Of a stretch of 54,865 nt of DNA, positions 1 to 54,865 are shown one piece after another. The stretch is from Ignavibacteriales bacterium (GTDB lineage Bacteria > Bacteroidota > Ignavibacteria > UBA10030 > UBA6906): positions 1 to 54,865 of the forward strand of contig JBBIRR010000029.1 in NCBI GenBank assembly GCA_037441705.1, in the 5' to 3' direction. Numbering within the stretch: the stretch's first letter is position 1; each line of letters begins with the position of its first letter. A program made the position numbers and the translations under genes. The notes beneath the pieces are model-generated. The model saw only the letters and a list, made by a program, of their open reading frames with translations. It was not told the DNA's origin and ran no database searches.

Positions 1-2283
1 AAGGAACAGCGCCTTCCGATCTTCGATTCTCAGGTCGGCATCTTTGTTCGAGTTGCTGAGGCTGACTGAAGCCTCGATCCGCTGGAATTTTGTGAGCGGA
101 TAGCTCAGAGCAAAGTATCCGCCGAAGACACGCTCGTAGAAAAACTCGTCGCGGTCGGTGAGATCATATCGCCTCCCCGTGAAGCGGTAGATGCCGTACG
201 CGTAGCTCGTCCGCTGGGCGAGAGAGATGCGCGAGACGGCGACGTTGAAACTGGACAGCAGCTCGTCCTGTGTTTGCGCGGTGTTGTAGAGCAGGAAGTA
301 GTACTGATCGTTGCCCAGAAGGTCGCTGAGCGCTATTGCCGCACCGCCCGATGTACCGAAGACCGGATCGGTCGAGATGGCGCTTTGCGCGATGTCCAGA
401 CTGTACTCGCCCTCGTATTTGTAGCGCTTGATTTCTGTGGAGCCGGCAAGTGATTTGGCCTCCCACGGCTTCTCTCTGTTGTACACGTCAATCAGGGCAA
501 TGGTCGTGGAGGTATCGGCGACAAAGCGCGCATTTTCAATCACTCGAATCTGGAAGCTGAAGCGCTCGAAGGCCGTGAAGACGATATCGCCGTCCGACGT
601 CCACGCGGGGTCGAACGCCGCCGTGACGAAGTGCGTTACCTTCCGCATGGTGCGAGGGGCGCCGTTCATCGGTTGCGTCATGTCCATCATCCACACGTTC
701 TGTGTGCCGCCACGATCGCATGTAAAGGCGAGCCGCTTGCCGTCCTTCGACCATGCCGGCGATGTGAAGTTATCATCGCCGTACGTCAGGTAGTCCATCG
801 CACCACTGGAGACGTCGTACAGGAACAGATTGTACTTGCCCCGCATGCCGGTCGCTGATCTATCCGAGATGAAGGCAATAGTTTTGCCGTCGGGCGACCA
901 TGCCGGGTCGCGGTCGTCGTAGTAGTCGTTCGTCAGTTTGGTGAGGTCTCGTGTCGCGGTGTTCAGGATGTACAGGTCGTTGTTGCCGGATTTGTCGATA
1001 GCCGAAAAGACCACGCGTTCTCCATCAGGTGCCCACGATGCCGAGCCGATACTCACCAGGTGCTTGAACCGGAACGATTCGACAAGCTCGCGCTTGTTCA
1101 CATCGAACACATGCAGCGCATCGTTCTCGCCGCTCTTGGTAACGAATGCTAACAGGCCAGCCTTCGAGACATCAATCTTGCCACGCAGCAGATGGAACGC
1201 CTCGAACTCATCCGTCTTCTCGCCTTCAATGATGTTCTCTGCCGGCTCCTGTGCATAGGTTTCATCGGAATACTCTCCACCCTCGCCCGATGAGGAAGGC
1301 TTCAACGCCTTGCGATAGATGCCCGAGTACCCCGTTTTGTTGCCGATGAAGTAGACGTCTCGGGTCGTGTCATGCTCGAACACCACAGGCTTGGAGTTGA
1401 ACCCATCCAGCACAAGCGGACGCGCCCTGCGACTCGGCGCATCTTCCTTTGCGTAGAGCGGATAGTACTGCTTCTTGAGCGCGTACAGCCACTCCTCATC
1501 GAACTCCCGGTAGTTCTTGCCGATGGTCAGCTTCATCACGTTGCTGAAGGAGCTTTCCTTCCAGAAGTTTTCCATCAGTAGAAGAATTTTCTCTTCCCCG
1601 TACGTCTGAGCAATGTACTGCAGAGCATTCTGACCCTCCTTATACATCAGAAACGAGCCGTAGATCCGATCCATGTCGCTGAGGCCGACGACGATATCGT
1701 TCAGCACGGCGTCGCGCATCACCATGTCCGCCTGCGTGTCCCAATCGGTGGACCAATACTCGGCGAGACCTTCGGTAAACCAGAGCGGCGGCACACGATC
1801 CTGTACCTTGCGGTGGTCGGCCATCACGCGCGCAACTTTGCTGTGCATGAAGACGTGCACCAGCTCGTGGCGAATAACATGACGGAACTGCGCGGTGGAA
1901 CCATCCGACGGAATGACGACTCTTCCTTTCAAAAACTCAAAGAAGCCGCCGACCCCTTCCGGGATGAACCCGCCGGTGGTGTTTGTCTGCTGGAAATGAA
2001 GATGCGAGCTGTAGAAGATCAGCGGAACCCGCTGGTTGAGGGTGTGGTTGAATTTGACTTCGAGATGCTTGTACGCTTCTTCGGCAAAGAATGCTCCTCG
2101 CTCGGCCAGGGCCTGCATCTCAGGGTAATAGTAGATATCGAAGTGCTCGGTCTTGAGAACATGCCACTCAAAGTCCGTGTACTGCACTTTGTTGCGACCA
2201 AAGTAGAAGAACTGCCCATGCGCCTCTATCCCGGAAAGAAGAAGCACAAGGAAAGCAAGAAGACATCGTCGGTGACCGATCAT
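1..2283 (-). CDS. Outer-membrane protein: gluzincin (peptidase MA-like) domain + TolB/PD40 repeats + start of Omp85/BamA-type barrel; 3' end truncated by window edge
   Basis: Not in the ORF track because it runs off the left edge. Manual translation of segments: MIGHRRCLLAFLVLLLSGIEAHGQFFYFGRNKVQY (signal peptide), HELVH, WFTEGLAEY, PAWSPDG-type repeats, then LSDLLGN and aromatic beta-strands. Alternative ATG at 2295. Confidence 0.8.
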   Translation of the reverse strand, partial: MIGHRRCLLAFLVLLLSGIEAHGQFFYFGRNKVQYTDFEWHVLKTEHFDIYYYPEMQALAERGAFFAEEAYKHLEVKFNHTLNQRVPLIFYSSHLHFQQTNTTGGFIPEGVGGFFEFLKGRVVIPSDGSTAQFRHVIRHELVHVFMHSKVARVMADHRKVQDRVPPLWFTEGLAEYWSTDWDTQADMVMRDAVLNDIVVGLSDMDRIYGSFLMYKEGQNALQYIAQTYGEEKILLLMENFWKESSFSNVMKLTIGKNYREFDEEWLYALKKQYYPLYAKEDAPSRRARPLVLDGFNSKPVVFEHDTTRDVYFIGNKTGYSGIYRKALKPSSSGEGGEYSDETYAQEPAENIIEGEKTDEFEAFHLLRGKIDVSKAGLLAFVTKSGENDALHVFDVNKRELVESFRFKHLVSIGSASWAPDGERVVFSAIDKSGNNDLYILNTATRDLTKLTNDYYDDRDPAWSPDGKTIAFISDRSATGMRGKYNLFLYDVSSGAMDYLTYGDDNFTSPAWSKDGKRLAFTCDRGGTQNVWMMDMTQPMNGAPRTMRKVTHFVTAAFDPAWTSDGDIVFTAFERFSFQIRVIENARFVADTSTTIALIDVYNREKPWEAKSLAGSTEIKRYKYEGEYSLDIAQSAISTDPVFGTSGGAAIALSDLLGNDQYYFLLYNTAQTQDELLSSFNVAVSRISLAQRTSYAYGIYRFTGRRYDLTDRDEFFYERVFGGYFALSYPLTKFQRIEASVSLSNSNKDADLRIEDRKALFL

Positions 2284-2404
2284 CGCAAGGCCCATCAATC
2301 ACACTTCACATGGTAGGCAAAGACCTGGCTGTTCTCGTCTGCTGCTGGTGGATGGTGATCTGTTAGATGATAGCCAGAACAGAGGAGAGTTGCAAGGCTT
2401 CAGA

Positions 2405-2843
2405 TGTCAATTGGTCGGGGCGCAGCCCGACAACAGAACCCGACGATGAGCGCGGAAGATACTTGTGGTCAGGTAATTGAACCCTTTCAGGGTTCGCATG
2501 AGTACGTGTTTCTTGTCCGAGGATCGCGCCCTCGGTTATTCGTGTCTATCCCCTTCGGGGATCTGGGTAGTGTTGCACGGAAAAAGATTCCTCTGAAGGT
2601 GAGTTATTTGTCGAGGCAGCCTTCGCATGAGTACGTGTTTCTTGTCCGAGGATCGCGCCCTCGGTTATTCGTGTCTATCCACTTCGGGGATATCGACTGG
2701 GTTGGACAAACAAGAATCCGCTGAAGATGAGTTTTCTATGGAGGCAGGATGCTCTTGACGCCGCAGGCGTCCAATATCAATAGGTCGGCGCGAAGCGCCG
2801 ACAACAGAATCCAACGATGAGCGCGAACCCCGAAGGGGTTCAA
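2405..2843. repeat. Cluster of REP-like multi-hairpin elements (direct and inverted copies)
   Basis: 70-bp direct repeat 2493-2562 / 2622-2691 (69/70 identical); related segments 2405-2454 / 2775-2824; hairpins GAACCC-TTTCA-GGGTTC, CCGAGG...CCTCGG, ATCCCC-TTC-GGGGAT, GACGCC-GCA-GGCGTC, GTCGGCGC-GAA-GCGCCGAC, GAACCCC-GAA-GGGGTTC. Confidence 0.75.
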
Positions 2844-3029
2844 CTGAAGGCATTTGATGTTCTCGATTGTTTGTTGAGACAAAGAAGATGATACTGGCGA
2901 GGTGAGAACACCGACCCCGAAGGTTTGCGTAGTCGCGCATCCGAGCGTGCATGGGCGTTGATTTGGTATTCGGTTGCTTGTTTCCTTCCCATGTCGGATA
3001 TTGTCGCTCACAGAGGAAAGGAAAACCCG

Positions 3030-3458
3030 ATGGCCGAACTCAAGACCACGCCTACCACCCGAAGCGTCAATCGGTTCTTGAACGCGATTGCCGACGAGCC
3101 GACACGTAACGACTGCTTCACTCTTGTCACGCTCATGAAGAAGATTACCAAAGCCGAGCCGAGGATGTGGGGGACAAGCGTTGTCGGATTCGGCACGTAT
3201 CATTATGTGTATGAAAGCGGCCGCGAGGGCGATTGGTTCCTCACCGGTTTCTCGCCGCGAAAGCAGTTCCTCACCATCTACCTCATGGCAGGTGCCGACT
3301 CGAGGACGGATTTGCTCAAGAAACTCGGCAAGCACAAAACGGGCGGGGCCTGTCTTTACATCAAACGCCTGGATGACATCCACCTGCCGACGCTAAGGAA
3401 GTTGATTCAAGAATCAGTTACACGGATGAAGAGAAAATGGAAATCGCATGCGGCGTAG
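3030..3458 (+). CDS. DUF1801 (YdhG-like) domain protein
   Basis: MAELKTTPT start after purine-rich RBS; PRMWGTSVVGFGTYHYVYESGREGDWFLTGFSPRK and LGKHKTGGACLYIKRLDD are typical of DUF1801. Confidence 0.85.
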   Translation: MAELKTTPTTRSVNRFLNAIADEPTRNDCFTLVTLMKKITKAEPRMWGTSVVGFGTYHYVYESGREGDWFLTGFSPRKQFLTIYLMAGADSRTDLLKKLGKHKTGGACLYIKRLDDIHLPTLRKLIQESVTRMKRKWKSHAA

Positions 3459-3480
3459 CTTGAATGGGCGAGCTTTCTTC

Positions 3481-3514
3481 ATCCCGCTCTTCTTTGCAGA
3501 GGAAGCGGGATTTT
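3481..3514 (+). terminator. Probable intrinsic terminator
   Basis: ATCCCGCT...AGCGGGAT stem followed by a short T run, 23 bp after the DUF1801 stop. Confidence 0.5.
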
Positions 3515-3701
3515 CGTATCAAGAGCAGTGATATAGTATTTCGGAGGAAGAGCAGAGGAAGCACCATCAGAAGATGGACTCGAATCTCTCCGGCACGTAA
3601 CGCATGCAGTCGGGCGATGAAACCCTTCGCGCACACGTACGTATTGACCGCACGAATTCCCGTTTTCGCTTGACGGTCTCGATGCAGCTTCCTGCGCAGC
3701 A

Positions 3702-4919
3702 ATGGTCATGCAACAATCGAATGAGCACCGTGTGAGTGTCACAGCATACATCACCTGGATTACTATCGTCCTCGTCATCCTCGGCATCGGCTACGCCTAC
3801 GTCGGGTGGAGAGTGATTGCACCCGCCAGGCTGGATACACCGTGGAAACTCTTCTCCTGGCTCGCGCTCAGCGTGATGTTTCTCGTGCAGCTCAGCTCGA
3901 TGCTGTTCCTGCGTTACGACGAACGGGTAAGCGACACGCTCGCATGGGCGGCGTTTGTGAGTCTGGGCTTTCTTTCCTTCCTGCTCACGTTGTTGCTTGC
4001 GCGCGATATTCTCTGGTTGGGTGCCTGGTGTGTCGGGAAGGTTGTCGCTCTCTTCCAGCCTTCGACGCCTCTCGACCCTTCTCGCCGGGAGTTCCTCACG
4101 CAGGTCACAAACCTCAGCGTGTTAGGGATTGCGGGAGCCTTCACCGCATACGGCATCTATGAAGCGCGCAGAAGGCCGGGCATTGTGAACCTGACCATTC
4201 CCCTGCAGAACCTTCCGCGTGATTTTGAAGGATTCAAGATCGTTCAGATCAGCGATATTCATGCCGGCTTAACGGTGAAAAGAGATTGGATCGAAACGAT
4301 TGTGCGGGAGGTGCAGCACCTGAAGCCTGACCTGATTGCCTTCACCGGCGATCTCGCCGACGGATCGGTTCCGCATCTGCGCGAAGATGTTGCGCCGTTG
4401 GGCGAGCTGCAGGCGCCGCACGGAAAGTTCTTCGTGACAGGCAATCATGAATACTACTCAGGCGTTCTCCCGTGGGTGGAGGAAATCCGACGGCTGGGCT
4501 ACGACGTCCTGATCAATGAGCACCGACGCATTGATCGCAACGGCTCATCCATCGTGCTTGCAGGCGTCACCGACTACACAGGCGGGCAATTCCTCCCGCG
4601 CCACGCGTCGAGCCCTGCTGCGGCAATTGAGAATGCACCGAAGGGTACGGTACGGATCCTGCTTGCGCATCAGCCGCGCACGCTGTACGACGCACACGCA
4701 TTGGGATTCGATCTGATTCTGACGGGACACACACACGGCGGACAGTTCTTTCCGTGGAATCTTGTTGCCACCATCGGTCAGCCCTTCATCAAAGGCCTGC
4801 ACAACGTCAACGGAACGTGGGTGTATGTCAGCAAGGGCACGGGCTATTGGGGTCCGCCCGTCCGTCTTGGTGCGCGCTCGGAGATCACCGTCTTTACTCT
4901 TGCGCGAGCTTCGGCATGA
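3702..4919 (+). CDS. Membrane-anchored calcineurin-like metallophosphoesterase (YkuE/YaeI-like)
   Basis: N-terminal TM helices; motifs SDIH, GDLAD, GNHE, LAHQP, GHTHGGQ; start uncertain. Confidence 0.9.
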   Translation: MVMQQSNEHRVSVTAYITWITIVLVILGIGYAYVGWRVIAPARLDTPWKLFSWLALSVMFLVQLSSMLFLRYDERVSDTLAWAAFVSLGFLSFLLTLLLARDILWLGAWCVGKVVALFQPSTPLDPSRREFLTQVTNLSVLGIAGAFTAYGIYEARRRPGIVNLTIPLQNLPRDFEGFKIVQISDIHAGLTVKRDWIETIVREVQHLKPDLIAFTGDLADGSVPHLREDVAPLGELQAPHGKFFVTGNHEYYSGVLPWVEEIRRLGYDVLINEHRRIDRNGSSIVLAGVTDYTGGQFLPRHASSPAAAIENAPKGTVRILLAHQPRTLYDAHALGFDLILTGHTHGGQFFPWNLVATIGQPFIKGLHNVNGTWVYVSKGTGYWGPPVRLGARSEITVFTLARASA

Positions 4920-5056
4920 TTCTGTCGTCCTCGCCTGTCGAAAGCGGCACAGGCTGTTCGACTACAAGATGAGAATCGTTGAAAATGGTAGTTGAGATTG
5001 AGTCGGAAGATCGATAGGTTGATTGCATCGTGTTCTTTAAATTCATCACATCCCCT

Positions 5057-6649
5057 ATGTCCAGAACAAGTGCGTTCCTCGTTGCAGCTTTCCTTTCTCT
5101 TGTCTTCTTTCAGACGACGTTCACACAAACCTCACCGAGCAGCTCCGCTCCGTTCAATCCGGACAGCGCGCTGCAGATTATTTTAGAGAACCTCGAAGGC
5201 ACACCGCTCTCGTTGCAGCACGCGGTGGAATCCGCTCTGCAGAATGCAACCTCGGTGCGGAGCGCAGAAGCGTCCTATCGTGCGGCGCAAGGCGCCTCAC
5301 GACGCGAAGCCGGCGTGTTCGATCCCGAATTGTTCTTCAGGCTGAACTATGCGGATCAGGAAACGCCCACGGCGTCGTTTTTCGCCGGCGCTCCGACGCT
5401 CGCAACAAAACAAACCGATGCAGCAGGCGGTCTTCGTATCCTGCTTCCTATCGGCACGAAACTCGAAGCTTCGTTGAGTACCGTTCGGCTCGAAACCAAT
5501 TCCGCCTTCGCGTTTCTCAATCCTCAGTACACCGCCTTCGGGAGTTTGAGTTTGCGTCAGCCGTTGTTGGGAGGATTTCACATCTCGGCTCGCAAACAGG
5601 CATCGAAAGCCGACAGCGAATTGGAAGCAGCAAAAGCACGCTACGATCAGGAAGTGCTTGCCGTGCGCGCCGAGGTGGAGCAGAAGTACTGGGACCTCTA
5701 CGCAGCCGAGCGTGACTATGCCGTGCAGAAGCTGACGCGCGATCGCGCGGAGGCGTTCCTCGGCGAAACCGAACTTCGTGCACGCACCGGACTGATCGGC
5801 CCGAACCAGGTGGCGAATGCACGAACGTTTCTTGCCGAACAAGAAATTCTGTTGCTCGATCGCGAAGAGCAACTCGACAGACTGTCCGATCAACTCGCAT
5901 CGCTGATCGGGTTGAGGCCGCAACAGGGTCGGGCGCGCTTTGTTACCACCGACAATCCGCCGGCTGAATTTCCGGCGGACGACGTGGACGCGTTAGTGCA
6001 GCGTGCCGTTGCGCGCAATCTCACACTTCAGGCTGCCCGAGCCGATGTTGAAGCTCGTCGTGCGCTTTCTCGTGCCGCTTTCTGGGAAGCGTTGCCGCGG
6101 CTGGACGTGGTGGGAACCTTAGGAGGCAGCGGATTATCCGGAACGGCACGCGACGTCATCTTTGGTTCGGACACGCTGCGCACAACGCGCGGAGGCACGT
6201 TCGGCGATGCGCTGAACCAGGCATGGAAGCGCGCATTCCCTACCTGGAGTGTGGGCCTCGAACTCACTGTGCCCATCGGCTTGCGCGGCGGACTTGGCGA
6301 ACAGGAGCGTTTGGAAGCCGATGTGGTGCTTGCCGAGCAGAGCCTTGTACAACAGGAACGCTTGCTCGAAGAAGAAATCCGCGCCGGCTACCGCGAGCTG
6401 ATGAACAGCGGTAAACGGCTTGCCGCCGCGCGCAACGGTGTGCAGGCGGCGCAGGAGCAAGTCCGCATCGGCCTCATCGAGTTTCAGAACGGCAGAACGA
6501 CGGCGTTCGAGCTTGTCCGACTCGGTGCAGACTTTGCCGTCGCCCAGCAGCGATACTCGCAGGCGTTGGTGCGCAGCGCCAAGGCAGCCGCTCAATTGCG
6601 GCAGTTGACCTCGGGAGCGTACCCCGCATCGAGCACCGACCAGCAGTGA
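5057..6649 (+). CDS. TolC-family outer-membrane efflux protein
   Basis: Signal peptide, LSLQHAVESALQN, two OEP-type repeats (FDPELFF / ALPRLDV), first gene of a tripartite pump; alternative start 5030. Confidence 0.85.
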   Translation: MSRTSAFLVAAFLSLVFFQTTFTQTSPSSSAPFNPDSALQIILENLEGTPLSLQHAVESALQNATSVRSAEASYRAAQGASRREAGVFDPELFFRLNYADQETPTASFFAGAPTLATKQTDAAGGLRILLPIGTKLEASLSTVRLETNSAFAFLNPQYTAFGSLSLRQPLLGGFHISARKQASKADSELEAAKARYDQEVLAVRAEVEQKYWDLYAAERDYAVQKLTRDRAEAFLGETELRARTGLIGPNQVANARTFLAEQEILLLDREEQLDRLSDQLASLIGLRPQQGRARFVTTDNPPAEFPADDVDALVQRAVARNLTLQAARADVEARRALSRAAFWEALPRLDVVGTLGGSGLSGTARDVIFGSDTLRTTRGGTFGDALNQAWKRAFPTWSVGLELTVPIGLRGGLGEQERLEADVVLAEQSLVQQERLLEEEIRAGYRELMNSGKRLAAARNGVQAAQEQVRIGLIEFQNGRTTAFELVRLGADFAVAQQRYSQALVRSAKAAAQLRQLTSGAYPASSTDQQ

Positions 6650-6709
6650 CAGCATGAGGCGATCATCTCCCAACGCTATTGCCGGAACGAAAGAAAAGGG
6701 CATACACAT

Positions 6710-7801
6710 ATGAAAGGATTAAATGTTCTTATGATGAAAACGATTGTTCTTGTCGCTGCTTGCCTTCAATTGTTTGCGGGTTGTGGAGATGGCAACAAGA
6801 AGGGAGGGTTTGCCTTCCCGCCAATGCCGGTCGAGGTCAGCCCCGTGGTCGTCCAAAAAGTGACCGATCGCTTCGAAGCTGTCGGAACGATCGAGGCGAT
6901 CGAAGCGATCACGGTTGTTGCGGAAATTGATGCGATCGTGAAGACGATTCCGTTTGCCGAAGGAGGGTTCATCCGGCGCGGCGGCCTCATCGCACAGCTC
7001 GATGATGTTCAGCTTGCCGCCGAAGTGGCGCGGGCAGAAGCGTTGCGCGAACAGAGCAGAGTGACGTTCGAGCGAGTGAAGTCCGTGGTAGATCAGGGAG
7101 CGGGGGCGCCGCAGGACCTGGACGATGCAGCAGCAGCGTTGAAGGTTGCCGAGGCGAACCTTGCGCTTGCGCGGGCACGTTGGACGAAAACACAAATCGT
7201 CGCCCCGTTCGACGGCATCATCGGCGCCCGGCGCGTGAGTGTTGGGGCATTCCTCCGTGCGGGCCAGCCCATTACCGATCTGGCAAACATTGATGCCATT
7301 CGCGTCATCTTTGCGGCGCCGGAACGATTCCTGCCGCAGCTTCAGCAGGGCGCAGCAGTTACGGTATCGTCGCCGGCCTTCCCGGGTCTGTCGCTGCGCG
7401 GCACCATCATCGCCATCGAGCCGATTCTTGATGCCCTGACGCGCAGTGCGCGCGTGGTTGCCCGAGTGCAAAATGTCGGGCGCAAGTTCCGTCCCGGAAT
7501 GTCGGCAAACATCTCGGCAGTTCTGAGCGAACGTCCCAGAGCACTGACCATTCCCAACGAAGCCGTGTTCGGAAGCGGCAATCAGCTTTTTGTTTTTGTG
7601 GTGAAAGAGGACAGCACGGTGGTGCAGACACCGGTCGTGCTGGGACTTCGTCTGCCTGACGTGGTTGAGGTGATTGATGGATTGAAAGAAGGTATGACCG
7701 TCGTTCGTGCAGGCCATCAAAAGTTGTTTGACGGGGGTAAGGTGATGCCGATGCCGCATCAGGCAAGCACGAGTGCAGCAGAACAGAACGTAGGAGGATA
7801 A
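6710..7801 (+). CDS. RND efflux periplasmic adaptor (MFP), lipoprotein
   Basis: Lipobox LFAGC; IVAPFDGIIG lipoyl-like motif; FRPGMSA; between the TolC and RND genes. Confidence 0.92.
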   Translation: MKGLNVLMMKTIVLVAACLQLFAGCGDGNKKGGFAFPPMPVEVSPVVVQKVTDRFEAVGTIEAIEAITVVAEIDAIVKTIPFAEGGFIRRGGLIAQLDDVQLAAEVARAEALREQSRVTFERVKSVVDQGAGAPQDLDDAAAALKVAEANLALARARWTKTQIVAPFDGIIGARRVSVGAFLRAGQPITDLANIDAIRVIFAAPERFLPQLQQGAAVTVSSPAFPGLSLRGTIIAIEPILDALTRSARVVARVQNVGRKFRPGMSANISAVLSERPRALTIPNEAVFGSGNQLFVFVVKEDSTVVQTPVVLGLRLPDVVEVIDGLKEGMTVVRAGHQKLFDGGKVMPMPHQASTSAAEQNVGG

Positions 7802-7804
7802 GCC

Positions 7805-10800
7805 ATGAAGTTGAGCGTCACGTCCATACAACGCCCGGTCTTTGCGAGCGTCATGAGCTTTACGATTTTGCTGTTCGGGATTATTGCGTTTACTCGCTTG
7901 CCGGTGCGCGAGTATCCCGATATTGATCCGCCGATTGTCTCGGTGGTGACCACCTATCGCGGCGCGAGTCCGAACGTGGTGGAGACCGAAATCACCAACG
8001 TGTTGGAGGAACAGTTTGCGACGCTCGAAGGCGTCAAGACGATGACCTCTTCCAGTCGCGAGCAAGGATCGGTGATCACCATCGAATTCGAATTAAGTCG
8101 AAACATTGACGAAGCCACCAACGACGTGCGAGACCGCGTTGCTCGCATCCGCAGTCGGCTGCCGCGCGAGATTGATGACCCGGTTATCTCGAAGGTGGAC
8201 GCCAATGCGCAGGCAATCATGTGGCTCGCGCTTTCGAGCGATCGCCACAGCGGCCTGGAACTGACCGATGTTGCCGATCGCATCCTGAAAGAACGCATCC
8301 AGCGTCTGACGGGCGTCGGTTCGGTCATCATCGGCGGCGAGCGGCGCTACGCCATGCGCATCTGGCTCGATCCCCTCCGCATGGCAGCCTACGGACTGAC
8401 CACGCAGGACGTGGAAACCGCTATCCGCCGTGAGAATGCCGAGATTCCTGCAGGCAGAGTCGAAGGGGCCGAGCGTGAGTTTTCCGTCCGCACGCGCGGC
8501 GAACTGAGCACGCCCGAAGAATTCGGCGCCATCATCGTCTCGCAGCAGGGCGATCGGACGGTGCGCTTGCGGGACATCGCCGAGGTGAACGTCGGCGCGG
8601 CGGACGAACGAACCACTGCGCGCTACAACGGGCAAACGGCCGTCGGTTTGGGGATCGTCAAACAGTCCAAAGCCAGTACGGTGGATGTCGCTGCCGAAGT
8701 GCGGAACGTTCTGGACGACCTCCGGTCGCTCCTTCCGCCGGGCATGAAACTCCAAATCGCGTACGACTCCTCCGTCTTCATCAACGACTCGATTGCCGAA
8801 GTTCAGGAGACGCTTATCATCGCGATGTGTCTTGTCGTGTTAGTCGTGCTGGCATTCCTCAAAAGCTTTCGTGCGACGACGATCCCGACGGTTGCCATTC
8901 CCATTTCCATCGTCGGGGCGTTTGCCGTTGCGTACTTCGCAGGGTTCACCATCAACATTCTGACGCTGTTAGCGTTAGTGCTTGCTATCGGCATGGTGGT
9001 GGATGATGCCATCGTCGTGCTCGAAAACATCTACCGCCACATGGAGATGGGGAAGAGTCGTTTGCAGGCGGCTGTTGACGGCAGCAAAGAGATCGGGTTC
9101 GCCGTGGTGGCAACCACGATCACGTTGGTCGCCGTCTTCGTGCCGCTGGCATTCCTTACCGGTTCGGTCGGCAGACTCTTCAACGAGTTCGGTGTTACGC
9201 TCGCCGTAGCAATTCTGATCTCCGGCTTTGTGGCCTTGACGCTGACGCCGATGCTCTCGTCAAAGATTCTCAAGCCGCTGCATCACGTGAGCGACAGCTG
9301 GGCATCGCGATCATTCGATACATTCTTTGAGATGCTCGATCGTGTCTATCATCGCATTCTCACCGGCGCATTGAAACGCACGGCATGGGTGCTCGGTGCG
9401 GCGGCGATTGTTGTGGTGATCAGCGTTGTCCTGTTCCGTCTTCTGCCCAGCGAACTTGCGCCGATTGAGGATCGAAGTATCGGATTCGGAATCGTCATTG
9501 CGCCCGAAGGTGCTACGCTGCAGTACACGGATCGCTACATGCAGGAGATCGAGCGGCGCTTGCTTGCGCTGCCCGAACGCGCCGGACTGTTTACCGCCGT
9601 GGGGCTCGGCTTCGGCGGCCCGGGTCGGGTGACCAACGGCGTTCTCTTTCTGCGCCTGAAGCCGAGGGGCGAGCGCGACAAAACGCAACAACAGATTGTG
9701 CAGGAGCTCTTTCCGCAACTTCTTTCGATTCCGGGCGTGCTCGCCTTTGTGATCAACCCGCCGAGCCTCGGCGGCACGTTCAGTTCGAGTCCCGTCGAGT
9801 ACGTCCTCCAAGCCGATAGCTACGAGGAACTGAACAGAGCCATGGGCATCATGATGGGCGAAGCGCAGAAGCTCGGCTACATGATCAATCTCGATACGGA
9901 TCTCCGGCTCAATAAGCCGCAGCTCGACCTGACGGTGGATCGGGAGCGCGCCGCCGGCGTCGGTGCTTCGCTGGCCGATATCGGAACGACGCTGGAAACG
10001 TTCCTCGGCGGGCGTGTGGTGACGAACTTCAAGCGCGGCACGAAGCAGTACGACGTGATTCTGCAGATGAAGCCCGCTGCCCGCTCGACACCCGAAGCGA
10101 TTCGCGACATCTACATTCGTGGCAACCGCGGGCTTGTGCAGCTTGCCAATGTTGTTCGCGTCGAGGAAACGCTTGCCCCCAAGGAATTGAATCACTACAA
10201 CCGCGTACGCGCTGCAAAACTCACCGCGAGCCTCGTGCCCGGCGTCAGCATCGGTAAGGCGTTGGACGATCTCGATCGCATTGCGGCCGAAAAACTGCCC
10301 GCTGGCATCAAGCGCGAGTATGCGGGCCAGTCGCTCGAGTTCAAGACATCCAGCTCGGCACTCTACTTCATGTTTCTGCTTGCCGTAGTGTTCATTTATC
10401 TGGTGCTTGCCGCGCAATTCGAAAGCTGGATCCATCCGCTGACGATCCTGCTGTCGGTGCCGTTGGCGGTCTTCGGGGCGCTGCTGACGCTGTTCATCTT
10501 TCGCGAAACGCTCAACATCTATTCACAGATCGGCCTTATCATGCTTATCGGGCTGGTGACGAAAAACTCGATTCTGATTGTCGAGTTTGCCAACCAGTTG
10601 CGCGAACGCGGTATGCAGATCACCGAGGCCGTCATCGAAGCGGCGGCCATTCGGCTTCGTCCCATTCTCATGACGTCGTTCTCCACCATCTTCGGCATCC
10701 TGCCGATCGCCATCGGTTTGGGTGCCGGCGGTGAAGCGCGCCGTCCGCTGGGCCTCGCGGTGGTGGGCGGGATGCTCTTCTCCACGTTCCTGACATTGGT

Positions 10801-10936
10801 GCTCGTGCCGGTGGTGTACACCATGCTTGCTCGGTTTGCACGATCGCGCGCAATCGTAGCTCATGAGTCCGAACAACATGAACAGAAACGAGAGATGCCG
10901 GCGCTTGCAGAAGGCGTCGTTGCGGACACACGATGA
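7805..10936 (+). CDS. RND efflux permease (AcrB/MdtBC-like, HAE1 family)
   Basis: 1043 aa; LPVREYPDIDPP, VVDDAIVVLEN, GLVTKNSILIVEFA, RLRPILMTS proton-relay motifs. Confidence 0.96.
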   Translation: MKLSVTSIQRPVFASVMSFTILLFGIIAFTRLPVREYPDIDPPIVSVVTTYRGASPNVVETEITNVLEEQFATLEGVKTMTSSSREQGSVITIEFELSRNIDEATNDVRDRVARIRSRLPREIDDPVISKVDANAQAIMWLALSSDRHSGLELTDVADRILKERIQRLTGVGSVIIGGERRYAMRIWLDPLRMAAYGLTTQDVETAIRRENAEIPAGRVEGAEREFSVRTRGELSTPEEFGAIIVSQQGDRTVRLRDIAEVNVGAADERTTARYNGQTAVGLGIVKQSKASTVDVAAEVRNVLDDLRSLLPPGMKLQIAYDSSVFINDSIAEVQETLIIAMCLVVLVVLAFLKSFRATTIPTVAIPISIVGAFAVAYFAGFTINILTLLALVLAIGMVVDDAIVVLENIYRHMEMGKSRLQAAVDGSKEIGFAVVATTITLVAVFVPLAFLTGSVGRLFNEFGVTLAVAILISGFVALTLTPMLSSKILKPLHHVSDSWASRSFDTFFEMLDRVYHRILTGALKRTAWVLGAAAIVVVISVVLFRLLPSELAPIEDRSIGFGIVIAPEGATLQYTDRYMQEIERRLLALPERAGLFTAVGLGFGGPGRVTNGVLFLRLKPRGERDKTQQQIVQELFPQLLSIPGVLAFVINPPSLGGTFSSSPVEYVLQADSYEELNRAMGIMMGEAQKLGYMINLDTDLRLNKPQLDLTVDRERAAGVGASLADIGTTLETFLGGRVVTNFKRGTKQYDVILQMKPAARSTPEAIRDIYIRGNRGLVQLANVVRVEETLAPKELNHYNRVRAAKLTASLVPGVSIGKALDDLDRIAAEKLPAGIKREYAGQSLEFKTSSSALYFMFLLAVVFIYLVLAAQFESWIHPLTILLSVPLAVFGALLTLFIFRETLNIYSQIGLIMLIGLVTKNSILIVEFANQLRERGMQITEAVIEAAAIRLRPILMTSFSTIFGILPIAIGLGAGGEARRPLGLAVVGGMLFSTFLTLVLVPVVYTMLARFARSRAIVAHESEQHEQKREMPALAEGVVADTR

Positions 10937-11059
10937 CGCCGAAAGTTCCGCACGGTCTCAAGAGGTTTGAATTCTTTATGCGAATTCAGTTTCTTGCTTC
11001 TCGATGATGTCGGTCGTCCAACCTCCTGGTGCACAAAGGTTTCATTGGAAGAGATAGCT

Positions 11060-12559
11060 ATGAAATCATCGTTCACCGTTTCGTTACGCGTGCTGCTGCG
11101 CGGTTCCATCAGCGGTGTTTGTCTCCTTCTAACAACCGTGCACACTGCGGCACAATGGACGGGCGCGTCGCACGACACGCTGACGCGTGATGCGACCCGA
11201 GATGAGGTGGAGAAGCAAGCCCTTGCTGTGGACCTCAGCAATACGCTGCATGCTGTGTGGAAGAAAGCGAATCCGGGCGGCGGGTGGAGATTGTTCTACT
11301 CGAAGAAGGTGCCTTCGGGAACCTGGTCTCCTCCACGTGAGGTGGCCGACTCGAATCTTCTCATCTTTCAATACGCTCTGGCAGTGAACCGGCAATCAGG
11401 AGTTCCGTACGTTGCCTTCGAACGGGAATCGGCCGTACCGCGAGAAATCATTCTTGCTCGCGATTCGGCCGGCATGTGGGTACACACGCGGATTACGGCA
11501 AATGCGTCGGAGGATGTCTCTCCCACGCTTGCCCTGGACAGTGCGGGCTACCTGCATCTTGCATGGATCGGTCAGGACACATCGTCGAATTGGAAGATCG
11601 CTTACGCGACGAACCGCAGCGGGGTGTGGCAAACGCAACTTCTCACAGCAAGTGAGCCCGGTCCCTTCGGCAGCGGGGCGGAACCGTTCATTGCCGTAAC
11701 GCCCGCGGGCATTGCCCACATCTTCTATCGCGGCGGCGATTTCGGCACCTATCACATTCATCATGCCTGGAATGCGCAGCCCGGCGGAACGACATGGGCG
11801 TACGAGATTGTGATGACCCCCAACGGCAATGACTTCTCCGCACATGCTGTCATCGACGCGCAGGGCACAATCCACCTTCTCGCAAGCGGCAACGACGGTT
11901 TCGGTTTCCCGCCCCGCGCGTATTACCTGACAAAAACCGCTGCGGGCGGATGGTCAACTCCACAGCACGCAAATCAAGGCGGGAACGGTTGGGGCGGGTC
12001 GCTGGTGATTGATCGCTTCGGCATCGCTCACATTACGTGGGATGAGACGAGCGGCAACATCTACACCGGCAATCTTTTCTACGCAACCAACAAATCAGGC
12101 CAGTGGGCGAGCGTGCCGATACTTTCGGACGGAAAGACGTTCAGCGGATCGCTGACGGTGGACGGTACAGGAAAGGGGCATGCTATCGCATTCAACGGCG
12201 AGACGTTTCAGACGCAAGAGATTCTGGTGATTCATTCGTCCGGCGCGCTTACCTCTGTTCGGAAAGATGAATTGTCTCTCCCCTTCGATCTTGTGTTAGA
12301 GCAGAATTATCCGAACCCATTCAACCCCGTCACAACTATCAGGTTCGGGGTTCGAGGTTCGGGTCGTGCAACCTTGAAAGTGTTTGATGTGTTGGGACGT
12401 GAAGTGGCGACACTGTTGGATGAGGTTGTGGGTTCGGGGTTCCGGTCGGTCGAGTTCTCTGCCCAAAGCGAATCCAGCAATCTCCCGAGCGGGGTCTATT
12501 TCTATCGTCTGGAGTTTGGCGGACTTGTTCGCCAGAGGAGTATGGTAGTTCTTAAGTAA
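11060..12559 (+). CDS. Secreted repeat (probable beta-propeller) protein with T9SS type-A C-terminal sorting domain
   Basis: Signal peptide; repeated 'LAxDxxGxxHxxW...YATNxSGxW' units; C-terminus LEQNYPNPFNPVTTIRF...VFDVLGREVATL...LPSGVYFYRL. Confidence 0.85.
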   Translation: MKSSFTVSLRVLLRGSISGVCLLLTTVHTAAQWTGASHDTLTRDATRDEVEKQALAVDLSNTLHAVWKKANPGGGWRLFYSKKVPSGTWSPPREVADSNLLIFQYALAVNRQSGVPYVAFERESAVPREIILARDSAGMWVHTRITANASEDVSPTLALDSAGYLHLAWIGQDTSSNWKIAYATNRSGVWQTQLLTASEPGPFGSGAEPFIAVTPAGIAHIFYRGGDFGTYHIHHAWNAQPGGTTWAYEIVMTPNGNDFSAHAVIDAQGTIHLLASGNDGFGFPPRAYYLTKTAAGGWSTPQHANQGGNGWGGSLVIDRFGIAHITWDETSGNIYTGNLFYATNKSGQWASVPILSDGKTFSGSLTVDGTGKGHAIAFNGETFQTQEILVIHSSGALTSVRKDELSLPFDLVLEQNYPNPFNPVTTIRFGVRGSGRATLKVFDVLGREVATLLDEVVGSGFRSVEFSAQSESSNLPSGVYFYRLEFGGLVRQRSMVVLK

Positions 12560-12610
12560 TTCCTGCGGGAGATCGAGCAAGCGATCAGAGGGATCGTCAT
12601 TCTCGAGGAT

Positions 12611-12642
12611 GAAAAGGCCAGCGAAGTGTGTCTGGCCTTTTC
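12611..12642. terminator. Bidirectional intrinsic terminator between convergent genes
   Basis: GAAAAGGCCAG-N10-CTGGCCTTTTC inverted repeat. Confidence 0.65.
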
Positions 12643-12661
12643 TGTTGTTGTCGAGCAAGCG

Positions 12662-13468
12662 TCAGATCGTATACCCTGCTCGCAGCGCAAAGATCTTTCG
12701 TGTTGATTCCGGTTGATGGAAACCTCGGTCTGCGGCTGATTCCGTGAGCGTCCATGTTTCATACGAGAGCGAGACGAACACACGATAGATGCTGGCCTTG
12801 GCACCAAACCGAATGCGCGGCGACACGCCCGGGGAGAGACTAAGGTCGGCAGGTCCCCGCAGGCCGGACTGAGAAAGGTCAATGGACTCCGAGATGGAAA
12901 ATGGGACTCGTATGTTGAACCACGGGGTCAGTTGAACATTCCTTCCCAGCCGAAACGTCCCCTCGATCCCAACGCCAGCCAGGGGCACGCTGTAGACTTC
13001 TGTGTAGCCGAATTGTCCGCCTTTGTCAAGCACGCGCGTCCAACGTTCATACCCAAATCCTGCGGTCGGCACAAGCTCAAACTCTCGCGCCACACGAAAA
13101 ACATATCCGGCACTTGAAGTCAGCTCAAAGCCGGTGTAGTCCACGATCGTTTGAAACGGTGTTAGGTTGCCCTGACGGTCTTGTAGATGCCCATCATAGT
13201 CCACTGTGCCGAAGTAGTATTCGAAATTTCCATCAACGAACCATTGCTTTTCCTTGCCGAAGGCGACTCGAGGATGGACGCCGAAACTCGCCTGCAATCC
13301 ACTTTCGGCAAGAAGTTGGGCGCCGTTCGGTGAGTACTCTTTCCACCCAAATAACCGCCCTTCGGAATACGGAGTTATCTGGAACGACTCATTCAGGTTC
13401 TGCGCAAGCAGATGCGATGCGCCGGTGAAGAGTCGGAGTGCAACAGCAAGCAGCAGAATGTTTTTCAT
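12662..13468 (-). CDS. Outer-membrane beta-barrel protein of unknown function
   Basis: GAGGAG RBS, MKNILLLAVAL signal peptide, alternating amphipathic strands, C-terminus ALRAGYTI resembling a beta-signal. Confidence 0.75.
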   Translation of the reverse strand: MKNILLLAVALRLFTGASHLLAQNLNESFQITPYSEGRLFGWKEYSPNGAQLLAESGLQASFGVHPRVAFGKEKQWFVDGNFEYYFGTVDYDGHLQDRQGNLTPFQTIVDYTGFELTSSAGYVFRVAREFELVPTAGFGYERWTRVLDKGGQFGYTEVYSVPLAGVGIEGTFRLGRNVQLTPWFNIRVPFSISESIDLSQSGLRGPADLSLSPGVSPRIRFGAKASIYRVFVSLSYETWTLTESAADRGFHQPESTRKIFALRAGYTI

Positions 13469-13530
13469 CGTTGATCTCCTCAAAAGTGATACACGTGCAT
13501 AGTGCTTCCGACGCGTTACGAGCGCATCAC

Positions 13531-13546
13531 CGGCAAGTTGCCTGCA
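13531..13546 (+). promoter_or_regulatory. Possible sigma54 (-24/-12) promoter
   Basis: CGGCAAGTTGCCTGCA: GG-N10-GC with GGCA and TGCA context, ~100 bp upstream of the cytochrome lipoprotein; weak support. Confidence 0.25.
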
Positions 13547-13648
13547 TAAGGATGTAGGTGTTGTGCGTCTGGTGCCGAGAGATGATGATGTTGATTCCTC
13601 AAAAGGATGTTCTTACCTTGTGTGCGTTCATTGAATGGAGATGCAAAG

Positions 13649-15115
13649 ATGCGTTCATGTCTTTTTGTTGTGGGAATACTTCTCTTTGCGGGCTGTTTTC
13701 ACAGGAACAATGAAGTAGTTCAGCCCAGCTTTCTTCGAGGCAACGGAGAGTACTCAACACGCATCCAGCCGATCTTTGATCGCAACTGCGGTGGAACAAG
13801 CTGCCATGGCGGAGGATCGCTCGGATTTGCAGCGAGTTTGGACCTCACATCGTACGAGGGTCTGATGCGCGGCTCTCGGTTCGGTGCGGTGGTCATACCG
13901 GGGCACCCGTTCATGAGCCACCTTGTTCAATCCATCAATCCCTCCGATACGACGCTCAGCCCCATCTCGAGTGTTCAAATGCCCGCAGGTCGCAATCCGC
14001 TTCCCGCCGAGGACGTCCGGAGGATCGTTGAATGGATCCGCGAAGGCGCCCGAAATGATGATGGTGCAGAACCATTTCCCGAGCCGCGGCCGCTGGGCAA
14101 AGTGTACTTCACAAGTCAGTCTGTTGACCTTGTTGGTGTGCTGGATCGTTCCACCAATCTTGTGATGCGCTACGTGACCGTGGGCCGTCAGCTTCCGTTC
14201 AATCTTCCGCCGGATGCTCCCCACAATGTTCAGATAGATGATCAGGGAGCGTTTTATTACGTGACGCTGATTCGCGGGAATAAGCTGCGCAAGTACGAGG
14301 CGGCAACCCACCAGCTCCTGGGCGAAGTAAATGTCGGCGTCTCGCCCGCCCACGTCGTCATCACTGCCGATGGATCAAAAGCCTACGTAACGAACTTCGA
14401 CCTCAGCGCTGGTCGGGTGTACGTCGTCAACACTGCTACCATGACTGTTACCCGCATCATCACGGCGGGCAGTCTCATGCGCGGAACGCATGGCGCGCGG
14501 ATCTCGCATGACGGGAGGTACGTTTACATCGGCAGCAACGGCACGGACCTTATTCATGTGGTTGATACCCGATACGACTCGGTCGTGGCAAATCTGCCTG
14601 TAGCGCCCGACGTTCCGCCGTTCGGATCGTTCGTGTACAAGCCATATCAGATTGCCGTGCGGGATGACGATCGATTTCTTTATGTTACACTCAACGGGCG
14701 TGGACTGGTGAGCGTCTTCGAGCGCAATGGCGATACATTCACCTGGCGCGATACCGTAAGGGTCGGCACCCGGCCGCTGCAATGCGAAGTGACGCGCGAT
14801 ATGCGCTACCTCTATGTATGCAACCAAGGCTCGGGCAGCGTTTCAGTGATCGACGCGCAGCAGAACCGATTGTTTACCACCATCGTCTCGGTCGGCCAGC
14901 AACCTCACGGGATTGATATTTCCGAGGACAGCCGCACGGTATACGTCACATGCGAGAACGTCTCGTCGCCTGAGCCGCCGCATCATCCCATCACGGGCAG
15001 TACAACGCCGGGATTCCTCGTGCTGATTGATGTCGGCACACAAACCGTCATCAAGCGGATCGAAGTGGGAGGTTTTGCCGCAGGCGTTTCCGTTTTCCCG
15101 GGAAAGGGGAATTGA
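13649..15115 (+). CDS. Lipoprotein: Planctomycete-type cytochrome c domain (CX4CH) + YVTN/YncE-like beta-propeller
   Basis: Lipobox LFAGC; IQPIFDRNCGGTSCH...LDLTSY...QMP...WIREGA; propeller blades such as PAHVVITADGSKAYVTN and QPHGIDISEDSRTVYVT. Confidence 0.8.
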   Translation: MRSCLFVVGILLFAGCFHRNNEVVQPSFLRGNGEYSTRIQPIFDRNCGGTSCHGGGSLGFAASLDLTSYEGLMRGSRFGAVVIPGHPFMSHLVQSINPSDTTLSPISSVQMPAGRNPLPAEDVRRIVEWIREGARNDDGAEPFPEPRPLGKVYFTSQSVDLVGVLDRSTNLVMRYVTVGRQLPFNLPPDAPHNVQIDDQGAFYYVTLIRGNKLRKYEAATHQLLGEVNVGVSPAHVVITADGSKAYVTNFDLSAGRVYVVNTATMTVTRIITAGSLMRGTHGARISHDGRYVYIGSNGTDLIHVVDTRYDSVVANLPVAPDVPPFGSFVYKPYQIAVRDDDRFLYVTLNGRGLVSVFERNGDTFTWRDTVRVGTRPLQCEVTRDMRYLYVCNQGSGSVSVIDAQQNRLFTTIVSVGQQPHGIDISEDSRTVYVTCENVSSPEPPHHPITGSTTPGFLVLIDVGTQTVIKRIEVGGFAAGVSVFPGKGN

Positions 15116-15117
15116 CC

Positions 15118-16056
15118 ATGAGAAGGCTTTTGGCAACACTGTTATGTCTTTGGTTAGCTTCCTGTGTTCAAACCAATGAGGTGGTTGAGCAGATCTCTCT
15201 TTCTGTTCAAAATCTCCCGCCGCTCCAGAACGCCTACTATCAACTCTGGGTGACGTTTTATCAATTCAACATTCCGACCGGTGGCGATGCTCCGCAGCAT
15301 GAGGGAGAGTACGAAAGCGTGGGAGCGTTCACCGTTGCCGAGGATGGGTCGCTGCGCGGACTATCGGGTGGTGCTGCGGCGTTTCGCCTGCCGCCGGGAA
15401 CGAACGCGCAGTTGCTCAAAGATATCGTCATCTCGGTGCAAACGGCAGAGACCGAACAACCGCAATCCATCATCATGGGCGGACCGATACAGGGTGATGC
15501 GGTCACTGCTTCCGCGAGTTTGGACATTGCGTATGCGGATGCCTTTCGCACGAACTTCGCGTCGGCCTCGGGCGTTTGCACAATTACCTCTCCTACCTCT
15601 CCTTCTGATTCGAATTCTGGTGTGTGGTTCGTTCAGTTAGGCTCTCCGCTCAGCGCCGGATTGCAAAACGTACCCTTGCTGCCAGGAGCGTGGAGGTACG
15701 AGGGTTGGGTACTACAACCGGTTGCTGGAGGGCAGATCAGATACATATCGACCGGCAAGTTTTCTCGCGCCGATAGCGCTGATCATGATGGCGCCGGACC
15801 CTATGCCGGAAGCGCAGGACCCGCGTTCAATTTTCCGGGGCAGGACTTCATTCAAGGGATGCGAATCCCAAGTCTGCTGGAACCGGGATATGCCTTCATG
15901 GTGACGCTCGAGCCTGAGCCTGACAACTCGACCCAGCCATTCTTTCTTACGCTCTTGAAGTCCCAGCCGGCCGGCGCCTCGGCCCCGCGGACGCAAACAC
16001 TGGACAACGTTATACAAGCAGTGGCCCCAAGGGGGAAGATTGTCATTCGTCGGTAG
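15118..16056 (+). CDS. Lipoprotein with duplicated RskA-like ('anti-sigma factor'-annotated) beta domains
   Basis: Lipobox LASC; two internal repeats (NLPPLQNAYYQLW...SVGAF; NVPLLPGAWRYEGW...STGKF). Confidence 0.6.
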   Translation: MRRLLATLLCLWLASCVQTNEVVEQISLSVQNLPPLQNAYYQLWVTFYQFNIPTGGDAPQHEGEYESVGAFTVAEDGSLRGLSGGAAAFRLPPGTNAQLLKDIVISVQTAETEQPQSIIMGGPIQGDAVTASASLDIAYADAFRTNFASASGVCTITSPTSPSDSNSGVWFVQLGSPLSAGLQNVPLLPGAWRYEGWVLQPVAGGQIRYISTGKFSRADSADHDGAGPYAGSAGPAFNFPGQDFIQGMRIPSLLEPGYAFMVTLEPEPDNSTQPFFLTLLKSQPAGASAPRTQTLDNVIQAVAPRGKIVIRR

Positions 16057-16069
16057 GAGCGCAGCACAC

Positions 16070-16831
16070 ATGACCGGTCAGGTCGTTGAACAGAAAAAAT
16101 CGAACGGTGAGCCGGGCAGTGCACCGAGCATCAATCGCAGATGTCGGGTAGCGATTGCGGCGATTCTTGCAGCGTTTGTCCTTGCGACGCGTGCGTATGC
16201 ACAATTCGAGGGGATTGTCGAGAGCAAGAATACGACGATCGATGAATTGGGCAGGCCGCAGGAGTTCATTATGACGATGTGGATCAAGAAGGGAATGGTC
16301 CGGATCGAAACCAGGGGCGCCTCGACGCCGACCTCCACCATGATCTATCGAACCGACCTGAAGAGAATCTGGATGCTCAACGTGGATGAAAAGTCGTACT
16401 TCGAAATCCCGCAAGAGGACAGGGGCGAGGAGGTGTATTCGCCGGGTTCGGGGAGCGGGTACTCGGTGAAGCGAACAGGAAAGAAACGAACGATCGCAGG
16501 ATACGAATGCGAGCAGTTCATCATCAAACGGGAGACCGAGGAGACCGAACTGTGGGGCACAAAGAAACTCGGCCATCTCGTGAGCACGCTTTCGGCCGCG
16601 CTTGGCGGCGATCAGATGAATGCCGGCGAAGGAGCCGTGGCCGAGGTGATGAAGCGCGGCATTTATCCTCTGCGCTCCGCCACAAAAGTGGACGGCCAGC
16701 TCATCGAGTCGCAAGAGGTGACGCGCATCGAAGCAAAGGCGCTCGACCCAAGCCTGTTCACGCTGCCCGCCGACTTCAAGAAAATGAAGACGGTGGATAT
16801 GATGCAGGAGACGCCGGAGGAGAAGAGATAA
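16070..16831 (+). CDS. DUF4412-like exported protein
   Basis: TAGGAG RBS; AQFEG, TGKKRTIAGYECEQF, LDPSLFTLPADFK motifs typical of DUF4412. Confidence 0.7.
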   Translation: MTGQVVEQKKSNGEPGSAPSINRRCRVAIAAILAAFVLATRAYAQFEGIVESKNTTIDELGRPQEFIMTMWIKKGMVRIETRGASTPTSTMIYRTDLKRIWMLNVDEKSYFEIPQEDRGEEVYSPGSGSGYSVKRTGKKRTIAGYECEQFIIKRETEETELWGTKKLGHLVSTLSAALGGDQMNAGEGAVAEVMKRGIYPLRSATKVDGQLIESQEVTRIEAKALDPSLFTLPADFKKMKTVDMMQETPEEKR

Positions 16832-16870
16832 TGCGCATGCTGGTTTTGCTTCGACCTTGACGTGACCTCG

Positions 16871-16899
16871 TTGAATTCTCCTCAGGTTTTTTCTATATT
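16871..16899 (+). promoter_or_regulatory. Sigma70-type promoter of tRNA-Leu
   Basis: TTGAAT-N17-TATATT, 16 bp upstream of the tRNA. Confidence 0.55.
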
Positions 16900-16914
16900 G
16901 ATGATGCCCGAGTT

Positions 16915-17000
16915 GCCAAAGTGGCGGAATTGGTAGACGCGCTGGACTCAAAATCCAGTCCGGCTTACACCGGGTGAGGGTTCGAGTCCCTCCTTTGGTA
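16915..17000 (+). tRNA. tRNA-Leu(CAA)
   Basis: Acceptor GCCAAAG/CTTTGGT, D-loop TTGGTAGA, anticodon arm CTGGA-CTCAAAA-TCCAG, long variable arm, T-loop GTTCGAG; CCA not encoded. Confidence 0.96.
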
Positions 17001-17009
17001 CAGATGTGA

Positions 17010-17037
17010 GATGGTCAACCGCCGTTGGCCATTTTTC
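17010..17037 (+). terminator. Intrinsic terminator after tRNA
   Basis: ATGGTCAAC-CGCC-GTTGGCCAT followed by TTTT. Confidence 0.6.
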
Positions 17038-17112
17038 GTTTCCACCGGTAGCAAAAGGAAGAGAAATGGCTCATCTTTGATACGACGTTGTATTCGTGTA
17101 TATTTCGCGTAG

Positions 17113-20100
17113 ATGAGCCGACTCTTCTTCATATCTTCTATCACGCTGGTCGCTGCTTTCATCTTCCTGTGTGCTCACCGCTCGCACGCACAAACACCCT
17201 CCGATGCCATACTTCCTGCCGCGTCAACGATCATCACCATCACCCCTGCGAACAAGGATTCTGTATTTCAGCTTCCCCATCGTTTCATATCAGCATTCTC
17301 AGACAGCGTCGTGCTTGATTCTTCCCAGACACTTCGGAGGGGTGTGGAGTATGTTCTGGAGTACACACAAGCCCGCGTAGTTCTGGATTCGGTTTTCAAA
17401 GCCGAACTCTTCGGGTCGGGAGAGAGGCAGCACACGCTCGAGGTCTTCTACAGATACTTCCCCTTTCAGTTTCAGGATTCGTATTTCAGAAGGAAGTTGG
17501 TGGTGCTGAAGGATTCCGTCGGGAGGGATACGCTGCGTGTGGCGAAGCCTCGCAGTTCGTTTGGGTTAGACGACATCTTCGGCCAGAATCTTCAGAAGAG
17601 CGGTAGTATTGTGCGCGGGTTTACGTTCGGTTCCAACCGAGACCTGTCCCTGAACTCCGGACTTCGCCTTCAACTCTCGGGCAAGCTGACGAACGATATT
17701 GACGTGGTCGCTGCACTGACCGACGAGAACACGCCCATCCAACCCGAAGGAACGACGCAGACGCTGCAGGAGTTCGATAAAGTGTTCGTCGAGTTGCGCA
17801 GCACCGACGCCGCAGCAACGCTCGGAGATTTCAATCTCGATTTTGCGGGCACCGAGTTTGCCCGGCTGAACAGAAAGCTCCAGGGCGCCAAGGCGACGGC
17901 GGACTACCGCTTCGGGTTTTCTCACGGGTCGGCAACTGCCTCGGCGGCAACAACACGAGGCAAGTTCAACACGAACCAGTTCCCGGGGCTGGAGGGCGTG
18001 CAGGGACCCTACCGCCTGACGGGACGCAACAACGAGCGACAGATCATTGTCATAGCCGGGACGGAGCGTGTGTATGTCAACGGCGAGCTGCAAACCCGCG
18101 GCGAGACCAACGACTATACGATTGACTATTCCAACGGTGAGCTGACGTTCACCACCCGGCGGCTGATTACTGACGCTTCGCGCATCACTGTGGATTTTGA
18201 ATACACCGACAGGCAGTTCTCGCGCACGATTCTTGCCGGGCAAAATGCAAGCGAGTTCTGGGACGACAAGGCGAAATTCACCTTCTCCTTCATGCGTGAG
18301 GCCGACGACCCGAATGCACCGATCGACGTCTCGCTGACCGATTCCGCACGTGCTCTTCTGCAGGCAGCCGGGGACGATCGCGCAAAAGCAATCCTCAGCG
18401 GCGTCACCCAGGTGGATTCTAACGGCTTCTACATTCTTGATAGCACAACCATCGGCACCACCACGTATCGCTTCTATCGCTACGCGCCCGGACGCGATGC
18501 CAGATATGTTGTTACATTTTCCAGCGTCGGCTTCGGGCAGGGCGATTATGTTCGAAAATCCATCGGGGTCTTCGAGTGGAAGGGACCCGGGCAGGGAGAT
18601 TATCTGCCGGTAAAGTTCCTTCCGCTGCCGCAACTTTCTCAAATCATGGATCTTGCCGTTGATGTTCATCCTACAAGCACGCTCCAGTTGAGTGGTGAAT
18701 ACGCCGCGAGCACGTTCGACGCGAACCGCCTCTCGTCATTGAATGATGACGACAATGCAGGACACGCCTTGCGCCTGGAAGCCGCGTATGCTCCACGTGA
18801 AATCACCATCGGGGGTACGAGCATCGGTTCGTTCGATGTTCGCGTCAAAGAGCGTTTCGTCAACCGGCGGTTCGTTCCCATCGATCGGACGAACGATATC
18901 GAGTTCAACCGCAAGTGGGGCATCGAATCCGTTACGCAAGCCGATGAAGAGATTCAGGAAGCTTCCGTGCGATATTCACCCATTCAACCATTAACTATCG
19001 GCGGGGGATACGGAAAAATCACCCGCGGCAGCGATCTTCGCTCGGTCCGCAATGAAGCGACGCTCGAGATGAAGGGCGATTCTCTCCCGACGATCTCCTA
19101 TCTCCTTGAGAGTGTGCGCTCACGTGAAACGTTGTCGGATAACTCCAGCTCATGGCTGCGACAAAAAGGTTCAGCGCAATATGTGGCGGGGTTCTTCGTG
19201 CCTTCCTTTTATTATGAGAGTGAAAACAGAAAGAACCGGTTTCTCTCGAAAGACTCACTGCGAGCGGGCAGCTTTACGTTCAACGTTTTCGCTCCGGCGC
19301 TGGAGATTCGAAATCTGTGGAACATGACCTTGAACCTCCGACTCGAGTGGCGGACGGACGATCAGTATCTCAACGGCAGTGTTGTGCGGGAGTCGAAATC
19401 GGTCACGCAAGGTCTCGGCTGGAAGCTCACCGAGTGGAATGCGCTTACCTCCTCACTGGATGTAACGTTCCGGGAGAAGCGTTTCTCGCCTGCCTTCAAG
19501 GCGTTGGGAAACAACGACATACAGACGGTTCTGGTACGCAATCAGACCCGCTATGCGCCGCTGAATCGGGGTTTAGAAACCGATTTGTTCTATGAAGTTT
19601 CCACCGAACGGGCGTCGCGTCTGGAGCGGGTGTTCGTTCGGGTTGCCGTTGGGTCGGGCAATTACAAGTACTTAGGTGATCTCAACAATAACGGCGTCGC
19701 CGACGAGAACGAATTCGTGCCTGCACGCTTCGACGGCGATTACATTGCGACAACGCTTCCGTCGGATGAGTTGTATCCGGTGATTGATCTCAAGACGAGC
19801 GCGCGGCTTCGCATCACACCGTCTCGATTTCTCACATCTGCAGGCTCTACGCTGATTGACATCCTGAGAGCCATCAGCAGCGAAACGTACGTCCGCGTTG
19901 AAGAAAAAAGCAGTGAACCGGACCTGAAGAAAATCTATCTTCTGCACTTCAGCAGATTTCAATCCGATTCAACGATCGCAGGCTCCACGTTGTTCACGCA
20001 GGATATCAACGTGCAGGAGGGGCGACCAGAATTTTCAGCGCGGCTTCGGTATTCGCAACGTAAAGGATTGAGCCGATTTGCTTCGGCCACTTCGAGCGGC

Positions 20101-20640
20101 ACTCAAGAACGCAGTTTTACACGAGAACGCTCGTTGCGTCTGCGGTGGCAACTTGTCACAGAGATTGCCAATCAGATAGACGTCGTGAATCGGATCGATC
20201 GTGTCAGCAGCACGGAGGCGTCGCTACGTCTGCGGGACATCGAATCGAACCTGCTCTCGCTGGACTTCTCCTATCGTCCCTATCAGAATGTTGAGGTGGG
20301 AATGAAGTTCGAGGTCGGAAAGGCGACCGACCGGCATCCCGTTCCGGAAGTGAACTCGGATTTGAATACCCAGGCACTTCGGTTTGTGTATGCGTTCGAG
20401 GGAGCCGGACAGGCACGAGCTGAGTTTGCGCGGGAGGAAATCAAACTCAGCCGCCTGATGGAGAGTTTTCCGTTCGAGTTGACCGGCGGTCGGGTCAACG
20501 GTCGAACGTTCATCTGGCGTATCGGGTTCGACTATCGCGTCACGCAGTTCATTCAGGCGAACCTCAGCTACGATGGGCGGTCGGAGGGAGGGCGCGCACC
20601 CGTTCACACCGCGCGTGCCGAAGTGCGCGCATTTTTCTGA
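17113..20640 (+). CDS. Large outer-membrane beta-barrel protein, SprA-related N-terminal region
   Basis: Signal peptide; SGSIVRG...LRLQLSGKL...LGDFNL; GTERVYVNG...DYTIDYSNGELTF; ends in VRAFF (beta-signal). Confidence 0.7.
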   Translation: MSRLFFISSITLVAAFIFLCAHRSHAQTPSDAILPAASTIITITPANKDSVFQLPHRFISAFSDSVVLDSSQTLRRGVEYVLEYTQARVVLDSVFKAELFGSGERQHTLEVFYRYFPFQFQDSYFRRKLVVLKDSVGRDTLRVAKPRSSFGLDDIFGQNLQKSGSIVRGFTFGSNRDLSLNSGLRLQLSGKLTNDIDVVAALTDENTPIQPEGTTQTLQEFDKVFVELRSTDAAATLGDFNLDFAGTEFARLNRKLQGAKATADYRFGFSHGSATASAATTRGKFNTNQFPGLEGVQGPYRLTGRNNERQIIVIAGTERVYVNGELQTRGETNDYTIDYSNGELTFTTRRLITDASRITVDFEYTDRQFSRTILAGQNASEFWDDKAKFTFSFMREADDPNAPIDVSLTDSARALLQAAGDDRAKAILSGVTQVDSNGFYILDSTTIGTTTYRFYRYAPGRDARYVVTFSSVGFGQGDYVRKSIGVFEWKGPGQGDYLPVKFLPLPQLSQIMDLAVDVHPTSTLQLSGEYAASTFDANRLSSLNDDDNAGHALRLEAAYAPREITIGGTSIGSFDVRVKERFVNRRFVPIDRTNDIEFNRKWGIESVTQADEEIQEASVRYSPIQPLTIGGGYGKITRGSDLRSVRNEATLEMKGDSLPTISYLLESVRSRETLSDNSSSWLRQKGSAQYVAGFFVPSFYYESENRKNRFLSKDSLRAGSFTFNVFAPALEIRNLWNMTLNLRLEWRTDDQYLNGSVVRESKSVTQGLGWKLTEWNALTSSLDVTFREKRFSPAFKALGNNDIQTVLVRNQTRYAPLNRGLETDLFYEVSTERASRLERVFVRVAVGSGNYKYLGDLNNNGVADENEFVPARFDGDYIATTLPSDELYPVIDLKTSARLRITPSRFLTSAGSTLIDILRAISSETYVRVEEKSSEPDLKKIYLLHFSRFQSDSTIAGSTLFTQDINVQEGRPEFSARLRYSQRKGLSRFASATSSGTQERSFTRERSLRLRWQLVTEIANQIDVVNRIDRVSSTEASLRLRDIESNLLSLDFSYRPYQNVEVGMKFEVGKATDRHPVPEVNSDLNTQALRFVYAFEGAGQARAEFAREEIKLSRLMESFPFELTGGRVNGRTFIWRIGFDYRVTQFIQANLSYDGRSEGGRAPVHTARAEVRAFF

Positions 20641-20682
20641 TTCAAAAAAATTCATCGCCGAGAAATTCTCTTGAAAATTTTC

Positions 20683-20711
20683 TTGCCTTTCATGATGTGT
20701 TTCTGTATACT
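20683..20711 (+). promoter_or_regulatory. Sigma70-type promoter of ogt
   Basis: TTGCCT-N17-TATACT. Confidence 0.5.
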
Positions 20712-20778
20712 CATTTCGCATCTACAGACTGTACGCGTCCGCAAGCACGCGCCTCAAACAACGACACTGCTGCACCCC

Positions 20779-21282
20779 ATGGTTTACTGCACGTCATTCG
20801 AATCCAAGATCGGGCTGATTTACGTCGCGTCCACCGAGAAGGGTGTGTGCAAGGTGAGTGTCCCGCGCAATGGTCGCAAGGAATTCTTCAAGTGGTTGCA
20901 TGAGAACTTCAACAACAATGATGTTGTTGATAACAAGTCGCGCAACCGGGACGTGATCGATCAATTGAATCGGTATTTCAACGGCAAGCTCGCGAAGTTC
21001 ACCATGCCGCTCGATCTGATCGGTACACCGTTTCAGATTCGTGTCTGGAAAGAGTTGACCAAAATCCCCTACGGCACAACCATCAGCTACAAGCAACTCG
21101 CGAAGCGCCTCGGCACCGGCAAAGGATTTCAGGCCATCGGTCGGGCGAACGCCGCCAATCCTCTTCCCATCATCGTTCCGTGTCATCGCGTCCTCGGTAC
21201 CGATGGGTCCCTCGTCGGGTATGCAGCGGGCGTGAAGACGAAGGAGTTTCTCCTGAAGCTCGAAGGCGCGCTGATGATTTGA
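20779..21282 (+). CDS. ogt: Methylated-DNA--protein-cysteine methyltransferase
   Basis: GTPFQIRVW...IPYGTTISY...NPLPIIVPCHRV active-site motif. Confidence 0.95.
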   Translation: MVYCTSFESKIGLIYVASTEKGVCKVSVPRNGRKEFFKWLHENFNNNDVVDNKSRNRDVIDQLNRYFNGKLAKFTMPLDLIGTPFQIRVWKELTKIPYGTTISYKQLAKRLGTGKGFQAIGRANAANPLPIIVPCHRVLGTDGSLVGYAAGVKTKEFLLKLEGALMI

Positions 21283-21307
21283 TGGTCGCATCATCGCTGT
21301 TGGCATC

Positions 21308-21337
21308 AAGGACTCGAACCGTTCGAGTCCTTTTTTT
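21308..21337 (+). terminator. Intrinsic terminator
   Basis: AAGGACTCGAA-CCG-TTCGAGTCCTT followed by a T run. Confidence 0.85.
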
Positions 21338-21441
21338 GTGCGTCGCATGCATCCTCACGCACGGACGCGTTTCTTGCATTTCGATCATCAACAGCGTATT
21401 TTGATTCAGCATGTGATGGATGAACTCCAGAGAAATACGTT

Positions 21442-21717
21442 GTGGTCGTTCGTGTTCATATTCTTGTCGAGGGAGTTGTTCAAGGGGTCGGTTTTCGGTG
21501 GTTCGTGTACCGCAAAGCGGAGGCGTTAGGCCTCACGGGATGGGTCAGAAACCTCTACAACGGCAGTGTTGAGATCGAGGCAGAAGGGGATCGCTCGCTG
21601 CTCGAAGAGTTCATCAAGGAAGTGAAAGTCGGTCCGCGGTCTGCGCATGTTACGAACCTCACGATTGAATGGAAAGACAGCAAACCTCCGCACTACCAAC
21701 GGTTTGACATTTTCTAA
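21442..21717 (+). CDS. acyP: Acylphosphatase
   Basis: VEGVVQGVGFR and GWVRNLYNGSVE motifs, 91 aa. Confidence 0.95.
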   Translation: MVVRVHILVEGVVQGVGFRWFVYRKAEALGLTGWVRNLYNGSVEIEAEGDRSLLEEFIKEVKVGPRSAHVTNLTIEWKDSKPPHYQRFDIF

Positions 21718-21729
21718 CTGACAACGCTC

Positions 21730-23484
21730 ATGCCTCGTGCTCGATCCCTCCTTGCTGTTGTTTCAATTTTGGTGACCGCAGTTCTTCCGATAGGCAGCAG
21801 CCCGGCGCATCAGAAAACGTACTGCAACCCGCTCAACATCGACTATGCCTATTGCGCCATTCCGAATTTCGTCGAACAGGGGAAACATCGCACGACCGCC
21901 GATCCGGTGATCGTTCTGTTCAAGGAGACGTATTACCTTTTTGCGACGAACCAGTACGGCTACTGGTGGAGCAAGGATCTCGCGACGTGGAATTTTGTTG
22001 CGCGACGATTTCTGAAACCTTACCACACGGTGTACGATGAGCTGTGTGCGCCGGCTGCCCTGCCGCTCGGCGATACGCTGCTGCTCATCGGTTCCACGCA
22101 CACTGCGGACTTTCCGCTCTGGATGAGTACGATGCCGACCCGCGATGATTGGACGGAAGCGGTTGATTCATTTCGCATCCCGGCATGGGACCCTGCGTTC
22201 TTTCTCGATGACGACGGTCGGCTGTACCTGTATTGGGGATCGAGCAACGTCTATCCCATCTATGGGCAGGAGATCGATCGAACAACATTTCAACCCATCG
22301 GGGAGCGGAAGGAACTGGTTCGTCTCTCCGATGACATTCATGGGTGGGAACGGTTCGGCGAGCACGCGGACAACACCTTTCTCCGTCCGTTCATTGAAGG
22401 GGCGTGGATGACGAAGCATCGTGGCAAGTACTATTTGCAATACGGCGCGCCGGGCACGGAGTTCAGCGGGTACGCCGACGGCGTGTATGTGGGTACGGGC
22501 CCGCTCGGACCGTTTACCTATCAACCTCACAATCCGTTTTCCTACAAGCCCGGCGGCTTTGCGCGCGGCGCGGGTCACGGCTCCACATTTCAAGACCTCT
22601 ACGGGAACTGGTGGCACATCGCAACAACGGCCATTTCGGTGAAGAACAACTTCGAACGACGCATAAGCATGTGGCCCGCAGGTTTCGACGCGGACGGTGT
22701 TCTCTATTGTAATACTGCATACGGAGACTATCCGCACTCGCTGCCGACAGTACAAGGCGAGACGAGCCGCTTCACCGGTTGGATGCTGTTGAATTACAGC
22801 AAACCTGTGCGCGTGTCCTCAACGCTTGGAGGATATCTCCCAAACTTCGCCGTCGATGAAGATATACGAACCTACTGGAGCGCGGCAAGCGGCCGCCGCG
22901 GAGAGTGGCTGGAATCCGACCTCGGTGCCGTGTACGCAGTGCATGCCCTTCAGGTCAATTACGCAGACCAGAACGCGGAATTGATGGGGAAACATGCCGG
23001 TCTGTTCCATCGCTACATCGTTTCTCATTCCGTTGATGGAAAAAACTGGACGACGTCGGTTGATAAGAGCAGGAACACGAGAGACGTTCCGCATGATTAC
23101 GTGGAGCTGGAACGTCCGGTGCGTGCACGCTACCTGAGAATTGAAAACCTTCATGTCCCGACAGGAACATTCGCACTGAGCGGATTCCGCGTGTTTGGGA
23201 AGGGAACCGGCAGCGTGCCGGATACCGTGCGGCACTTCGTTGTGTTGCGCGGCGAAAGCGAGCGACGCAACGCCTGGCTGAAGTGGCAGCCCGTGGATGA
23301 CGCCATCGGATACACCATCTACGTTGGCGTCGCTCCTCAGAAGTTGTACAACAGTATCACGGTGTACGGCCGGAACGAGTACTACTTCACGGCAATGGAC
23401 GCCGGTTCGGCGTACTATTTTCAGATCGAGGCGTTCAATGAAAACGGCATCGGCAAACGAACGCAGGTGGTGAGGGTGGAATGA
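21730..23484 (+). CDS. GH43 glycoside hydrolase with F5/8 type C (CBM32-like) and FN3 domains
   Basis: Signal peptide; [33 protein letters not shown] catalytic-type motifs; C-terminal discoidin and FN3 patterns. Confidence 0.88.
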
Positions 23485-23972
23485 CGGCACACACGCGTAT
23501 CGGGTTCGGGTTCGATGTGCATCGCTTTGCCGAGGGTCGGAAACTTGTCCTTGGCGGCGTTGTGATTCCGTATCCGCGCGGGCTTGAGGGTCATTCCGAT
23601 GCCGATGTTCTTCTGCACGCGATAATGGACGCGCTGCTCGGTGCGGCGGCGCTCGGCGACATTGGTGGCCACTTTCCGCCAACCGACCCGCAGTACAAGG
23701 ATGCCTCAAGTCTCGAACTGTTGAAGCGCGTCGGCGCGTTGCTTCGCGACCATCACTTCGAAATCGCTAACATTGATAGCACCCTCGTGCTCGAACAACC
23801 GAAACTCCTTCCTTACGTCGACAGGATGCGCGCGAACATTGCCGCCGCTCTCTCGCTTACGGTGAACCAGATCTCCATCAAGGCAACGACGAACGAACGG
23901 CTGGGGTTCATCGGAAAAGAGGAAGGCGCTGCTGCCCATGCCGTCGCGGCCATCATCTCGCGTGAGATGTGA
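23481..23972 (+). CDS. ispF: 2-C-methyl-D-erythritol 2,4-cyclodiphosphate synthase
   Basis: [32 protein letters not shown]. Confidence 0.97.
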
Positions 23973-23974
23973 CC

Positions 23975-24592
23975 ATGGCCGAGGATATTATTCTCTTTCT
24001 TCAGTCACTCAGTCCTTTGCTGATCTACTCGGTCGTCTTTGCCATTGCCTATATCGAAAACATCTTTCCTCCATCGCCCAGCGACACGATTATCGTCTTC
24101 GGTGGTTCGCTTGCGGGTCTCGGCCATGTCGGCTTCGCTCCGACCCTTGCCGCCGCAACGCTCGGCAGCACACTCGGCTTTCTGACGATGTATAAGATCG
24201 GCGATTGGTTCGGGGAGAGAATTCTGGAAGAGGGCAAAATCAAATTCATTCCCATCAGCGCCGTCCGAACCGTGGAAGAGTGGTTTCGCAAGTACGGCTA
24301 CTGGATCATCGTTGCAAACAGATTCCTTTCGGGAACGCGTGCGGTGGTGTCATTCTTTGCCGGCATATCGGAATTGAGTTTGTTGCGAACGACGCTTCTC
24401 TGCTTCCTCAGCGCCCTTGCGTGGAATGCCATTTTGGTGACGGCAGGTTTTTATCTCGGCAAAAACTGGCAGGCGATCGGCTTTTATCTTAGCGCGTACA
24501 GTCAGATCGTCACCGGCATCATCGTTGTCGTCGTCATCATCCTGGTTGCGCGGTTCCTCCATCAACGAAAAACCAACGGAGACAAACCGTGA
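23975..24592 (+). CDS. DedA family membrane protein
   Basis: ENIFPPSPSD and NRFLSGTR motifs; multiple TM segments. Confidence 0.92.
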   Translation: MAEDIILFLQSLSPLLIYSVVFAIAYIENIFPPSPSDTIIVFGGSLAGLGHVGFAPTLAAATLGSTLGFLTMYKIGDWFGERILEEGKIKFIPISAVRTVEEWFRKYGYWIIVANRFLSGTRAVVSFFAGISELSLLRTTLLCFLSALAWNAILVTAGFYLGKNWQAIGFYLSAYSQIVTGIIVVVVIILVARFLHQRKTNGDKP

Positions 24593-25179
24593 TCGAGTGG
24601 TTGTATTCAGCGGATGTAGCGGTCTATCTGTTCCTCAACCGAACGCTGGCCACGTCGGTGGGCGACATGCTGTGGCCGCTGATCACCGACTACGACAAGC
24701 AGTGGCCTATGCGGTTTGTGCTGATCGGCATCTGGTTGTGGTTGATGATCAAGGGCGGCAAGCGAGGACGAACCGCGGCATTGCTGCTCATTCCGCTCAT
24801 CGTCATCAGCGACCAGGTGAGCAGTAGCCTAATCAAGTCGCTCGTGGGGCGTGTCCGGCCCTGTCATGTTCTGCCGCTCGATCAGATTCATCTCTTGGTG
24901 GGATGCGGCAGCGGACTGTCGTTTCCGTCGTCGCACGCCGTCAACAACTTCGGCGTGGCGACAATGTTTTCTCTCTACTATCCGCGTGCGCGCGCGTGGC
25001 TGTTCGCAGCCGCATCACTCGTAGCCATCTCACGAGTGTTCGTCGGCGTTCATTATCCATCCGATGTCCTCGGCGGCGCGGTGATCGGCACGTGTGTCGC
25101 CAGGTGTGTGGTGACCGGATGGCAGGCTGTTGCCCGCAGATACCTTCCCGTTCTTTACGTGCAAAGGAGCGGAACGTGA
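24589..25179 (+). CDS. PAP2-family phosphatase (possible undecaprenyl-PP or lipid phosphatase)
   Basis: KSLVGRVRP, SFPSSHA, SRVFVGVHYPSD. Confidence 0.92.
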   Translation: MIEWLYSADVAVYLFLNRTLATSVGDMLWPLITDYDKQWPMRFVLIGIWLWLMIKGGKRGRTAALLLIPLIVISDQVSSSLIKSLVGRVRPCHVLPLDQIHLLVGCGSGLSFPSSHAVNNFGVATMFSLYYPRARAWLFAAASLVAISRVFVGVHYPSDVLGGAVIGTCVARCVVTGWQAVARRYLPVLYVQRSGT

Positions 25180-26873
25180 AACGCCTCTTTGCCCACCGAC
25201 AGCAGCACAACGCCGTGTTCCACAAAGTCTTTCTTTCGATTACATCTGGAGTCATGCTGGGATTTGCATTCCCTCCCAGTCCATACGGCATTCTCGCGTG
25301 CTTCGGCCTTGTACCGCTCCTCGTTGTGCTTGATGAGACGGCGCGAACAAAATCAGCCCTTGGCTACGTGTATGCCGGCATGCTCGTCTTTCACATGATC
25401 ACGCTGAACTGGACGGGCGGCTATGCCCATCTGAACGATCCGTACATGGCGATTGCCGGCGCGGTGACGATGACGGTTCACCCTCTTTTCTATTTTATCC
25501 CGTTCGGATTGTTCTTGTTCGTGCGACGCCGAGCGGGAAAGCTCGCCGCGCTTGTCGGGCTGCCGTTCTTCTGGGTGGGCTACGAGTATTCCCACACGCT
25601 CACCGAGTGGTCATTTCCGTGGCTCACCCTCGGCAACACGCAATCATACGATCTCGCGCGTATTCAGATTGTTTCCTCAACGGGCGTCATTGGACTTTCG
25701 TTTTGGATTCTCGTGCTCAATGTTCTCGCATACATTTTTCTGCAATCCCTTCGAGAGGAAGGAAGCCGCGTGCTACGCGCGAAGAACGTCGGTCTCCTCC
25801 TTGCACTTATTGGACTGTATTTCCTTCCTGCATTGTATGGCATCAAGGTCTTGCGTGCGGCGCCATCCATGGATCATGTGGTACCGACAAGCGAGATAGG
25901 AAAACAAAAACTTGTAACGGTCGGGATGATACAATCGAACGTCGATCCATGGGAGAAGTGGAAGCAGACAGGAATGGAGATCATCGAGCTTTACATGCAG
26001 ATGACGGACTCGTTGGTGAAGCATGCGTCGCCGAAGCCCGACCTTGTCCTGTGGCCCGAAACGGCGATGCCGTACTACATCCTCGTGCCGAAGAATCGTA
26101 CGCTGCTGGAGTTTGTGCGGAGCAGAATTGAAGAATTGGGCGCACCGGTGCTGTTCGGTCTCCCCCATGCGGTGTACTATGACGACACGACAAAAGCGCC
26201 GCCCAGCGCAAAGCGCATCGAAGCAACGGGCGAGCGGTACGATGCGTTCAACTCCACCGCCTTCATTCAACCGGGCGTGGAGGAAGTCCCCTGGTACGGC
26301 AAAATGAAAATGGTGCCGATTGCCGAGCGCGTGCCGTACGCCGATGCATTCTACTTTCTGGATTTTCTTCGCTGGGGTGTGGGCATCGGCGGGTGGCAAA
26401 TCGGGCGGGACACTGTTATCTTTCAGGAAAAGAAAACGGGCACAAAGTTTTGCTCGCTCATCTGCTACGAGTCGGTGTACCCGGAGTTCGTGGCAGAGTT
26501 CGTCAGGCGGGGCGCGGAATTCATCGCCATCGTGACAATCGACAGTTGGTGGGATCGCATGTCGGGCGCGTACCAGCATCATCAGTATGCCATCTTTCGC
26601 GCTATAGAGAACCGACGCTGGATTGCGCGATGTGCCGTCGGGGGCTTCTCGTCCTACATTGATCCGTACGGAAGAGTGTACGACAAGACGGAGTTGTTCA
26701 CGCAGGCGACTCTCAACCGAACGATCCTTCGCATCGACAAGAGGATGGCGAACACGTTTTACACGCGCCACGGAGATTGGGTGGGGAGATGGTCGGCGTT
26801 CGTTGCGGTGGGGTGGGTAATCGTTGCGCTTGTATTGTCACTGAAACGGAAACCGGGCTCGCCCCGTCGCTGA
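25176..26873 (+). CDS. lnt: Apolipoprotein N-acyltransferase
   Basis: FPWLTLG, QSNVD, WPETA, K...VPIAE, LICYE catalytic E-K-C triad; GTGA overlap with the PAP2 stop. Confidence 0.95.
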   Translation: MKRLFAHRQQHNAVFHKVFLSITSGVMLGFAFPPSPYGILACFGLVPLLVVLDETARTKSALGYVYAGMLVFHMITLNWTGGYAHLNDPYMAIAGAVTMTVHPLFYFIPFGLFLFVRRRAGKLAALVGLPFFWVGYEYSHTLTEWSFPWLTLGNTQSYDLARIQIVSSTGVIGLSFWILVLNVLAYIFLQSLREEGSRVLRAKNVGLLLALIGLYFLPALYGIKVLRAAPSMDHVVPTSEIGKQKLVTVGMIQSNVDPWEKWKQTGMEIIELYMQMTDSLVKHASPKPDLVLWPETAMPYYILVPKNRTLLEFVRSRIEELGAPVLFGLPHAVYYDDTTKAPPSAKRIEATGERYDAFNSTAFIQPGVEEVPWYGKMKMVPIAERVPYADAFYFLDFLRWGVGIGGWQIGRDTVIFQEKKTGTKFCSLICYESVYPEFVAEFVRRGAEFIAIVTIDSWWDRMSGAYQHHQYAIFRAIENRRWIARCAVGGFSSYIDPYGRVYDKTELFTQATLNRTILRIDKRMANTFYTRHGDWVGRWSAFVAVGWVIVALVLSLKRKPGSPRR

Positions 26874-27109
26874 CGCGACGGAAATCGTGATGTGCTGGTT
26901 TAGTGCAGGCCATAAATGGCCTGCCTAATGTCAGGTCGTCCCTACAGGACGAGCCGTGCGTGGATTGGTTCGGGGATCGCCCAGATGCGAATGCTTCTAT
27001 GCGGGTTCGGAGAACCGTCACGTAGTGACGCAAGCGAAATTAGCCCGACCTTTCAAGGTCGGGATTCAGAGTCAACCAACAGTCGTCCGTCGCAGAGCGA
27101 CGGATTGAA
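26864..27109. repeat. Inverted pair of three-hairpin REP-like elements
   Basis: 26864-26952: CCGTCGC-TGAC-GCGACGG / GCAGGCCAT-AA-ATGGCCTGC / TCGTCC-CTACA-GGACGA; 27016-27109: CGTCAC-GTA-GTGACG / CCCGACCTT-TC-AAGGTCGGG / TCCGTCGC-AGA-GCGACGGA-TTGAA. Confidence 0.7.
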
Positions 27110-27139
27110 CAAGGACAAAGAAAAATCATTTCTAGACCT

Positions 27140-28165
27140 ATGATTGATCTTCGTAGTGATACCGTAACAAGACCCTCGCGCCCAATGTTGGAGGCAATGC
27201 TGCAAGCAGACGTAGGCGATGATGTGTTCGGCGAAGACCCGACCGTGAATCTGTTGCAGGAAAAAGTCGCGGCCCTCCTGGGAAAGGAAGCGGCGCTTTT
27301 CGTTCCCAGCGGCACGATGGCCAATCAGATTTGCGTCAAGGTACACACGCAGCCCGGCGACGAGGTGATCATGGAGAAAGGCTGCCATCTCTTCAACTAC
27401 GAGACCGGAGCTTTGGCATTCCTCTCCAACATCCAGCCGCATTTGATCGAAGGCGTTCGAGGCGTGATGCATGTAGAGGAAATCAAGAAAGCCATCCGCC
27501 CGCGTGTCTATTATATGCCGCGCACGGCGCTCATTGCCGTCGAAAACACACACAACAGAGCCGGCGGCACCATCTATCCGATCGAGGTGATTCGGGAAAT
27601 TCATGACCTTGCACGGCAGGAGAACATCGGACTTCATCTGGACGGCGCCCGTCTGTGGAATGCCTGCGTCGAGACGGGTATTCCCCCGGCAGAATACGCT
27701 CGCTACTTCGATTCGGTTTCCGTGTGCCTCTCGAAAGGACTTGGCGCGCCGGTCGGCTCTGTGATTGCAGGAACGGCGGAATTCATTGAGCGGGCGCGGA
27801 AGTACAGAAAAATCTTCGGCGGCGGAATGCGGCAGGCCGGCGTGCTTGCGGCTGCGGGCATCTACGCGCTGGAACATAATCGCGAGCGCCTGAAGGAAGA
27901 TCACGCAAAGCTCCGCTTCCTTGCCAACGAGCTTGCCTCCATTCCGAAACTCACCATTGATCGCGAAGCCGTACAGACAAACATCGTCATCATCGGTGTG
28001 GAGAAGACCGGCAAGCAGCCTGCCGAAGTTCTCGCTTTGCTGAAATCGAAAGGCGTGCTGCTGACGATGGGAAACTGGATGAGTGTGCGAGCGGTGACGC
28101 ATCTGGATGTTTCCATGGAGGAGGTCCGGCAGGCGGCAACCGTATTTCATGAACTCTTCGACTGA
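27140..28165 (+). CDS. ltaE: Low-specificity L-threonine aldolase
   Basis: [52 protein letters not shown] (PLP lysine). Confidence 0.96.
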
Positions 28166-28168
28166 TGC

Positions 28169-28645
28169 ATGTTTGAGCGAACAAAATTCAAGCATAAAGC
28201 CCAGGTAACGGTTCGCAACAACGAGATTGACTGGCAAGGCGTTGTGCACAATGCCGTCTACCTTCATTATTTCGAGGTCGGGCGGATGGGATACTTTGAC
28301 ACGATCGGCTTCCCTATTGTGATCACGCCCGGAGCGATGGATTGGCGGGTCGTCATCGCGCGCAATGAAATTGACTATCGCTCGTCGGCGCGCTTCAACG
28401 AAACGCTCGATGTCTATACACGCATCGCGTGGATTCGCAACACGAGTTTCGCCCTGCAAGGCTTCATCGAAGAAACCAATACGAAGCGGCTGATCGCCGA
28501 GAATGTTTCTCTCCACGTCTGGCTGGATAAGGAGACGGGCGAGCCGATTCCCGTTCCTAACTTCTTTCGTGAGAAAGTGCAGCAGTTCGAAGGAGATGAT
28601 GTGCTGATTGTGCCCGTGACGACTCCTGTTCGGCAACGCTCGTAG
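28169..28645 (+). CDS. Acyl-CoA thioesterase (YbgC/FadM hot-dog family)
   Basis: VRNNEIDWQGVVHNAVYLHYFEVGR. Confidence 0.9.
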   Translation: MFERTKFKHKAQVTVRNNEIDWQGVVHNAVYLHYFEVGRMGYFDTIGFPIVITPGAMDWRVVIARNEIDYRSSARFNETLDVYTRIAWIRNTSFALQGFIEETNTKRLIAENVSLHVWLDKETGEPIPVPNFFREKVQQFEGDDVLIVPVTTPVRQRS

Positions 28646-28753
28646 ACTTGATGTCACTCGATGTTCTTGCTTTTTCTGAATGTCGTATCTATCTTCCGGT
28701 AGCCTTTCCTGCTGACAGGCCGTCGCCAGCCGAGCACAAGATTGGAGGTGGGT

Positions 28754-29596
28754 ATGAAGATAATGCCGCGTTTGTTCTGCTTCCTCATCATGCTCAGTTT
28801 CGCTGCTTGCAAAGATGAGGGAAGAGTTGATCACGCGTATGATGTTGACCCGCGCCTTGTTGGGGACTGGTACGACCTGGACACGCTCGCCCTTGCCCAG
28901 CCCTCACCGAGATTCGTTCTTCGCGGCATGCGCATCTCCGCAGAAAGGACGATACAACCTCTCGGCATTGAGTTTTCAACAGGGCGACTTGCCCTGATGG
29001 AGACCGATCAACCAAAACACATGCTGCACGCAAATGGCGGCCTCCTTGTAGTTCAGTACGTTGCTTTCCCGGATATCGGAATCGACACTCTACACTATGC
29101 CGCTCAACACAACACGCTCGTACTTACTGACAGGTATTCAACCCAAATCTATCGGCGGATAAGCGTCGGCTCACAAATCACAGAACCGCTGCAAGCGATC
29201 ATGGATGTCACCATTGACAGCGTTCGTGTACGAACTCCACGTGTTGCTGCGGTCGTTCCTGTTTACGTCAGCAGATTGCAGCCATCGCATCTTCAATTTC
29301 AGGCCGCCATTCCCAATGGCTTCCTGCGGATTGACATACGCGGGTTTTCTGGTGTCGGCAGTTACGCCATCGGTCCGGGCGATGGAGTTCTGATGCTTTT
29401 CAGCGGTGACGTTGCTTTCATGTATGCAACAGATTCGTCGTCGCCGGGTACGGTGAGCATTGATGAATACGACGAAGCGACGAACCATTGTGCTGGCCGA
29501 TTCGCGTTCTCGGCTCGGCTGCCCGTTCCTCCACACGATCCTCCCATCATACGGCGGTTGACGGATGGATCGTTTTCGGCTCCGGTGTATCGGTAG
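28754..29596 (+). CDS. Hypothetical lipoprotein
   Basis: GGAGG RBS; lipobox FAAC; lipocalin-like LVGDW N-domain and beta-rich C-domain ending LTDGSFSAP. Confidence 0.65.
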   Translation: MKIMPRLFCFLIMLSFAACKDEGRVDHAYDVDPRLVGDWYDLDTLALAQPSPRFVLRGMRISAERTIQPLGIEFSTGRLALMETDQPKHMLHANGGLLVVQYVAFPDIGIDTLHYAAQHNTLVLTDRYSTQIYRRISVGSQITEPLQAIMDVTIDSVRVRTPRVAAVVPVYVSRLQPSHLQFQAAIPNGFLRIDIRGFSGVGSYAIGPGDGVLMLFSGDVAFMYATDSSSPGTVSIDEYDEATNHCAGRFAFSARLPVPPHDPPIIRRLTDGSFSAPVYR

Positions 29597-29820
29597 ATTT
29601 CCGATTCATCCTGAAGCGCCGTAACCTCCGCCAGAACGAAACAGTCAGTTATGTTTCGGCAGACACCTGCTTGTGTCGTGCCGAATAGTGAGAGACTTGA
29701 TCTTTGAAATAGCGATGCTTGTGCAGCCCCTATCTCGGCGAACATGAGTCGCATGTCGGCGAGTCGGAGGTGCGTCGAAGCTTTTCGCCCGTCACTATAA
29801 CAAAGAAAGGAGTTGATCGT

Positions 29821-32016
29821 ATGGTAGACCAATCTAAAGTCACCTCCGGCTTTGACGTTGAATTCTTGATGGGGGAAGAGTTCATCCGTTATTTCTTGCT
29901 CTGCTCGATGGAGACCGGCTCCATCCCATGGTGGTCCGAAGCAAGCGGCGTTGACGAGAATGGCAACCCGTACCACTCCGCAACAATCACGCATCCACCT
30001 GCCGAATTGCTGGAACGACGACTCTACCCTGTGCACCCGGATTTTGCGGGCAATGAGCATCCTTTCCAGGACATAGTCAGTACCGTCTATTCGGGCCAAG
30101 CCGATGAATTCCGAGTCACCATCCTGACGGACGATACCTCCGGGGCAGACATTCTCTTGAGAGTGTTTCCCAGCGTGATCAATCTCCTGACACAGCCGCC
30201 GAGAGTGCTGTCCGAAAATCTTTTGGCTGCCGATTTGCACATCAGCTTCGATGTGGTGTTCGATACACGTCAGGACGGTCTTTTGTCCAACATCGGCGTG
30301 CAGTTGGAGTTGGTTGATGTGTCCGGTCCGTTGATTGATGCCGCCGTTTCGCTGGGATTCTCTAAAGACAAAATCCTGGAAGACATGAAAGAACAGATTG
30401 ACCGCCGTGTGCCGTTCGCGGTATCCGGCGGGAGCAGTCTGCAGCGCATTGCGACACGGAAGTTCGTGGGCGAGGATACCAGACCAAACGCCATCGGTGT
30501 GTACATCAATCTCGCTCTGCAAAACAGCCCGGAGCCGGGTTCCCTTCTTCCTGACCGCGGGGACATCACCCTTGCGCAGAATTTTCTGGAACCAGAAGCC
30601 CGGATGGCGTTCGCATTCCCGGCCGAAACATACTCGCGGCTCTCCGATGACTTCAAGTTCAAGATGGCGGTACCCAAACCCGACGATCCCGGTGAGTTCC
30701 ACTATCCTATCATGGACGGCGACAAGAAGGTGGGGGTGATTAAGGGGATTTCGGTTCGGCCTGAAGTCATTGGCTCACCACCGGCATTCGCAAATGTGTT
30801 GGTGATCGACATCCATGGCGAGTACGAAATCGAAAACTTCTTCGACCCGGATTTTCACCTCCGCATCCGGCTCGTGCCGAAGGTAGAAGACAACGGCGTT
30901 TTCGATTTTGAAGTAGATATTGATCTATCGCTGAGTGTTGCTGCGTACCTGGTGGCTATTTTCTTGACCACGGCTTTGACGTTTGTCTTTCCGAAGCTTG
31001 GCTTGTCGTTGCTGTTTATGTCGCTCATAACCCTCAAGATCGTCGAGCGTGTGGGTAAAAGCGTCGCGCAGTCTGCGGTCCAGGAGCAGTTGGATCGAAC
31101 GTCATTCCTCGACACCCTCCCCCACAAACTCACCGTCGAGGTTCGACGCTGGGATCCGTTGTACTTCACGCTCCACCGTGTAGAAACCGCCGACGTTCAG
31201 ATTCGCGTCAACGATCACGGTTTTGCGTTCGATGCCAGGAATGTTTTTGTGGGCCGAAAATTTCAACCGCTGCAGAACATGGTGATTCGATCCGAGACGC
31301 GAGACGCCGATAACGCAGTGAACGGCCTGCTCTACCGCGCCAACGATATCGGTTCCTATCTCAACAACGATCTTGTGAACGTTTTCCCCGCCACGGACCG
31401 CATGCCGTATATGGAGCTTCTGCCGCCGCAGGGTGATATCGAATCGCACCGTGTACTGCTGTCTCTGGATCAAGTGCAGGAACGCATGGAAGCGAAAGAC
31501 CGTCACGTCAAAGAGTTGGATTACATCCCCAAGAAAGTTCACGTGATCGAGAACCAGATCTACCAGATTCTGGCGATCTCCCAAACGGAAATTCCTGAGA
31601 TCGAGGGCCTCACCCGCAGTCGGTTCCGGAACGAACTTCGCGCAACCCGCGGCGCGGAATTTCGCCAGCAGGCTATTGCCGAGCTGACGGCCGAGTTGGG
31701 CCGGACACCCACCGAAGAGGAGATCACCGCTCGCTTCAATGAAATACTGGAGAGGGCCGTGAACAGCGGATTTCGAGGCCGATTCCTGATCGAACTCGAC
31801 AACCGGATGAGATTCGATCTGGAGCCGCACGAGTTTGCCGACCTGCAGCGGCGGAAGATTCTCGTGCTCGGACGGAATCATCTCGTGATTCGACACATGA
31901 CCAAGAACGACAAGGTGACGGTGTACTACCGCGACTACGAGCGTCCGTTCGAACCCAACACCGACAAGAGCGACAACTTGCTGTCTCTGCCGAGATATGT
32001 GCACGCGGAAGCCTGA
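29821..32016 (+). CDS. Hypothetical 731-aa protein with central hydrophobic hairpin and DUF3892-like C-terminal motif
   Basis: AAGGAG RBS, long ORF; no signal peptide; C-terminal YYRD...DNLLSLPRY. Confidence 0.75.
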   Translation: MVDQSKVTSGFDVEFLMGEEFIRYFLLCSMETGSIPWWSEASGVDENGNPYHSATITHPPAELLERRLYPVHPDFAGNEHPFQDIVSTVYSGQADEFRVTILTDDTSGADILLRVFPSVINLLTQPPRVLSENLLAADLHISFDVVFDTRQDGLLSNIGVQLELVDVSGPLIDAAVSLGFSKDKILEDMKEQIDRRVPFAVSGGSSLQRIATRKFVGEDTRPNAIGVYINLALQNSPEPGSLLPDRGDITLAQNFLEPEARMAFAFPAETYSRLSDDFKFKMAVPKPDDPGEFHYPIMDGDKKVGVIKGISVRPEVIGSPPAFANVLVIDIHGEYEIENFFDPDFHLRIRLVPKVEDNGVFDFEVDIDLSLSVAAYLVAIFLTTALTFVFPKLGLSLLFMSLITLKIVERVGKSVAQSAVQEQLDRTSFLDTLPHKLTVEVRRWDPLYFTLHRVETADVQIRVNDHGFAFDARNVFVGRKFQPLQNMVIRSETRDADNAVNGLLYRANDIGSYLNNDLVNVFPATDRMPYMELLPPQGDIESHRVLLSLDQVQERMEAKDRHVKELDYIPKKVHVIENQIYQILAISQTEIPEIEGLTRSRFRNELRATRGAEFRQQAIAELTAELGRTPTEEEITARFNEILERAVNSGFRGRFLIELDNRMRFDLEPHEFADLQRRKILVLGRNHLVIRHMTKNDKVTVYYRDYERPFEPNTDKSDNLLSLPRYVHAEA

Positions 32017-32114
32017 TCGACGCACAAATTCCAGATTACCGTGCAGGCGCTTGAGCTCTTCACGGGGTTCAGCGCCTCTTGCACTCTCAAATGCAGTCGC
32101 CTGTGGGTAAGCCC

Positions 32115-32143
32115 TTGCATCTCGCCCCCCGTCTTCGTATCTT
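32115..32143 (+). promoter_or_regulatory. Sigma70-type promoter of rimP-nusA-infB operon
   Basis: TTGCAT-N17-TATCTT. Confidence 0.5.
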
Positions 32144-32158
32144 AGTTCGCCCCAGAAG

Positions 32159-32184
32159 TAGCCCGTCACGGGCTATTTTTGTTT
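32159..32184 (+). promoter_or_regulatory. rimP leader attenuator-like hairpin
   Basis: TAGCCC-GTCAC-GGGCTA followed by TTTTTGTTT between the promoter and rimP; such leader hairpins are widespread upstream of rimP. Confidence 0.7.
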
Positions 32185-32224
32185 GGGTGGTTTGAAGTAC
32201 CCCCGGAAAAACGTTGTTTTTGCA

Positions 32225-32659
32225 ATGGTGAGTCAGGATTTGGTGCCCCTCGTTGCCCCGTGCTGCGAGCTGCATCATGCGCACCTCATCGAAGTTGTCT
32301 TGCGGGGAAAGCATGCGCGCCCCGTCGTCGAAGTTTTTGTCGACGCCGAGGAAGGAGTTACCAGCGACCTCTGCTCGGCAATCAGTCGCGATGTGGGGAA
32401 GGCGTTGGATACGCTGAGTGGATTTCCCGAGACGTACACCTTGATCGTCTCGTCACCGGGCATCGAGCGGCCGCTGCAGTTTCTATGGCAATATCGAAAA
32501 CACATTGGGCGAAAACTGATCGTGAGGATACAGGGAAGCGAGCAGCAGGGCACGCTGCGCGCCGTAGGAGAAGATACCATTACGCTGGAGTCATCCGAGG
32601 GAAGCAAGGAGATTGCCTTCGGCTCGATTGAGTGGGCGGTGGTGAAGGCTCCCTGGTAA
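32225..32659 (+). CDS. rimP: Ribosome maturation factor RimP
   Basis: VFVDAEEGV...CSAISR...YTLIVSSPGIERPL; upstream of nusA; start uncertain (alternative 32183). Confidence 0.92.
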   Translation: MVSQDLVPLVAPCCELHHAHLIEVVLRGKHARPVVEVFVDAEEGVTSDLCSAISRDVGKALDTLSGFPETYTLIVSSPGIERPLQFLWQYRKHIGRKLIVRIQGSEQQGTLRAVGEDTITLESSEGSKEIAFGSIEWAVVKAPW

Positions 32660-32693
32660 GGCTTGTAGAACATTTCATTTTGTGGAGGTTGTA

Positions 32694-34145
32694 ATGAATT
32701 CCGAGATTGTCGAGTCCTTTGCGTCGATGGTGCGTGAGAAGGGCATCGATAAAGACATGCTTGCAGGCATCGTCGAAGAAGTCTTTTCGATGCTCGTCAA
32801 GAAGAAATACGGGCCGGACGTGAACTTCTCTGTTGTCGTTAACATGGACAAGGGGGATATTGAAATCTTCCGTATTCGGGAAGTCGTGGAAAAAGTGGAG
32901 AACCCGGTCACGCAAATCGATGTCGAGACTGCGCGCGAACTCTCGGGCGAAGACATGCCGGTGGGAGAGGAGTATGCCGAAGTGGTGGACCTCAGCGCCT
33001 TCGGGCGCCGGCTCATCGTTAGCGCAAAGCAGACACTCAACCAGAAGATCAAAGAAATTGAACGCGAGAATATCTTCAACGAGTACAGCAACGCGATAGG
33101 AGAGATTGTTGTTGGAGAGATCTACCAGATCCGCCGCGACGAAATCCTGATCAATCACAATCGGAACGAGTTGGTTCTTCCCAAAAAGGAACAGATCTTC
33201 AAAGAGCGCTACAAGAAAGGGGAGAGCATCCGCGCGGTGATCAAGGAGGTGAAAAGGGTCGGCGGCAACCCGGTGGTGATTGTTTCGCGCGCCGATCCGC
33301 AGTTCCTCATCAAACTGTTCGAGATGGAAATTCCTGAAATCTACGACGGCATCATCGAGATCAAGGCGATTGCCCGCGAACCCGGCGAGCGCGCAAAGGT
33401 CGCCGTCGAGTCGCATGACGACCGCATCGATGCCGTGGGCGCCTGCGTCGGCATGAAGGGCGTCCGCATCCACACGATTGTGCGCGAGCTGAACAATGAG
33501 AACATCGACGTCATTAACTACAGCGACCAGCCCGCAGTCTTCATCCAGCGCGCCCTGGCTCCGGCGAAGCTGAAGGGAATCGAAGTGGACGAGCAGACCA
33601 AAACGGCCAACGTCATCGTCTCGCAGGACCAGGTGTCGCTTGCCATCGGTCGCAACGGGCAGAACATCAGGCTCGCCTCGAAGCTCACCGGTTACGAGAT
33701 CAACCTGATCAAGGAAGGTGGCGAAGAGGAGTATGATATCGAGCTGGTGGAATTCAAAGAGGAACTCGGCGAGGACCTTTATGAGAAGCTGGTCGAGAAA
33801 GGAATGGAAACGGCCACCGACGTCATCAATGCGAAGCTGGATACCTTGCTGGAGATTGAAGGCCTGACGGAGGAGAAGGTGAAGGAACTGCGCGAGATGA
33901 TGCAGCGCGGGTTGGAAGAGGCAGAAGTTGAAGAGGAGGAGGAAGAAGAGGACGAAGAAGAGGTCGAGGTGGACGAGCAGGATGAAGACGAGGAAGAAGA
34001 AGAAGAGGAATCTGAAGAGGAAGCTCAGGAAGCCCGCGAGGTGAAAGCAGAGGAAGTGACCGCGGCACCTGAAGAGGCACCCGCATCACAGGACGAAGCC
34101 TCAGCAAAACAACCAGCCTCGGAGGAATCACCGGAATCGAAATAG
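32694..34145 (+). CDS. nusA: Transcription termination/antitermination factor NusA
   Basis: FGRRLIVSAKQ, S1 and KH domains (AREPGERAKVAV, GACVGMKGVR, AIGRNGQN); acidic C-terminal tail. Confidence 0.97.
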   Translation: MNSEIVESFASMVREKGIDKDMLAGIVEEVFSMLVKKKYGPDVNFSVVVNMDKGDIEIFRIREVVEKVENPVTQIDVETARELSGEDMPVGEEYAEVVDLSAFGRRLIVSAKQTLNQKIKEIERENIFNEYSNAIGEIVVGEIYQIRRDEILINHNRNELVLPKKEQIFKERYKKGESIRAVIKEVKRVGGNPVVIVSRADPQFLIKLFEMEIPEIYDGIIEIKAIAREPGERAKVAVESHDDRIDAVGACVGMKGVRIHTIVRELNNENIDVINYSDQPAVFIQRALAPAKLKGIEVDEQTKTANVIVSQDQVSLAIGRNGQNIRLASKLTGYEINLIKEGGEEEYDIELVEFKEELGEDLYEKLVEKGMETATDVINAKLDTLLEIEGLTEEKVKELREMMQRGLEEAEVEEEEEEEDEEEVEVDEQDEDEEEEEEESEEEAQEAREVKAEEVTAAPEEAPASQDEASAKQPASEESPESK

Positions 34146-34184
34146 CTGTTCCGCAACGGATGATGCGCCATATAAAGGAAACGA

Positions 34185-36881
34185 ATGGCTGAGATAGTCG
34201 AAAAGAAAAAGAAGATCTACACGGTTGCAACCGAGTTGAACCTCTCTCACCAGACTCTTATCGAGTTTCTGAAGAAGAAGGGCTACGCGGTGAAGAACCA
34301 GATGTCGTCTGTCGATGACCAGATGATGCGGGACATCCTCATCCATTTCAAGAAGGAAAAAGACGTTGCCGAGAAGCATCATCGGAAGCTGACGGAGCTG
34401 CGCGAGAGTAAGAAGAAGGCGGAGAAGAAAGTAGAGGAAGCTCCGGCGTCGCCCGCGCCTGTTGCTGTTCCGCCGCCACCGCCACCGGTTGCTGCACCCG
34501 AGCCGCCGGCTCCGCCGGAGGTTGTTGTGCCTCCGCCGCCCGTCATGCAGCCTGAAGTTGCTGAGCAGCCTCAGCCGACAGCCGCCGAGCCTGTTGCCGC
34601 AGCAGATCGCGCGGAGCCTGTGTCTGCTCCTCCGGAGCCTGCTGTTACCGAGCAGACACCGGTTGAAGAGGTCAAGAAGGAAGAAGAATACATTTCGCCT
34701 CTGGAGAAAGAGCGTCGCACGCGCATCGGGCTGACGGTCAAGGGAAAGATTGATCTCACGGCTATCAAGAAACCCGGGAGAAAGAAAGCGGCCGAGCCGA
34801 AAGGAGAGGTCGTGGAAGAAGAACCCGGCGGCGTTCTTGTTACGCCTGAAGAGGAAGCTCACAAGAAGAAGAAAAAGAAGAAGAAGGTACGCGGAGCAGA
34901 AACTCCGGAAGCGGCGGCCGAGGTCGACGTCCTCGATCGCAAGAAAAAGAAGAAGAAGAAACTCCGCCACAAGGAAATCGATCAGGCGGAGGTAAAGGAT
35001 GCTATCCGGCGGACGTTTGCCGCGATGGAGGACACACCGTTGGTCAGTCGCGCAACGTTCAAGAAGCGCAAGCGCAAGGAACGCGAAGAGGAAGAGCAGC
35101 GCTTGTTAGAGCAGGCTGAGCGTGAGAAGGGCAAACTGCGTGTTACCGAGTTTGTCTCGGTGAACGACCTCGCTAACCTTATGCAGGTGAACGTCGCCGA
35201 CGTGATCAAAAAGTGCATCGAGCTGGGGATGATGGTGTCCATCAACCAGCGGTTGGATAAGGACACGATCACGCTCGTAGCCGACGAGTTCGGCTACGAG
35301 ATCAGCTTCTATGAGGAGATCACCGAAGAAGAGGTTCTTGTAGATAAAGAGGATCCTCCGGAGAGCCTCCAGCGCCGACCGCCGGTGGTAACGATCATGG
35401 GCCACGTCGATCACGGCAAGACATCGTTGCTGGACTACATTCGTCGGTCGAATGTGGTTGCGGGCGAAGCCGGAGGCATCACGCAGCACATCGGCGCCTA
35501 CGAAGTGACGACTCCGACGGGCAGCCGCATCACGTTCCTCGATACGCCGGGTCACGAGGCGTTCACGGCCATGCGTGCACGTGGAGCGAAAGTGACCGAC
35601 ATTGTTGTGTTGGTCATCGCAGCGGACGATAGCGTTATGCCTCAAACCCTCGAGGCGATCAGCCATGCGCAGGCGGCAGGGGTTCCGATTATCATCGCCA
35701 TCAACAAGGTGGATAAGCCCGACGCCAACCCCGATCGCATCCGTCAGCAGCTTGCCGAGAAGAACATTCTGGTTGAAGAATGGGGTGGAAAATACCAGTC
35801 GGTGGAACTCTCCGCCCGCACCGGAAAAAACGTTGACGTTCTCCTGGAGAAGATCGCGCTCGAAGCCGAAGTCCTCGATCTCAAAGCCAATCCCAACCGC
35901 CCGGCGGTGGGAACGATCATCGAGGCTCAGTTGGATAAGGGCAGAGGCATCACGGCGACCGTCCTGGTGCAGAAGGGGACGTTGCGCGTCGGCGATCCGT
36001 TCTTGGCCGGCATCTATTCGGGCAAGGTTCGCGCGATGTTCGACGAACGCGGCAATCGTGTCGAAGCAGCGGGTCCGTCCACGCCCGTGCAGCTTACCGG
36101 TCTGGATGGGTTCCCGCAGGCGGGCGACTCGTTTATCGTGATGGAATCCGATCGCCTTGCGCGGGAAATCAGCTTGCGGCGCCAGCAATTGAAACGGGAG
36201 CAGGACTTCCGCCAGATCCGCCTGACAACGCTCGACGATATTTCCCAGCAGATCAAACAGGGGCAGGTACAGGAGTTGAACGTCATTGTCAAAGGGGATG
36301 TGGATGGTTCGGTCGAGGCGCTGTCCGACTCGTTGATGAAGATTGATCACAAGGAAGTAAAGGTACGGGTGATTCACAAAGCGGTCGGCAGTATTTCCGA
36401 ATCCGACGTGATACTTGCTGCGGCGTCGAGCGCCGTCATCATCGGCTTCCGCGTGAGGCCCAACCTCAACGCGCGCCGTCTGGCAGAAAAAGAGAAGGTG
36501 GACATTCGTACCTATAACATCATCTACGATGCCATCAACGACGTTCGACAGGCGCTCGAAGGACTGCTTGCACCCGAGACGAAGGAAGAGATTACCGCCA
36601 CCGTCGAGGTGAGAGAAGTGTTCAAAGTCCCGAAAGTGGGCAATGTCGCCGGCTGTTACGTGCAGGACGGCACGATCATGCGCAACAACAAAGTTCGGCT
36701 CCTGCGCGACGGGATTCAGATCTTCGAGGGAGGCATCTCCTCGCTGAAGCGTTTCAAAGAAGATGTACGAGAAGTAGAAGCAGGGTTCGAGTGCGGAATC
36801 GGCCTGGATGGCTTCAACGACATCAAGGTGGGAGATGTGATTGAAGCATTCCGCATTGTAGAAATGAAACGGAAACTCTAA
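34185..36881 (+). CDS. infB: Translation initiation factor IF-2
   Basis: RPPVVTIMGHVDHGKTSLLD, DTPGHEAF, NKVD. Confidence 0.99.
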   Translation: MAEIVEKKKKIYTVATELNLSHQTLIEFLKKKGYAVKNQMSSVDDQMMRDILIHFKKEKDVAEKHHRKLTELRESKKKAEKKVEEAPASPAPVAVPPPPPPVAAPEPPAPPEVVVPPPPVMQPEVAEQPQPTAAEPVAAADRAEPVSAPPEPAVTEQTPVEEVKKEEEYISPLEKERRTRIGLTVKGKIDLTAIKKPGRKKAAEPKGEVVEEEPGGVLVTPEEEAHKKKKKKKKVRGAETPEAAAEVDVLDRKKKKKKKLRHKEIDQAEVKDAIRRTFAAMEDTPLVSRATFKKRKRKEREEEEQRLLEQAEREKGKLRVTEFVSVNDLANLMQVNVADVIKKCIELGMMVSINQRLDKDTITLVADEFGYEISFYEEITEEEVLVDKEDPPESLQRRPPVVTIMGHVDHGKTSLLDYIRRSNVVAGEAGGITQHIGAYEVTTPTGSRITFLDTPGHEAFTAMRARGAKVTDIVVLVIAADDSVMPQTLEAISHAQAAGVPIIIAINKVDKPDANPDRIRQQLAEKNILVEEWGGKYQSVELSARTGKNVDVLLEKIALEAEVLDLKANPNRPAVGTIIEAQLDKGRGITATVLVQKGTLRVGDPFLAGIYSGKVRAMFDERGNRVEAAGPSTPVQLTGLDGFPQAGDSFIVMESDRLAREISLRRQQLKREQDFRQIRLTTLDDISQQIKQGQVQELNVIVKGDVDGSVEALSDSLMKIDHKEVKVRVIHKAVGSISESDVILAAASSAVIIGFRVRPNLNARRLAEKEKVDIRTYNIIYDAINDVRQALEGLLAPETKEEITATVEVREVFKVPKVGNVAGCYVQDGTIMRNNKVRLLRDGIQIFEGGISSLKRFKEDVREVEAGFECGIGLDGFNDIKVGDVIEAFRIVEMKRKL

Positions 36882-37264
36882 TGTCCATCAGAACGGAGCG
36901 GGTGGCGTCGCTCATCAAACACGAAATCGGCGCCATAGTGCTGCGCGAGTTCAGCAGCACCGAGTACGGATTCATCACCGTCACCGACGTGCGCATGTCG
37001 CCCGATCTGAAGATTGCCAAAGTCTATTTCAGCATCTTCGGCTCGGTGGAGAAGCAGGCAAAAACCATGGAGATGCTGGAGGACCAGAAGCAGCATATCC
37101 GCGGCGAGGTTGCTCATCGGGTGCGACTGAAGTTTGCACCGGCGCTGCACTTCTTCCAGGACACGACGATGGAAGAAGCCGATAAGATCAACCGACTCAT
37201 CAAACAAATCCACCAACGCGACGGATCACATGACGGGGAAGCTGAACCGGGAACTGAACGTTGA
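36881..37264 (+). CDS. rbfA: Ribosome-binding factor A
   Basis: RTERVASLIK, ITVTDVRMSPDLKIAKVY; synteny. Confidence 0.96.
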   Translation: MSIRTERVASLIKHEIGAIVLREFSSTEYGFITVTDVRMSPDLKIAKVYFSIFGSVEKQAKTMEMLEDQKQHIRGEVAHRVRLKFAPALHFFQDTTMEEADKINRLIKQIHQRDGSHDGEAEPGTER

Positions 37265-37925
37265 GGCCGGAGAAGTTTTCCTCGTGGACAAACCGCCCGA
37301 GTGGACATCGTTTGACGTCGTGAACAAGATGCGGCGCATTTTTCGCATCAGGCGTATCGGGCATGCGGGTACGCTCGACAGGAGTGCAACGGGGCTGTTG
37401 ATTGTGTGCACGGGCAAGAAAACCCGGGAGCTCGCAGCCTATCAAGCGTGGGAAAAGGAGTATGACGTAACGATGCGGCTGGGCGAACGAACGGAAAGCT
37501 TTGATGCGGAAACGCCGGTTGTGGAACGCCGTGATATCGGCATGCTCAATGAGGCGACCATTCGTTCGACGATCGGACGATTCGTTGGCCCGCAAACGCA
37601 GGTGCCGCCCATGTGGTCGGCGGCGAAGGTGAAGGGCAAGCCGCTGTACCGCTACGCGCGAAAAGGAATTGAAGTCCCGCGCAAGGAGCGTGAGGTGGTC
37701 GTGAAAAGTATCGTGGTGAACGCCATAGCTCTGCCCGATGTCGCGATGACGGTCGTTTGCAGCAAGGGGACCTACATCCGCACGTTGGTGAACGACATCG
37801 GGAACGCCTTAGGCGTGGGAGCCCATGTGGTACGATTGCGAAGAACCCGCATCGGGTCGTATCACGTCAACGACGCATTGACGATTGCCGACCTCATGCA
37901 ATACAAAGCTGCTCATTCTGATTGA
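37230..37925 (+). CDS. truB: tRNA pseudouridine(55) synthase
   Basis: VDKPPEWTSFDVV, GHAGTLD, CSKGTYIRTL, LRRTRIG. Confidence 0.96.
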   Translation: MTGKLNRELNVEAGEVFLVDKPPEWTSFDVVNKMRRIFRIRRIGHAGTLDRSATGLLIVCTGKKTRELAAYQAWEKEYDVTMRLGERTESFDAETPVVERRDIGMLNEATIRSTIGRFVGPQTQVPPMWSAAKVKGKPLYRYARKGIEVPRKEREVVVKSIVVNAIALPDVAMTVVCSKGTYIRTLVNDIGNALGVGAHVVRLRRTRIGSYHVNDALTIADLMQYKAAHSD

Positions 37926-37929
37926 GAGT

Positions 37930-38868
37930 ATGCAGGTTGCACGATCCATCGAAGAGGTTGCGAAGGACGCCAACTCTGTCGTGACGGTGGGGACGTTCGA
38001 CGGTGTGCATCTGGCGCATCAGGAGATTATCCGTGAGGTGGTGCATCGCGCACAGATGAAGGAGGGGCGCAGCGTGGTGGTGACGTTCGATCCTCATCCC
38101 AAAGAAGTGGTCGGAACATTTGCCGATCCGATTCACCTGCTGACGACGATGGACGAGCGGATCGAGTTGCTGCGTGCGTTGCAGATCGACATCTTGCTGA
38201 TTCTGCACTTCACGTATGAGTTTTCGCGGCAAAGCGCGCGGGCGTTCTATGAACGATATCTTGTCCACGGCACAGGCGTAAGCGAGGTTGTCGTCGGCTA
38301 CGATCATATGTTCGGGCGGGATCGGCAAGGGACGATCGAAGAGCTTGTGCGGATGGGCAAAGAGTTCGACTTCTCGGTGTTCGCCTTTCATCAGTACACC
38401 GTGAACGGAGAGGTGGTGAGCAGTACGCAGGTACGCCGGGCGCTTCTGGCGGGAGATGTGGAAAAAGCACGCGCCTTTCTGGGACGGCCGTACTCGCTGC
38501 GCGGGACGGTGATCGTGGGGGACAGGCGAGGTAAGACCATCGGCTTCCCGACGGCGAACCTTAACCCGCAGGGAGCGAACAAGCTCATTCCTGCGCGCGG
38601 CGTCTATCTCGTCGGCGTCACGCTCGAAGGCGAGCACCGCTACGGAATGATGAACATCGGCGTACGCCCGACGTTGACCGACGGGATGCGTCAGACGATG
38701 GAAGTGCATCTGTTCGACTTCGATCAGGATATCTACGGGAAAGAGCTGACCGTTCGTTTCCTGAAGCGGCTGCGAAACGAGCGGAAGTTTGCGTCGCTTG
38801 AAGAACTGGCCGCCCAGCTTGATGCCGATAAGGCGCACTCGCTCAAACTGATCGCCGAGTTGAGCTGA
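37930..38868 (+). CDS. ribF: Bifunctional riboflavin kinase/FAD synthetase
   Basis: GTFDGVHLAH, GFPTAN, NIGVRPT, LRNERKF. Confidence 0.96.
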   Translation: MQVARSIEEVAKDANSVVTVGTFDGVHLAHQEIIREVVHRAQMKEGRSVVVTFDPHPKEVVGTFADPIHLLTTMDERIELLRALQIDILLILHFTYEFSRQSARAFYERYLVHGTGVSEVVVGYDHMFGRDRQGTIEELVRMGKEFDFSVFAFHQYTVNGEVVSSTQVRRALLAGDVEKARAFLGRPYSLRGTVIVGDRRGKTIGFPTANLNPQGANKLIPARGVYLVGVTLEGEHRYGMMNIGVRPTLTDGMRQTMEVHLFDFDQDIYGKELTVRFLKRLRNERKFASLEELAAQLDADKAHSLKLIAELS

Positions 38869-38915
38869 CGACGATAACACGTGTATCATTTTGACTAACT
38901 CAGGAGCAAAACCCC

Positions 38916-39185
38916 ATGGCATTAACCAAAGAGCAAAAGGCGGAAATCATCAGGAAGTACGGACGAAGCGAGAAGGACACCGGGACACCCGAAGTACAGA
39001 TTGCCCTTCTCACGGCGCGCATCAACGAGTTGGCGCCGCATTTCGACCGACACAAGAAGGATCACCACTCGCGTGTCGGATTGCTTCGCATGGTCGGCAA
39101 GCGCCGCCGCTTGCTGGATTATTTGCAGGAGAAGGACATTGAACGGTACAGAAAGCTGATCACGGAACTGCAGATCAGAAAATAA
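38916..39185 (+). CDS. rpsO: 30S ribosomal protein S15
   Basis: [13 protein letters not shown]...[12 protein letters not shown], 89 aa. Confidence 0.99.
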
Positions 39186-39218
39186 TCTTACACTCAATCA
39201 GAAAGATGAAGTGATTGT

Positions 39219-41336
39219 ATGAAGGTAGTCAAAGAGGTCACAATCGGTGGAAAGCCATTTACGCTTGAGACCGGAAGGTTTGCCAAGCAGGCCGACGGTG
39301 CGGTGATGGCGCGCTATGGCGACACGATGGTGCTTGCCACCGTTGTTGCCGAAAAGGAGGAGAAGGAAGGATTGGATTACTTCCCGCTGCAGGTCGAGTA
39401 CCGGGAAAAGGCCGCATCGGCCGGAAAAATTCCCGGAGGCTTCCTCAAGCGGGAAGCGCGTCCGACCGAGAAAGAGATTCTCTCGGCGCGCCTGATCGAC
39501 CGCCCGATTCGCCCGATGTTTCCCGAGTGGTTCAAATGCGAAACCCAGGTGATCGTCACCGTGTATTCGTCCGATCAGGAACATGATGGTGACACCATCG
39601 GTGCGGTTGCAGCGTCGGCTGCGTTGTGTTTGTCCGACATCCCCTTCGAGGGACCGATCGCAGAAGTTCGTGTCGGGCGCGTCAACGGTGAATTCATCGT
39701 CAATCCCACCTACACACAGTTGCAGCGCAGCGACATGGACGTGACGGTGGCGGGGACGGAGGATTCAATTGTGATGGTGGAGGGCGAGGCAAACGAAATC
39801 TCGGAACAGGACATGCTGGCCGCGCTGGAGTTTGCGCACCACTCGATCAGGCAGCTCTGCGCGCTGCAGGTGGAGTTGAGGAACGAACTCGGAAAACCCA
39901 AACGTCAGCCGCCGCCACAACCCGATACCACCGAGTTGCGCAATGCGGTGAAGGAACTTGTCGGCAACAGAATTGTCGAGCTGGCAAACACCCCTCTCCT
40001 GAAAGAGGAGAGAGCGGCGCGAACGAAGGCCATCTACGACGAAGTCCAGCTCGCGCTCGCCGAACGTTTCCCCGAGCAGGAGAAAGCAATCGCCGAAATT
40101 CTCCACCACATGGAATACGTTGCCATGCGCGAGATGATTCTCCAGCAGGGCAAGCGTTTGGATGGCCGCGGCCTTACGGACATCCGTCCCATTACGATTG
40201 AAGTGGGCTTGCTGCCGCGCACGCACGGCTCGGCGTTGTTCCAGCGCGGCGAGACGCAAAGCCTCACCACGCTCACCCTCGGCACCAAGCTCGATGAGCA
40301 AATTATTGACGGGCTGATGCCCGATACCACCAAACGCTTCATGCTGCACTACAACTTCCCGCCGTTCTCCGTCGGTGAAGTGGGCCGGCTCGGAAGCGTG
40401 GGGCGTCGCGAAATCGGTCACGGCAATCTTGCCGAGCGAGCCCTCAAGAACATGATGCCGCCCGAAGAGGAGTTTCCCTATACCACGCGCATCGTGTCGG
40501 ATATTCTGGAATCCAACGGCTCCTCCTCGATGGCAACGGTCTGTGCAGGGACGCTCGCGCTCATGGATGGCGGCGTGCCCATTCGCAAGCCCGTTGCCGG
40601 CATCGCCATGGGGTTGGTGAAGGAAGGATCGCGCGTTGCCATCCTCAGCGACATCCTCGGCAATGAAGATCATCTCGGAGATATGGACTTCAAAGTGGCC
40701 GGGACGAAGGACGGCATCACGGCGTTCCAGATGGACATCAAGATTCGCGGCATCTCGCTGGAGATCATGCGCGAGGCACTCGAACAGGCACGGGAAGGGC
40801 GGCTGCATATCCTTTCCAAAATGACGGCCGTGCTGCCCGCGCCGCGTCCTCAACTCTCGATCTACGCGCCGCGTCTGACGACGATCAAGATTCCCGTTGA
40901 TATGATCGGGGCAGTGATCGGTCCGGGCGGAAAGACCATCCGCCAGATTGTGAAGGACAGCGGTGCCGAAATCGACATCGAGGACGACGGAACGGTCGTC
41001 GTTGCCGCCACCTCGAAGGAATCTTCCGACAAAGCCATCAGCGTCATCAAAGGCATGACGGATACGCCGGAGATCGGGAAAGTCTATCGCGCGCGCGTGA
41101 CGAAGGTGACGGAGTTTGGCGCCTTCGTCGAGTACCTGCCCGGCAAAGAAGCGCTGGTGCACGTCTCGCAACTCGACGTGAAACGGGTGAACAAACCCTC
41201 GGATGTCGTGAAGGTGGGAGATGAATTTGACGTGAAGATTATCGACAAGGATGATCAGGGCCGATGGAAACTCTCCCGCAAGGCGCTGATGCAATCCGAA
41301 CCGAAGCATCATCACCACAAGGCCGTTCAAGAGTAA
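39219..41336 (+). CDS. pnp: Polyribonucleotide nucleotidyltransferase
   Basis: RLIDRPIRP, RREIGHG, ESNGSSSMA, GDMDFKVAG, KH and S1 domains. Confidence 0.99.
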   Translation: MKVVKEVTIGGKPFTLETGRFAKQADGAVMARYGDTMVLATVVAEKEEKEGLDYFPLQVEYREKAASAGKIPGGFLKREARPTEKEILSARLIDRPIRPMFPEWFKCETQVIVTVYSSDQEHDGDTIGAVAASAALCLSDIPFEGPIAEVRVGRVNGEFIVNPTYTQLQRSDMDVTVAGTEDSIVMVEGEANEISEQDMLAALEFAHHSIRQLCALQVELRNELGKPKRQPPPQPDTTELRNAVKELVGNRIVELANTPLLKEERAARTKAIYDEVQLALAERFPEQEKAIAEILHHMEYVAMREMILQQGKRLDGRGLTDIRPITIEVGLLPRTHGSALFQRGETQSLTTLTLGTKLDEQIIDGLMPDTTKRFMLHYNFPPFSVGEVGRLGSVGRREIGHGNLAERALKNMMPPEEEFPYTTRIVSDILESNGSSSMATVCAGTLALMDGGVPIRKPVAGIAMGLVKEGSRVAILSDILGNEDHLGDMDFKVAGTKDGITAFQMDIKIRGISLEIMREALEQAREGRLHILSKMTAVLPAPRPQLSIYAPRLTTIKIPVDMIGAVIGPGGKTIRQIVKDSGAEIDIEDDGTVVVAATSKESSDKAISVIKGMTDTPEIGKVYRARVTKVTEFGAFVEYLPGKEALVHVSQLDVKRVNKPSDVVKVGDEFDVKIIDKDDQGRWKLSRKALMQSEPKHHHHKAVQE

Positions 41337-41368
41337 GTCCGCGCTCACGTACACGTCAAGGGGCAGTT

Positions 41369-42844
41369 ATGGTATGTCGTTCGTGCGTTCTCGTGTTTCT
41401 GCTCGGCACGCTGATCGTAAGCCCGGGAGTCCGCGCTCAAAGCGTGGAGGAGAAACTTTCGTTCGGATTGCGTGCAGGCCCGAACCTGTGGATCAACGAT
41501 CTCAATGATCGCGTCGTGGGAATTGGCATCGAGGGGATTGCACGGTACGGCCTAACGCGCAGCCTGACGCTGGGCGCGGCGATCGGTTACGAATCGCTCA
41601 AATCCCGGCAGTTTCCCCTCACCGCGTCCATTCCCGTTGACTACATCCACGCAAAATCCGCGCACGGCTCGGTGGATTTGTGGATTCATCTTTCCCCTGC
41701 CAGCCAGTTCTCGCCGTATGTGTACGTCGGTGCCGGTGCCATGCATTACGTTCGAAAGGATGGGACGGGCTTCGGCTATCCGCCCGGCGCTTCGGATGTG
41801 TCGGTCTACATTCCCTTCGGCATCGGCTTCGAAGCGTTTGTCAACAAGACCTCGGCGGTGACGTTTGATTTCGGATACCGCATCCTCGACGGACGAACCG
41901 ATAACTTCGCTTCGGGTTCCTCCGATTCCTATCCCACCTTCAAGGCCGGATATACGATGTACTTCGGTACCAACGATGAGGATGACGACGACGAGGACGA
42001 AGTCAACAACGGAACCGAACGCATGATGGGACTCGACCCCAACAACCCCGATACCGACGCGGATGGGTTGACCGATGGAAAAGAGCTGAAGGTGTACAAG
42101 ACCAACCCTCTTCAATCCGACACGGATGGGGATGGTATAAAAGATGGAGAAGAGGTGTGGCGCTATCAGACCGATCCGCTTCGTGCCGATACGGACGGAG
42201 ATGGGTTGAATGACGGTGACGAGATTTTTACGTATAACACCGATCCTCTGAAAGCCGACAGCGACAAAGACGGCTTGACCGACGGCGAGGAAATCCTCAC
42301 CTACAAAACCGATCCGCTGAATGCCGATAGTGATCACGACGGCGTCGGCGATGCGGACGAGGTGTTCACGTACAAAACCAACCCACTGAATGCCGATACC
42401 GACGGCGGCAGCGTCGACGATGGAACGGAAATTCAGCGCGGCTCGAATCCGCTGATGGCCATTGATGATGTTCCTGCCAGGAAAGGCCCGGCGCTTGAGG
42501 TCGGCAAGAGCATGGTGCTCGAAGGTCTGACGTTCAAACCCTGGAGCGCCGAGATCACGCCCGAATCCGAAAACGTGCTGCAGCAGGTTCTGGAAATGCT
42601 CACCCTGTATCCGGACGTTGAAGTGGAAATCCGCGGATATACAGATGATGCAGGGCCGCGGGCGCGCAATATGAAAATCTCGGCCGAGCGCGCACAAGCA
42701 GTCAAGCGGTGGCTTGAAGTTCGGGGGATTTACGGCACGCGGCTGCGAACGAAAGGACTCGGACCCGATGAACCGAGGGCATCGAACAAGACGGAAGAGG
42801 GACGGGAACTCAATCGGCGCGTTGAGCTGTACAGAATCAAGTAG
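41369..42844 (+). CDS. OmpA-family protein: beta-barrel + TSP3-like Ca-binding repeats + peptidoglycan-binding domain
   Basis: Signal peptide, barrel strands, DTDGDGLxDGxE repeats, GYTD...SAERA...NRRVE. Confidence 0.92.
   Translation: MVCRSCVLVFLLGTLIVSPGVRAQSVEEKLSFGLRAGPNLWINDLNDRVVGIGIEGIARYGLTRSLTLGAAIGYESLKSRQFPLTASIPVDYIHAKSAHGSVDLWIHLSPASQFSPYVYVGAGAMHYVRKDGTGFGYPPGASDVSVYIPFGIGFEAFVNKTSAVTFDFGYRILDGRTDNFASGSSDSYPTFKAGYTMYFGTNDEDDDDEDEVNNGTERMMGLDPNNPDTDADGLTDGKELKVYKTNPLQSDTDGDGIKDGEEVWRYQTDPLRADTDGDGLNDGDEIFTYNTDPLKADSDKDGLTDGEEILTYKTDPLNADSDHDGVGDADEVFTYKTNPLNADTDGGSVDDGTEIQRGSNPLMAIDDVPARKGPALEVGKSMVLEGLTFKPWSAEITPESENVLQQVLEMLTLYPDVEVEIRGYTDDAGPRARNMKISAERAQAVKRWLEVRGIYGTRLRTKGLGPDEPRASNKTEEGRELNRRVELYRIK
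42035..42454 (+). repeat. Six ~69-bp coding tandem repeats (TSP3-like, 23 aa)
   Basis: (D/N)PxxxD(T/S)DxDGxxDxxE-like unit repeated six times in the OmpA protein. Confidence 0.85.
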
Positions 42845-42870
42845 TCGTACGCCCGAGGCATCTGCGGCCT

Positions 42871-44526
42871 CTACTCACCTCCCAGCGTCAGCAATTGATG
42901 TTTGAACGCAGCGACGTCCAGCTCGCCCGCAATTCGTTTGACGAGGTCGAGGCCGTACTTGTTCATGTAGTGGATAATGCTCATTTCTCGCTCCTGCAGG
43001 GCTCCGTTGGGCAGGAGGCCTGAGGCCGCGCGTTCAATCTGTCGCACTGCTGTTTCATTCCGCCGTCGTTGTGCTGCGAACGCTTTTTCCTTCAGCACAC
43101 TCATGTTCTGATCAATCTTTCCCTGAACATTCTCCAGCGCCGCGATCAGCGTGGGGTCGATTTCTTTCAACCCGTAGCGCAACTCGTTGAGCGCCGTGCG
43201 CATGCCTGCGGTGGCGTTGGCAAACAGGTCGTCGATTTTGATGGAAGAGATTTGCTCCGCCACGCGCGTGGCCACCTTTTCCGGATCCTCCATGAACTGC
43301 AGCATGTCGAGGCCGTACTTCTCCGTGGCGCGCAGCAGGCGTTCTTCGACAAACGATGCGCTCGCGCGCGGATAGAGAACAGGCTGCGGGATGCCGAAGA
43401 ACTCGTACACCGGTTTCAGCTGCGCGTGATAGGCAATCTCACTCGGGCCGGCGACGTAAGCCACGGTGGGCAGCAGCGTGTCCTGGGCAATCGGCCGGAG
43501 GATGACGTTGGGACTGAGCAACTCAGGCGTCTCCGTCGCAATGCGGAGCAGCTCATTGGGTTGGATGAAGTGTCGTGTTCCCTTGAGACTGAAGTCCTTC
43601 TCGCCCTCCCGCGGTTGAATCAGGTATCGTCCCCCTTTATGAAACATGAACAGGTTGAGCGACTTCGGCTTCACCTGCGCGTGATAGTGTTCTTCAAGCT
43701 CCGCACTTTGCGCGATAACAAGCTGTGAAGTCTTGGGGAACGTCGAGATCTCCTTCACGAACACCGGAGAGAGAAGTCGTTTCAACTCGGGATGGTTGGA
43801 GGAAAGAAACACCAAGCCGTAATCGGCGAAAAGAAAATTCATCCAGGCGGCAAACCCGTGGTTGAATGTGAATCCGGGCGCATAGGCCGACTTGATGACG
43901 CTCAGCAGCTGCGACGTGAAATCCGTTTGCTGCAGCGTGGAGGTGAGCTTCTCGTACGTTGCGTTCAACGAGCCGTTGAAGCGAAGTTCGCCGATGGCGC
44001 CGAGATTATGCTCGGGCACTTCATCGCCGTGCAGGTATTCGATCTTGACCGGCCGGTTGTCGGCGTCGAGCAGGACAATGTTGTTCATCTCAAGGAAGTC
44101 GTGATCTTCGCCTTCGAGCCAGAAAATCGGAACAAAATCGTACGAGGGGAATTTGGCTTTGAGGCGCTCCGCGAGTTTGATGGCGGTGATGGTTTTGAAG
44201 ATCGTGTACAGCGGCCCGCCAAAAAGACCCACCTGCTGACCCGTGACGACGGCGAAGGTTGTTGTCTTTTTCAACAGCGCGATGTGCTCCAGGGTCCGCG
44301 TCGTCGAGCCGAAAGCGCTGTTTTGTTCTCGTAAAACCCGTACGAGCGTCTCTCGATCGAAGATTCTCGCCCCGACGGTCGTAATGGCTTGCTCGTACGA
44401 CGCGTTCACACGAAAGTTGGAAGGAAAGAACGGACGTACTTCCTCGAAGTTGTACACGTAATCAAAAAAGATCTGAGAGAATCCACCCGCGGCGGCGGGA
44501 AGCTGACGGTAATCAATCCAATCCAT
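42871..44526 (-). CDS. bshC: Bacillithiol biosynthesis cysteine-adding enzyme
   Basis: VVTGQQVGLFGGPLYTIFK, FWLEGEDHDF, SPNVILRP, YVAGPSEIAY, PNGALQER. Confidence 0.95.
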   Translation of the reverse strand: MDWIDYRQLPAAAGGFSQIFFDYVYNFEEVRPFFPSNFRVNASYEQAITTVGARIFDRETLVRVLREQNSAFGSTTRTLEHIALLKKTTTFAVVTGQQVGLFGGPLYTIFKTITAIKLAERLKAKFPSYDFVPIFWLEGEDHDFLEMNNIVLLDADNRPVKIEYLHGDEVPEHNLGAIGELRFNGSLNATYEKLTSTLQQTDFTSQLLSVIKSAYAPGFTFNHGFAAWMNFLFADYGLVFLSSNHPELKRLLSPVFVKEISTFPKTSQLVIAQSAELEEHYHAQVKPKSLNLFMFHKGGRYLIQPREGEKDFSLKGTRHFIQPNELLRIATETPELLSPNVILRPIAQDTLLPTVAYVAGPSEIAYHAQLKPVYEFFGIPQPVLYPRASASFVEERLLRATEKYGLDMLQFMEDPEKVATRVAEQISSIKIDDLFANATAGMRTALNELRYGLKEIDPTLIAALENVQGKIDQNMSVLKEKAFAAQRRRNETAVRQIERAASGLLPNGALQEREMSIIHYMNKYGLDLVKRIAGELDVAAFKHQLLTLGGE

Positions 44527-44584
44527 GAGGAGGTCTGCAATGAGAGATGCTCGCGCGAGGCCAAAGCTCTCGCCTTCGGAGAGA

Positions 44585-44627
44585 AATATAACGGTATGTT
44601 GACTTTATTTCAACGGAACGCTATATT
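44585..44627. promoter_or_regulatory. Overlapping divergent sigma70-type promoters (bshC and respiratory operon)
   Basis: + strand TTGACT-N17-TATATT (44599-44627); - strand TTGAAA-N17-TATATT (44613-44585). Confidence 0.55.
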
Positions 44628-44833
44628 GGTTTTGAGTTCTGAGAGAAGCAGAGCAGACTCAGCCACACAAACTGATCTTTCGCAATTCATGTTGAGAGTG
44701 TTTCTTCCTTTCGTACCCGCATTCATTCGATTAGCGGACTTCTCGATTTCCTCTTCCATCCTTTTTCTTCATCACAATTATCATCAAGGTATCCAGCGAG
44801 CGCTTGTGAACCACGGCTCGCAAAGGAACGCGT

Positions 44834-45655
44834 ATGGCTGATGAGAAAGACATAAAGCAAGACGCAGACGAAAAAACACAACAGGCGCCGCAGAGAACTC
44901 TTCCGCCGATTTCATCGGCGAAGCCGGCCAGCGCCGCGCGGCCGCTGCCTCCCATCGCGTCGGCTAAGCCTGCAGGCGGAACCGCGCCAGCAGCTCCTGC
45001 GCGCCCTGCGCCCAAGCCTGTGCCCACCGCTACCGCAACACCTGCGGCTTCAGAACCTTCCGCGCCCCCTGTCGGCACTGTTCCCCGCGCAGCGGCCCCG
45101 ATTGCCAAACCCACACCCGAAGTCCGCAAACCCAAACAAGACCGACCGCCGGACGACGATCCCGGCATCTGGCGCATGAGCCGGAAGAATTTTCTGAACG
45201 TTGCCGGATGGTTCGGGTTTGTGAGCTTCCTCGTTACGGCAACGCTTGGGGCAATTCGCCTCATGGTTCCCCGCGTGTTGTACGAGCCGCCCTCGGCGTT
45301 CAAAGCCGGCTATCCGGAAGACTACATCATCGGCGAAGTGAACGAGAAGTATAAGGACGAGTATCGCGTGTGGATTGTTCGTGAAACTGACGGCTTCTAC
45401 GCGCTTTCCGCCATCTGCACGCATCTGGGATGCACGCCGCGCTGGCTGGCGTCGGAAAACAAGTTCAAGTGTCCCTGCCACGGCAGCGGTTACCACAAGG
45501 ATGGCATCAACTTCGAAGGGCCGACACCGCGACCGTTGGAGCGTTTGAAAATCACCCTGGCCGACGACGGACAAATCCTCGTCGATCGCAACGTCAAGTT
45601 CCTGTACGAAAAACAAGAGTGGTCCAAGCCTGACGCGTTCTTGAAGTACGGCTAA
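44834..45655 (+). CDS. Rieske 2Fe-2S subunit of a Rieske/cytochrome b complex
   Basis: CTHLGC and CPCHGSGY; Tat-like SRKNFL + TM helix; Pro/Ala-rich N-terminal extension. Confidence 0.95.
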
Positions 45656-45672
45656 TCATCTCGGAGACGTTT

Positions 45673-46464
45673 ATGCTCGGCATACTCGATCAACTCAAGT
45701 CGAAATGGGAAAAGACGGAAGTCTACAAATCCATATTCCGCCACGGCTATCAGGATACGCAACGCAACCGGGCTCTGCAGATTGTGGACAACGTGTTTCT
45801 GCATCTGCACCCCGTGAGGATTACACGCCACGCGACGAATATCGGCTATACGTGGGGAATGGGTGGCATCACGTTCCTGTTGTTCATCGTTCTTACGATC
45901 ACCGGCGTCATCCTGATGTTCTACTATCGGCCTGCTGCCGAGTACGCCTATGACGATATGAAGTATCTGATGAATGACGTGGCCTTCGGGCCGCTGATGC
46001 GCAACATGCACCGATGGGCGGCCCACGCCATGGTCATTACGGTGATGCTGCACATGTTCCGCGTTTTTCTTACGGGGTCGTACAAGCCGCCGCGACAGTT
46101 TAACTGGGTCATCGGCGTCATCCTCCTGACCCTCACCCTTCTGCTCAGTTTCACAGGGTACCTTCTGCCCTGGGATCAGCTCGCAATCTGGGCGGTGACG
46201 GTTGGGACGAACATGGCTCGCGCAACTCCTTTGCTGGGGCATGAGGGTCCGTTCGGGCCTGAGTTAGGGATGCGCATTGACAACGACGTTCGATTTGTCT
46301 TGTTGGGCGGAACGCAAGTGGGGCCTCCCACGCTGCTGCGCTTCTATGTGCTGCACTGCATCTTCTTTCCACTCGTGGCGGCGATTCTTATGGTCGTCCA
46401 CTTCTGGAGAATTCGCAAGGACGGCGGCATCTCAGGACCCGACGTCACGTCGAAAAAGATCTGA
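45673..46464 (+). CDS. Cytochrome b, b6-like N-terminal subunit
   Basis: H-X13-H (RNMHRW...LHMFR) and H-X14-H (VLHC...VHFW); [11 protein letters not shown]. Confidence 0.95.
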
Positions 46465-46492
46465 CCTTCTTCTCATGAACGCGTGAGACGTC

Positions 46493-47380
46493 ATGGAACA
46501 TCTTTTCAAAATCATCTCCAAACCGGACAACCTGCCGATTGTGCTGATGCTCGTGCTGACCATCTTCTACACTTGGTTCGCAATGAAGAAAGCGCTGCAC
46601 AACGACAGGCAAGGCATGCCCGAAGAAGCCAAGCAAGCGGACAAAGTGCAGGTCTGGCCGTTTCTCGTCAAGGTCGAGTTCCTCGGAGCGTTGGTCGTGA
46701 TGGTGATACTCACCTTCTGGTCGTTTCTGATTGATGCGCCACTGGAGGAGCCCGCCAATCCCTCGCTGACACCGAATCCCTCCAAGGCGCCGTGGTACTT
46801 TCTGGGCCTGCAGGAAATGTTAGTGTACTTCGATCCGTGGATTGCCGGCGTGCTGCTTCCAACCCTGATCATCCTCGGGCTGTGTGCAATCCCGTACATC
46901 GACATCAACCCCAAAGGCAATGGCTACTATACGTTCAAGGAACGTCCGTTCGCCATTCTGACATTTTGTTTTGGCTTCTTGTTGATGTGGGTGGCGTTGA
47001 TTGTGTTGGGCACATTCTTCCGCGGGCCGGGATGGAATCTGTTCTGGCCGTGGGAGTACTGGGATACGCACCGCGTGGTGGCATTGACGAACGTTGACTT
47101 CACGGAAAAATTCTTCGGCGTGCCGACACGATTGGTCGATGATTCGCTCAACCCGCTCGCGATGGCCATCGGTGGGGCGGCGGTTGTTCTCTGGTACGCC
47201 ATCCCGGTGGTGTACTATTTCTTGAAACGCAATACAGACCTGATCCGGAAGATGGGTCCCCTGCGCTACGGCATCACGGCCTTTCTTTTCATGACGATGA
47301 TGGCCGTCCCCGTGAAGGTGATCCTTCGCCTGACGCTGAATATCAAGTACATCGTCGTTACGCCGTTCTTTAATATCTAA
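46493..47380 (+). CDS. Subunit IV-like (cytochrome b C-terminal) protein with extra TM helices
   Basis: APLEEPANPSLTPNPSKAPWYFLGLQE, AIPYID; follows cytochrome b. Confidence 0.88.
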   Translation: MEHLFKIISKPDNLPIVLMLVLTIFYTWFAMKKALHNDRQGMPEEAKQADKVQVWPFLVKVEFLGALVVMVILTFWSFLIDAPLEEPANPSLTPNPSKAPWYFLGLQEMLVYFDPWIAGVLLPTLIILGLCAIPYIDINPKGNGYYTFKERPFAILTFCFGFLLMWVALIVLGTFFRGPGWNLFWPWEYWDTHRVVALTNVDFTEKFFGVPTRLVDDSLNPLAMAIGGAAVVLWYAIPVVYYFLKRNTDLIRKMGPLRYGITAFLFMTMMAVPVKVILRLTLNIKYIVVTPFFNI

Positions 47381-47391
47381 TTGTAAGGAGC

Positions 47392-50010
47392 GTGTTCTTG
47401 TTCAAGCAACGAGCACAAATCCCGATTGAACAACGAAACTACAGCACGTACTACGTCGTTCTCTCCGGCCTGCTGTTCCTGGGTACGATGTGGGCAGTGG
47501 TGGACGAGATTGCGACGCGTCGGCCGTGGAAACATCATCAGAAGGAATTCTACGCTCTCGCGGACTCGCTCCTCCAGCAGAGGATCGAACAAGCAGCGGC
47601 CGAGATTGATTCGTTCGCCCTCGATGAGGCTAAAGCTCATCTGAAAGCCGCTCAGGATTCCTTGCACGGCGATCGCTACAGAATGCTGATGAAGCAGTAC
47701 GAAGCGACGGCGGAGAAGTTGATTGAAGAAACGCGGGAGTATCAGTTTGCCAAGAGCCGCGGCGATGAAGCGTACTACTTCTACAAAAAGTCGCGCCTCG
47801 AAGGGAACGAAGACCTCGCGCAGAAGAGAAAGCTCGAAGAGAACGAAGCCCAGATGGCCCAGCACCAAAAAGTGATGGACGTGCTTCAGGCACAAAAAGA
47901 CTCTCTGCTTGCAATCCTCAATGAGTATCGGCAGAATGAACGCAAGGCGCGCAACGCAGTCAATGACCTGCTCAAGAACGTTGAGAAGTGGCAGACGCGG
48001 CGAGAGCGACTTCGTTCTGCTCCCATTGAGATTCGCCAGGTGATGATGCTCGACTACGACCGTAATCCCTTCAACGATCCGAAGGCGCGTGTGGATCGCT
48101 GCCAGACTTGCCATTTGGGATGGAACGAAGAGGTGATGGAGAACGCGCCGGAACCGTACAAGAAACATCCGCTTCCCGATCTGCTGGCAACACACAGCCC
48201 CGAGAAATTTGGATGCACGCCGTGCCATCGCGGGCAGGGCGCGGCGCTCACCGCGGGCATGGCACACGGCGAGGATGATCACTACTGGGAGAATCCGCTT
48301 CTGCGCGGCAAGGATGTGTGGGCCTCCTGCAACGAATGTCATGAGAACGAAAGCATCCTTGCCGGCGCGCCGGAGTTCACCAAAGCCAAGAGACTCATGA
48401 TCGAGTCCGGCTGTCACGGCTGCCACGAAATCAAAGGCTACACCGACCTTCCCAAAATCGGCCCGCAACTCACCGGCATCAGTTTCAAGACAACGCCCAC
48501 ATGGGTGTATCGGTGGGTGAAGAATCCGAAGGACTACAACCCGCATACGCGCATGCCGGACTTCAAGCTTTCTGATGAAGAGGCCGAAGCGGCGACGGCA
48601 TACCTGATGTCGGTATCGGAAAAGAGTGCGTTCGCGTTTGCTGCGTCGAAAGGTGCATACGCGGGCGGCAGCGCGCAGCGGGGCAAAGAGGTGTTCGAAA
48701 CGGTCGGATGCCAGGCGTGCCATGTCGTGGGAGCGATGACGAAGGTGCGTGAGGCGCGCGGCACCAGCTACGACATTGCGCCGGAATTGACGCGCGTCGG
48801 CAGCAAGGTCAATCCGGACTGGCTCTACGATTGGGTGCGCAACCCGCGCCACTTCAATCCGACCACGAAGATGCCGAACCTTCGTCTCACCGAGAGCGAA
48901 GCGAAGGACATCGTTGCGTACCTGATGACGCTCAGAGACGAGCGGGACCTGCCGTCTCGTGAATTGGACGTTGCGTCCGAGCAGATGATCAGGCGCGGCG
49001 AGAAAGTCATCCGCGAGTACGGATGCAATGGCTGCCATCTCATACCGGGCATGGAAAAAGAAGGACGCGTCTCCGTCTCGCTCTCCAACTTCGGGCGGAA
49101 GAAGGTGGATGAGATGGACTTCGGCGATACGCATGTGCCGCATACGTGGCATGATTGGGTGTACAACAAACTCAAGAATGCTCGCGTCTTCCAGACCGAT
49201 CGCATCGTTCAGAAGATGCCGGTGTTCTCCTTCACCGATGACGAAATCACCTCCTTGCGGATGTTCCTTCTTGCACAAACGAAGGATGAACCGGACAAGC
49301 GTTATGTCCGCACGTTCGATAAAAGGCAGCAGAACATCGAGGCAGGTCGGCGTGTTGCGATGAACTACAACTGTCAACAGTGCCACCAGCTCGAGAAAGG
49401 TGGGGCATACATCACTTCGATCATCGAAGAGACGGCTTTCCATCCCCCCATTATTACCGGAGAGGGCGCAAAGGTGCAGGAGCAATGGCTGTACGGCTTC
49501 CTCAAGCAGCCCTCGCCTGTCGGACGGAACTCCGTTCGCCCGTGGGTGCCGACACGCATGCCCACGTTTCACCTGACCGAAGACGAAATCAACAAACTGC
49601 AGAAGTACTTTTTGGGCTTGAGCGGCCAGGACCTTGAGCTTCGGGATTACACCGCCTTCCAGCCCGATCCGAAGCTCCTGCCGGTGGGGAAGCAAATCTT
49701 TGAAGATTTTCAGTGTTTGAAGTGTCATCCTGCGGGTACGACAACGGCGAAGCCGGGAGAGGTGTCAACGTCCGATCTTGCGCCGAACCTACAGCTCGCG
49801 CGCGGGCGCTTGAAGCCGGAGTGGATCGTTGTGTGGCTTGCCGATCCGGGCAAGATTCAGGAAGGGACGCGCATGCCGACCTTCTTCCCCGACGGCCAGT
49901 CGCCGCTGCCCGATGTGCTGGATGGCGATGCGCATAAACAAATGATGGCAATCCGCGACTACCTGTGGACGCTGGGCCAACCTGTGCGCACAACGGTTGC
50001 GGTCAGATAG
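47392..50010 (+). CDS. Membrane-anchored octaheme c-type cytochrome
   Basis: Eight CxxCH (CQTCH, CTPCH, CNECH, CHGCH, CQACH, CNGCH, CQQCH, CLKCH); N-terminal TM helix and coiled coil; AAGGAG RBS, GTG start. Confidence 0.92.
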   Translation: MFLFKQRAQIPIEQRNYSTYYVVLSGLLFLGTMWAVVDEIATRRPWKHHQKEFYALADSLLQQRIEQAAAEIDSFALDEAKAHLKAAQDSLHGDRYRMLMKQYEATAEKLIEETREYQFAKSRGDEAYYFYKKSRLEGNEDLAQKRKLEENEAQMAQHQKVMDVLQAQKDSLLAILNEYRQNERKARNAVNDLLKNVEKWQTRRERLRSAPIEIRQVMMLDYDRNPFNDPKARVDRCQTCHLGWNEEVMENAPEPYKKHPLPDLLATHSPEKFGCTPCHRGQGAALTAGMAHGEDDHYWENPLLRGKDVWASCNECHENESILAGAPEFTKAKRLMIESGCHGCHEIKGYTDLPKIGPQLTGISFKTTPTWVYRWVKNPKDYNPHTRMPDFKLSDEEAEAATAYLMSVSEKSAFAFAASKGAYAGGSAQRGKEVFETVGCQACHVVGAMTKVREARGTSYDIAPELTRVGSKVNPDWLYDWVRNPRHFNPTTKMPNLRLTESEAKDIVAYLMTLRDERDLPSRELDVASEQMIRRGEKVIREYGCNGCHLIPGMEKEGRVSVSLSNFGRKKVDEMDFGDTHVPHTWHDWVYNKLKNARVFQTDRIVQKMPVFSFTDDEITSLRMFLLAQTKDEPDKRYVRTFDKRQQNIEAGRRVAMNYNCQQCHQLEKGGAYITSIIEETAFHPPIITGEGAKVQEQWLYGFLKQPSPVGRNSVRPWVPTRMPTFHLTEDEINKLQKYFLGLSGQDLELRDYTAFQPDPKLLPVGKQIFEDFQCLKCHPAGTTTAKPGEVSTSDLAPNLQLARGRLKPEWIVVWLADPGKIQEGTRMPTFFPDGQSPLPDVLDGDAHKQMMAIRDYLWTLGQPVRTTVAVR

Positions 50011-50060
50011 ATTTCATCCAAATCAATCCATGTCACATTATTTTACCTGGAGATAGGAGA

Positions 50061-50750
50061 ATGAACAAAACGCTCGGTATCGTTCTGTCGCTGTTGGTTG
50101 CGGGTCAGGTGCTTGCCGGTGATGTCGTGGGCAAGGTTGTGTTCGAGGGGACGGCTCCCAAAGCCGCTGTGCTGAGGATGGATGCGGACAAAGTGTGCAA
50201 AGCCGCGCACAAGGAACCACAACGAAGCGAGGAAGTTGTGGTGAACGCCAACGGCACGCTCAAGAACGTTCTGGTCTATGTGAAGGACGGTCTGGGGAAT
50301 CGCAAGTTCGATCCGCCGGCAAAGAAGGTAACGTTCGATCAAATCGGCTGCATCTATGTCCCTCATGTTGTCGGCATTCAAACCGGGCAAGAGCTTGAGG
50401 TGATCAACAGCGATCCCACGCTCCATAACGTGCATTCACTGTCGAAAGAGAATCCGCAGTTCAACGTCGCTCAGCCGAAAAAAGGAATGAAGCTGACGAA
50501 GAAGTTTGAAAAGCCCGAGGTGTTCAAAGTCAAGTGCGAAGTCCACACGTGGATGGGAGCCTATATCGGCGTCTTCAACCATCCGTTCTACGCCGTTACA
50601 GGAGACGACGGAACATTTACGCTTCCCAAGCTTCCGGCGGGCGAATACACGATCGAGGCGTGGCATGAGAAGTACGGAACGCAGACCGGAAAAGTGAAGG
50701 TGGATGCCGCAGGGAAAGCAACGCTGGATTTCAAGTTTGCAGCGAAATAA
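50061..50750 (+). CDS. Periplasmic cupredoxin-like protein with carboxypeptidase-regulatory-like beta domain
   Basis: Signal peptide; NSDPTLHNVH...KCEVHTWM (H...CxxHxxM); VTGDDGTFTLPKLPAGEY. Confidence 0.8.
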   Translation: MNKTLGIVLSLLVAGQVLAGDVVGKVVFEGTAPKAAVLRMDADKVCKAAHKEPQRSEEVVVNANGTLKNVLVYVKDGLGNRKFDPPAKKVTFDQIGCIYVPHVVGIQTGQELEVINSDPTLHNVHSLSKENPQFNVAQPKKGMKLTKKFEKPEVFKVKCEVHTWMGAYIGVFNHPFYAVTGDDGTFTLPKLPAGEYTIEAWHEKYGTQTGKVKVDAAGKATLDFKFAAK

Positions 50751-50794
50751 CCTCGTCAACCGACAAGAAGCCAACATCGAAAGGAGAAACAGTC

Positions 50795-52606
50795 TTGAGC
50801 GACAACACCTCCCACTCCTCATCACCGAAGCAGGTCGAAGGCGTTGGCGTTGGAACGCATGTTCATGTTGCGCACGAAGAGCACGTCCATGAACTCAGTT
50901 TCATCCGCAAGTACATTTTCTCCACCGACCACAAGGTGATCGGGATTCAGTATGGCATCACCGCGTTGCTGTTCCTGCTGTTCGGGTTCACGCTCATGAT
51001 GATCATGCGGTGGCAGCTTGCCTATCCCGGCGAACCCTTCCCGCTGAAATGGCTTGCTGCGTTGATCGGCAGTGAGAACATGCCTGACGGCATTATGCTG
51101 CCAGAGTTCTATAATCAACTCGGCGCGATGCATGGGACCATCATGGTTTTCCTCGGCGTTGTACCGCTGGCCGTCGGTGCCTTCGGCAACTACATTGTGC
51201 CGCTGCAGATCGGCGCGCCGGATATGGCGTTTCCCAAGCTCAACATGATGAGCTACTGGTTCTACTTCCTCGGCGGCGTTACGATGCTCGTCAGCTTTTT
51301 CCTGCCGGGCGGCGCAGCAAACTCCGGCTGGACGTCCTACGCACCGCTGGCCGTGATTGCTACGACGGGGCAAACGGCCTGGCTCATTGGGATGGTGTTT
51401 CTGATTACCTCGTCGCTGCTCGGCTCGGTCAATTTTATTACGACCATCATTCAACTCCGCGCCCACGGCATGACGTTCATGCGGCTGCCGTTTTTTGTGT
51501 GGGCGCAATTCGTGACCTCGTTTCTCCTGCTGCTGGCGTTTCCGCCGTTAGAGGCGGCGGGCATCATGCAGCTGATGGACCGGGTCGCGGGGACGAGCTT
51601 CTTCATGCCGAGCGGATTGGTGGTGAGCGGGCAGCCGTTGCCCTATACCGGCGGAGGCAGTCCGCTGCTGTGGCAGCATCTGTTCTGGTTCCTTGCCCAT
51701 CCCGAAGTGTACGTGCTGATTCTACCGGCGATGGGGATTGTGGCCGAGATTATCGCCAACAACACGCGCAAGCCTCTGTGGGGATACAAGTCGTTGGTGT
51801 ACGCTGCCGTGTTTCTTGGCTTCATGTCGTTTGTCGTGTGGGCGCATCACATGTTCATGACGGGGATGGGAACGGTGATCAGCTCGTTCTTCCAGACCAC
51901 CACGATGATCATCTCGATTCCCTCCATCATCATTCTCACGGCATTCTTCCTTTCCCTCTGGGGCGCTTCGATTCGCTTCACCACGCCGATGCTGTTTGCG
52001 CTCGCGTTTCTGCCCATGTTCGGCATCGGTGGATTGACGGGGCTGCCGTTGGGCCTTGCTCCGCCGGACATTCATCTTCATGACACATACTACGTCATCG
52101 GACATTTTCACTACGTCGTTGCTCCGGGCACGCTGATGGCACTCTTTGCCGGCATCTATTACTGGTACCCGAAAGTGACGGGAAGGAAGATGAGCGACCT
52201 GCTCGGCAAGATGCACTTCTGGGGTTCGTTCGTCTTTCTCAACGGTGTGTTCATGCCGATGTTCATTCAGGGACTGGCAGGCGTCTCACGTCGCCTGTAC
52301 GATGGAGGCGCGCAGTACGCGCATGCGCAAGGCGTTCTGCAGTGGAACGAGTTCATGTCCGTTTCGGCCTGGTTGTTAGGGCTGGCACAGATTCCGTTTA
52401 TCATCAATTTCTTCTGGAGTATGAAGAAAGGAAAGAAGGTGGAAGAAAACGTGTGGCAAGCAACCACGCTGGAGTGGGCGGCAACCACCTCGCCGCCGCT
52501 GGCGCACGGCAACTTTGCTCGCATCCCTGAAGTTCACCGCGGCCCGTACGAATACAGCGTGCCGGGTGCGCCGACCGACTATCTGCCGCAAAACGAAAGG
52601 GCTTAG
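50795..52606 (+). CDS. ctaD: Heme-copper oxygen reductase subunit I (A1-type)
   Basis: STDHK, AMHGTIM, AHPEVY, WAHHM, HDTYYVIGHFHY, SRR. Confidence 0.96.
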   Translation: MSDNTSHSSSPKQVEGVGVGTHVHVAHEEHVHELSFIRKYIFSTDHKVIGIQYGITALLFLLFGFTLMMIMRWQLAYPGEPFPLKWLAALIGSENMPDGIMLPEFYNQLGAMHGTIMVFLGVVPLAVGAFGNYIVPLQIGAPDMAFPKLNMMSYWFYFLGGVTMLVSFFLPGGAANSGWTSYAPLAVIATTGQTAWLIGMVFLITSSLLGSVNFITTIIQLRAHGMTFMRLPFFVWAQFVTSFLLLLAFPPLEAAGIMQLMDRVAGTSFFMPSGLVVSGQPLPYTGGGSPLLWQHLFWFLAHPEVYVLILPAMGIVAEIIANNTRKPLWGYKSLVYAAVFLGFMSFVVWAHHMFMTGMGTVISSFFQTTTMIISIPSIIILTAFFLSLWGASIRFTTPMLFALAFLPMFGIGGLTGLPLGLAPPDIHLHDTYYVIGHFHYVVAPGTLMALFAGIYYWYPKVTGRKMSDLLGKMHFWGSFVFLNGVFMPMFIQGLAGVSRRLYDGGAQYAHAQGVLQWNEFMSVSAWLLGLAQIPFIINFFWSMKKGKKVEENVWQATTLEWAATTSPPLAHGNFARIPEVHRGPYEYSVPGAPTDYLPQNERA

Positions 52607-52608
52607 CA

Positions 52609-53199
52609 ATGAACATTCCGTACACCGCCACCGCCCGTCCCGATACCGGCTTGTACAACGCCAAGCTTGGTATCTGGCTCTTCCTTGCGTCGGAAGTGAT
52701 GCTGTTCGGCGCGTTGTTCTCGTCCTATGTTCTGCTGCGGGTCGGTGCGCCTTCGTGGCCGCACGGCTATGAGATGATGAACATCCCGTTGGGAACTGCC
52801 AACACCATCATCCTCATCGGCTCCAGCGTCACGATGGTGATGTCATGGGCATCGCTGATGATGAAGCAGTTCAGCAAGTACAAGCTCTACATGGGATTGA
52901 CGATCCTTCTTGCCGTCCTGTTTTTGGTGAACAAGTACTTTGAATACTCGGCAGAGTTTCACCACGGACGCTTCCCGAGCACAAGTACATACTTCGCAAT
53001 CTACTACACGCTGACGGGCTTGCATGGCCTGCACATTCTCGGCGGCATTATCGTGAACTCGTATCTGTGGGGGCCCGGCGCGAAGATGTGGAAAACGGAC
53101 CCGCAGCGTTTCACCAATCGCGTGGAAGTGGCCGGATTGTACTGGCACTTCGTGGACCTCGTGTGGATTTTCCTCTTCCCGACGTTATATCTTTTGTAG
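52609..53199 (+). CDS. ctaE: Cytochrome c oxidase subunit III
   Basis: GIWLFLASEVMLF, LTGLHGLH, GLYWHFVDLVW. Confidence 0.95.
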   Translation: MNIPYTATARPDTGLYNAKLGIWLFLASEVMLFGALFSSYVLLRVGAPSWPHGYEMMNIPLGTANTIILIGSSVTMVMSWASLMMKQFSKYKLYMGLTILLAVLFLVNKYFEYSAEFHHGRFPSTSTYFAIYYTLTGLHGLHILGGIIVNSYLWGPGAKMWKTDPQRFTNRVEVAGLYWHFVDLVWIFLFPTLYLL

Positions 53200-53209
53200 G
53201 AGACGCACC

Positions 53210-53512
53210 ATGGATTCGGCACACGTAGAAGAAGTAAAGAAAAGCGTCAGAACGTACATCATCGTCTTCGTGGCACTGATGGCGCTGACCGTCATTACCG
53301 TCGCCATCTCGACGCTGCATTTGAACGTTGCAGCAGCGGTGACGGTGGCGTTGATCGTCGCGGCGATCAAAGGCTCGCTCGTCGCGGGCTTCTTCATGCA
53401 TCTGATTTCGGAGCGGAAGCTCATCTACGCGACGCTCATTCTCACGGCAGTCTTTTTCATCTTCCTGATGTTCCTGCCGGTTTCAACATATCTCGACAGC
53501 GTGGTGAAATAA
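53210..53512 (+). CDS. Cytochrome c oxidase subunit IV (caa3-type family)
   Basis: YIIVFVALMALT...IKGSLVAGFFMHL, three TM helices. Confidence 0.9.
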   Translation: MDSAHVEEVKKSVRTYIIVFVALMALTVITVAISTLHLNVAAAVTVALIVAAIKGSLVAGFFMHLISERKLIYATLILTAVFFIFLMFLPVSTYLDSVVK

Positions 53513-53513
53513 C

Positions 53514-53735
53514 GTGTCCCTCAAAGCAGTCCACATATTCTTCATCAGCCTCTCGATACTTCTGGCACTCGGTTTCGCCGGATGGGAACTTCAACGGTAT
53601 GCCGAATCGGGCGAGTCGCTTGAACTGATTGCCGGTATACTTTCGTTCGGCGTGGCCATCGGTCTCGTCGCGTACGGGATGTATTTCTTGAAGAAAGTGA
53701 AGCGTGCGAGTTTCAGTCAAGGTAAGGAGGGTTGA
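53514..53735 (+). CDS. Small two-TM membrane protein in cox operon
   Basis: MSLKAVHIFFI...; tightly packed in the operon; two hydrophobic helices. Confidence 0.7.
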   Translation: MSLKAVHIFFISLSILLALGFAGWELQRYAESGESLELIAGILSFGVAIGLVAYGMYFLKKVKRASFSQGKEG

Positions 53736-53736
53736 T

Positions 53737-53982
53737 ATGAAGCGCTTGTATTGTATCCTGCTTGCTGCATGTGCAGCGGCATTCCTTGCTCGGGCGGACG
53801 TGTATGCCTGCCCGAGTTGTTTCGGTGCACCGGATTCGCCGCAGACGGAAGGAATCAAATGGGCGATCCTCAGTCTGTTGGGCATTACGGGCACCGTGTT
53901 GGTCGGCGTGGGGGCGTTTGTTTTGTATTTGCGAAAGAAGACACTCGAATTCAACCGTCGGTTCGACGACCTGCTGAACTGA
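53737..53982 (+). CDS. Small exported CxxC protein with C-terminal TM helix
   Basis: AAGGAGG RBS; signal peptide ending VYA then CPSCFG; TM helix WAILSLLGITGTVLVGVGAFVLYL. Confidence 0.75.
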   Translation: MKRLYCILLAACAAAFLARADVYACPSCFGAPDSPQTEGIKWAILSLLGITGTVLVGVGAFVLYLRKKTLEFNRRFDDLLN

Positions 53983-54006
53983 TTCTTCATTCGGAGGATT
54001 TCCATC

Positions 54007-54865
54007 ATGCACGATTTGTTAGGCCTTCCCATCGACGCATCGGCGCACGGGCAGTATATTGACCAGATCATCGTTATACTCCACTGGCTCATGTTGGTGT
54101 TGTTTGTGGGATGGGGATCGTTCTTTGTGTATTCTCTGATCCGCTTTCGAAAAAAGAGAAACCCTCAGGCGGATTACATCGGAGTGAAGAGCCATGCTTC
54201 GAGCTACATCGAAGTGGCGGTGGCACTGTTTGAGGGACTGCTCCTCGTCGGCTTCGCCATCCCCGTGTGGGCGAATGTCTGGACGAACTATCCGGCAGAG
54301 AAGGACGCCGTTGTTATCCACGTCGTTGCCGAGCAGTTTGCATGGAACATTCACTACCCCGGCAAAGATGGCATCTTCGGGCGTCGGGACATCAAGTTGG
54401 TCACGTCCGACAATCCCCTCGGTCTGGATCGTACCGATCCCGATGCGAAGGACGACATCACCACGATCAATCAGTTGCACATTCCCATCGGCAAACCGAT
54501 TCTCATCTATCTCACGAGCAAGGATGTGATTCACAGCTTTGCACTCCCATTGCTGCGCGTGAAGCAGGATGCAATACCGGGCGAATCCATTCCCGTTTCC
54601 TTTACGGCGACGATGACGACAGCCGAGATCCGCGAGAAAATGAAGCGCACGTTCCCGCTAGAGAAAGGAAAGATTCCGCCCCATCTGACGAGCATGATCG
54701 CTGCGGCCTCCTACACGGGCAGGGACGGTTCGACGCTTCTCACAAAAGGCGATCCGATCACCGAAGATGCAATCGCTCAACTGCTTGAGGCGGGCGTCAC
54801 TTCCATCGAAGCAACGCAGGACACGCCGACCGAAATTGCATGTGCCCAACTCTGCGGTCTCGGAC
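54007..54865 (+). CDS. ctaC: Cytochrome c oxidase subunit II (CuA), 3' end truncated
   Basis: Not in the ORF track; manual translation MHDLLGLPIDASAHG..., two TM helices, AEQFAWNIHYPG, SKDVIHSF, KQDAIPG, EIACAQLCGLG at the window edge. Confidence 0.95.
   Translation, partial: MHDLLGLPIDASAHGQYIDQIIVILHWLMLVLFVGWGSFFVYSLIRFRKKRNPQADYIGVKSHASSYIEVAVALFEGLLLVGFAIPVWANVWTNYPAEKDAVVIHVVAEQFAWNIHYPGKDGIFGRRDIKLVTSDNPLGLDRTDPDAKDDITTINQLHIPIGKPILIYLTSKDVIHSFALPLLRVKQDAIPGESIPVSFTATMTTAEIREKMKRTFPLEKGKIPPHLTSMIAAASYTGRDGSTLLTKGDPITEDAIAQLLEAGVTSIEATQDTPTEIACAQLCGLG

Follow-up and report, generated by a model that had tools for sequence, protein, structure and literature searches.

The window analysed in this study, the whole 54,865-nucleotide stretch of contig JBBIRR010000029.1 (GenBank assembly GCA_037441705.1) from an Ignavibacteriales bacterium, carries a cytochrome oxidase gene cluster with all of its genes on the forward (+) strand. 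The coxI gene (50,795–52,606) encodes an A1-type haem-copper oxidase subunit I of 603 amino acids, as evidenced through its ORF, a match to Pfam COX1 (1.1e-134), similarity to subunit I of R. sphaeroides (1m56_A, E-value 7.6e-117) and a structural model. It is followed by a short form of coxIII encoding 196 amino acids (52,609–53,199; Pfam COX3, 1e-22), by coxIV for a prokaryotic subunit IV (53,210–53,512; Pfam COX4_pro, 3.1e-11), by two small membrane ORFs of 73 and 92 amino acids, the latter with a Cys-x-x-Cys motif (53,514–53,982), and by coxII (54,007–54,864; Pfam COX2; profile match to 1m56_B, 2.9e-34), which encodes a CuA subunit without a cytochrome c domain. The contig end cuts coxII, and the gene continues on contig C90 of the assembly, where the end of the frame is repeated, the CuA His and Met follow, and a haem A synthase gene lies downstream.

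Upstream of coxI on the same strand (44,834–50,750) are genes for a Rieske protein, a split cytochrome b and an 872-amino acid multihaem cytochrome c, all three recognized by Pfam, and a 261-amino acid ORF, so that the gene order is a bc complex, then coxI-III-IV-two small ORFs-coxII. The 261-amino acid ORF matched only CarboxypepD_reg-like domains in Pfam and fell below threshold for the NCBIfam pseudoazurin family (18.4 bits against a cut-off of 109.85); it may encode a cupredoxin, mainly on the basis of a Cys/His/Met copper-ligand spacing judged by eye. The genome from which the window derives also possesses a Lys-bearing A2 caa3 oxidase, its other COX1 being of the A2 form in which HPAVY is preceded by YS, and cytochrome bd.

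Active Site and Family Assignment

All of the haem and CuB ligands are present in CoxI (H113, H302, H351, H352, H437 and H439, corresponding to H102, H284, H333, H334, H419 and H421 of R. sphaeroides) and are found in 34/34 members of the clade described below, as is the cross-link Tyr306, which lies in an HPEVY motif one turn after the first CuB His of helix VI. Within this motif, residues E304-V-Y306 (51,704–51,712) correspond to E286 and the cross-link Tyr288, with E304 at the end of the D-channel, and HPEVY is the A1 motif rather than the YS motif of A2 enzymes. The D-channel residues D143, N132, N150, N213, S206 and S207 (D132, N121, N139, N207, S200 and S201 of R. sphaeroides) are likewise retained. 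Conservation of the ligands, E286, Y288 and the D-channel residues across the clade is 32–34 of 34, which agrees with the original prediction for this locus that the D-channel, the cross-link Tyr and the six His ligands are intact. In CoxII, the CuA ligands comprise H176, C279 and C283 in the window with the second His and the Met on contig C90, and Gln replaces the usual Glu of the CuA motif.

Criteria for the A family and the A1 type of haem-copper oxygen reductases were reportedly set out by Pereira et al. in 2001. A1-type criteria are also described in the accessible part of PMC11214002. The canonical K-channel of the A1 type, with a helix VIII Lys together with S299 and T359, is lacking from CoxI, which by homology and by its position in the tree is an A-family enzyme, yet not a canonical two-channel A1 oxidase. 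The CoxI score against the NCBIfam CtaD_CoxA equivalog (TIGR02891) is 578.4 bits, under the curated cut-off of 670.75. Membership of the B family (ba3-type) is excluded by the presence of the D-channel and by E-values of 6e-5 or weaker for ba3 chains, as opposed to 1e-117 for aa3. Nitric oxide reductases of the haem-copper superfamily (cNOR, qNOR, eNOR, sNOR, gNOR and nNOR) were rejected on the presence of Tyr306 and three CuB His residues, as NO reductases are described as having no cross-link Tyr and altered active-site ligands (PMC11214002, in the part available). The altered substrate that had been raised as one possibility for this enzyme is unlikely, given that neither the His-Tyr motif nor any ligand required for O2 reduction has been lost, and that the same type is the sole terminal oxidase found in a complete relative (G023). 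The enzyme is best explained as a working, O2-reducing haem-copper oxidase of the A1 type, probably aa3.

Loss of the K-Channel in Subunit I

The phmmer alignment of CoxI residues 324–426 to residues 306–408 of R. sphaeroides subunit I (1m56_A, E-value 7.6e-117) has zero gaps, and within this block the R. sphaeroides number is the CoxI query number minus 18. The helix VIII segment flagged earlier (51,902–51,940, + strand; residues 370–382, 13 amino acids beginning with Thr-Met and ending with Leu-Thr) carries Ile380 at the position of K362 (codon ATT, 51,932–51,934), confirming the original prediction of an A1-type CoxI with Ile in place of the K-channel Lys. Two lower polar residues of the channel are also lost, with Ala317 at the S299 position (51,743–51,745) and Ala383 at the S365/N365 position (51,941–51,943), and Glu318 stands at the position of H300. 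The only canonical K-channel polar residues left are Tyr306 and Ser377, the latter at the T359 position; the change from Thr to Ser that had been singled out here does occur, but it is not special, as Ser is found in 36 of 45 Lys-bearing relatives.

Two further features were set aside. Glu318 is not a specific compensating residue, since Glu or Asp is also present there in 29/45 Lys-bearing relatives, and a 12-residue insertion before the GGG motif is no clade marker, since 11–13 residues are found at that point in 28/45 of the same relatives.

The AlphaFold2 model of CoxI reached a pLDDT of 92.7 with an alignment depth of 134 sequences, whilst a version built with eight sequences reached 56.3 and was set aside. 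The model superposes on solved aa3 subunit I structures with a target-normalised TM-score of 0.92–0.94, the best Foldseek matches being the canonical A1 enzymes of R. sphaeroides (1M56, 2GSM) and P. denitrificans (1AR1, 1QLE) at 37–39% identity, and there is therefore no register shift that would bring another Lys into place.

A Lys-Less Clade of A-Family Oxidases

Homologues of the window's CoxI share this substitution. Among the 120 best homologues (79–99% identity) the K362 position holds Ile in 115 and Val in 5, and Lys in none. A clade of 34 CoxI sequences, monophyletic with a FastTree support of 0.993 when 13 K-channel columns were masked, has Ile in 28, Leu in 5 and Val in 1, as opposed to Lys in 45/45 and 76/76 of two sets of Lys-bearing relatives. 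It had been proposed that close homologues retaining the Lys would point to decay or sequence error; none of the 120 close homologues and none of 33 clade loci retain it. At least seven phylum labels are attached to the records of the clade, including Acidobacteriota, Verrucomicrobiota, Planctomycetota and Ignavibacteriota, and an Elusimicrobia MAG (L027) is placed within the clade. For several of the loci the record titles indicate soil or groundwater MAGs, and homologues appear in public records under generic or misleading names (“cbb3-type”).

The substitutions around the lost Lys are also typical of the clade. The S299 position is Ala in 22, Gly in 5, Cys in 3 and Ser in 2 (n = 34, counts as printed) vs. 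Ser in 45/45 Lys-bearing relatives, and the S365/N365 position is Ala in 21, Ser in 8, Cys in 4 and Thr in 1 (n = 34) vs. Asn in 44/45. Conversely, hydroxyl residues have been gained on the face of helix VIII in contact with subunit II, both being listed in the modelled interface discussed below: Ser374 (51,914–51,916) at the A356 position, which is Ser in 34/34 clade members vs. Ala or Gly in 44/45 relatives, and Thr382 (51,938–51,940) at the F364 position, which is Thr or Ser in 34/34 vs. Phe in 41/45. On helix VII, Ser345 (51,827–51,829) at the G327 position is Ser in 34/34, compared with Gly in 29 and Ser in 16 of the 45 relatives, and the A319 position is Ser in 22/34 and Ala in the window's CoxI.

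Decay, a pseudogene or a sequencing error at the Lys codon is rejected, with a probability that is practically negligible: nothing was found in its favor, the 603-amino acid frame is open, ATT is two base changes from every Lys codon, Lys is missing from 120/120 homologues and 34/34 clade members, and the catalytic residues are conserved. On this conservation the Lys-less trait is taken to be real and under selection. In the relative G023, which is 100% complete, the Lys-less type is the only PF00115 match and there was no match to cytochrome bd; this sole oxidase, together with the haem A synthase gene near coxII, indicates that the enzyme is functional.

A Buried Glutamate in Subunit II

A further accompanying change is found not in subunit I but in CoxII, where Glu76 (codon GAG, 54,232–54,234) lies in the middle of TM2, in the column that holds Pro108 in R. 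sphaeroides subunit II, and is a candidate substitute for the Lys. Glu69 (codon GAA, 54,211–54,213) is the equivalent of the K-channel entrance residue Glu101(II), and the column of Glu76 is seven residues past it, two helical turns above the entrance Glu. This column is Glu in 30/30 clade CoxII sequences vs. 0/43 (P24, T18, V1) and 0/57 (P52, A3, S1, F1) of the Lys-bearing relatives, or 0/100, a co-occurrence with Lys loss that represents a single evolutionary event in one clade and is not statistically independent. The entrance column, on the other hand, is less strictly kept in the clade (E23, D2, A2, V1, G1; n = 29) than in the Lys-bearing relatives (Glu in 43/43 and 57/57), and Glu76 is retained also in the 6/29 clade loci that have no entrance Glu.

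None of five other Lys-less CoxI loci (L070, L072, L112, L113 and L114) has Glu at the Glu76 column, so that the subunit II solution does not apply generally. Starting from a second Lys-less clade (A5), a scan of metagenomes recovered 76 Lys-bearing CoxI, three Lys-less CoxI (L112–L114) and one with Gln (L117), and offered no independent replicate of the subunit II Glu, there being no locus in that scan with Glu at this column. In L113 and L114 a Glu is instead present in subunit I, at the M353 position.

The complex model of CoxI with CoxII gave an ipSAE of 0.89 (best control 0.01; at least 97% of contacts in agreement between runs; partner pLDDT at least 81), clearing a mark that is reached by 116/157 solved complexes and 2/215 mismatched pairs, although CoxI-CoxII is a textbook pairing for which numerous related structures are solved, and the pass may reflect memory and speaks for likeness rather than for the geometry of this copy. 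In the model, the interface comprises a stripe of CoxII TM2 (69, 72–73, 76–77, 79–80, 83–85 and 87–89) and a stripe of CoxI helix VIII (363–364, 367–368, 371, 374–375, 378–379, 382 and 385–386). If the stripes are read as antiparallel, which is the ordering adopted here, Glu76 would be beside CoxI 378–379, between Ser377 (T359) and Ile380 (K362). Three of the clade-specific changes of helix VIII (S356, V360 and T/S364) and the clade-specific changes of TM2 (W104 to Val, P108 to Glu) fall on the modelled interface stripes. The explicit residue pairs given for the model are all contacts of TM1 or of the periplasmic domain, and CoxI 377 and 380 are missing from the listed interface, where an unlisted residue is to be read as uncertain and not as absent.

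This placement may be compared with what is known of depth in the canonical channel. The helices around the K-channel include helix II of subunit II (PMC6115622, in the part available), and in molecular dynamics E101 was found at about −13 to −12 Å, S365 at about −7 Å and K362 near −2 Å (PMC9687966, accessible text). Seven helical residues would correspond to a rise of about 10.5 Å from the level of E101 to that of Glu76.

A structural role is another way to account for Glu76, which would then pair with the His of the 73-amino acid membrane protein, with lipid or with a metal, in a slow and poorly coupled oxidase that scavenges O2. Neither small membrane ORF has a Pfam or NCBIfam match, and their tblastn matches (17 and 20 of 80 loci) all belong to Lys-less-clade loci; the 73-amino acid ORF has a conserved transmembrane His, at the seventh position, in 17/18 aligned rows, and this His of a clade-specific protein could be the real partner of Glu76. 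The further oxidases of the window's genome, the Lys-bearing A2 caa3 and cytochrome bd, would also suit a scavenging role. The complete relative G023, however, has the Lys-less oxidase only, Glu76 is in the stripe modelled against subunit I and not on a lipid-facing side, and the 73-amino acid ORF was found in just 17 loci against the 30/30 CoxII with Glu76, making a purely structural role quite improbable.

Relationship to Known Oxidases

The enzyme shares with canonical A1 aa3 oxidases its ligands, HPEVY motif, D-channel, Mg-site His/Asp, Arg pair and a CuA subunit II that lacks a haem c domain. It differs from them in CoxI (K362 to Ile, S299 to Ala, S365 to Ala, W366 to Leu/Met/Phe, F364 to Thr and A356 to Ser), in CoxII (P108 to Glu, W104 to Val and Gln for Glu in the CuA motif), and in the position of its coxI-III-IV-small ORFs-coxII genes behind a bc complex and its CtaD score below the cut-off.

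The original prediction cautioned that Lys-less A-type sequences exist elsewhere, and this is borne out by the listing of Degli Esposti et al. (2021, Front Microbiol, PMC8239418), of which the accessible part includes an A1 “KC channel” subclade of family A COX1 from Elusimicrobia, Ca. Calescamantes and Methylacidiphilaceae. As in that subclade, the window's CoxI has HPEVY and no Lys at the position of P. denitrificans K354. The subclade is further defined by the lack of an extra N-terminal TM helix and by protonable residues at the KC positions of the C family; the model of the window's CoxI shows no extra long helix before the one at residues 46–76. The row given for Elusimicrobia GWA2_38_7 (Y A I S C E G I S S) is identical to that of the window (Y A I S A E G L A S) at 7/10 residues (PMC8239418), and the three residues that differ (Cys, Ile and Ser) are each seen at the same column in other clade members. 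On residue pattern rather than a shared tree, the clade may belong together with the “KC channel” subclade of Degli Esposti. The KC columns of the published table were mapped by residue spacing to G312, M316, A319 and G327, a mapping that is this analysis's own, and on it the window has G, L, A and S, one Ser of four, vs. two in the Elusimicrobia row (PMC8239418). In the part of that paper available, Ignavibacteria, Acidobacteriota, Planctomycetota and the bc-complex operon are unlisted for the subclade, the subunit II table has only the entrance Glu (E78) and no buried Glu, and the work is sequence cataloguing throughout.

The “KC-channel” classification of an Elusimicrobia A1 COX1 with a near-identical pattern (PMC8239418, accessible part) would fit a Lys-free channel of hydroxyls and water within subunit I, similar to those of the B and C families, running over Ser345, Ser374, Ser377 and Tyr306 and leaving Glu76 as at most a second entrance residue. 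Ser345 and Ser374 are each conserved in 34/34 and Ser is present at the A319 position in 22/34, and Lys-free K-type channels do exist, as the Lys position is Thr in the rows of the B family (PMC8239418). The window itself, however, has Ala at the A319 position and a hydroxyl at one of the four KC positions, its Lys position is Ile rather than the Thr or Ser of the B family, and, with S299 and S365 gone, subunit I offers no polar bridge between the N-side surface and Ser377. Such a channel is thus considered unlikely. The ba3 oxidase of Thermus thermophilus, which is Lys-free with Thr at the Lys position, where the window has Ile, and has an entrance Glu in subunit II (PMC8239418), may be a functional parallel for a K-type path that is free of Lys; its sequence match to CoxI is marginal (E-value about 1e-4), and the B family is described as being without the D-channel (PMC11214002, in part available) that is intact in the window.

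Acidophilic iron oxidizers (Acidithiobacillus and relatives, rus-operon type) also have Lys-less oxidases, with a hydrophobic residue at the Lys position and the D-channel kept, as here (bioRxiv 10.1101/2020.03.01.968255; PMC8239418; both in the parts accessible). Those enzymes are of class A2, with V, W or I replacing the entrance Glu at E78, and fall in subclades “2TM” or “rus operon” (PMC8239418), whereas the window and 23/29 clade loci keep the entrance Glu and have added a second. [quoted passage not shown] The full retention of the D-channel residues and E286 and the apolar character of the once polar positions S299, K362 and S/N365 are in line with this. In model A-type enzymes, though, mutation of the Lys drastically slows reduction of the oxidized enzyme despite an intact D-channel (PMC6115622, in part available), and exclusive use of the D-channel would leave unexplained both an invariant mid-membrane charge (30/30) and the hydroxyls that helix VIII has acquired on its facing stripe, so that it is accorded a low probability.

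The Lys-less state of A-family oxidases is therefore already catalogued from sequence, and what is added here is the invariant subunit II Glu and its modelled placement, a modest increment. The search of the literature on Lys-less or K-channel-less oxidases returned only the preprint and the paper of Degli Esposti, in the available parts of which no mention of a buried subunit II Glu was found; Degli Esposti 2020 (BBA) and the preprint supplements were outside the search.

A Possible Proton Path Between Subunits

The explanation preferred here is that the canonical K-channel of subunit I has been dismantled in a lineage spanning many phyla (K362 to Ile/Leu/Val, S299 to Ala/Gly, S/N365 to Ala) with the D-channel and active site kept, and that protons for the reductive half-cycle would most likely continue to come in from the K-channel side, by a remodelled route along the interface of subunits I and II. 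Glu76 on TM2 of subunit II, in place of Pro108(II), would provide the ionizable relay in trans, and would be assisted by the gained helix VIII hydroxyls Ser374 and Thr382 and by the retained Ser377 and Tyr306. Glu76 would need to lie within hydrogen-bonding range of this path and to carry protons, and the enzyme would be expected to pump. Taken as a whole, a working O2-reducing oxidase with a remodelled K-path that uses the carboxylate of Glu76 is put forward tentatively, its chances being a little short of even. The narrower proposition, that the ionizable relay of the K-channel moved from the helix VIII Lys of subunit I to the TM2 Glu of subunit II with its charge inverted, making the channel a true inter-subunit device, is more doubtful, though still a serious candidate. 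A carboxylate is not a like-for-like replacement for Lys, being of opposite charge, and the Lys position is occupied by a bulky Ile and has not been opened up.

Of the outcomes first envisaged for the enzyme, the use of an alternative path is the one that has gained a specific candidate, in the form of an invariant buried Glu that the model places at the helix VIII interface. An equivalent of the Lys in the same spatial position, which was to have spoken against the loss, may in part be provided by Glu76 from subunit II, in which case the enzyme is remodelled and not channel-less.

Significance

In A-type oxidases the K-channel Lys is regarded as essential if the active site is to be reduced, and it is central to the debate on the gating of chemical protons. 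A large natural lineage that lives without this Lys, and whose Lys-less enzyme was, in at least one complete genome, the sole terminal oxidase to be found, is therefore a ready test of which channel features are truly required. There is also a consequence for annotation, as these enzymes fall under the CtaD equivalog cut-off and are named generically or misleadingly in public records. The invariant subunit II Glu offers a specific hypothesis that is cheaply testable, and if the shift of the relay is true, it would show that a titratable group at a given depth is what the K-path needs, and not a lysine, nor a residue of subunit I.

Subunit I and the K-Channel Site

The subunit I gene (CoxI) occupies 50795-52606 on the forward strand as an ORF of 603 codons, matching Pfam COX1 at 1.1e-134, and phmmer returned subunit I of R. 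sphaeroides and P. denitrificans as matches at ~1e-117. Helices VI-IX aligned without gaps (query 324-426 with R. sphaeroides 306-408), so the R. sphaeroides number is the query number minus 18; residues are named below by R. sphaeroides numbers where a position is compared, with (II) marking subunit II. In the helix VIII stretch first flagged (51902-51940, forward strand), K362 is replaced by Ile380 (ATT, 51932-51934, forward strand), and at the other K-channel positions the same alignment gives Ser377 for T359, Ala317 for S299, Ala383 for S365 and Glu318 for H300. An AlphaFold2 model built from a 134-sequence alignment (pLDDT 92.7) can be overlaid on solved structures of aa3 subunit I at a target-normalised TM of 0.92-0.94, and the Ile therefore sits in the Lys site and is not displaced from it. 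Alignment and superposition together bear out the Lys to Ile change of the original prediction, as well as its description of the remaining residues: the six His ligands, the HPEVY motif (E286, Y288) with its Glu and the cross-link Tyr, and a complete D-channel set (D132, N121, N139, N207, S200, S201) are all found, and the Mg-site His/Asp and Arg pair are also retained. The Thr to Ser change next to the Lys site is present too, as Ser377, but is not unusual, Ser being found in 36 of 45 Lys-bearing relatives. Alignment and model confirm the observation, and the enzyme is intact. Public names on close homologues of CoxI are generic or misleading (e.g., "cbb3-type cytochrome c oxidase subunit I"), and CoxI scores 578 bits against a CtaD equivalog cut-off of 670.75.

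Distribution of the Lys-Less Enzyme

Among the best 120 of 8000 scored homologues (79-99% identity; Ignavibacteria or Bacteroidota where named), the Lys is absent from all 120, with Ile in 115 and Val in 5, and HPEVY is kept throughout. A locus scan with one genome per species gave 80 loci, 33 of which form a Lys-less group with the window (58-81% identity; Ile 28, Leu 5, Val 1); the Lys is kept in 45/45 Lys-bearing loci, and two more (L070, L072) are Lys-less but of other kinds. The 34 sequences of the group form a single clade with no other sequence within it (FastTree support 0.993) in a tree built with 13 K-channel columns masked. Homologues thus share the absence of the Lys, which on these comparisons is a lineage trait and not damage. 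Record titles in the clade name Acidobacteriota (Vicinamibacteria, Thermoanaerobaculia), Verrucomicrobiota, Planctomycetota, Neomarinimicrobiota, Elusimicrobia, Hydrogenedentota and Ignavibacteriota, two of the titles resembling mislabelled bins.

That Lys-less A-type sequences exist elsewhere, as had been anticipated, is confirmed by a 95-representative tree, where the scatter of other Lys-less groups and of groups with Gln at the Lys position shows that the Lys was lost several times. In a different Lys-less CoxI lineage (loci L113 and L114; alignment A5), the M353 position, close to the top of helix VIII, is occupied by Glu (the A5 consensus reads Thr-Thr-Glu) and the T359 position by Phe, so that this region has been rebuilt in another way. 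Degli Esposti et al. (2020 preprint, bioRxiv 10.1101/2020.03.01.968255) interpret the Lys-less oxidases of iron oxidisers as perhaps devoid of a working K-channel although the D-channel is retained. K-channel variants, Lys-less ones included, were then classified (Degli Esposti et al., 2021; PMC8239418), and that paper lists Elusimicrobia, Ca. Calescamantes and Methylacidiphilaceae in an A1 "KC channel" subclade, the Elusimicrobia row sharing 7 of its 10 tabulated residues with the window. On sequence, then, the window enzyme belongs to a kind already catalogued from sequence.

When the 34 clade sequences were compared with the 45 Lys-bearing relatives, all three lower-channel polar groups (S299, K362, N365) proved to be lost: Ser at the S299 position (45/45 relatives) gives way to Ala 22, Gly 5, Cys 3 and Ser 2 as printed, and Asn at the N365 position (44/45) to Ala 21, Ser 8, Cys 4 and Thr 1. 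Proton delivery through the D-channel only, whose residues are complete, is considered unlikely. The clade also gains Ser at the A356 position and Thr/Ser at the F364 position (each 34/34), and has Ser at the G327 position in 34/34 versus 16/45 relatives; a hydroxyl-and-water "KC-like" path lying inside subunit I is an equally improbable reading. Further changes are Val at the G/A360 position (33/34), Asn at F305 (32/34) and Pro at S389 (34/34), while Glu at the H300 position is frequent outside the clade too. Glu253 (51551-51553; A247 position), close to where helix V ends on the periplasmic side, is clade-specific, occurring in 31/34 versus Thr, Leu, Phe or Ala in relatives.

Subunit II and the Subunit Interface

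Subunit II (CoxII) runs from 54007 to the contig end. Its Glu69 aligns to the entrance Glu, E101(II), and Glu76, seven residues further on, aligns to P108(II). Glu76 is present in 30/30 clade CoxII and in none of the 43 CoxII of Lys-bearing relatives (Pro 24, Thr 18, Val 1), nor in a second, independent metagenome set of 57 (Pro 52, Ala 3, Ser 1, Phe 1), which has no Asp or Glu anywhere within TM2. The entrance Glu is invariant in both Lys-bearing sets (43/43 and 57/57), whereas the clade has Glu 23, Asp 2, Ala 2, Val 1 and Gly 1 across 29 loci; going by these counts, the entrance Glu is dispensable in the clade and Glu76 never is. For subunit II, PMC8239418 tabulates the entrance Glu only, and a buried subunit II Glu was not found in the literature searched, which did not extend to the 2020 BBA review or the Degli Esposti preprint supplements.

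The K-channel is surrounded by helices including helix II of subunit II, according to PMC6115622, and a molecular dynamics study (PMC9687966) places E101 at ~-13 to -12 Å, S365 at ~-7 Å and K362 near -2 Å along the channel axis. Since seven helical residues correspond to a rise of ~10.5 Å, Glu76 would be roughly level with the Lys. A model of the CoxI-CoxII complex gave an ipSAE of 0.89 (best control 0.01), passing a mark that 116/157 solved complexes and 2/215 mismatched pairs pass, although for such a textbook pair this may reflect likeness to solved complexes; at least 97% of contacts recur between runs, with partner pLDDT of at least 81. The interface comprises a regular TM2 stripe (69, 72-73, 76-77, 79-80, 83-85, 87-89) and a matching helix VIII stripe (363-364, 367-368, 371, 374-375, 378-379, 382, 385-386), positions 377 and 380 not being named in it. 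By antiparallel ordering of the stripes, we infer that Glu76 adjoins 378-379, between Ser377 (T359) and Ile380 (K362), that Val72/Ala73 adjoin Thr382 and that Leu79/80 adjoin Ser374, and the clade-specific changes of the two helices would therefore fall on mutually facing stripes. W104(II), on the helix face of Glu76, is Val or Ile in 30/30 clade CoxII. The most likely mechanism, proposed tentatively, is that the K-side path is remodelled at the subunit I/II interface, where Glu76(II) would act as a titratable relay; a structural role for this residue seems very unlikely.

Other features of CoxII were also observed. In the CuA motif (residues 279-284, 54841-54858), Gln replaces the canonical Glu, a residue that is also a ligand of the Mg/Mn site; 29/30 clade sequences have this Gln, versus Glu in 36/43 Lys-bearing relatives. 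His26 in TM1, towards the periplasmic side (54082-54084), is clade-specific (28/30 versus Leu/Phe in relatives), residues 25-26 lying within the modelled interface with subunit I. The cupredoxin domain contains an insertion of ~70 residues (residues ~202-275, 54610-54830), placed after the first CuA His and before the Cys pair. The window shares this insertion with L026 (Ignavibacteriota) and L042 (Planctomycetota), whereas none of the other 13 aligned clade CoxII has it.

Use of the Enzyme and Operon Context

In the window's genome (100% complete), the enzyme is accompanied by a Lys-bearing A2 caa3 oxidase and by a cytochrome bd (contig C26). The former is encoded by a second operon (L001, contig C70, 447-3673), whose CoxII carries a cytochrome c domain and whose CoxI is of the A2 type (YS-HPAVY) and retains the canonical Lys. 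The Lys-less type is the only COX1 match in 4/30 relatives (G013, G020, G023, G028). Completeness figures are no proof of a gene's absence, but no cytochrome bd match was found in G023 (100% complete), so there the Lys-less enzyme must be able to act as terminal oxidase.

Contig C90 of the same genome (L192, 1-1275) overlaps the last ~200 bases of the window (54658-54864), differing at a few bases but encoding the same CoxII residues; as the overlap lies inside coxII, the operon spans the contig break. CoxII is whole in the organism: C90 repeats its last residues and supplies the remaining CuA ligands, His and Met, ahead of a gene for haem A synthase (COX15/CtaA). Between coxIV and coxII are two small membrane ORFs, at 53514-53735 and 53704-53982, with no family in Pfam or NCBIfam. 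The 73-aa ORF is predicted to have two TM helices, and its seventh position is His in 17/18 aligned rows; the 92-aa ORF starts with a signal-like segment, contains a Cys-x-x-Cys-Phe-Gly motif and has a TM helix at its C-terminus. Matches occur in 17 and 20 of 80 loci, respectively, all in the Lys-less clade, and the products could be additional subunits or factors for assembly. The same-strand genes that precede coxI (44834-50750) encode a Rieske protein, a cytochrome b split into b6-like and subunit IV-like parts, and a multihaem cytochrome c of 872 aa; a further ORF, of 261 aa, has a CarboxypepD_reg-like tail and is a possible cupredoxin. Taken together, these would make up a quinol-to-oxygen branch.
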